A stretch of DNA of 32,000 nt, taken from assembly GCF_000022265.1 (NCBI RefSeq), contig NC_011979.1, forward strand, positions 960,001 to 992,000, written 5' to 3'. This document shows, piece by piece, positions 1-32,000 of the stretch (position 1 is the first letter of the stretch; every line of letters starts with the position of its first letter). The notes beneath the pieces were generated by a model. That model did not search any database, was not told where the DNA came from, and saw only the letters and a program-made list of their open reading frames with translations. The stretch is from Geotalea daltonii FRC-32. GTDB taxonomy: Bacteria; Desulfobacterota; Desulfuromonadia; Geobacterales; Geobacteraceae. The translations under genes and the position numbers were made by a program.

Positions 1-1
1 C

Positions 2-721
2 AGGACGCCGCTCAACTCCCATACCCTCTCACTGCTGGGCTTCTGGCTGCTCATCGCCCTCTATAGCCATATCGGCGGTCATCATGTGCTGCAGTCCCCC
101 ATTCCCAACTGGCTGAAGGCGGTCTCGATTGTCGATTCGGTGGCCATGGTGGTTCCGGTCTCCATAGTGGTTCTCAATCTGTGGCTGACCGCCCGCCAGC
201 GGGGAAGGCTCATCTGGGGAGACCCTGCAGCCCGGCTGATCATGGCGGGTATCGCCTGGTATCTCATCACCTGCATCCAGGGGCCGGTGCAGTCGCTTCC
301 CTATCTGCAGCGGGTCACCCACTTCAATAATTGGACCGTCGGCCATGCCCATATTGCCATGCTCGGCTTCGGCGGCTATATCGCCCTCGGCGCCATGTAC
401 CACATCCTGCCACTGGTGACGGGCCGCTGTATCTACTCGAACAGGCTGGTAAACCTCCAGTTCGGCCTCATCACCTTCGGCCTGACCGGCTTTTTCATCG
501 TCCTCACCATCGCCGGCCTGATCCAGGGCAACGCCTGGAACAACGGCGAGACCGTCTATCGGGTGCTGCCCCAATTGGCCCCATACTTCATCTCACGGGC
601 CGCACTGGGTGTGTTCATCCTGACCGGCGCCAGCGTCGGCTTTTACAACGTGGTGATGAGCATCCGAGCCGGTCGGGAGCTTTCAGTCGGTGAGCTGCAG
701 CGGGCGGAGGAAGCGGCATGA
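2..721 (+). CDS. ccoN: cbb3-type heme-copper oxidase subunit I (CcoN-like), C-terminal part; 5' end lies upstream of the window
   Basis: The frame is open from the window edge (codons from nt 2) to TGA 719-721; the listed ORF 86..721 merely starts at an internal GTG. Polytopic hydrophobic protein with the adjacent-His motif YSHIGGHHV and NWTVGHAHIAMLGFGG, which I recognise as heme-ligand helices of C-family oxidase subunit I. The stop overlaps the ATG of a CcoO-like gene (ATGA). Confidence 0.8.
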   Translation, partial: RTPLNSHTLSLLGFWLLIALYSHIGGHHVLQSPIPNWLKAVSIVDSVAMVVPVSIVVLNLWLTARQRGRLIWGDPAARLIMAGIAWYLITCIQGPVQSLPYLQRVTHFNNWTVGHAHIAMLGFGGYIALGAMYHILPLVTGRCIYSNRLVNLQFGLITFGLTGFFIVLTIAGLIQGNAWNNGETVYRVLPQLAPYFISRAALGVFILTGASVGFYNVVMSIRAGRELSVGELQRAEEAA

Positions 722-1704
722 AGATGACCCCGGCCTTGCTCATCGTTGGGGCGCTGATGGTCTTCTGGGCCTCCACCTTCGTCATCATCGGCCTGCCGGT
801 CATGACCATGAGCGATAAGCCTTCGGAGATCTGGCGGCCGATGACTTCGGCAGAGCGGGAAGGGCACCGCCTCTATGTGCAGAATGGCTGCAGTTACTGC
901 CATTCTCTCTTTATCCGCATCAACGACTGGGACATTGGCGCTGAACGGATCGCCGAGAGCGGTGACTACGTAGCCCAGGAGCCTGCCATTCTCGGTAGTG
1001 AGCGCACCGGCCCCGATCTTTCTCAAGAAGGGGGGGAGCATTCCGATGACTGGCACAAGGCCCACTTCATCAATCCCCGTTACACCAGCCCCATTTCATT
1101 GATGCCGTCATGGGAGTTTCTTGGCGAGGAGAAGATCCGCAAACTGACGGCCTATATTCAGGCACTGGGGTGGAAGATGGCTGATGTGCGGGTCGCCCGC
1201 CAGCAACAGTGGAAGCAGCAGGCAGTTACCGCTTATGAATCCGGCGCCGATGCCAACATCAAGTGGCTGCACGGCCAGGTTCCCGTCGTCTGGCGACCGA
1301 TGCCCAACCCTTACCCAGCTTCGCCGGCGGCCCTGTTGCGGGGTAAACGGATCTACCAGGAGTTCTGCATCAACTGCCATGGTCCCATCGGTGACGGTAA
1401 GGGGCCTGCCGCCTCCCACCTCTACCCGCCGCCGCTGGATTTTACGACATTGAGGAGGCACCTGGAGGCCAACCGTTACATCGGCGGCATCTTCTACTAC
1501 CAGATCATGAACGGCATCACCGGCACCGCCATGCCCTACTTCAAGAAGCACCTGGAGTCGGAAAAGATCTGGGACCTGGCCAATTACCTGGGGGTGAGCT
1601 TTCTCGGCTATACGGATGCCAACATCGGGCCGCGGGGGATCGATGCCTCCTTTGAAGAGTTGTGGCGCAATCAATACCGTCCGCCGAGCAAAACGGGAGA
1701 GTGA
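718..1704 (+). CDS. ccoO: cbb3 oxidase subunit II (CcoO/FixO-like) fused to a C-terminal monoheme cytochrome c domain
   Basis: N-terminal TM helix and a CSYCH heme site, followed by ERTGPDLSQEGGEHSDDWHKAHFINPRYTSPISLMPSW, a FixO-family signature from memory. A second CINCH site with GTAMPYF downstream lies in the last third. 4-nt overlap with ccoN. Confidence 0.8.
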   Translation: MKMTPALLIVGALMVFWASTFVIIGLPVMTMSDKPSEIWRPMTSAEREGHRLYVQNGCSYCHSLFIRINDWDIGAERIAESGDYVAQEPAILGSERTGPDLSQEGGEHSDDWHKAHFINPRYTSPISLMPSWEFLGEEKIRKLTAYIQALGWKMADVRVARQQQWKQQAVTAYESGADANIKWLHGQVPVVWRPMPNPYPASPAALLRGKRIYQEFCINCHGPIGDGKGPAASHLYPPPLDFTTLRRHLEANRYIGGIFYYQIMNGITGTAMPYFKKHLESEKIWDLANYLGVSFLGYTDANIGPRGIDASFEELWRNQYRPPSKTGE

Positions 1705-1706
1705 TC

Positions 1707-1907
1707 ATGTGCAGCCTGGGATTCAATGCCTTTCTTGCCATGTGGCTCGGCTTTCTGGCGGTGATGATTACGGCCATCACCTTGGCGCTTGTCTGGGCGG
1801 TCCGGTCGAGGCAATTCTCCGATCAGGACCGGGCCCGCTACCTGCCGCTGGAAAGCGGTATTCCCGCTAAGGAGGAATTGAAACGACACAAGGGGAAAAC
1901 ACGATGA
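1707..1907 (+). CDS. ccoS: cbb3 oxidase maturation protein CcoS/FixS-like (66 aa)
   Basis: Single TM helix followed by WAVRSRQFSDQD, close to the W-x-x-K/R-S-G-Q-F/Y-D/E-D signature of CcoS as I remember it. ATG 1707 lies 2 nt after the ccoO stop; the longer listed ORF (1662) would overlap ccoO by 43 nt. Confidence 0.6.
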   Translation: MCSLGFNAFLAMWLGFLAVMITAITLALVWAVRSRQFSDQDRARYLPLESGIPAKEELKRHKGKTR

Positions 1908-2188
1908 TGACTTTCAACCTTTATGTGCAGCAGAACCAGTGGGTTGTGGTGACTCTCCTTGCGGGAGCCACCCTGATGATCCTTGTCTGCCTCACTTACC
2001 TGGCCATGTGGCGTCCCCGTGAAGAGGAGGCCCGTCGGGACAGGGAGATCAGGATTCAGGGGCCGCTGAGTTTCTTCCACTGGGTCTTGAGCTTCATGCC
2101 CTGGCCCCTGGTGCTTATCATTTTCGGCACGTTCATCTATGGCGTCGGGCACACGGTGATGGCCATGACCCAGCTCCCCAACTGGTGA
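1904..2188 (+). CDS. hypothetical small membrane protein (94 aa, two predicted TM helices)
   Basis: The ATGATG start overlaps the ccoS stop (ATGA). Hydrophobic segments VVVTLLAGATLMILVCLTYLAMW and WPLVLIIFGTFIYGVGHTVMAM. No family recognised; called from operon coupling and hydrophobicity. Confidence 0.5.
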   Translation: MMTFNLYVQQNQWVVVTLLAGATLMILVCLTYLAMWRPREEEARRDREIRIQGPLSFFHWVLSFMPWPLVLIIFGTFIYGVGHTVMAMTQLPNW

Positions 2189-2195
2189 GGCTGCC

Positions 2196-2507
2196 ATGGC
2201 GGAAAAGAAAAAATACGACGAGCAGCGGGAACTCCCCAGCCCATGGGAATGGGTGATCATCACCCTTTTGAGCCTGGTCATCATCGCCTACGGCCTCCTT
2301 GCCTATCGCTTTGTTCTTGAGGGCCCAAGGCACTGGGATTTCGGCCAGCTGCCCGATACGCCTGCGGAATCCATCTATTCCACCGAAGAGCCGCCCCCCC
2401 GGGATGGGAAATTGCCTCGACAGCTCCCGAAACTGCCGGAGGCACAGCCGGAGAACCCGCCAAAGCCGCCCAACCAGCAGCTGAGAGAGCGGAGCCCGAA
2501 CCGATGA
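2196..2507 (+). CDS. hypothetical single-TM protein with Pro-rich C-terminal tail (103 aa)
   Basis: ATG 7 nt after the previous stop. TM segment WEWVIITLLSLVIIAYGLLAY, then a Pro/Glu/Lys-rich tail (PPPRDGKLPRQLPKLPEAQPENPPKPPNQ). Its stop overlaps the next ATG (ATGA). No family recognised. Confidence 0.5.
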   Translation: MAEKKKYDEQRELPSPWEWVIITLLSLVIIAYGLLAYRFVLEGPRHWDFGQLPDTPAESIYSTEEPPPRDGKLPRQLPKLPEAQPENPPKPPNQQLRERSPNR

Positions 2508-2995
2508 AAAAGATAGCGGCAGCTTTTGTCATTTTTGCAGCCCTAATCGTGGCGGGCCTCTTCGGCCTGGTGCTGTACAAGGGTCCTCGCATGCAGATCC
2601 AGCAGCACCTGCGCGCCTACCAGTGGGTCCAGCCGCCGCCGGTGGATGGGGTGGTGCCGGTTACCCTGCCGGAGCAGCTGCCTTCCATGGAAGCTGCTCC
2701 GGCGGTGAGAAATCCGCTGCCGGATACGGCGGAAAACCGGCAGCGGGGACGCGTTTATTATCATTACTATTGTATCTTCTGCCATGGAAACGAAGGCGCC
2801 GGCAACGGGCCGGTCGGGGAGAGCTACATGCCGGTACCGGCAGACCTGCGCTCGAAGCGGGTCACCCGATACGGTGATGGCTACCTCCTGCGCAACATGC
2901 TGCTGGGCATTGGTCATGAACCGGTGCTGGAACGGGTAGTGCCCCCCAGGCATCGCTGGTACCTGGTGACTTATGTGCGGTCGCTGGGGAGGTAA
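2504..2995 (+). CDS. membrane-anchored monoheme c-type cytochrome (163 aa)
   Basis: N-terminal hydrophobic anchor AAAFVIFAALIVAGLFGLVLY and a single CIFCH site in a class I context (YYHYYCIFCHGNEGAGNGP). Last gene of the coupled oxidase operon. Confidence 0.75.
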   Translation: MKKIAAAFVIFAALIVAGLFGLVLYKGPRMQIQQHLRAYQWVQPPPVDGVVPVTLPEQLPSMEAAPAVRNPLPDTAENRQRGRVYYHYYCIFCHGNEGAGNGPVGESYMPVPADLRSKRVTRYGDGYLLRNMLLGIGHEPVLERVVPPRHRWYLVTYVRSLGR

Positions 2996-3166
2996 ATTTC
3001 AGGGTTTAATATTTGCTTACTTTTCCTGCCTGATTCTGCTATTTTTCCGCATAGTTGTGTCTTTGACAATCGACACGGAAGGCGACAAAGAGGGACATGT
3101 CGCCTCTGCGCAGCAGCGCCTGTCGTTCGAGCTGTGTCGAAACAGCATTTATGCAAGGAAAAGCGG

Positions 3167-4003
3167 ATGAAAAGTGGAATTCAGGAAAATCCGGAAGAGG
3201 CAGTGCGGGGTGGGACCGAAAAGGAGTTGCGCCACGCCCATGAAGAGCTGGAACAGCGCGTTATGGAACGGACGGCCGAACTGGTAAAAGCTCTGAAAGA
3301 CTTGCACCAAAAGGAACATATGCTATTGCAGCAAAGCCGTCTTGCTGCCATGGGAGAGATGATAAGCAACATTGCCCACCAATGGCGTCAGCCGCTCAAT
3401 TCACTGGGCCTGAACATTCAGCGACTGAGCCTTTATCACGACGAAGGAAAATTAAGCAAGGAAGTTCTCGACCAGTCAGTGGACGTCTCAATGAAGCTCA
3501 TACAGCACATGTCGCAGACCATTGACGATTTCAGGAACTTTTTCAAGCCGGACAAGGAAAAGTTGAGCTTCAAGGCTAGTGTCGTTGTTGCCAATGTCAT
3601 AGCCCTCATAACCGGCAGCTTCAACCATAACCAGATCACAATCGACCTGGAGTGCGTGGACGATCCGATCATCTATGGCTACCAGAATGAATACTCCCAG
3701 GTTCTCCTCAATATATTGATGAATGCCAGGGATGCATTCGAGACGTGCAGCCACCATAACCGGCGGGTTCTTATTACCACCTGCCTGAGAAAGGCCAAAT
3801 CGGTAATAACTATTTGCGACAATGCAGGAGGGATTCCCGCAGATATACTGGAGAAGGTATTCGATCCCTATTTTACCACCAAGGGCCCCCATGGAACCGG
3901 CATAGGTTTGTTCCTGGCCAAGAACATCATTGAAAGAGGCATGCATGGCAGACTGACTGCGCGAAACACCGGTGAAGGTGCGGAATTCGCCATTGAGGTA
4001 TAA
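3167..4003 (+). CDS. cytoplasmic sensor histidine kinase core (HisKA + HATPase) with no recognisable input domain
   Basis: Coiled-coil leader, then H-box SNIAHQWRQPLN, N-box LLNILMNARDA and G-boxes DNAGGI and GTGIGL. No TM segments. ATG 3167 has AAGGAA 6 nt upstream; the maximal ORF starts at GTG 3134. Confidence 0.85.
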   Translation: MKSGIQENPEEAVRGGTEKELRHAHEELEQRVMERTAELVKALKDLHQKEHMLLQQSRLAAMGEMISNIAHQWRQPLNSLGLNIQRLSLYHDEGKLSKEVLDQSVDVSMKLIQHMSQTIDDFRNFFKPDKEKLSFKASVVVANVIALITGSFNHNQITIDLECVDDPIIYGYQNEYSQVLLNILMNARDAFETCSHHNRRVLITTCLRKAKSVITICDNAGGIPADILEKVFDPYFTTKGPHGTGIGLFLAKNIIERGMHGRLTARNTGEGAEFAIEV

Positions 4004-4024
4004 CATGCAGTCTGCACAAAAAAA

Positions 4025-4048
4025 GGCAACCGATGGAGATCGGTTGCC
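4025..4048 (-). terminator. stem-loop GGCAACCGAT-GGAG-ATCGGTTGCC, copy 1 of a duplicated terminator hairpin
   Basis: Perfect 10-bp stem with a 4-nt loop. It is preceded on the + strand by A7, which gives U7 after the hairpin for a minus-strand transcript. No T-tract on the + side, so it is a weak terminator for the kinase gene. Confidence 0.5.
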
Positions 4049-4052
4049 GAGT

Positions 4053-4168
4053 CTGATGAAAAAGCCCCATCTGCGGCGTTGCCCTTACTAGTCGTCGCTG
4101 CGGCGTACCGTTAAGTACGCCTCACTCCTCAGGTTTCGGGCGCCTTGCACCTGGGACTTTTTGATCAG
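4053..4168. repeat. 116-nt non-coding element with imperfect terminal inverted repeats (MITE/REP-like, or a structured small RNA)
   Basis: CTGATGAAAAAGCCCCA (4053-4069) versus the reverse complement of TGGGACTTTTTGATCAG (4152-4168) matches at 15 of 17 nt. Internal perfect hairpin GGCGTAC-CGTTAA-GTACGCC at 4102-4121. No ORF. It shares a 33-nt core with 26041-26073. Confidence 0.45.
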
Positions 4169-4197
4169 CCTTACATATTGTGACTTTGTCAGCAAAA

Positions 4198-4225
4198 GGC
4201 AACCGATGGATATCGGTTGCCTTTT
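4198..4225. terminator. bidirectional rho-independent terminator, copy 2 of the hairpin
   Basis: GGCAACCGAT-GGAT-ATCGGTTGCC flanked by AAAA (4194-4197) and TTTT (4222-4225). It lies about 25 nt downstream of the giant gene stop (4248) on the minus strand. Confidence 0.7.
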
Positions 4226-4247
4226 GCAGTTAACATCGTGAGAAACC

Positions 4248-7200
4248 TCAGATTGCTACCTGATTGCCGGTCAGAGTGTTGTTGTTTTCGTTTGCTTCCG
4301 TCACATAATTGAAGGTGTCGACGATGACTTTGTAGGTGTAGGTACCCGGCGCGATATTTGAAGGAATGGTGACCGGGATGGCGAGTGACTGGGTGGCGCC
4401 GGCTTGGAGGCTGCTCACATAGGTGGAGCCGATCTGGATGTTGGCGCCGGAGCTGCTGGTAATATACGCATGGACGTAGAAGGAGGATGCGTCACCTGAT
4501 CCGGTGTTGGCAATCGTCGTATTCAGCGAGAAGGACTGGCCAATACTTGCCGTCGCCGGGCCGGACACTGCGGTTGCCGAGAGATCGGAGCCGCTCACCG
4601 CGACCTGGTTGCCGGTCAGGGTGTTGTTGTTTTCGTTTGCTTCCACCACATAATTGAAGGTGTCGACAACGATTTTGTAGGTATATGTGCCATGGGCGGT
4701 AGTCGAAGGAATGTTGCCCGTGATGGCGAGTGACTGGGTGGCGCCGGCTGCAAGGCCGTTCACATAGGTGGAACCGATCTGGACATTGGCGCCGGAGCCG
4801 CTGGTAATGTACGCATGGACATAGAAGGAGGAGGCGTCACCCGATCCGGTGTTGGCGATGGATGCGTTGACGGTTACCGGTTTCCCGGTGTTTGCCGTCG
4901 CCGGGCCGGACACTGCGGTTGCCGTGAGATCGGAGCCGCTCACCGCGACCTGGTTGCCGGTCAGGGTGTTGTTGTTTTCGTTTGCTTCCGTCACATAATT
5001 GAAGGTGTCGACAACGATCTTGTAGGTATATGTGCCATGGGCGGTAGTCGAAGGAATGTTGCCCGTGATGGCGAGTGACTGGGTGGCGCCGGCTGCAAGG
5101 CCGTTCACATAGGTGGAACCGATCTGGACATTGGCGCCGGAGCCGCTGGTAATGTACGCATGGACATAGAAGGAGGAGGCGTCACCCGATCCGGTGTTGG
5201 CGATGGAGGCGTTGACGGTTACCGGTTTCCCGGTGTTTGCCGTCGCCGGGCCGGACACTGCGGTTGCCGTGAGATCGGAGCCGCTCACCGCGACCTGGTT
5301 GCCGGTCAGGGTGTTGTTGTTTTCGTTTGCTTCCGTCACATAATTGAAGGTGTCGACAACGATCTTGTAGGTATATGTGCCATGGGCGGTAGTCGAAGGA
5401 ATGTTGCCCGTGATGGCGAGTGACTGGGTGGCGCCGGCTGCAAGGCCGTTCACATAGGTGGAACCGATCTGGACATTGGCGCCGGAGCCGCTGGTAATGT
5501 ACGCATGGACGTAGAAGGAGGAGGCGTCACCCGATCCGGTGTTGGCGATGGAGGCGTTGACGGTTACCGGTTTCCCGGTGTTTGCCGTCGCCGGGCCGGA
5601 CACTGCGGTTGCCGTGAGATCGGAGCCGCTCACCGCGACCTGGTTGCCGTTCAGGGTGTTGTTGTTTTCAATTGCTTCCACCACGTAATTGAAGGTATCG
5701 ACAACGATTTTGTAGGTATATGTGCCATGGGCGGTAGTCGAAGGAATGTTGCCCGTGATGGCGAGTGACTGGGTGGCGCCGGCTGCAAGGCCGTTCACAT
5801 AGGTGGAACCGATCTGGACATTGGCGCCGGAGCCGCTGGTAATGTACGCATGGACGTAGAAGGAGGAGGCGTCACCCGATCCGGTGTTGGCGATGGAGGC
5901 GTTGACGGTTACCGGTTTCCCGGTGTTTGCCGTCGCCGGGCCGGACACTGCGGTTGCCGTGAGATCGGAGCCGCTCACCGCGACCTGGTTGCCGTTCAGG
6001 GTGTTGTTGTTTTCAATTGCTTCCACCACGTAATTGAAGGTGTCGACAACGATCTTGTAGGTATACGTGCCATGGGCGGTAGTCGAAGGAATGTTGCCCG
6101 TGATGGCGAGTGACTGGGTGGCGCCGGCTGCAAGGCCGTTCACATAGGTGGAACCGATCTGGACGTTGGCGCCGGAGCTGCTGGAAATATACGCATGGAC
6201 GTAGAAGGATGAGGCGGCTGTCGGTCCGATATTGGTAACGGTGGTGTTGACGGTTACCGTCTTGCCGGTGTTTGCGGTAGCAGGGCCGGATATTGCGGTA
6301 GCAGTCAGATCCACAGTGCCGTTGATCTGTATTGTCCGGGTTTTTGCTGCCTCCCGGAAGCCTGCCTTGTCAATGGCATAGTAGGTGATGGTGTGGGTGC
6401 CGTTGGTCGTCAGCTTTGTAGATGCCAGCGGGCCTGCAATGACAACTTCTGCTCCGTCGTTGATGCTGTAGTGAATTTCCTTAACGCCCGAGCCGGCATC
6501 GGCTCCGCTTAAGTTCACGGTCACAACGGTCGTATATGAGCCGTTACTACCCATGGTTCCCTGCAATGTGGCGGTCGTAACCGGCGGGGCTTTGTCGATG
6601 TTGACCGTAACGCTATTTACCGGCTCCGCTGCTCCATCCTTGTCTACGGCATAAAAAGTTACCGAATGGCTTCCATCGGCCGTTAAAATGAATGAGGCGG
6701 GTGAAGTCGGCTGAGTTGCTTCGCCGCCTTTATCGATCTCGTACCTGATCTCCTGCAGAGCGGCAGGAAGATCGTCTGTGATGTCGACGGTAACATCTGA
6801 AGAATACCAGCCGTTGCCGACAGCTGTTCCTGAGAGCGTTGCCACGGTTGAGGAATGGGTTTTTTCGAAAGCTCCCAGGTCCGGAGCAGCGCCATAGAAG
6901 GCGTAACCGAGGTCCAGGCCTTTTTCCAGGCAAGGGGAGAATGCCTGCAGGTGAAAATCTGCAGCTGTTGGGCTGACGAACAGGGGATCCTGGGATATGT
7001 CGTTGGCACCCGCTGCCACATTGCTGTAGTTGGTGCCGTTGTTCCAGACGTTGTTGTAATCGCTGGTGACCTTGCCGTAATCATAGGTGTACTTGCCGAT
7101 GCCGACACTATTGTTGGCAAAGATGTTGTTCTTCAATACCTTCACGGAGCCGGACCTGTCGTCTCCGGAAGCAAAGGCGGTACCGTTGTTGTAGAATACC

Positions 7201-8969
7201 GAGTTGTAGATATACTCGGCGCCGATCAGATCGCCGCTGGTAACGGCGGCGCCGGGGTTGTTGTAGAACCGGCAGCGGATGATGTAGTTGGAGCCCTGGG
7301 TGTGGGCCCACCAGATGACAGTGCCCTTATTGTTGTAAAATTCGCAGTCTTCGAAGGTGAGACCCTTGTCAGCATAGTAGGGCCTGATCACATAGCCGGA
7401 CGGGGCAGTATGGTTGTAGAACCTGGTGTTTTTGAAGTGTTGCCCGCCGAATCCTATTCCGGTGCCATGCCCCTCCATAGCCATGGCGTTGTCGTGGATG
7501 TCGCAATCCTCGATCCTGTTGTCATAGGAGTCGAAATAGAAGGCGAACTGGGTGTAGTTGCGGATCTCAAGGTTGACAAAATCCACATTGCCGGCGGCTT
7601 CTCCAGTGAAAATAGCCGTTTGCAGAGTGTTCTGCCCGTCAAGGACGGCTTTTCCGACACCCTTAATGATGATTCTCTTGTCGGGGGTGGAAGGGGAATA
7701 AATGGTCAGCGCCTCGTTATAGACCCCTTCCTGTACCTCAATGATGTCCCCTGCCGTTGCGGAATTTGCCGCATGCTGGATGGTCCTGAAGGCGCCCAGG
7801 GCGCTGTTCTCCAAACCGCTGTTGGCGTCGTTTCCATCGGTCCTTACATAGTAGATTTTATTGACGTAGGTCTCGTAAGTTCCCATATCCGGGGCGGTGC
7901 CGTTGTATGGATAGCCCAGATCGATTCCGGCATTGACGGCAGGAGAGAATGGCTTCACATGGAAATCGGCTGTTTTGGGGCTGACGAACATGGGATCCTG
8001 GGATATGTCGTGGGCGCCCGCTGCCACATTGCTGTAATTGGTATCGTTGTTCCAGACATCGTTATGGTCGCTGGTGACCGTGCCGTAATCGTAGGTGTAC
8101 TTGGCTATGCCGTAACGATTGTTGGCAAAGATATTGTTTTTCAATACTTTTACGGAACCATACCTGTCGTCTCCGGAACCAAAGGCGGTACCGTTGTTGT
8201 AGAATACGGAGTTATAGACATACGCGGTGCCGATCAGGTCACCGCTGGTGACGGCAGCGCCGGGGTTGTTGTAGAACCGGCAACGGATTATGTAGTTGGA
8301 GCCCTGGGTGTGGGCCCACCAGATGACGGTGCCCTTGTTGTCGTGGAAATCGCAGTCTTCGAAGGTGAGACCCTTTGCCGCATAGTAGGGCCTGATTACA
8401 TAGCCGGACGGTGCCGAATGGTTATAGAACTTGGTGTTTTTGAATACTTGCCCGCCAAATCCGATTCCTGTGCCATGTCCCTCCATAACCATGGCGTTGT
8501 CGTGGATGTCGCAATTCTCGATCCTGTTGTCGTATGAGTCGAAATAGAAGGCGAACTGGGTGTAGTTGCGGATCTCAAGATTGACGAAATCCACATTGCC
8601 GGCGGTTTCTCCAGTGAAAACGGCCGTTTGCAGGGCGTTCTGTCCGTCGAGAACTACTTTCCCCATACCCTTGAAGGTGATTCTTTTATCGGGAGTGGCT
8701 GCGGAATTAATAACCAATGCCTCGTTGTAGACCCCTTCCTGTACCTCGATAACGTCCCCTGCCGTTGCTGAATTTGCCGCATGCTGGATGGTCCTGAAGG
8801 CTCCCGATGGGCTGTTCTCTAATCCGGTATTGATGTCATTCCCATCGGTTCTGACATAGAAAGACGCAGCTGATGCTTCCCCGGACCCAATAGTTAAACA
8901 GACAAAAACGAACAGGCTCAACAATAACAAATACTTCTGGTGCAAGAACTGGAAGATTCCACTCTTCAT
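4248..8969 (-). CDS. giant secreted repeat protein: signal peptide, 2 parallel beta-helix (pectate-lyase-fold/DUF1565-like) modules, 2 Ig-like domains, 6 CARDB domains
   Basis: Continuous ORF of about 4.7 kb. ATG 8969 sits 7 nt after AAGGAG; the listed start 8975 is a GTG only 1 nt from that SD. Hydrophobic signal LLLLSLFVFVCLTIGSGEASA. The motif YVRTDGND..G....P..TIQHAANSATAGD..EV.EGVY occurs twice. The GWYSSDVTV.. and SYTTVVTVNLSGADAGSGVKEIHY segments look Ig-like. DLTATAVSGPATANTGKPVTV...NNNT units match the CARDB pattern. No C-terminal sorting signal or anchor recognised. Confidence 0.85.
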   Translation of the reverse strand: MKSGIFQFLHQKYLLLLSLFVFVCLTIGSGEASAASFYVRTDGNDINTGLENSPSGAFRTIQHAANSATAGDVIEVQEGVYNEALVINSAATPDKRITFKGMGKVVLDGQNALQTAVFTGETAGNVDFVNLEIRNYTQFAFYFDSYDNRIENCDIHDNAMVMEGHGTGIGFGGQVFKNTKFYNHSAPSGYVIRPYYAAKGLTFEDCDFHDNKGTVIWWAHTQGSNYIIRCRFYNNPGAAVTSGDLIGTAYVYNSVFYNNGTAFGSGDDRYGSVKVLKNNIFANNRYGIAKYTYDYGTVTSDHNDVWNNDTNYSNVAAGAHDISQDPMFVSPKTADFHVKPFSPAVNAGIDLGYPYNGTAPDMGTYETYVNKIYYVRTDGNDANSGLENSALGAFRTIQHAANSATAGDIIEVQEGVYNEALTIYSPSTPDKRIIIKGVGKAVLDGQNTLQTAIFTGEAAGNVDFVNLEIRNYTQFAFYFDSYDNRIEDCDIHDNAMAMEGHGTGIGFGGQHFKNTRFYNHTAPSGYVIRPYYADKGLTFEDCEFYNNKGTVIWWAHTQGSNYIIRCRFYNNPGAAVTSGDLIGAEYIYNSVFYNNGTAFASGDDRSGSVKVLKNNIFANNSVGIGKYTYDYGKVTSDYNNVWNNGTNYSNVAAGANDISQDPLFVSPTAADFHLQAFSPCLEKGLDLGYAFYGAAPDLGAFEKTHSSTVATLSGTAVGNGWYSSDVTVDITDDLPAALQEIRYEIDKGGEATQPTSPASFILTADGSHSVTFYAVDKDGAAEPVNSVTVNIDKAPPVTTATLQGTMGSNGSYTTVVTVNLSGADAGSGVKEIHYSINDGAEVVIAGPLASTKLTTNGTHTITYYAIDKAGFREAAKTRTIQINGTVDLTATAISGPATANTGKTVTVNTTVTNIGPTAASSFYVHAYISSSSGANVQIGSTYVNGLAAGATQSLAITGNIPSTTAHGTYTYKIVVDTFNYVVEAIENNNTLNGNQVAVSGSDLTATAVSGPATANTGKPVTVNASIANTGSGDASSFYVHAYITSGSGANVQIGSTYVNGLAAGATQSLAITGNIPSTTAHGTYTYKIVVDTFNYVVEAIENNNTLNGNQVAVSGSDLTATAVSGPATANTGKPVTVNASIANTGSGDASSFYVHAYITSGSGANVQIGSTYVNGLAAGATQSLAITGNIPSTTAHGTYTYKIVVDTFNYVTEANENNNTLTGNQVAVSGSDLTATAVSGPATANTGKPVTVNASIANTGSGDASSFYVHAYITSGSGANVQIGSTYVNGLAAGATQSLAITGNIPSTTAHGTYTYKIVVDTFNYVTEANENNNTLTGNQVAVSGSDLTATAVSGPATANTGKPVTVNASIANTGSGDASSFYVHAYITSGSGANVQIGSTYVNGLAAGATQSLAITGNIPSTTAHGTYTYKIVVDTFNYVVEANENNNTLTGNQVAVSGSDLSATAVSGPATASIGQSFSLNTTIANTGSGDASSFYVHAYITSSSGANIQIGSTYVSSLQAGATQSLAIPVTIPSNIAPGTYTYKVIVDTFNYVTEANENNNTLTGNQVAI
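4251..6311 (-). repeat. six tandem 345-bp (115-codon) coding repeats (CARDB units R6..R1)
   Basis: Exact 345-bp periodicity is visible in the sequence, for example CTGGTAATGTACGCATGGAC at 4801, 5146, 5491 and 5836. It is echoed by the shadow ORFs at 4815/5160/5505/5850. The internal units are nearly identical by eye; the edge units are diverged. Confidence 0.9.
6849..8864 (-). repeat. two tandem ~1008-bp (336-codon) coding repeats (beta-helix modules)
   Basis: Protein residues about 38-373 and 374-709 align without gaps and are identical at most positions (FYVRTDGND.. versus YYVRTDGND.., through ..APDMGTYE versus ..APDLGAFE). Confidence 0.85.
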
Positions 8970-9134
8970 ACTCACTCTCCTTACATTTTTGATAGCGGCT
9001 CATAAAAAGCACATTACTCCGTGCAGGATCTCAGTGCTGAGCCAGGGATATTTCCAGAAAAAAATTACGGTAATGATTAGGCCAGAAGAGGAACAGGGAT
9101 GGTAAATGATTTTAGTAGATATTAATTACCGCGC

Positions 9135-9163
9135 TTTATACTTGAGGTGTATAAAAAAGTCAA
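9135..9163 (-). promoter_or_regulatory. candidate sigma70 promoter for the giant gene: TTGACT - 17 nt - TATAAA
   Basis: On the minus strand, -35 TTGACT (9163-9158) and -10 TATAAA (9140-9135) with a 17-nt spacer, in an AT-rich intergenic region. This implies a 5' UTR of about 160 nt. Sequence match only. Confidence 0.4.
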
Positions 9164-9383
9164 CATTTATTAAAGATTTATACTTTTGGGCGCCACCATG
9201 TATCATTGGTGCAGAAAAATCATTCAGCTCCGCAAGATGGTCGTAAGAAAATCCGCCTGGAATGTTTTTAATGATTGATAAAGGCTGAATGGTGCGGTTA
9301 AAGTGGGAAGTAAGGTCCTAGAGGAAGGATCAGGAACCATTGAAGCGGAGTTTTTGTAACGGTGGCATAGCACCACCGAATCC

Positions 9384-9899
9384 ATGAATATAATCTGTGA
9401 GATAGTAATGTCAAATACAGCACCACGCACCCGTCGCCCCCCCGAGGAGCAGGCCCGCCTTGAGGCCAGGCTCCGGGAGGTTTTCGAAGAATGTTTTCCC
9501 TTCAATCGCCTCATGGGCATCAAGGTCGAGACCCTCGATCCGCGGCAGCCGAAGATCTCCTTTGCGATGCGCCAGGAACTGGTGGGGAGCTATATGCACA
9601 GCCGGCTCCACGGGGGCGCTATTGCCACGGCCCTTGATACCGTGGGTGGTTTTGCTGTTACCCTGGCGGTGGCGGAAAAACATGCCGATGAAACGGTTGA
9701 ACAGCTCGCCCAACGGTTCACCCGCTGCGGTACCATCGATCTGCGTGTGGACTACCTGAATCCGGGGGTGGGGAAACGTTTTAGCGCCACCGCCACCGTA
9801 ATGCGCCTGGGGGGAAAGATCGCCTCTGTTCGCATGGAACTCCATAACGATGCCGGTGTTCTGGTTGCCATCGGCTCCGCTGCCTATGCTGTCAGCTGA
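9384..9899 (+). CDS. hotdog-fold acyl-CoA thioesterase (PaaI/YigI-like)
   Basis: FNRLMGIKVETLD...GSYMHSRLHGGAIATALDTVGGFAV is the PaaI/4HBT-type motif region. Alternative start at ATG 9408. Confidence 0.75.
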   Translation: MNIICEIVMSNTAPRTRRPPEEQARLEARLREVFEECFPFNRLMGIKVETLDPRQPKISFAMRQELVGSYMHSRLHGGAIATALDTVGGFAVTLAVAEKHADETVEQLAQRFTRCGTIDLRVDYLNPGVGKRFSATATVMRLGGKIASVRMELHNDAGVLVAIGSAAYAVS

Positions 9900-10056
9900 C
9901 GGCGTGATTTCCGTTGAAGCATCTGCAATCATGGGTAGAGCTCCTCGATCATTTATGATACTCCCTTCCCGTTTTTCTTTGCCGTTACCGGGGTGACTCT
10001 TTCCTGAACCATCGGCAGACTGTTGTAGCCGCATATTTCCGGGAAAAGGATCGCAC

Positions 10057-11478
10057 TTACTTCATTCTCTCCAGGGCCAGCTTGGCCGCCAGGTAACCGC
10101 ACAGGCCGTGAACTCCGCCGCCGGGAGGGGTGGAGGCAGAACAGATGAAGATGTTTTTGTCAGGGGTGGCGTATGGGTGAGGCCCGGCGACAGGGCGGAC
10201 AACCATCTGACGCAGGTTCTGCATGCCGCCGTTGATATCCCCGCCGACGAAGTTTTCGTTGTAGGCCTGCATTGCTGCCGTATCCCTGGTTCGCCGCCCG
10301 ATGATCAGGTCCTTGAAGCCGGGGGCGAACCGCTCGATCTGATTTTCAATTCTTTCCGTCATGTCGACTCTTGAGCCATTGGGTACATGGCAGTAGGCCC
10401 ACCCCACCTGCTTGCCCACCGGGGCACGGTCGGGATCGAAAAGGCTCTGCTGGGCCACCAGTACAAATGGCTTTTCCGGATGCCGGCCCAGGTGGACCTC
10501 TTTCTCTGCAGCTGCGATCTCCTCCATGGTTCCACCCAGATGCAGGGTGGCAGCTCGCCGGCATTCCTCTGCCCGCCACGGTATCGGCCCGTTCAGAGCC
10601 CAGTCCACTTTGAAAATGCCGGGTCCGAACCGGTATTTTTCCAGCTGCTTCCGGTAATCGCTGTCAAAACGTTGCCGTGCCAGCTGCAGCACCTGCCGGG
10701 GTGAGACATCGAGAAAAACCGTGGTATCGGCAGGCAGTTCATCCACAGTGCCTGTCCTTCTTCCGGTTACGATTTCTCCCCCCAGTGAAAGGAAGTGCCC
10801 GGCCAATGCCTGGCTGATTTTTCCTGTTCCTCCTGCAGCCATCGGCCAGCCGTTAACATGGCCGAGGGTGCCCAAGACCAGGCCAAATGCTGCGGAACCC
10901 GGCTTGTCCAGGGGGAGAAAGGAGTGGGCAGCCATGCCCGCGAAAAGGGCTCGGGCAAGCGGTCCTTGAAAAGTGCTGCGGGCGAGGCCGACTGCCGATC
11001 TCAACCCATGGATGCCGAATCGGGCCATGAGGAGGGGGTGGGCGGGAAAGGTGAGAGGCGCCAGCACCTGGGGGGAGATTTCCTGCCAATGCTCCCTGAG
11101 CGGCATCATCAACTCCATGTACGGACGCCGATCGGGGAAATCCAGGCTGTCCACCGTTTGAAATATCTCTCTTTCCAGGACGGCTACTGTCCCGTCATCC
11201 AGGGGATGTGCCAGGGCAGCCGGTGGATAGATCCATTTCAGGCCATGATCGGCTAGGGGGAGAGAATTGAAGAAGGGCGAAAAGGCCGCAAGGGGATGTA
11301 TGGCTGCACAGACATCATGGACAAAGCCGGGCAGGGTGAGTTCGGCGCTGCGGGTGCCGCCGCCGACGCTTTGTGCCGCTTCCCCAATGGTGACCGGCAA
11401 ACCTGCCTGGGCCATGACAATGGCTGCAGCCAATCCGTTGGGTCCTGAGCCGACGACAAAAACTCCGTTTTCGGGCAT
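10057..11478 (-). CDS. FAD/NAD(P)-binding oxidoreductase of the phytoene-desaturase (CrtI)-like family
   Basis: N-terminal dinucleotide fold VFVVGSGPNGLAAAIVMAQAGLPVTIGEA and C-terminal FICSASTPPGGGVHGLCG. ATG 11478 follows GGAGG and lies 1 nt after the ccoI stop; the listed start 11526 would overlap ccoI. Confidence 0.75.
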   Translation of the reverse strand: MPENGVFVVGSGPNGLAAAIVMAQAGLPVTIGEAAQSVGGGTRSAELTLPGFVHDVCAAIHPLAAFSPFFNSLPLADHGLKWIYPPAALAHPLDDGTVAVLEREIFQTVDSLDFPDRRPYMELMMPLREHWQEISPQVLAPLTFPAHPLLMARFGIHGLRSAVGLARSTFQGPLARALFAGMAAHSFLPLDKPGSAAFGLVLGTLGHVNGWPMAAGGTGKISQALAGHFLSLGGEIVTGRRTGTVDELPADTTVFLDVSPRQVLQLARQRFDSDYRKQLEKYRFGPGIFKVDWALNGPIPWRAEECRRAATLHLGGTMEEIAAAEKEVHLGRHPEKPFVLVAQQSLFDPDRAPVGKQVGWAYCHVPNGSRVDMTERIENQIERFAPGFKDLIIGRRTRDTAAMQAYNENFVGGDINGGMQNLRQMVVRPVAGPHPYATPDKNIFICSASTPPGGGVHGLCGYLAAKLALERMK

Positions 11479-11479
11479 G

Positions 11480-13534
11480 TTACATTTCCTCCCCTGAAAA
11501 ACTGCTGATGCGCAAGGAGTTGGCAAGCACCGTCAGGCTGGAGACGACCATGGCGATTGCCGCCAAGAGCGGATGCAGCAGGCCGGCCGCGGCCGCTCCC
11601 AGGGCGATGGCGTTGTAGCCGAAGCTCCAGGCGAAATTCTGGCCGATAATTCTTCTTGTCTGCCTGCTGAGGCCGATCAGCCAGGGGATCTGCATGAGGC
11701 GGTCCGATAAAAGAACCACGTTGCCCGCCTGACGTGCCAGATCAAGACCGCTGCCGAGAGCGATTCCCACCTGGGCGGCGGCAAGGGGGGCGGCGTCGTT
11801 GACCCCATCCCCGACAACGGCGACCTTCCTGCCTGCGCCAAGGGCTTGTTCCACCACAGACAGCTTTTCACCCGGATTTCGCGGCGCCTCGACCGACCCT
11901 ATCCCCGTTTGTGCGGCTACGGCTGCTGCAGCCTGCAGACGGTCCCCGGAAAGGAGTACCGATGCAATTTTCTGAGTAGCCAGTTTCTGCACTGTCGCAG
12001 CGGCGTCGCTACGTATGCTGTCCTCAAAAAGAAAGCGGCCACGGATTTGTCCATCCCACATAACATCCACCGCCGTAAAACCCTCTTCGCCTGCTGCATC
12101 GACAGTCTGCCGGAATGATGGCGATGCTCCTGCGATTATCATCCTGCTTTCACCATTTAATTTTACCAGACCATCGATTCCCTGCCCCGGCTTTATATTG
12201 ACGGCGGCCGGTGATCCCAGCTCCAGACCTCTTCTTGCAGCTTCAGCTGCTATGGTTCCGGCTAAAGGATGATTGCTGGCAGACTCGAGGGTGGCAAGTA
12301 ATGCCAGCAGCTGATCTTCGGTCAGCTGGGGATCAAAGACGATTATATCCTTGAGAACCGGCTGATTGGTGGTCAGGGTGCCGGTCTTGTCGAAAAAGAT
12401 GAGATCGGTTCTGCCAAGCTGTTCCATGGTTTCGCTGCCGCGGACGACAATACCCGCTGCTGCGGCTCTGGCAATGGCCAGGGATGTTGCCAGGGGGGTG
12501 GCGATTCCCATGGTGCACGGACAGGCGACCACGAGAACGGAGAGAGCACTCAGAAAGCCCTGCAGCGGGTTGTCGGCCAAAGTCCAGAGAATGAGGGAAG
12601 CAAGGGCCACCAGCCCTACGGCGACAATGAACATGCCTGCTGCCCGTTCGGCAATGCGCTCTGCCGGTGAAGGATTCTGCCAGGCCCCTTGGATCATGGC
12701 AACGATCCGCTGGAGCAGAACTTCTTTGCCGGCCCGTTCGGTTTTCACCAGCAGGCTTCCCTGGCCGTTGACCGTCCCGGCCAGCACCCGTTCTCCGGGG
12801 CCTCTGCAGACCGGTAGCGGTTCGCCGGTGAAAGCGGCTTCCTCGACGGTTGTATTGCCCTCGCGGATCAGGCCATCGACGGCAATCCGCTCGCCGGGGC
12901 GGATGAGCACCAGGTCGCCGGAGTGCAACTGCTCGATGGCAACTTCCACGGCAGTTCCTTTTTCAATCTTCAGTGCCGATGCCGGCAGCAAGGATTCCAT
13001 GGCATGGAGCAGGTCGGCGGCTTTTCTTTTTGCCGTCGCTTCGATGATCTTGCCGAAGGTAACCAGCACCGGCAGCATGGTTGCCGTATCGAAATATACC
13101 TGCCCGGCAGCACGCACGGTATTGAGTGTACTGACGGTAAAGGCGGTAATCGAGCCCGCCACAATGAGCAGGTCGAGGCCCGGCTTTCTCTGCAGGGCGC
13201 CCATGACCAGGGGATAGAGCAGAATGGCCATGGCCGGCATTGCCAATGCCAGCATGACCCAGCGGAAGATGGGTATTATCTCTGTCTCGACCGATCCCGA
13301 ATAGAGGAGCAGGGAAAGCATCATGATGTTCATGGCCAACAGGGCGCCGAAGCCGAGTCGAAGCAGGTTCCAGGCATGATCACCTCCATCCCGGCTGCCG
13401 ATAATGCCGGCAATAAGCCGACAGGCGTAGCAGCAGAAGATGGCGCCGCCGGTTTGAACAAGCGATTGACGAATCGGGAGCCCACAGTGGGCACATACTT
13501 GGGGAGATATTTCAGTTGCCGCTGTTGCTGACAT
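11480..13534 (-). CDS. ccoI: copper-translocating P1B-type ATPase, CcoI/FixI-like
   Basis: N-terminal CAHCGLPI...FCCYACRLI (FixI-type metal-binding region), the membrane CPC motif (VVACPCTMGIATP), phosphorylation site DKTGTLT, and the hinge VGDGVNDAAPLA. Confidence 0.85.
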   Translation of the reverse strand: MSATAATEISPQVCAHCGLPIRQSLVQTGGAIFCCYACRLIAGIIGSRDGGDHAWNLLRLGFGALLAMNIMMLSLLLYSGSVETEIIPIFRWVMLALAMPAMAILLYPLVMGALQRKPGLDLLIVAGSITAFTVSTLNTVRAAGQVYFDTATMLPVLVTFGKIIEATAKRKAADLLHAMESLLPASALKIEKGTAVEVAIEQLHSGDLVLIRPGERIAVDGLIREGNTTVEEAAFTGEPLPVCRGPGERVLAGTVNGQGSLLVKTERAGKEVLLQRIVAMIQGAWQNPSPAERIAERAAGMFIVAVGLVALASLILWTLADNPLQGFLSALSVLVVACPCTMGIATPLATSLAIARAAAAGIVVRGSETMEQLGRTDLIFFDKTGTLTTNQPVLKDIIVFDPQLTEDQLLALLATLESASNHPLAGTIAAEAARRGLELGSPAAVNIKPGQGIDGLVKLNGESRMIIAGASPSFRQTVDAAGEEGFTAVDVMWDGQIRGRFLFEDSIRSDAAATVQKLATQKIASVLLSGDRLQAAAAVAAQTGIGSVEAPRNPGEKLSVVEQALGAGRKVAVVGDGVNDAAPLAAAQVGIALGSGLDLARQAGNVVLLSDRLMQIPWLIGLSRQTRRIIGQNFAWSFGYNAIALGAAAAGLLHPLLAAIAMVVSSLTVLANSLRISSFSGEEM

Positions 13535-14267
13535 GAGATTTGCCCGAGCAGCAGCCCTTGCTGCTGTCGGCTTTGGAAGTTTGCTGGAAAACCGGCTGGG
13601 AAGGACAGCCGACTAGTTGATGAAAAACTTCCGTGCCGCGCAGCACCGTAGCCATTCCCAGAAGGATGAGAATGGTTCCGCCGGCAGCTGCGCCCCATTT
13701 TTTCAGGCGAGCTCCTGCCGCCAGGCTTGCCCCTCCCAATGTCAACAGAGGAAGTGCCGTGCCTATCCCCATGGCTGCCATGGTGGTCATGCCGGTTGCG
13801 ACCGAGCCCGATTGCATGGCATAGGCGAGAAAACCGATGACAACAGGGCAGGGAAGCAGCCCTGTAATAATGCCGAGTGTCAGTGCCCCGGCTGGAGAAG
13901 GTGATCGGAGCAGCGGTCGGCATAAGGTTGCGAGCAGTCCGCTGCCTGGGCCATTGGCACCCTTGCCGGGTAATATACCCAGCAGCGCCAAGCCTGCCAG
14001 AAATATCATGCTTCCGGCAAGGTAACTGATGCCGTTCTGTAGATACGTGTGCTGCAGGAGATCCGCTGCTTTGTCTCCGGTGTAACCGGCAACAGCTCCG
14101 GCGAAGGCGTAGGTGAAAATTTTTCCTGCCAGCCATGCAAACTGGGCGGCGATGGCTGATTTTTTTTCGCCGGATCGTGACAGATGGACAATAAACCCGC
14201 CGCACATGCCCATACAGTGCGGAAAAGCAAGTAATCCTCCCATAAATCCAATCAGCGCATGATTCAT
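13512..14267 (-). CDS. polytopic membrane protein, DsbD_2 / TauE-SafE-like (often found next to ccoI/ccoS)
   Basis: GGLLAFPHCMGMCGGF near the N-terminus and a second LLPCPVV motif; about 6 TM helices. ATG 14267 is preceded by GGGGGAAAGGA; the maximal ORF starts at 14303. Its 3' end overlaps the ccoI start by 23 nt. Confidence 0.65.
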   Translation of the reverse strand: MNHALIGFMGGLLAFPHCMGMCGGFIVHLSRSGEKKSAIAAQFAWLAGKIFTYAFAGAVAGYTGDKAADLLQHTYLQNGISYLAGSMIFLAGLALLGILPGKGANGPGSGLLATLCRPLLRSPSPAGALTLGIITGLLPCPVVIGFLAYAMQSGSVATGMTTMAAMGIGTALPLLTLGGASLAAGARLKKWGAAAGGTILILLGMATVLRGTEVFHQLVGCPSQPVFQQTSKADSSKGCCSGKSHVSNSGN

Positions 14268-14433
14268 GGCACCATATCCTTTCCCCCTATGTTTGCCGTG
14301 CAAGATTAAATATTATCAATTTAACCTGAGACTTCAATGGCAACGCTAATTCCTTGAACATTTTATCCAGAAGATGTATTCTTTTTAAGCTTTTGACTAA
14401 TTAACCAACAAGTCCAAACAGTGAGGATCTTTC

Positions 14434-15231
14434 ATGACACCAGATGCAAAAAAAATATTCCTTTTCATTTCCCTTGTCGCCGTATTTGCCGGTGGCAATG
14501 CCGCTTTCGCCAATCCCCAGGCCGCACTCACCCCTTCTGAAAAAGAGAAAGAAATAGCACAAAAGGAGAAGGAGCTGGATGAGAAGCTGAACCGGGAAGC
14601 CAATCCCCAGATTTCAGGCAAAATCGAGGAGACCATGGACAGCGGCAGCTATACCTACGTGCTACTGGCCAACGGTGAGAAAAAAACCTGGGTTGCCATG
14701 CCCCAGATGAAGGTGGCTGTAGGGCAGGAATTGATCTTCAATTGCAACAACGAGATGTGGAATTTCAAGAGCAGGTCCCTGGAGCGGACTTTCGAACGAA
14801 TTTATTTCTGTAATGCGCCGGAGAAAACGGTCGGCGGTGCAGACGATGGCAAGATGGCCGGAAAAGCTTCTGCCGGCAGTGCCGGCGCCGTAGCGTCTCC
14901 CGCCGAGAAGATAAGGGTGGAAAAGGCGGCCGGCACGGATGCCTATACCGTTGAAGAACTCTACTCTAAAAAGGCATCTCTGGATAATAAAGCGGTAGCT
15001 GTAAAGGGAAAGGTGGTTAAGGTTTCTGCAGGAATCATGGGCAAGAACTGGATCCACGTTCAGGACGGCAGCGGTGATGCCAATAAAAGGACCAACAACC
15101 TGGTAGTGACCTCCCAGGATGTTCCCAAGGTCGGCGAGATAGTCACCGTCAACGGGACGCTGAGAGCCGACAAGGATTTCGGTGGTGGCTACAAATACGC
15201 CGTCATCGTGGAAGAGGCTGCCATCAAATAA
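14434..15231 (+). CDS. secreted hypothetical protein with two OB-fold-like halves
   Basis: SD GTGAGGA, and the signal peptide FLFISLVAVFAGGNAAFA. Half 1 is SGSYTYVLLANGEKKTWVAMPQMKVAVGQELIF; half 2 is NKAVAVKGKVVKVSAGIMGKNWIHVQDGSG...VGEIVTVNGTL. The family assignment is weak. Confidence 0.6.
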   Translation: MTPDAKKIFLFISLVAVFAGGNAAFANPQAALTPSEKEKEIAQKEKELDEKLNREANPQISGKIEETMDSGSYTYVLLANGEKKTWVAMPQMKVAVGQELIFNCNNEMWNFKSRSLERTFERIYFCNAPEKTVGGADDGKMAGKASAGSAGAVASPAEKIRVEKAAGTDAYTVEELYSKKASLDNKAVAVKGKVVKVSAGIMGKNWIHVQDGSGDANKRTNNLVVTSQDVPKVGEIVTVNGTLRADKDFGGGYKYAVIVEEAAIK

Positions 15232-15250
15232 TTCTTACCCCCTGGTAGCG

Positions 15251-15281
15251 AAAAAAGCCCCCTCCGCAAAGGGGGTTTTTT
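15251..15281 (+). terminator. rho-independent terminator
   Basis: AAAAAAGCCCCCT-CCGCAA-AGGGGGTTTTTT, lying 20 nt after the stop at 15231. Confidence 0.8.
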
Positions 15282-15314
15282 AATTTTTCTCCTTACCGCA
15301 TTCAGGAGGTAAAT

Positions 15315-17420
15315 ATGAACCTCGTTGGATCCCGCCTTCTCAGAATGGCCCTTCTCGCCTTAGCCGCTTTTGGTCTGTCCCTGGCACTTTTCCTTTCCGG
15401 CCTTTTTACCACCTTTGAATTCAAATTCTATGACCTGATGTCACGAAACCTGAATCCAGCCAGGGGCCCAGGTGATATCGTCATTGTGAAAATAGACCAG
15501 CAGAGCCTTGATGCCCTGAGCAGTGAGAACATCAACTGGCCCTGGCCCCGGCAGATGTATGCCCCCCTCCTGGATTACCTGTCCCAGGCTGATGGGGTGC
15601 TGGTCGATATCATCTTTACCGAGCCATCCTCCTACGGTGAAGAAGACGACCTCCTCCTGGCTGAGGCGCTGAAGAAGGCGGGCAATGTTTTCCTTCCCAT
15701 CTTTCTGACCAACGACAATCGGCAGATGGGAGCGGAGGAACTGGCGTTCATGAAGAGTAGCGCCATACCCCATGTCCTCTCCACCCGTCTTATCTACCAG
15801 TCGGCATTAACCAATATCGAAAATATCCGAACTGCCGCCCTCGGTGCAGGAAACGTGGTCATGAAACCCGATGCCGACGGCACCTATCGTCGGGTGCCGC
15901 TCTCCTTCCGGTTTCGCAATGAAACAATCCCTAATTTCGTTCTGGCAAGCCTGCTAAAGGATAAAAAGATAACTGTGCAGGAGGGTAAGTTGTCTGCCGC
16001 CAACAAGCCGCTGCCGCTTTTGGGGGATTCGCTGCTGCTTCGTTTTTATTCGGACCCGGAACCCTTTACCATAATTTCAGCCGCCGACATTTTCAAGTCG
16101 TCCATCGACAGCGAAGCAGGCAGGACGCCTGTTATTGCCAGGGATTTTTTCAAGGGAAAAAGGGTCTTCATCGGCCTCACTGCAGCTGGGCTCTATGATC
16201 TGAAGCCTACCCCCATAACCGCCGTTTCAACGGGGGTCATGGTCCATGCTACGGCGATGGATAATCTGCTGCACCGGCACTTCATCAGGCAGTTGCCGTC
16301 TTTGGCATCAGTTATCCTCATGTTCCTCCTGTCGGGGGCAATTTGCCTCTTTGTTCTTACCCATCATAAATTCAGTACCAACCTGGCGTTCTTTGCTGCC
16401 GCAGCTGCCTTTGTCCTTGGCCTGTCTGGCCTGCTTTTCAAGAACGGCATCTACCTGCAGGTGATTCCTTCTGCGACAGCCCTGGTAGTTGCCATGATTG
16501 CTTCCGTTGCCTTTAGCTATGCCACGGAAGGGAAAGAACGGCGCTTTGTCCGCCGTGCTTTTGCCCAGTATATGGATGAAACGCTGGTCGATTACCTGCT
16601 GCAGAATCCCGACCTGATCAAGCCGGGGGGCCAGCGGCGGCGGGTCTCGGTTTTTTTTGCCGATATCGCCGGCTTCACCACCATAGCCGAGAGATTGCCG
16701 GCAGAGGCCACAGCGAAGATACTCCACACTGCTCTCAACACCTTCAGTGAGGTCATCATCCGCAACCATGGCGTCATCGACAAATATATCGGCGACTGCA
16801 TAATGGCCTTCTGGGGGGCACCCATCGCTAGTGAAGATGACGAGCTCAATGCTTGTCGGGCCGCAGTGGAGTGTCAGGAGGCCCTGGTGGAGATCAATCG
16901 TGGGCTGATAGCAGATGGATTGACGGAAATAGCCATCCGCATCGGCATAAATTCCGGGGATGCCATCGTCGGCAATCTGGGAAGCGACAGGCTCTTCGAT
17001 TTCACCGCCATCGGCGACACGGTCAACCTTGCTTCCCGTCTGGAATCGGCCAACAAGTATTTCAAGACCAGGATCATGGTCAGCGAGGATACTTTCAGCC
17101 GCACGGGAGATGCCTTTATTTCAAGGGAACTGGGCCTGATCGAGGTAAAAGGCAAGTCTCAGCCGATCAGGATCTATGAGCTGCTGGTGGCGGTGGACCG
17201 CTCGGAACTGGAGGTCAAGGCTTTTGCAGAAGCCTATGGGGTGGCGTACCGGACGTTCACCGGCGGCAACTGGCAGGAGTCTGCCGATCTTTTTGCTTCC
17301 TTTCTCGAATCCTATCCCGATGACGGGCCTGCCGCCTATTATTTGAAATGGTGCGGCGATCTGCAGGCAAATCCACCATTGACTAATGACTGGAATGTGA
17401 TAAAAATGACCGAGAAATGA
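15315..17420 (+). CDS. CHASE2 extracytoplasmic sensor fused to a class III adenylate/guanylate cyclase
   Basis: N-terminal TM, an extracytoplasmic region of about 300 aa, then three TM helices. The cyclase core follows: RRVSVFFADIAGFTT, GDCIMAFWGAP, IGINSGDAIVGNLGS and GDTVNLASRLES. SD AGGAGG lies 6 nt upstream of the start. Confidence 0.85.
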   Translation: MNLVGSRLLRMALLALAAFGLSLALFLSGLFTTFEFKFYDLMSRNLNPARGPGDIVIVKIDQQSLDALSSENINWPWPRQMYAPLLDYLSQADGVLVDIIFTEPSSYGEEDDLLLAEALKKAGNVFLPIFLTNDNRQMGAEELAFMKSSAIPHVLSTRLIYQSALTNIENIRTAALGAGNVVMKPDADGTYRRVPLSFRFRNETIPNFVLASLLKDKKITVQEGKLSAANKPLPLLGDSLLLRFYSDPEPFTIISAADIFKSSIDSEAGRTPVIARDFFKGKRVFIGLTAAGLYDLKPTPITAVSTGVMVHATAMDNLLHRHFIRQLPSLASVILMFLLSGAICLFVLTHHKFSTNLAFFAAAAAFVLGLSGLLFKNGIYLQVIPSATALVVAMIASVAFSYATEGKERRFVRRAFAQYMDETLVDYLLQNPDLIKPGGQRRRVSVFFADIAGFTTIAERLPAEATAKILHTALNTFSEVIIRNHGVIDKYIGDCIMAFWGAPIASEDDELNACRAAVECQEALVEINRGLIADGLTEIAIRIGINSGDAIVGNLGSDRLFDFTAIGDTVNLASRLESANKYFKTRIMVSEDTFSRTGDAFISRELGLIEVKGKSQPIRIYELLVAVDRSELEVKAFAEAYGVAYRTFTGGNWQESADLFASFLESYPDDGPAAYYLKWCGDLQANPPLTNDWNVIKMTEK

Positions 17421-17887
17421 GAACTATCAAAATCATCATAATGGGAATTATCTTCCTGCAGCTTGGCGGCATCTCCCTGGCTGCCGATTCGGCGCGGGTC
17501 ATTGTCAAGGAAAACGCCATCCGGGAGCAGTGCCGCTTCTTTTCACCGGTGAAGGCCAAGATCCGGCTCAATGATCTTTTGACCATCACCGGCAAAAGCG
17601 GTGACTGGTACAAGGCCAGCTTCAAAGGGATCAACGGGTGCGTTCACAAAAGCGCCATCGAGCAGAAGTCTTTCAAGTTGGGAAGCCTTGCCGGCTCCAA
17701 GGGAAGGACTGCATCCAAAGACGAGGTCTCACTTGCCGGGAAGGGTTTCAATCCCCAGGTGGAGGCATCCTATAAGGGAAGTCATCCCGAAGCGGATTTT
17801 CGCGCCGTCGACACCATCGAGGGGTTCAAGGTGAGCAGCGAGAGTCTGGGCGAGTTCCTGAAAAACGGGGGATTGAACGAGCAATGA
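17417..17887 (+). CDS. secreted SH3b-domain protein
   Basis: ATGA overlap with the cyclase stop. Signal peptide IIIMGIIFLQLGGISLAA; the SH3-like segment is LLTITGKSGDWYKASFKGINGCVHKSAI. Confidence 0.65.
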   Translation: MRTIKIIIMGIIFLQLGGISLAADSARVIVKENAIREQCRFFSPVKAKIRLNDLLTITGKSGDWYKASFKGINGCVHKSAIEQKSFKLGSLAGSKGRTASKDEVSLAGKGFNPQVEASYKGSHPEADFRAVDTIEGFKVSSESLGEFLKNGGLNEQ

Positions 17888-18747
17888 CCAGGAAACTGCT
17901 TTATATGGCCCTGGCCGGCTCGCTGCTCCTGACCGGCTGCCGGCTTGAAAATCTTTCGGCAGAACAGATCAACCTTATCACCAGCTCTGTTTCCTCTACG
18001 TTCAAGGCTGCCCGGCCTATCAGCGAGGAAGAAGAATATTACGTGGGGCGTGCCGTGGCCGCCAAAATTCTCACCTCGTACCGGCTGGTCAATAACAGGA
18101 ACCTGACCGACTATGTGAATCTGGTCGGTCAGGCAGTGGCCATTCACTCGGAGAAGCCATTCACCTTCGGCGGCTACCATTTTGCCGTTCTGGACAGCAG
18201 CGAAATGAATGCCTTCGCCTGCCCTGGGGGCATTATCTTCATCACCCGCGGCATGGTGGCTGCTGTTAAGAATGAGGATGAACTGGCGGCAGTGCTGGCC
18301 CATGAGGTCGGCCACATCAATCACCGTGACGGCATTGGCGCCATATCCCAGTCCCGCTGGACCGAGGCGCTGACCACCATCGGCAGCGAGGCGGCAAAGA
18401 CTTACGGTTCCAAGGATGTGGCAAAGCTGGTGGGGTTATTTGAAGGTTCCATCGATGACGTTTTCAAGACCCTGGTCGTCAATGGTTACGGCCGCAGCCA
18501 GGAATATGCCGCCGATCAGGCATCGCTCAATTACCTTACCGCCACCGGCTACGATCCCCATGCCCTGAAGGCTTTTCTGGACAGGCTTGTCTCCCGGAGC
18601 AAGGGCTCGGAGGGGGGCATCATGAAAACCCACCCTGCAACCAGGGACCGGGTAGACAATGTTGCCGCCAACATGCCGCAACAGCAGGCCGACACCGCCC
18701 ACTTCAAGGAGCGGAGCCGCCGGTTTGCCTCGATGATGGGTAAATAA
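17884..18747 (+). CDS. M48-family zinc metallopeptidase lipoprotein (LoiP/BepA-like)
   Basis: ATGA overlap with the SH3 gene. Lipobox LLLTGC and zinc site LAHEVGHINHRD; C-terminal THPATRDR. Confidence 0.8.
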   Translation: MTRKLLYMALAGSLLLTGCRLENLSAEQINLITSSVSSTFKAARPISEEEEYYVGRAVAAKILTSYRLVNNRNLTDYVNLVGQAVAIHSEKPFTFGGYHFAVLDSSEMNAFACPGGIIFITRGMVAAVKNEDELAAVLAHEVGHINHRDGIGAISQSRWTEALTTIGSEAAKTYGSKDVAKLVGLFEGSIDDVFKTLVVNGYGRSQEYAADQASLNYLTATGYDPHALKAFLDRLVSRSKGSEGGIMKTHPATRDRVDNVAANMPQQQADTAHFKERSRRFASMMGK

Positions 18748-18786
18748 GCACTTTCTGCACACATCTCCTGCCGACGATGGACTTTC

Positions 18787-20019
18787 ATGACCCTCACCGC
18801 TCTTATCTGTTACTTGCTCGTTGCCGCTGCCGGCTACTTTCTTCGGTTTCTCAATCTGCAGCACCTGAAGAAACATGGCTCGGAAATCCCCCCCGGCTTT
18901 GAAGAGGCCATTGACGCCGGCACCCTGGCAAAAACCTCCGCATATACAGTGGAGCAGAGCAGGCTCGGTCTGGTCGAATCCATTTTCGACAATATTCTGT
19001 TGCTCCTTTTTCTCTTCGGCGGCCTGATTACCGTCTACGACCGATTCATTGCCTCCATCAGCAGTTCTTTCATCTGGAACGGGGTGCTCTTTTTTCTTAT
19101 TCTCACCCTCATCCAAACGTTGCTCGATCTTCCCTTCAGCCTTTACGGCACTTTTCGCCTGGAAAAGCGCTTCGGCTTCAATACCACTACCCCTCAGGTG
19201 TGGGTTTCCGACCTGTTCAAATCCACGGCCCTATCGGCGGTGATTCTCGTCATGCTGACCTCCGGCGCCCTTGCTTTGGTGCAATGGAGCCCGCAACTGT
19301 GGTGGCTGTGGGTATGGGCTTTTTTTGCCGCCGTCTCCATCTTTTTCATGTATGTCTCCCCGTATATCATCGAGCCCCTCTTCCACAAGTTCGAACCGGT
19401 CAAGGATGCGGAGCTGGAAGGAGAGATTCGCGATCTTATGGAAAAGGCCGGACTCCACGTGAGCCGGGTCATGCAGATGGATGCCTCCCGGCGCAGCCGC
19501 CATTCCAATGCCTATTTTACCGGCATTGGCCGGGTCAAGCGGATCGTTCTCTACGATACTCTCCTGGAGCAGATGGACAGGCACGAGATCCTGGCCATCC
19601 TGGCCCACGAGGTTGGACACTGGAAGAAAGGGCATGTGTGGAAGCGCCTGGTGACCACAGAAATCTCCGCCCTGGCAGCACTTTACCTTTCGTACCTGCT
19701 TCTTGAATGGGGAGGGCTGCCGTCGGTGCTCGGTCTGACACAGCTTTCCTTTGCCGGGCAACTGGTGGTTCTCGGCTTCATCAGTTCCGTCATCATGTTT
19801 CCCTTCACCGCCGTCTCAAGCTGGTTCTCGCGTCGCCATGAGTGGGAGGCCGATCAATTTTCCAGGGAGCTGACCGGGAATCCTGCTGCTTTGGCAACGG
19901 CCCTTGTAAAACTGAACAGGGAAAACCTGGGCAATCTCCACCCCCATCCGGTTTATGCCAAATTCTACTATTCCCACCCGCCGGTTGTTGAAAGGGTTGC
20001 GCGGTTGCGGCAGCCATAG
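18787..20019 (+). CDS. integral-membrane M48 peptidase, Ste24/HtpX type
   Basis: Multiple TM helices, LAHEVGHWKKGH, and downstream HEWEADQFS (third ligand region). C-terminal HPPVVERV. Confidence 0.8.
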   Translation: MTLTALICYLLVAAAGYFLRFLNLQHLKKHGSEIPPGFEEAIDAGTLAKTSAYTVEQSRLGLVESIFDNILLLLFLFGGLITVYDRFIASISSSFIWNGVLFFLILTLIQTLLDLPFSLYGTFRLEKRFGFNTTTPQVWVSDLFKSTALSAVILVMLTSGALALVQWSPQLWWLWVWAFFAAVSIFFMYVSPYIIEPLFHKFEPVKDAELEGEIRDLMEKAGLHVSRVMQMDASRRSRHSNAYFTGIGRVKRIVLYDTLLEQMDRHEILAILAHEVGHWKKGHVWKRLVTTEISALAALYLSYLLLEWGGLPSVLGLTQLSFAGQLVVLGFISSVIMFPFTAVSSWFSRRHEWEADQFSRELTGNPAALATALVKLNRENLGNLHPHPVYAKFYYSHPPVVERVARLRQP

Positions 20020-20143
20020 GTTTGGCAGTGGTACGATCAAATCGCCTGTCTACGCAATTTCCGGCGATGCGGCCGCTGCTGCGGTAAAAGGCGGGGTAGA
20101 AGCTGGGCAGCAGTACAGCGGCGAATGGGAAGCTGTTCAAGAA

Positions 20144-20266
20144 ATGACTCTCACTGACTTAAACCATCAGGTCGCTCCCAAGTCGGAATCTTTGCAGTGC
20201 GATGCCTGCCACAGCGAGAACACAATTCGACTTCAAGGTCTGGAGATTAGGAGCCGGAGAAAATAA
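20144..20266 (+). pseudogene. possible relic of the C-terminus of a multiheme c-type cytochrome (or a 40-aa orphan ORF)
   Basis: MTLTDLNHQVAPKSESLQCDACHSENTIRLQGLEI carries one CxxCH in a context reminiscent of the last heme site of octaheme-type cytochromes (memory only). No SD. The frame is open upstream into the preceding gene. Confidence 0.2.
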
Positions 20267-20286
20267 CGGTATGGTTGCAATTGCAA

Positions 20287-20316
20287 AAGGCCCGGCGGGA
20301 TTTCCTGCTGGGCCTT
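20287..20316 (-). terminator. rho-independent terminator of the gsp operon
   Basis: AAGGCCCGGC...GCTGGGCCTT is a 10-bp stem with one G-U pair, extendable by GGGA/TCCT. On the minus strand it is followed by TTTTGCAA. It lies 25 nt downstream of the gspN stop. Confidence 0.6.
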
Positions 20317-20341
20317 CTTGCTTTGTAGGCGAATTGGCTCT

Positions 20342-21181
20342 TTACATGATCGAGGGCTTGCCGAGGGTTCCACGCACCGGCAGCTGGTAATGTCCGGGTG
20401 AGGTCTGGTATTTGAGTAGCAGCAGGAAGACGAACTTCTGCTTTTCCAGGAACTCCGGCCTGGGCATCAGTTCCAGGGTCAGATTCAGTGGAGACGCGCT
20501 CAGGGGGGTGAGCAGGGGCAGGTCCCCCTTGAGACGTGTGTAAAGTCCTTCGCCATCAAAGGTCAGGCTTTCAAGATTTGCCCTGCCGCCGCTGATCTTC
20601 AGCATTCCTTGCACGGTTTTATAGGCGGCATCGGGAAGAGGCATAGGGCCGATTTTTACCCCTTGCAGCTGAGCATCCTTTACTGCAAGTTGCAGTTCCC
20701 CCGATGCCGCAGCCTGTTTTCCCTTGATCGTTCCTTTTCCCCTCAGTTCTCCCTTGGCCTGGGCGCCGGTTACCGTCTGGAAAAAGGGAATGTCTTCCAG
20801 TCGCACGCCGGCCATTTCGAATTTCAGACTTCCTTTTTTCAGGGGACTGAACTCGCCGTCAATGATCCCTTTGCCGATGCTGCCATGGTAGCCGAAGACG
20901 ATTTTGCCGAGAAAGAGCGGCAGGACCCGCAGTTTGACTGAAGCCTTGTCCAGCCTGATCACTGCCCCCTTCTCCGTACCGATCTCCACGCCGCTGCTCC
21001 GTATGCCCAAGGGAAAGGCCAGGCCGAAGCTCCTGCTCTGGAGGGTATAGCCTTCCCTGGCCAGTGCCCGGGCAAAAACCTCCTGCAGTTCTCTCCCGGG
21101 AACGAACAGGATGGTGAGGGCGATGAAACAGATTATGGCAGCCGGGATGCCTGCACCGAACAGGATAAGAGGGCGTTTCAT
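20342..21181 (-). CDS. gspN: type II secretion system protein N-like
   Basis: Last gene of the operon, with an ATGA overlap with gspM. N-terminal TM helix and a periplasmic body of about 250 aa. The assignment rests on position and on my recollection of the Leptospira/Geobacter-type GspN family. Confidence 0.55.
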   Translation of the reverse strand: MKRPLILFGAGIPAAIICFIALTILFVPGRELQEVFARALAREGYTLQSRSFGLAFPLGIRSSGVEIGTEKGAVIRLDKASVKLRVLPLFLGKIVFGYHGSIGKGIIDGEFSPLKKGSLKFEMAGVRLEDIPFFQTVTGAQAKGELRGKGTIKGKQAAASGELQLAVKDAQLQGVKIGPMPLPDAAYKTVQGMLKISGGRANLESLTFDGEGLYTRLKGDLPLLTPLSASPLNLTLELMPRPEFLEKQKFVFLLLLKYQTSPGHYQLPVRGTLGKPSIM

Positions 21182-21726
21182 CGGGTTCCTTGCTGTGAAG
21201 CCTTGATCAGCGCGACGGTCAGGGTAAGGTCAAGCCTGGACGGGTCGTCGAAGCGGGTTTTTAGCAGGGCTTTCTTCACCACCACCGGTTTCGCCCCTTT
21301 TTCCAGTTTGTAGATGAGATTTACCGCATCATTGGCAGAGAGTCCCTCCATCTTGACCTCCGCCGCGTCTTCCACAAAACCTGGCCGGTCTTCGCCCTTG
21401 ACCGGTTTGATCTGGGTGTTTTTGCCCTTGATGCCGATTTCTTCGACGATCTTTGCCGGCGAATCGTCGGGACGGGTGGCGGCGAGGCGGTTGGAAAGCT
21501 TCTGGGCGCCGATATTCGCTTCCATGAAGCGTGCCTTCAGGGTGAGCATCTCCGTTATATCCGCTTCCCGTGCGGCTCTTTTTTTCTCCAGGCGGGTAAT
21601 CCTGCCATTGATCGTCGACAGGATCACGGCCAGGATGAGGATTGCGGCCAGTACCATTCCCCAGCGCAGGCGGGTTTTTTCATCCATGCTTTGCACGGTT
21701 TCCATGAGGAGGTGCAGGTATTTCAT
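21178..21726 (-). CDS. gspM: type II secretion system protein M
   Basis: 182 aa with a single TM (WGMVLAAILILAVILSTI) and a periplasmic domain. 4-nt overlaps on both sides; canonical position after gspL. Confidence 0.6.
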   Translation of the reverse strand: MKYLHLLMETVQSMDEKTRLRWGMVLAAILILAVILSTINGRITRLEKKRAAREADITEMLTLKARFMEANIGAQKLSNRLAATRPDDSPAKIVEEIGIKGKNTQIKPVKGEDRPGFVEDAAEVKMEGLSANDAVNLIYKLEKGAKPVVVKKALLKTRFDDPSRLDLTLTVALIKASQQGTR

Positions 21727-23045
21727 ATGGTTCCCTCCTTGAACGTGCCACGGAGTACGAAGGTGACGCTGCCATCCGGTTTCGATTTGGTTTCGCTAAC
21801 CTCGGCACCGGACAACAGCGATGCCGATTTGGCTTTAAAATCATTTACCGCCTGGAATGATTTTGCATCACCCTTCAGCCGCACCTGGTTTCCATCAATC
21901 TCCGCTTCGAAGACGCCGAAAATGTCGTCCCCCTTTGTTTCCGCCAGGGTTTTCAGGACAATGAGGGTATTGCTGGAGGCCTTGCCGCTGTTCAGCCGCT
22001 TGATCTCCGAGCGGAGTTCGGCAACCTCATCGACAGCCTTTTTGCGGGTGGGAAAAACGTCCCGGTATATCTTGTTGATAGAGCTGTTCAGTGAATCCAG
22101 GTCCTTTTTTACCAGATACCAGCGCAGACCGGCTTCGGCAAAGAGCAGTGCAACTACGCAGCTTGCAAGGATCATTGACAGGCGCAGCTTTTTCCGCGTT
22201 TTTGCCGTCCCGGCCGTATAGGCAAGGTCGCCGCTACGCAGGTTTATGGCATCTCCGGCAATGACAGCCCGGGCCACAGCGTATGCGCCGGCAAGATCCC
22301 TGGCTGCGTCGGCATCTCCGGCAAAGGTTTCGGCAAATTCTCCGTCGATGGCCAGGGGGGAAATGGGTGAAGCCGCCGGGGAAGTGCCCGGTGCATCCTG
22401 CCTCGAATGCCCGCCATGGGCAAAAGCTCGCTCAACGGCAGTCCCTTTGGCGATTTCCACAGCAGCCATGGTCCTTGCCGTTTCACTTTCGCCCCCTGCC
22501 AATACCCGGAAAAAGATCGGCTTTTTATCCTGGTAGACAACCAACGACTCGCCGTCGGTAAGGGCGACCGTGCCGGTGCCGGCTTCTGCCGGGATAAGGC
22601 TCTGCCAGTTGAAAAGTGAAGCGGTAACTATTTCCGGCTCCAGCCCCTTTTCGGCCAGAAGGGCAATTGTCTCCTGCAGCCAGTGGTGTTTGGCCCAGAC
22701 CGCCAGGACCTTTCCCTCGGTCAGGGGCAGTGCATCGAACACCAGTTGGTCCGTATCCACAGCGGTCTCGCCCTTCAGCTCCAGCGGCAGCAGTTCTCTC
22801 ACCTTGCGCCGGTCGGCAATGGGCAGCTCCATTTCCCGCATGAACAGGTGATTTGATGGAATAGCCAGGATCACCCTTCGTTCCTCGGCCTTTTTCGCGG
22901 CAAATTCCTGCAAAAGTACCGGCAGCGAGTCTTCCTGGCTTAAGGGATGCCGTGCAGCTTCAATAAAACTAAGCTCTCCCCGCTTGCTGCGGAAAGTGGC
23001 AAAGACCAGCTCATTTCTCTTCAGTTGGATGATGAGCAGATTCAT
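21723..23045 (-). CDS. gspL: type II secretion system protein L
   Basis: Actin-like cytoplasmic N-domain, single TM (MILASCVVALLFAEAGL) and a periplasmic C-domain. ATGA overlap with gspK. Confidence 0.65.
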   Translation of the reverse strand: MNLLIIQLKRNELVFATFRSKRGELSFIEAARHPLSQEDSLPVLLQEFAAKKAEERRVILAIPSNHLFMREMELPIADRRKVRELLPLELKGETAVDTDQLVFDALPLTEGKVLAVWAKHHWLQETIALLAEKGLEPEIVTASLFNWQSLIPAEAGTGTVALTDGESLVVYQDKKPIFFRVLAGGESETARTMAAVEIAKGTAVERAFAHGGHSRQDAPGTSPAASPISPLAIDGEFAETFAGDADAARDLAGAYAVARAVIAGDAINLRSGDLAYTAGTAKTRKKLRLSMILASCVVALLFAEAGLRWYLVKKDLDSLNSSINKIYRDVFPTRKKAVDEVAELRSEIKRLNSGKASSNTLIVLKTLAETKGDDIFGVFEAEIDGNQVRLKGDAKSFQAVNDFKAKSASLLSGAEVSETKSKPDGSVTFVLRGTFKEGTI

Positions 23046-23968
23046 CAGTATTCTCTCCAGTATAAAACAGTGGGTGTCATGCCGGATGGGCGAACCACCG
23101 CTTCCACCAGCCGGCTGGTCTCTTTGACGAAGGCCTCGGACTGGATACGATAAACGGCTCCCTTGGCGGTGATAAGCAGCATCAGCTCTTGGGCAATGGT
23201 TTCAAAACCTGCAACTTGTGCCAGCTCGGAGGCATTTTTAAAAGGGGTTGTCTTGCGCCGGTCGAGAATCCGAGTCGCCAAGTCGTCGGTTATGTTGTCC
23301 GATAGTGCAGTCAGAACCTCTTTGGGGGCGGTATTAATATTGATCATAGCCGCCACTGATGCAGGGTCAGCATAAACCGTAACAAACGGTCTCAGTTTGG
23401 CAACAATACTGCTGTCGAATCCCTTGATCAGTCTCAGTTCTTCCGTGGTGTCCAGATTGCCGTTTTTTGCCGGGTAGGGAGGCTTCAGCCTGTTGTAGTA
23501 GGCTGATTCAGCCCCTGCCGGACGTGGCTCTTCATTCACATCCAGCCAGTCCACAAGGGCGTCGAGCAGATCCTGGGAAAGGCCCAATTTCTTGAAGAGG
23601 CGCGCCGCCATGTCATACTGGCGCTGGTCAACTGTTCCGTTATTCCCAACAAGGTAGTTAAGATTCAGCTTGCCGCTTTCCTCGGCGATGGAGATCACCA
23701 GTTTTCCCTGCTCTTCTTCAAAAATCAGGGGCTGAGCCCATGGATCAAGGAGAGAGGAGTAGGCCTGCAACGACTGTGTGTACTGGAGCAGCCTGTTCCC
23801 GCCTTCCACCCCCGACGCAGCCAGAATGCTCGCCTGCTGGGCCGCAACATAGTTATGGCTGACCGAGGTGTCCACATAGACTTCATCGACGAACTGGACT
23901 GACAATGCCACCAGCAGTGCGGTAATGAGCAACGTTATGACGAGGGCAAAGCCGCGCTGGTTTTTCAC
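23045..23968 (-). CDS. gspK: type II secretion minor pseudopilin K
   Basis: GTG 23968 overlaps the gspJ stop (GTGA) and gives VKNQRGFALVITLLITALLVAL. The NINTAPKEVLTAL motif is typical of GspK. The listed start 24115 would overlap gspJ by 151 nt. Confidence 0.75.
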   Translation of the reverse strand: MKNQRGFALVITLLITALLVALSVQFVDEVYVDTSVSHNYVAAQQASILAASGVEGGNRLLQYTQSLQAYSSLLDPWAQPLIFEEEQGKLVISIAEESGKLNLNYLVGNNGTVDQRQYDMAARLFKKLGLSQDLLDALVDWLDVNEEPRPAGAESAYYNRLKPPYPAKNGNLDTTEELRLIKGFDSSIVAKLRPFVTVYADPASVAAMININTAPKEVLTALSDNITDDLATRILDRRKTTPFKNASELAQVAGFETIAQELMLLITAKGAVYRIQSEAFVKETSRLVEAVVRPSGMTPTVLYWREY

Positions 23969-24585
23969 GGGCCGGCAATCCTGGGGGTGGCGACGGCGGT
24001 ATATTCCACCGGTTTGTTCCCTTCCTTGATCCGCAGGGTGATCCTCACCGATCTGGGCAGGACATTGTTCAAGGTCGTATCCCAGCTTCTTACCCATTTG
24101 CCGCCGTCGAAACATTCCACGAGAAAGCCTTCCAGCTCCTCCATCTGCGGATAAGGATCCGGCTTGAAATCAAAATGAAAATCCTTCGCCCGGCGGACAA
24201 GGGAAATCCGGTTGTCCTTTTCAACGGGTTCGTAGGCAATTTCCATCAGGTCGGAAACGGGCGCCGTACCGAAATTCGGCGCGGCGATGGAAGTGAATCT
24301 GATGGTTGAAGCCGGTTTACCGAAGAAATCACGGTCCTCAACAACGAACCTGAACTTGTTTTCCACATTGGGCTGACTTGGCTTTCGGAAATAGGTCGAG
24401 CTGATTTCCCGGCGCAGCATGTCCAGGGTGGTGCGGATTTCCCTTCTCGTTTCCATGCCCGATACCGCAGCCTCGCGGCCATTCATCAGCGAGAAGTAGG
24501 TGCCGTACAGGGCTCCACAGATGATTACCAGGAGCGCCATGGCGACTAACAATTCCAGCAGGGTGAAGCCCTTACTTCTTTGCAT
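23965..24585 (-). CDS. gspJ: type II secretion minor pseudopilin J
   Basis: ATG 24585 gives MQRSKG|FTLLELLVAMALL, a prepilin-type leader with Glu at +5. It overlaps the gspI 3' end by 14 nt. Confidence 0.75.
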   Translation of the reverse strand: MQRSKGFTLLELLVAMALLVIICGALYGTYFSLMNGREAAVSGMETRREIRTTLDMLRREISSTYFRKPSQPNVENKFRFVVEDRDFFGKPASTIRFTSIAAPNFGTAPVSDLMEIAYEPVEKDNRISLVRRAKDFHFDFKPDPYPQMEELEGFLVECFDGGKWVRSWDTTLNNVLPRSVRITLRIKEGNKPVEYTAVATPRIAGP

Positions 24586-24907
24586 AATATTGCACCAGGG
24601 AGAGGGACTGTTTTTCACCCCAGCTTACGGTCAGGATCAGTTTCTGCAATAGCGGGATTTCCGTCGGCATCATTTCCGCCTGCCATGCTATTTCGGGATG
24701 GTCGGGGCTGAAAGTCCCCTTTTTTTCCTGAAGGTCCATGAATCCGGGTTCTTCCAGCTTTGCCCGCGCCAGGAGCATGGCAGCCGTCTCTTCTTTATCC
24801 CTGCCGACCACAGACAGGTGGTAGTTGAAGGAAGTGATGACGGTGAGGATCACTCCTGCCATGATGGCCAAGGCAATCATGATTTCCAGCAAGGTAAAAC
24901 CCTTCAC
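24572..24907 (-). CDS. gspI: type II secretion minor pseudopilin I
   Basis: The GTG start overlaps the gspH stop (GTGA) and gives MKG|FTLLEIMIALAI. 111 aa. Confidence 0.75.
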   Translation of the reverse strand: MKGFTLLEIMIALAIMAGVILTVITSFNYHLSVVGRDKEETAAMLLARAKLEEPGFMDLQEKKGTFSPDHPEIAWQAEMMPTEIPLLQKLILTVSWGEKQSLSLVQYYAKK

Positions 24908-25497
24908 CGTGCTGCCTCCTGGTATCCTTTTTCCACCTTGACCTTGCCGCTGCTCGGGTAGGCTGTCACGGTAAAATGCCCATTCTTGCCGTCCTTCAGA
25001 TGGATGATCATGAAATCCTGCAGACCGCCAGGGCCGAAACCGATGATAACCTCCCCTTCGCTGATCTTTCCCGACTGGGGAATGGTAACATCCTCGATGA
25101 TGATTCCTTCGGCTATGGGCCTCCGGCTGAGAAAAGGATCGTCTGCAGCTGTTTCTTCCCCTGATGGAGACAACTGTCTTACCCGGGTGGTACTGTCGGT
25201 GATATTCAGGTGCAGGCGGTAACCGGTTTTTGTCGTCGCAGCCCGATCGCCGATGAATCTTATGGCCGAGGCTAGTGAGCGGGCAGAGTCTCTAAGTTTA
25301 GCCGATTCGGTGGATGGCAGTCTGGGCAGCACTATCCCCGCGATCAGGGAGAGAATGGCGATGACCACCATCAGTTCCATCAGGGTGAAACCGCCCTGAA
25401 AACCAGTTCGAGGTTCGAGGTTCGAGGTTCGAGGTTCAACCAAGGTTCGAGGTTCGATGTTCGAAGTTCTATGTTGAAAAACTCTAGAGATTTCCAT
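24904..25497 (-). CDS. gspH: type II secretion pseudopilin H with an atypically long leader; start uncertain
   Basis: Mature part begins G|FTLMELMVVIAILSLIAG (F codon at 25389-25387). The only upstream ATG is at 25497, giving a 36-aa leader. Alternatives are TTG 25443 (18-aa leader) and GTG 25554, which overlaps the gspG stop (55 aa). No convincing SD for any of them. Confidence 0.7.
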   Translation of the reverse strand: MEISRVFQHRTSNIEPRTLVEPRTSNLEPRTGFQGGFTLMELMVVIAILSLIAGIVLPRLPSTESAKLRDSARSLASAIRFIGDRAATTKTGYRLHLNITDSTTRVRQLSPSGEETAADDPFLSRRPIAEGIIIEDVTIPQSGKISEGEVIIGFGPGGLQDFMIIHLKDGKNGHFTVTAYPSSGKVKVEKGYQEAAR

Positions 25498-25546
25498 GTT
25501 TGCTTGTTGCTTACAACGTCGAACGCCGAACACCGAACTTCGAACG
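25405..25546. repeat. two opposed arrays of GTTCGNN heptamers separated by a 48-nt spacer
   Basis: On the + strand, 4 perfect GTTCGAG units at 25406-25433 are followed by degenerate units to 25469. Inverted units GTCGAAC GCCGAAC ACCGAAC TTCGAAC lie at 25518-25546. The spacer carries the palindrome CTCTAGAG (25482-25489). Confidence 0.85.
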
Positions 25547-25550
25547 ATTT

Positions 25551-25991
25551 TCACCTTATATCCCAGCTGTTGATGTCGGCACTTTTGCCTTCGCCGCCCC
25601 GTGCGCCGTCGGCACCAAGGGATGAGAGATCATAATCGCTGTGCTCGCCCGGTGACAGATAGACATAATCATTTTCCCACGGGTCCTTCGGTAGATTCTT
25701 GCTATCCAGATAACCTTCCGCCTTGTAATTTTTCGGAATCTGGCCGGTGACCGGCTTGGTGATCAGCGCTGCCAGACCCTGTTCGGTGGAGGGATAGACG
25801 CCGTTGTCCAACTTGTAGAGCTTGAGGGCGCTTTCAATGTTCCTGATCTGCACCTTGGCATCGGCGATCTTGGCGTCATCGGAACGCCCCATGATTTTGG
25901 GGGCGACCAGTGCAGCAAGCGCTGCCAGGATCATGACCACCACCATGATTTCGATCAAGGTAAAGCCGCGATTGTTTCGAATACCATTCAT
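25551..25991 (-). CDS. gspG: type II secretion major pseudopilin G
   Basis: MNGIRNNRG|FTLIEIMVVVMILAALAALVAP, then LYKLDNGVYPSTEQGL, DPWENDYVY and SLGADG, a classical GspG pattern. SD AAAGGAG upstream. Confidence 0.9.
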   Translation of the reverse strand: MNGIRNNRGFTLIEIMVVVMILAALAALVAPKIMGRSDDAKIADAKVQIRNIESALKLYKLDNGVYPSTEQGLAALITKPVTGQIPKNYKAEGYLDSKNLPKDPWENDYVYLSPGEHSDYDLSSLGADGARGGEGKSADINSWDIR

Positions 25992-26040
25992 GTATGACTC
26001 CTTTTCATTCTTTAATTTCTCTTGGAACGCTCAAAAGAGG

Positions 26041-26073
26041 CCAGGTGCAAGGCGCCCGAACGCAGCAGATGGG
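26041..26073. repeat. 33-nt core copy of the 4053-4168 element, in inverted orientation
   Basis: The reverse complement reads CCCATCTGCTGCGTTCGGGCGCCTTGCACCTGG. Its last 20 nt are identical to 4135-4154. Its first 15 nt match 4066-4080 at 14 of 15 positions. Confidence 0.5.
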
Positions 26074-26088
26074 TGCTTGCAGCGTCCA

Positions 26089-27300
26089 TCATTTGATCAG
26101 CTGGTTGAGCTGGAATATGGGCAACAGCACTGCCAGCACCACCGTGCCGACGCAAAGCCCCATGCCCAGTATCAGCAGTGGCTCCAGCAGGGCCATGGAC
26201 CGGGTGATGGAGGCCTCGAATTCCTTTTCGAAGGCGTTACCGGCCTTGATCAGCATCGCTTCCAGTTCTCCCCCTTTTTCGCCGACGGCAATCATGTGTA
26301 CCATGAGCGGCGGAAAGAGTGGGCTTTTCCGTAGCGCCACCGACAGGCTTCCCCCCTGGATCAGTTCCTCGCTTGCTTCGGCAAGGAAGAGGCGGTATTC
26401 GCGGTTGACGATGGCCTCGCCGGTGATTTCGATGGCTTTGATCACCGGGACGCCGCTGGCCAGCAGAAGGCCTAGCACCTTGGCGAAGCGGGAAAGGATC
26501 AGCCGCTGCCAGAGGGGGCCGGCCAGGGGAAGCTTGAGCATCAGCCGGTCTCTTTTCCGCCGGAACGCCTCGTTGCCTTTGGCCCGTTTCAGTATGAACG
26601 CGGCGGCAACGGCGATGATGATCAGCAACCACCATCCCTGGCGCAACAGACTGCTTACCTTGATGAGGATGACGGTTATCAGGGGGAGAGCGGCCTTGCT
26701 CTGCTCGAAAACGGTGACGATCTTCGGCACGACAAAGGCGAGGAGGAAGAGCATGACACCGGTGCCGACCACAACCATGAGGATCGGGTAAGCCAGCGAG
26801 GTGACTATTTTGCTGCGTACGGCATTCTGGTCTTCCAGAAACTCGGCCAATCTCTCCAGCACCACTTCAAGGGCGCCGCTGGCTTCCCCGGCTGAAACCA
26901 TGCCGATATAGCTGTCGCTGAATATCTGCGGTTCGGCGGCGAGGGCTTTGGCCAGGCTGGTCCCCTCCGCAAGGCGGTCGCGCACCCGGCCAAGCATTGT
27001 GCGCAGTTCCCCGGGCCGCTCCTGGTCGTGAAGTGTTGCGATGGCTTCATAGACCGGTACCGATGAACCGAGCAGGGTTGCCAGTCGCCGCGTCATCAGC
27101 GACAGTTCGGGCAATCCCACTTTTTTCCTGAAGGACATGGGTCCGCGTCCGCCGACCACCTCATCTGCCGGGGCTATCTGTCTGGCATAGAGGCCGTCTT
27201 TCTTCAGACGCTGCCTGACCTCGTTGACGTTAGCCGCTTCGATGGTGCCGGCGACTTCGTTGCCACCGGCCTTGAAGGCACTATAGCGGAAGGTCGGCAT
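26089..27300 (-). CDS. gspF: type II secretion inner-membrane platform protein F
   Basis: 403 aa starting MPTFRYSAFKAGGNEVAGTIEA. Two T2SSF-type repeats and three TM segments. It overlaps gspE by 20 nt. Confidence 0.9.
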   Translation of the reverse strand: MPTFRYSAFKAGGNEVAGTIEAANVNEVRQRLKKDGLYARQIAPADEVVGGRGPMSFRKKVGLPELSLMTRRLATLLGSSVPVYEAIATLHDQERPGELRTMLGRVRDRLAEGTSLAKALAAEPQIFSDSYIGMVSAGEASGALEVVLERLAEFLEDQNAVRSKIVTSLAYPILMVVVGTGVMLFLLAFVVPKIVTVFEQSKAALPLITVILIKVSSLLRQGWWLLIIIAVAAAFILKRAKGNEAFRRKRDRLMLKLPLAGPLWQRLILSRFAKVLGLLLASGVPVIKAIEITGEAIVNREYRLFLAEASEELIQGGSLSVALRKSPLFPPLMVHMIAVGEKGGELEAMLIKAGNAFEKEFEASITRSMALLEPLLILGMGLCVGTVVLAVLLPIFQLNQLIK

Positions 27301-28843
27301 AATCCTCCTGGGTTACCCGCAGTACCTCTTCGATGGTGGTGATCCCCGCAGCAGCCTTGGCCAGACCGTCTTCCCGCAGGGTCTTCATACCCCTGGAGAT
27401 GGCATATTCCTTGATGGCGCCGGCCGGGGCCTGCTTGATGATCATGGAGCAGAGCTCCGAATCGATAGGCAGGAATTCATAGATGCCGATCCGCCCCATG
27501 GAGCCCAGGTTGAAGCACTTTTCGCAGCCCCGGCCCCGATAGAGGATGGGGGGCAGGGTGATGCCTGCATATTCGCGTTCCGGCTCGTATTCTTCGCGGC
27601 AGTGGGGGCAAATGACCCGCACCAGCCGCTGGGCCATGACCGCCGACAGGGATGAGGCAACCATGAACGGCTCGATGCCCATATCGATGAGCCGGGTGAC
27701 AGCGGTGGCGGCATCGTTGGTGTGGAGGGTGGAGAGTACCAGGTGGCCGGTGAGGCTGGCCTGCATGGCTATTTCCGCCGTTTCCACGTCGCGGATCTCG
27801 CCGACCATGATGATATCCGGGTCCTGACGCAGTATGGAGCGCAGCCCATGGGCAAAGGTGAGGTCGATTTTGGGATTTACCTGAATCTGTCCCACCCCTT
27901 TCAGCTGATATTCCACCGGATCTTCGATGGTAATGATATTCTTTTCGGGGGAGTTGACCCGGTTAAGTGCAGCATAGAGGGTGGTTGTCTTGCCGCTGCC
28001 GGTAGGTCCCGTTACCAGGATGATGCCGTTGCTTCTGGAGAGGAGCCGCTCCATGGTTTTGACATTATTTTCCGAGAGACCGATGTTTGTCAGGGAGATG
28101 ACCCCCCGCTGTTTGTCCAACAACCGCAGCACGATCCGCTCGCCGAAGAAGGTGGGGATGATGGAGACGCGGATATCCACGTCTCGCCCGGCAACGATGA
28201 CCCGGAGTCGGCCGTCCTGGGGTAGCCTCTTTTCAGCAATATTGAGGCCGGACATGATCTTGACCCGGGAAATGAGAGCTTCCTGGACCACCTTGGGGGG
28301 CTCCAGCATCTTATAGAGGATGCCGTCGATCCTGAAGCGCACCTCCAGTTCCCGCTCGAAGGGCTCGATATGGATGTCGCTGGCCCGCTCCTTAACCGCC
28401 TGAAAAAGAATCGAGTTGAGGAGGCGGATCACCGGCGCCTCGTCGGTGAGATCCAGCAGGTCCTTCGGTTCGTTGAATTCGGTGGCTATGGCGGAAAGCT
28501 CCACCCCTTCCAGTTCTTCCACCACTTCCTGGGCAGAACCGGACATCCTGCCGTAGAGGCGGTTGATGGCGTCCATGACCGTCTGGGGCGGCACGGCAAC
28601 AGCCTGCACCGGCATGGAGAAAACCCCCTGCAGCTCGTCCAGGGCCAAAAGGTTTGCCGGGTTCCCCGCAGCGGAGATAAGCGTGCCATCTTCCTCTCGC
28701 AGGGGCAGGAGCAGGTTACTGCGGGCGAAAGCCAAGGGCAGACGCATGAGCAGAGAAGTTTCAACGGTGCTGTCGTCGATTTCCGCCTGGAAGGATAGCC
28801 CCAGCCTTCTGGCAATATCTTCGGTCTCGCTGGCCGGGGTCAT
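27281..28843 (-). CDS. gspE: type II secretion ATPase E
   Basis: Walker A GPTGSGKTT, Walker B IIMVGEIRD, His box GHLVLSTLHTND, and a tetracysteine CPHC...CEKC. N-terminal T2SSE_N-like region. ATGA overlap with gspD. Confidence 0.9.
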   Translation of the reverse strand: MTPASETEDIARRLGLSFQAEIDDSTVETSLLMRLPLAFARSNLLLPLREEDGTLISAAGNPANLLALDELQGVFSMPVQAVAVPPQTVMDAINRLYGRMSGSAQEVVEELEGVELSAIATEFNEPKDLLDLTDEAPVIRLLNSILFQAVKERASDIHIEPFERELEVRFRIDGILYKMLEPPKVVQEALISRVKIMSGLNIAEKRLPQDGRLRVIVAGRDVDIRVSIIPTFFGERIVLRLLDKQRGVISLTNIGLSENNVKTMERLLSRSNGIILVTGPTGSGKTTTLYAALNRVNSPEKNIITIEDPVEYQLKGVGQIQVNPKIDLTFAHGLRSILRQDPDIIMVGEIRDVETAEIAMQASLTGHLVLSTLHTNDAATAVTRLIDMGIEPFMVASSLSAVMAQRLVRVICPHCREEYEPEREYAGITLPPILYRGRGCEKCFNLGSMGRIGIYEFLPIDSELCSMIIKQAPAGAIKEYAISRGMKTLREDGLAKAAAGITTIEEVLRVTQEDYADLPL

Positions 28844-30801
28844 TGGTTTGCCTTCACCTTCAGTTCATTGTCGAAATCGATGGGCTTGTCCGATTTCAAT
28901 TGCTCGCTGAAACGGTTTTTCTGCATTTCCGACACTTTTCCCATATCCACCGAGTCCTTGATGATGTAAGGGGTGAGGATGATCATCAGATTGGTTTTGG
29001 TCCGCTTCATGCTCTTGGTTTTGAACAGGTATCCCAGGAGAGGGATATCCCCCAGAAAGGGAATCTTGTTGATGGTTTCCTGGTCCTGGTCCTGGATCAG
29101 CCCGCCGATAACGACCGTGTCCGTATCCTTGACCACCACCGAGGTCTTGGCGGAACGCTTGGTGGTGGTGATGTCGACTGCCGCCCCTTTGTTCAATGCA
29201 TCTTTAACGGCCGATATTTCCTGATAGATGTCAAGCTTGACGTACTCTCCCTCGCTGACCATCGGCTTGATTTTCAGTGTTATACCGGTGTCTTTACGTT
29301 CGATTCCTTGCTGGGCAAGACCAGTTGATGAAAGATTGGATTGGGTAAGAAATGGAACATTTTCACCAACAAATATCTCTGCTTCCTTGTTGTCAGAGGT
29401 CATGATGTTCGGTGTTGAAAGGACATTCAATGCGCCGTTTGACTGGAGTGCCTTGAGGATGGCGGGGAAAGTGGCTGCACCGGCCAGATTGAGTGAAGAA
29501 GTTCCTATCCCGGCTTCGCCTAGAGATTTAATAATAGGTGCCAGTGCGCCGAATGTGCCGAAGGGATCATATATGCCGGCAGTTGCTACAGTGCCGTTGG
29601 ATGCTCCGCCGATTACTCCCCACTGCACCCCAAGTTCTCTTGCCCGGTCTATGGAGACTTCGGCGATCATCGCCTGGACGAAGACCTGGCGGTTGCGCCG
29701 GTCAAGCTTCTGGATCACCTGGAGCAGGTTCTGGTAATCGGTGGGGGAGGCCATGATCACCAGGGAGTTGGTGGCCTTGTCGGGGGTGATGGAGATTTTC
29801 CCCCCCTCGAACAGGGACTGCTGCGGTGCAGCTGCAGCTCCAGGTTGCCCCGCTGCCGGTGTTGCAGCATTGGAACCTTTGACGACGCCGTCCAGGACCT
29901 TGGCAACCTCTGTGGCATCGGCATTCTCCAAATAGTAGACATTGACCTTGCTGCTGGTGGTGGGTGGCACCACGTCCAGCTGGGCGATCAGTTTCTTGAT
30001 GTCTTCCTTGTCCTTAGCGTTGCCGAAAAGGATGAGGGCGTTGAGTCGGGTATCGGGAAGGATCAGGCCGGTGGCTGTTGCCGTTGCCGGCTGCCCGGCA
30101 GGGCGCGCGCCTTTATCCTTGCCACCGAGCCATTCTTTGATGACTGAGCTGATGCTTTCAGCCGATGCATTCTTCAGGAAGACCAGTTCCGCTCCTTCTC
30201 TCTTCTGGTCAGTATCCACCAACTGCAGGATGTTGAGGATTTTTTGTACATTGAGGGATGAGTCCACCAGGAGCAGCATATTGCCTGGGCCGAAGGCGGA
30301 GATGTAGCCGTCCTTGGAGATCATCGGCTGGAGAAAGGTCATCGCCTCCTGGCTGGAGATGTGCTCCAGGTTGATGATGCGTGCCACGTAGGCTTCGTTG
30401 ACCGGGCCACGATCCTTGTCGCTGAGAATCTTCATTCCCGATTGCTTGGCTGCGCCGGTGGGAACGATTTTCAGCACCTTCCCTGCCGGGACAACGGTAA
30501 AGCCTTTCAGTTCCAGCACTGAGGTGAAGACGTTGAACGCCTCTTCCGTGGAGAGCTTGGCCGGGGAAAAGACAGAGATTTTCCCTTTCACCCGGTCGTC
30601 CATGACGAAGTTCTTGCCGGTCAGGTCGCTGATGAACTTGACCATGGTGGAGATATCCACGTCGCTGAAATTGAGGACTACCCCCTTGGCCAGCGCCGGA
30701 AGCGGCAGTGCCAGCAGGGAGAGCAGTGAAAGGATGGTTATGATTTTACGCAATGGGCGCCTCCGGAGACATGTTGCAGGGAACGGTGTTTGGGCAATCA
30801 T
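28840..30801 (-). CDS. gspD: type II secretion outer-membrane secretin D
   Basis: Signal peptide, N0-N3-like repeats, and a secretin core containing NKEAEIFVGENVPF, VVIGGLIQD and IPFLGDIPLLGYLFK. Confidence 0.9.
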   Translation of the reverse strand: MIAQTPFPATCLRRRPLRKIITILSLLSLLALPLPALAKGVVLNFSDVDISTMVKFISDLTGKNFVMDDRVKGKISVFSPAKLSTEEAFNVFTSVLELKGFTVVPAGKVLKIVPTGAAKQSGMKILSDKDRGPVNEAYVARIINLEHISSQEAMTFLQPMISKDGYISAFGPGNMLLLVDSSLNVQKILNILQLVDTDQKREGAELVFLKNASAESISSVIKEWLGGKDKGARPAGQPATATATGLILPDTRLNALILFGNAKDKEDIKKLIAQLDVVPPTTSSKVNVYYLENADATEVAKVLDGVVKGSNAATPAAGQPGAAAAPQQSLFEGGKISITPDKATNSLVIMASPTDYQNLLQVIQKLDRRNRQVFVQAMIAEVSIDRARELGVQWGVIGGASNGTVATAGIYDPFGTFGALAPIIKSLGEAGIGTSSLNLAGAATFPAILKALQSNGALNVLSTPNIMTSDNKEAEIFVGENVPFLTQSNLSSTGLAQQGIERKDTGITLKIKPMVSEGEYVKLDIYQEISAVKDALNKGAAVDITTTKRSAKTSVVVKDTDTVVIGGLIQDQDQETINKIPFLGDIPLLGYLFKTKSMKRTKTNLMIILTPYIIKDSVDMGKVSEMQKNRFSEQLKSDKPIDFDNELKVKANQ

Positions 30802-30824
30802 GGGAAAGCAGTACTGTTCGCTGC

Positions 30825-31703
30825 CTATCTAATGTCATAGTTGAATGTGGTCGGCTGGCCGTCCCTTACCAGGTCCAGTTTTATGCGGCTCTGTCCTTTG
30901 AGTGAAGCAAAGGACTGTATGGCCTTTTCCGGCGAGTCGATGGGGAAATCGTTGATGGCGCGCAGGATGTCGCCATTTTTGATGCCGATGGTACCGAAAA
31001 TGCCCTGGGGCTTCACTTCCGAGGCCCTGAATCCTTCGACTTTTCCGTCTTTGATGCTGGGCAGGAGGCGGGCATCGGTCATGGCCTGGCCGATATTATC
31101 CAGGGATGCATTCAGTGCCCGCTGGTCAACGACATAATTTCCGGCTCCAACCTGAGCGGCGAGCCCAGTATTTCCCGCAGGGGCAGTGGACTGGGGTTGT
31201 TTGGCTGCCGATTCTGTGCCGGCTGCAGTGGGCGAAAATATCTTTAACCGTTTGCCATTGACGAGAATTTCAGCCGACTCTTTGCCCACCGAAACCAGCG
31301 GCCCCGTCTCGAAGACCGTATCCCCAAGACGGAAAACACGCTCTTCCTTGCCTGCTTTCTGCACAAGAGCAAAGGTTTCACGATAGGAACCGACCGCAGT
31401 TCCAAGCAGGATGAGATCTCCCAGCGAGGGTGCAGGGGCCGCCCCTGTGGCGGTGGCCTGTTGTACGACAGGGGACAGCTTTCCCTGTGCAGCCTTGCCG
31501 AATAATCCCTTTTCCAGGATGGGAGCGAAAGACATCAGGTCTTCTGCCACCATGGTGGATGGGACGGACGCAGCGCTTTTCGGGGTTGCTTTGGGATAAA
31601 GTCTGGTAAGTCTGAAGGAAATCACGTCAGAGGCTATCAGCGCCAGTGACGCTATGATCAAAAAGGTGAGAAAAAAATTAAGTGGGGCTATCCATTTCAG
31701 CAT
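30825..31703 (-). CDS. gspC: type II secretion protein C (TM + PDZ)
   Basis: TM helix LNFFLTFLIIASLALIASDV and a C-terminal PDZ-like GIKNGDILRAINDFPIDSPEKA. First gene of the operon. ATG 31703 preferred; the maximal ORF starts at TTG 31766. Confidence 0.65.
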   Translation of the reverse strand: MLKWIAPLNFFLTFLIIASLALIASDVISFRLTRLYPKATPKSAASVPSTMVAEDLMSFAPILEKGLFGKAAQGKLSPVVQQATATGAAPAPSLGDLILLGTAVGSYRETFALVQKAGKEERVFRLGDTVFETGPLVSVGKESAEILVNGKRLKIFSPTAAGTESAAKQPQSTAPAGNTGLAAQVGAGNYVVDQRALNASLDNIGQAMTDARLLPSIKDGKVEGFRASEVKPQGIFGTIGIKNGDILRAINDFPIDSPEKAIQSFASLKGQSRIKLDLVRDGQPTTFNYDIR

Positions 31704-31848
31704 GTCAGGCCTTTTTACGCATCGATAAAACCAGTTGAATATAGTAAAACTGGTTGCCTTATGCAAGGGGAAAAGAGGGGGCCAGGCAGAGCGAAACAGG
31801 GCTGCTCAGCCACCAGCGGGTTTCTTAAATTTGAAATTTCTATAATTG

Positions 31849-31878
31849 TTGAACTGGCCTTTGTGGCTGTGGTAATAT
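31849..31878 (+). promoter_or_regulatory. candidate sigma70 promoter TTGAAC - 18 nt - TAATAT for the gene starting at 31931
   Basis: Hexamer matches only; located about 50 nt upstream of the ATG. Confidence 0.3.
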
Positions 31879-31930
31879 CTGCCCTGCTGGCCGGCTTTTC
31901 CCATGCAGCGATAATAAGTACGGAGGGACC

Positions 31931-32000
31931 ATGAAGTCGATTTTTGTGACAGCTTCGGTCATGCAGGAACTTTCCCTGCTGATCCGTTCCATTGGCGCTG
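31931..32000 (+). CDS. 5' end of an unidentified CDS running off the window
   Basis: ATG 31931 is preceded by GGAGGG with a 2-nt gap (short spacing). The frame stays open to the window end (MKSIFVTASVMQELSLLIRSIGA...). Too short to assign a family. Confidence 0.35.
   Translation, partial: MKSIFVTASVMQELSLLIRSIGA

Follow-up and report, generated by a model that had tools for sequence, protein, structure and literature searches.

Type II secretion requires far more of the major pseudopilin GspG than of the minor pseudopilins and, to our knowledge, the mechanism by which a single operon delivers them in such a ratio has rarely been addressed. This question is raised in a concrete form by the gsp operon of Geotalea daltonii FRC-32, encoded on the minus strand of the 32,000-nucleotide stretch of DNA analyzed here (hereafter, the window), where short tandem repeats in opposed orientations fill the junction between the genes of the major pseudopilin, gspG, and of the first minor one, gspH.

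gspG (25551..25991, minus strand; stop TGA 25553-25551), taken from the list of open reading frames, encodes a protein matching NCBIfam TIGR01710 with 173.7 bits (cut-off 88.85), and a strong Shine-Dalgarno motif, AAGGAG, lies 7 nt upstream of its ATG. The probable gspH, also from this list, occupies 24904..25497 (minus strand) when read from its likely start, ATG 25497, which gives a 197-aa product whose leader is some 36 aa long. The top NCBIfam family match of this product is TIGR01708 GspH, at 45 bits, under the 80-bit cut-off; the prepilin N-terminal domain TIGR02532 is found from residue 34 of the ATG-started frame (29.6 bits, cut-off 16.3), the gene order gspC-D-E-F-G-[H]-I-J-K-L holds, and homologs of the product are named GspH by JGI. 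Alignment with 20 homologs places the prepilin cleavage site between G and F (25387..25392, minus strand; GGT 25392-25390, TTC 25389-25387), so that the mature N-terminus reads FTLMELMVV. The other in-operon junctions overlap, as an initial annotation of this DNA had claimed, apart from the 97-nt gspF-gspG spacer. This spacer has no unusual structure (z = 0.22); a REP-like palindrome is present in it in some relatives and absent in others.

Opposed heptamer arrays and their predicted hairpin

Tandem Repeats Finder detects, on the plus strand, a repeat of period 7 in 9.6 copies with consensus GTTCGAG (25406-25469), and an inverted array of the same period in 4.6 copies (25515-25546). On inspection, the first array opens with four GTTCGAG units devoid of any mismatch (25406-25433) and continues as GTTCAAC, CAAG, GTTCGAG, GTTCGAT, GTTCGAA, GTTCTAT, and GTTGAAA, the last base being 25479, while 25518-25545 is made of the inverted units GTCGAAC, GCCGAAC, ACCGAAC, and TTCGAAC. 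The 14-mer GTTCGAGGTTCGAG, with up to two mismatches, has 6 matches for 0.26 expected, a number reached in none of 100 shuffles, and the two-unit pattern GTTCGNNGTTCG, with up to one mismatch, has 10 for 1.8 expected; in the 32-kb window all these matches fall within the gspG-gspH locus. Repeat detection, inspection, and shuffling thus concur that the opposed GTTCGNN arrays described in the initial annotation are real, and the palindrome CTCTAGAG that it placed in the spacer between them is indeed found at 25482-25489. The inverted-repeat arms (25445-25479 and 25511-25545) are 35 nt each and 80% complementary; they are not plain reverse complements, every seventh position being mismatched. A scan of 24800-26300 against Rfam 15, with E-values up to 10, returned chance-level matches only (E of at least 0.47, far under the gathering scores).

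Folding predictions suggest that a long intercistronic hairpin forms in the polycistronic gsp mRNA, transcribed from the minus strand, with the opposed arrays as its two arms. Its predicted 5' arm (25511..25546, minus strand; mRNA GUUCGAA GUUCGGU GUUCGGC GUUCGAC GUUGUAA), recognized from the tandem and inverted repeats and from its pairing, comprises four good heptamers and one degenerate unit, and starts 5 nt past the gspG stop; like protective 3' hairpins, the predicted hairpin is a stable structure directly following the upstream gene. The inner-hairpin loop (25480..25510, minus strand) contains CTCTAGAG and the ATG, which is conserved in the closest species, G. toluenoxydans. Two 3' blocks are alternative partners for the single 5' arm: the proximal block (25445..25479, minus strand; UUUCAAC AUAGAAC UUCGAAC AUCGAAC CUCGAAC), which lies inside the gspH leader reading frame, pairs in the minimum free energy (MFE) fold at -60.2 kcal/mol, and the distal block (25406..25433, minus strand), made of four perfect CUCGAAC units that code for the leader segment EPRTSNLEPRT, pairs in an MFE fold at -58.2 kcal/mol. 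They are separated by a linker (25434..25444, minus strand) with an in-frame TTG (25441-25443) and the degenerate unit GUUGAAC. The stem is closed at its base by the U-run CUGGUUUU (25398..25405, minus strand, within the leader codons T-G-F), which in the MFE structure pairs with an A-rich stretch adjoining the gspG stop (25545..25550, minus strand; mRNA AAAAUC); in G. toluenoxydans the equivalent GGACC, as read from the alignment, still pairs with GGUU.

The initial annotation had proposed heptamer-register pairing of the two arrays in the minus-strand mRNA, and this proposal is supported by the stability of the fold, by its fixed position in nine relatives, and by compensatory substitutions. 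The minus-strand RNA of 25380-25560 has an MFE of -60.2 kcal/mol, compared with -44.2 (sd 4.1) for shuffled sequences, none of which was as stable in 200 trials (z = -3.9); the hairpin is about 30 bp long, with MFE values of -58 to -60 kcal/mol and z of -3.9 to -4.3. Fold z-scores range from -2.8 to -5.6 in nine of ten array-bearing relatives and are about 0 in the array-less L128, L129, and L210. The strand on which pairing matters is not indicated by these data: paired columns contain 13 G-U and 20 A-C cells, so that the wobble test points to neither strand, and the antisense RNA of the junction folds equally well or better. Because this antisense RNA is G/U-rich and folds well on its own, neither MFE values nor G-U versus A-C counts are informative in this respect, and the pairing could therefore matter in DNA or on the opposite strand.

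Such a hairpin, together with the U-run, could be a leaky intrinsic terminator (attenuator) that stops a fraction of the polymerases after gspG and lets fewer transcripts proceed into gspH-N. A U-run comes after the stem at several junctions (UGGUUUUC in the window and G. toluenoxydans, UGUUUUUCC in L216 and L211, and UUUC in L209), and that of the window pairs with an A-run just past the gspG stop, as is common in terminators. Terminator-like hairpins after the gene of the major pilus subunit also lower the expression of minor subunits in the pap and K99 operons. We nevertheless consider attenuation quite improbable. A terminator consensus scan of 25390-25560 called no intrinsic terminator, the U-run CUGGUUUU included, and the structure departs from the short G+C-rich stem, 3-8 nt loop, and at least five U in 8 nt within 0-2 nt that define this class. 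Loops measure 30-80 nt, far above those of efficient terminators, and in L207, L127, L213, L214, and L218 the long stem is not immediately followed by a U-run. U-tracts are likewise missing from the protective hairpins of Dar and Sorek (PMC5927463).

The gspH start and the leader

The GspH frame is open across the entire junction; the 3' arrays are therefore not simply a non-coding spacer, and no start codon lies between the 3' arm and the cleavage site. Conceptual translation shows the 3' arm to be part of the GspH leader, which, at 17-36 aa in the clade, is unusually long compared with the 3-9 aa of GspI and GspG of the same operon. Because this leader is the part removed by prepilin peptidase, its peptide is nearly free to vary and its nucleotides are free for pairing. 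Leader peptides indeed differ (RTSNLEPRT, RTLNIEHRT, ASNLVPRS, RTSDIERRT, and others) while pairing is kept, and a conserved leader peptide as the selected feature was accordingly ruled out; since a 7-nt repeat read in any frame yields one cyclic heptapeptide, the apparent leader motif is a by-product. In arrays of the UAG type, UAG occurs out of frame only, the lone in-frame unit being UUG or UCG, and in L207 the partner of this stop-avoiding unit carries a compensating A.

Where translation of gspH begins is less clear-cut. The ATG at 25495-25497, initially described as the only one upstream of the GspH cleavage site, is the sole in-frame ATG, but in-frame GTG (25554, 25533) and TTG (25443) codons are also present. 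GTG 25554, which overlaps the gspG stop as GTGA, was ruled out as it is CTG in G. toluenoxydans. Gene callers differ on the gspH start, with versions of 158, 179, and 216 aa, and assemblies break in the repeat; the annotated G. toluenoxydans GspH (P0001, 179 aa, MVEPRT) starts inside the array, at the equivalent of the window TTG 25441-25443. Candidate starts have Shine-Dalgarno duplex energies of -0.6 to +0.1 kcal/mol, compared with -8.2 for gspG and -10.3 for both gspF and gspI, and no Shine-Dalgarno motif lies upstream of ATG 25497 (-0.6). The start codon precedes both arms in L211 and L216. In the window, L512, and L208 it lies within the loop, and in the remaining relatives it sits at the border of loop and 3' arm, directly ahead of the latter. 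Because its place with respect to the arms shifts in this way, start occlusion, one half of the model discussed below, is less convincing. The translation of the 3' arrays, the start directly before the 3' arm in most relatives, the annotated start within the array in G. toluenoxydans, and the avoidance of in-frame UAG are all additions to the initial annotation.

Conservation and covariation among relatives

Junction DNA of relatives was collected protein by protein (relative P0019 was left out), and a metagenome scan with the GspH alignment gave about five close relatives. Nine relatives, whose GspH proteins are 55-98% identical, share a common junction architecture, in which the 5' arm begins 5-10 nt past the gspG stop, a loop of 40-60 nt follows that in most cases contains the ATG, and the 3' arm stops about 12 nt ahead of the GFTL codons; the position is fixed in L512, L207, L208, L209, L127, L213, L214, L218, L211, and L216. 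Retention of the tract by related genomes, on which the initial annotation had partly hinged, is thus found in these nine but does not extend to L210, L128, and L129, nor to the Geomonas loci of proteins P0022-P0026. As array-less close relatives evidently run the same operon, the hairpin would be at most modulatory.

The paired units have changed in concert. GUUCG/CGAAC is replaced by GUUCU/AGAAC in four relatives, pairing in L216 is of the form GAGCGAG/CUCGCUC, and L218, L211, and L216 have a 5' arm of the type (CGAGGNN)n, whose partner is the CCUCG phase of the 3' arm. When sequences are anchored on the GFTL codons, 26 of 58 positions of the 3' arm display at least two Watson-Crick pair types. 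In an alignment of mini-hairpins from nine sequences, 76.6% of the cells are paired, compared with 21-40% when the partner is slid, a contrast that is favored by the setting of 5'-arm registers from the MFE fold of each sequence. Both sides have changed in 14 of 28 pairs (6.6 ± 1.7 in shuffles, none of 500 reaching 14). Between the window and G. toluenoxydans, differences affect only 2 of 65 paired-core positions, compared with 26 of 93 non-core junction positions (Fisher p = 3e-5) and 25 of 147 third codon positions of gspG (p = 0.0035). Structure is therefore conserved with fewer substitutions at paired sites, as in protective 3' hairpins; the low divergence of the cores could alternatively come from concerted evolution of the repeats. 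At the level of aligned sequences, these comparisons show that pairing has been maintained through compensatory substitutions while repeat units drifted, expanded, and, in one lineage, were duplicated, and that the element has been vertically inherited in a clade comprising Geotalea and related Geobacteraceae.

These comparisons bear directly on the reading of the arrays as a contingency (phase-variation) tract, also put forward initially, in which slipped-strand mispairing would add or remove a unit of the perfect block, frameshift gspH, and thereby switch the minor pseudopilins, and with them secretion, in part of the population. A known example of such tracts is the 7-bp repeats upstream of the hmw adhesin genes of Haemophilus influenzae. 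Like these, the junction has tandem 7-nt units, 7 not being a multiple of three, in which a one-unit change would alter the expression of a gene for a surface structure: the four perfect units are downstream of every candidate gspH start, so that such a change would shift the frame. Moreover, five Logan short-read contigs with this gspG (from SRR9436587/8, SRR29904083/5, and SRR9007495) all end within the perfect block, once the first fully periodic 30-mer is complete, as would be expected in a k=31 assembly graph from a longer or variable array or from copies elsewhere. The breaks leave a small doubt, yet we deem a contingency tract very improbable. The unit number is the same in the window, L121, L123, L512, and L513, that is, in five independent complete assemblies from two species-level lineages, and the junctions of the window and G. 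toluenoxydans differ in length by only one indel, 3 nt long and frame-preserving, with the ATG retained across it. In addition, four perfect units are short for efficient slippage, and units are imperfect in most relatives; a complementary inverted counterpart further sets the array apart from the hmw repeats.

Covariation likewise disfavors iterated DNA sites for a regulator or a nucleoid protein, another initial suggestion. Paired arrays of this kind have been described in G. metallireducens, where classes 1-3 consist of 3-5 tandem units of 7-8 nt in paired opposite-strand arrays, present in 16-48 copies per genome, with consensus sequences GTTGCTYN, TCTCCGTS, and MTYCTGA; their function is unknown, binding of an IHF/HU-type protein having been guessed (Aklujkar et al. 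2009, PMC2700814). The Geotalea element belongs to the same family, Geobacteraceae, and shares with these "global regulator sites" the tandem 7-nt units, the opposite-strand arrays at variable distance and, for some of them (proB-proA), the intra-operon location; the wobble test, for its part, does not favor RNA over DNA. However, the unit here is GTTCGNN, present at one orthologous site, and a single copy was found in the 32 kb examined. The unit changes among relatives (GTTCG, GTTCT, GAGCG/CGAGG) while complementarity is kept; this pattern points to base pairing and is contrary to the expectation for sites recognized by a sequence-specific protein. Successive sites would also, with a period of 7 bp, face different sides of the helix, and no convincing promoter adjoins this intra-operon position. 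Protein-binding sites therefore appear to us the least probable of the explanations considered.

The alternative that deserves most attention is that of a neutral or selfish repeat hairpin, which would have arisen once in the gspG-gspH spacer, be harmless within the cleaved leader, and owe its complementarity and low divergence to DNA-level slippage and to homogenization among units and from arm to arm, instead of to selection for an RNA function. Geobacteraceae are rich in intergenic multicopy sequences, made of direct repeats and palindromes, of unknown function (PMC2700814, PMC2996986), and a REP-like palindrome comes and goes in the adjacent gspF-gspG spacer. Arrays of the junction heptamer are found at unrelated loci in two Geobacteraceae MAGs, as an array hairpin between convergent genes in L011 and as (CTCGAAC)4 between two co-directional genes in L029. 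Among the matches listed, the arrangement 5'-(GTTCGNN)n-loop-(NNCGAAC)n-3' is seen in hairpins from Verrucomicrobiota, Planctomycetota, Acidobacteriota, Chloroflexota, and Geobacteraceae, whose stems reach about 70 bp and whose arm order is biased 13:2. Furthermore, relatives without the array function without the element, and wobble pairs show no strand asymmetry. Against neutrality, relatives with GspH identity as low as about 55% have an orthologous element at a fixed position, and the element is single copy in the window; its arms, mismatched at each seventh position, are not simple reverse complements, and the three relatives with a 5' arm complementary in the other phase (CGAGG versus CCUCG) would not be produced by arm-to-arm conversion. 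L207, moreover, keeps pairing where a unit has changed to avoid an in-frame stop. Neutrality is thus, in our opinion, rather unlikely, though a good deal short of far-fetched. The same facts qualify the initial idea of a selfish, REP-like insertion that leader cleavage would make tolerable: the cleaved leader indeed contains the 3' arm, but the element is clade-fixed and not sporadic.

Arrays of four GTTCGNN units are not associated with prepilin genes in general, a link that we ruled out since a prepilin motif lies within 400 nt at only 1 of 120 genome loci listed (at least 120 exist). Nor did we retain the idea of a special nature of the GTTCG core (as a tRNA T-loop-like or LexA-box-like motif, or as a TTCGAA palindrome), control cores of equal composition being similarly frequent in viral contigs (GTTCG, 116; GTCTG, at least 120; TGCGT, 57); the genome matches, at least 120 in number, are therefore put down to heptamer arrays being abundant in general. 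Only the opposed arrangement seems somewhat more frequent with the GTTCG core (15 of 120 genome matches listed and 7 of 116 matches in viral contigs) than with control cores, for which viral contigs only were used (2 of 120 among the matches listed and 1 of 57). A search with the translated-array peptide (LEPRTSN, six times) gave 17 matches, none of them from Geotalea.

A candidate device for the GspG:GspH ratio

Stable hairpins between genes of an operon have several precedents. Protective 3' hairpins of the malE-malF type, identified genome-wide in E. coli, are conserved, lack U-tracts, and act together with differences in ribosome density (Dar & Sorek 2018, PMC5927463). Like them, the Geotalea element is predicted to be a very stable hairpin located directly after the upstream gene, gspG, which would be the more highly expressed one, has no canonical U-tract, is conserved with fewer substitutions at paired sites, and precedes a gene with weak initiation signals. 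Unlike them, it has a stem composed of opposed tandem heptamer arrays, every seventh position being mismatched, and a large loop that holds a start codon, and the embedded arm codes for a cleaved prepilin leader instead of mature protein. The kind of element is thus known; its repeat-built, leader-coding form is unusual. In the cip-cel operon of Clostridium cellulolyticum, the stoichiometry of cellulosome subunits is set by intergenic stem-loops located at the 3' end of those genes that are highly expressed (Xu et al. 2015, PMC4423207). Here too, a stem-loop follows the gene of the most abundant subunit in the operon of a heteromultimeric machine, with major and minor pseudopilins as the subunits; however, organism and machine differ, and cip-cel processing sites were mapped and stem-loops tested, whereas the role of the Geotalea hairpin beyond its structure is deduced. 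REP/BIME elements also form stable hairpins between operon genes that could stabilize upstream mRNA, and arrays similar to ours lie elsewhere in MAGs L011 and L029; by contrast, the Geotalea element, with one copy in 32 kb, is vertically conserved at one site, has one coding arm, and is built of tandem repeats and not of a single palindromic unit.

Taken with these comparisons, our data suggest, with about an even chance in our estimate, that this intercistronic hairpin sets the ratio of GspG to GspH through protection or occlusion. The initial annotation had offered such a stem-loop as one reading; its structural core is now supported and extended, and protection of gspG and/or occlusion of gspH would be the best-fitting role. 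By two routes, the hairpin would uncouple the expression of GspG, which is abundant, from that of GspH-K, the scarce minor pseudopilins. It may shield the gspG segment from 3'-to-5' exonucleases after cleavage downstream, as protective 3' structures do, and in some lineages with a U-run it may double as a leaky terminator. It would also bury the start-proximal codons of gspH, which, with no Shine-Dalgarno motif, few ribosomes would initiate on, and this low ribosome traffic would in turn let the hairpin persist. Translational coupling, in which a terminating ribosome melts the stem, appeared to be a weak candidate because a ribosome at the gspG stop would open the stem base only, far from the gspH start. 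Slippage would be the simplest explanation of the repeat construction: a repeat-built stem has several pairing registers available and is able to grow or shrink, although the gspH frame would be kept only by changes of three units (21 nt).

A broader and distinctly speculative view, which we regard as unlikely, is that opposed short-tandem-repeat arrays are a general, cross-phylum way of building long, length-tunable hairpins, and that the Geotalea copy has been domesticated as an evolvable rheostat. Unit number and register would then set the level of minor pseudopilins relative to GspG, the two 3' blocks would compete for the one 5' arm, and the cleaved prepilin leader would be a protein-neutral place for RNA structure within a coding region.

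If the proposed role of the hairpin in setting the pseudopilin ratio is true, the gspG-gspH junction would provide a concrete, easily mutated RNA element for this function. It would also mean that a cleaved N-terminal leader can grow longer and offer unconstrained sequence in which to encode RNA structure, which would explain the 17-36 aa GspH leader of the clade. More generally, it would suggest what one of the puzzling tandem-repeat arrays that occupy numerous intergenic regions in Geobacteraceae genomes might do.

Opposed heptamer arrays and their fold at the gspG–gspH junction

Direct reading and a tandem-repeat search confirmed the two opposed arrays described in the initial annotation. 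On the + strand, four perfect GTTCGAG units (25406–25433) are continued by degenerate units to 25479, and the inverted array, four NNCGAAC units in reverse complement, occupies 25518–25545. The heptamer pattern in the junction is far above chance: across the 32 kb window a 14-mer of the array has 6 matches (0.26 expected) and the two-unit pattern 10 (1.8 expected), and a search of this whole window gave no match to the array pattern outside the junction. At 4258–6311, the window also holds six copies of a 345-bp unit (94% identity), which fall within a minus-strand ORF (4248–8975, 1575 aa) encoding a protein with 115-aa repeat domains.

Folding of the minus-strand RNA of 25380–25560 gave a minimum free energy (MFE) of −60.2 kcal/mol, against −44.2 ± 4.1 for dinucleotide shuffles (z = −3.9). 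The stem is made of 6-bp helices, one per heptamer, with a single mismatch between them. Its 5' arm (25511–25546) has two possible 3' partners of almost equal energy, the proximal block 25445–25479 (fold at −60.2 kcal/mol) and the four perfect units 25406–25433 (−58.2 kcal/mol). An Rfam scan of the junction region returned no family match, and the structure of the adjacent 97-nt gspF–gspG spacer is not unusual (z = 0.22). In G. toluenoxydans this spacer carries a 56-nt insertion absent from the window (L512/L513 9327–9382, aligned near window 26040). Within the insertion is the palindrome AACGTAGCGCGGCTACGTT, similar to the multicopy palindromic family GRCGTAGCGCTGCTACGCC described in G. metallireducens and G. 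uraniireducens (PMC2700814); beside a persisting heptamer hairpin, a REP-like element is thus gained and lost.

Conservation of pairing among relatives

The window's GspH shares 98% identity with its Geotalea toluenoxydans counterpart and 55–83% with about 20 more homologues, largely metagenomic; their predicted N-termini show RTSNLEPRT-like strings, which are translated heptamers. We compared junction DNA from G. toluenoxydans (L512/L513), Geotalea sp. SG265 (L207), and eight uncultured relatives. Array-bearing relatives have one common architecture: a 5' arm of 4–5 heptamers beginning 5–10 nt past the gspG stop, a loop of 40–60 nt, and a 3' arm of about 4 heptamers ending ~12 nt upstream of the GFTL codons of the prepilin cleavage site, with fold z between −2.8 and −5.6 in 9 of 10 array-bearing junctions. 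In one metagenomic relative (L209 1459–1684) the entire module of 5' arm, loop, and 3' arm is tandemly duplicated, the junction measuring 224 nt and the predicted "GspH" 223 aa. Where the stem precedes a U-run, as in the window, L512, L216, and L211, a leaky terminator after gspG is possible. Against it, a terminator scan of the junction gave no hit, the loop size is large, and no U-run follows the stem in five relatives.

With the 3' arm anchored on the GFTL codons and pairs taken from each sequence's own fold, at least two Watson–Crick pair types occur at 26 of 58 3'-arm positions. Base 5 of the unit is G, paired to C, in the window, L512, L208, and L209, and U, paired to A, in L207, L127, L213, and L214, in several units simultaneously; in L216, GAGCGAG pairs with CUCGCUC. 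The 5' arm of L218, L211, and L216 is a purine-rich (CGAGGNN)n array, which pairs with the CCUCG phase of a (CCUCGAA)n 3' arm and not with the CGAAC phase. In a mini-hairpin alignment of nine sequences, 76.6% of cells are paired, against 21–40% when the partner is slid, and both sides change in 14 of 28 pairs, against 6.6 ± 1.7 in shuffles (0/500); these counts are tempered by the relatedness of the sequences and by 5'-arm registers taken from each MFE. Pairing is kept through compensatory change and not through sequence conservation. Regulator binding to the arrays, another early proposal, is disfavored because the unit sequence drifts while complementarity persists, although paired repeat arrays on opposite strands in Geobacteraceae have been interpreted as protein sites (PMC2700814, PMC2996986). 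The balance of G-U and A-C cells (13 versus 20) and the sense and antisense energies discriminate neither the acting strand nor RNA from DNA.

Between the window and G. toluenoxydans, paired cores differ at 2 of 65 sites, fewer than non-core junction sites (26/93; P = 3e-5) or gspG third codon positions (25/147; P = 0.0035). Concerted repeat evolution could mimic such constraint, and a neutral, tolerated repeat hairpin is a serious, if rather improbable, rival reading. This reading gains from the fact that the hairpin is dispensable, since arrays are absent from L210, L128, and L129 (58–71% identity), whose junctions are as stable as shuffles (z about 0), and from Geomonas proteins. In addition, multicopy sequences of tandem-repeat and palindromic type are known to abound between the genes of Geobacteraceae genomes (PMC2700814, PMC2996986), and two Geobacteraceae MAGs carry arrays of the GTTCGNN unit at loci unrelated to this junction.

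The gspH start and its leader

gspG (25551–25991, minus strand; NCBIfam GspG, 173.7 bits) is followed by a prepilin-type gene whose best NCBIfam family match is GspH, under the curated cut-off, in agreement with synteny; it overlaps gspI by 4 nt. The cleavage site G/FTLMEL lies at 25390/25389 (minus strand), and the frame into mature GspH is open throughout the junction, with in-frame start candidates at GTG 25554, GTG 25533, ATG 25497, and TTG 25443 (minus strand). GTG 25554 was ruled out, being CTG in G. toluenoxydans. The loop ATG is conserved between the window and G. toluenoxydans, whose sole junction indel (3 nt) leaves it in frame; in five relatives an ATG immediately precedes the 3' arm, giving MK-x-RTSNIEPRT-xxxx-G/F with a 17-aa leader. 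Within the clade, start predictions differ among gene callers (window 25443/25497; homologous proteins P0001, P0006, and P0007; locus L121): those of 155–158 aa begin within the mature protein, at MELMVV, a 179-aa version within the array, and ORFs of 216–223 aa at the 5' arm or ahead of it. N-terminus annotations of GspH in public records are unreliable. Shine–Dalgarno (SD) duplex energies are −10.3, −8.2, and −10.3 kcal/mol for gspF, gspG, and gspI, and −0.6 to +0.1 kcal/mol for the window's gspH candidates; gspH starts are weak in SD terms in most relatives too.

In every relative, the stretch from the 3' arm to the cleavage site is free of start codons. In relatives with UAG in their units, this triplet is always out of frame: where a unit would place it in frame, UUG or UCG stands instead, and in L207 the 5'-arm partner unit bears a compensating A (GUUCAAA). 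The 3' arm is therefore both translated and paired. The leader peptide is conserved no further than the repeat dictates, and the cyclic heptapeptide is identical from whichever frame of the 7-nt repeat. GspH leaders measure 17–36 aa; within this operon, the leader of GspG has only ~9 aa and that of GspI ~3.

Slippage in the array had also been proposed to switch gspH in and out of frame. Such phase variation is disfavored because five complete assemblies agree in unit number, and ENA and JGI assemblies span the (CTCGAAC)4 block with four units. In its favor, all five Logan short-read contigs with identical GspG (L122, L124, L125, L126, and one more) end exactly within this perfect block, 143–145 nt past the gspG stop (window 25406–25410); in the samples concerned, the array could be longer or vary in length, or further copies could exist at other sites.

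Arrays elsewhere and the proposed function

A GTTCGNN x4 scan of 185,579 genomes gave at least 120 loci in many phyla; control heptamer cores are as common as GTTCGNN in viral contigs, and the GTTCG core is therefore not special. An opposed partner lies within 250 nt at 15 of the 120 genome loci listed, the order GTTCG-array to CGAAC-array outnumbering the reverse 13:2 among them, and the opposed arrangement is rarer for control cores in viral contigs (2/120 and 1/57). These (GTTCGNN)n-loop-(NNCGAAC)n arrays form intergenic hairpins of up to ~70 bp and −161 kcal/mol, among the matches listed, for example at L004 4189–4390, L043 1857–1952, L076 7372–7550, L092 700–900, L105 3900–4005, L011 1527–1590, and others, in Thermoanaerobaculia, Chthoniobacteraceae, Acidobacteriota, Verrucomicrobiae, Planctomycetota, and Geobacteraceae. 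We regard this cross-phylum pattern as a lead, not a conclusion. In a Geobacteraceae MAG (L029 5865–5925), (CTCGAAC)4 occupies a different co-directional junction, between a 2-hydroxyacyl-CoA dehydratase-like gene and its activator-ATPase-like gene (judged from translation alone); it is likewise read into the N-terminus of the downstream ORF and adjoins a second heptamer array of a different, GGTGAAT-like unit.

A base-paired element conserved in the clade thus extends from the gspG stop codon into the gspH leader, and the gspH initiation region is weak. Of the stem-loop first proposed to protect the gspG message and/or occlude gspH, the pairing stands as a conserved hairpin; acting on the mRNA, it would yield much GspG and little GspH–K. 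Start occlusion at gspH probably contributes, but cannot be the conserved core of the mechanism because the start codon position relative to the stem varies. Protective 3' hairpins in E. coli operons lack U-tracts, are conserved, and act jointly with low downstream ribosome density (Dar and Sorek 2018, PMC5927463), and in Clostridium the stoichiometry of a complex is set by intergenic stem-loops behind the genes for abundant subunits (PMC4423207). The element may accordingly be compared with known intercistronic protective or occluding hairpins; what would be new is a repeat-built form written into a cleaved leader.
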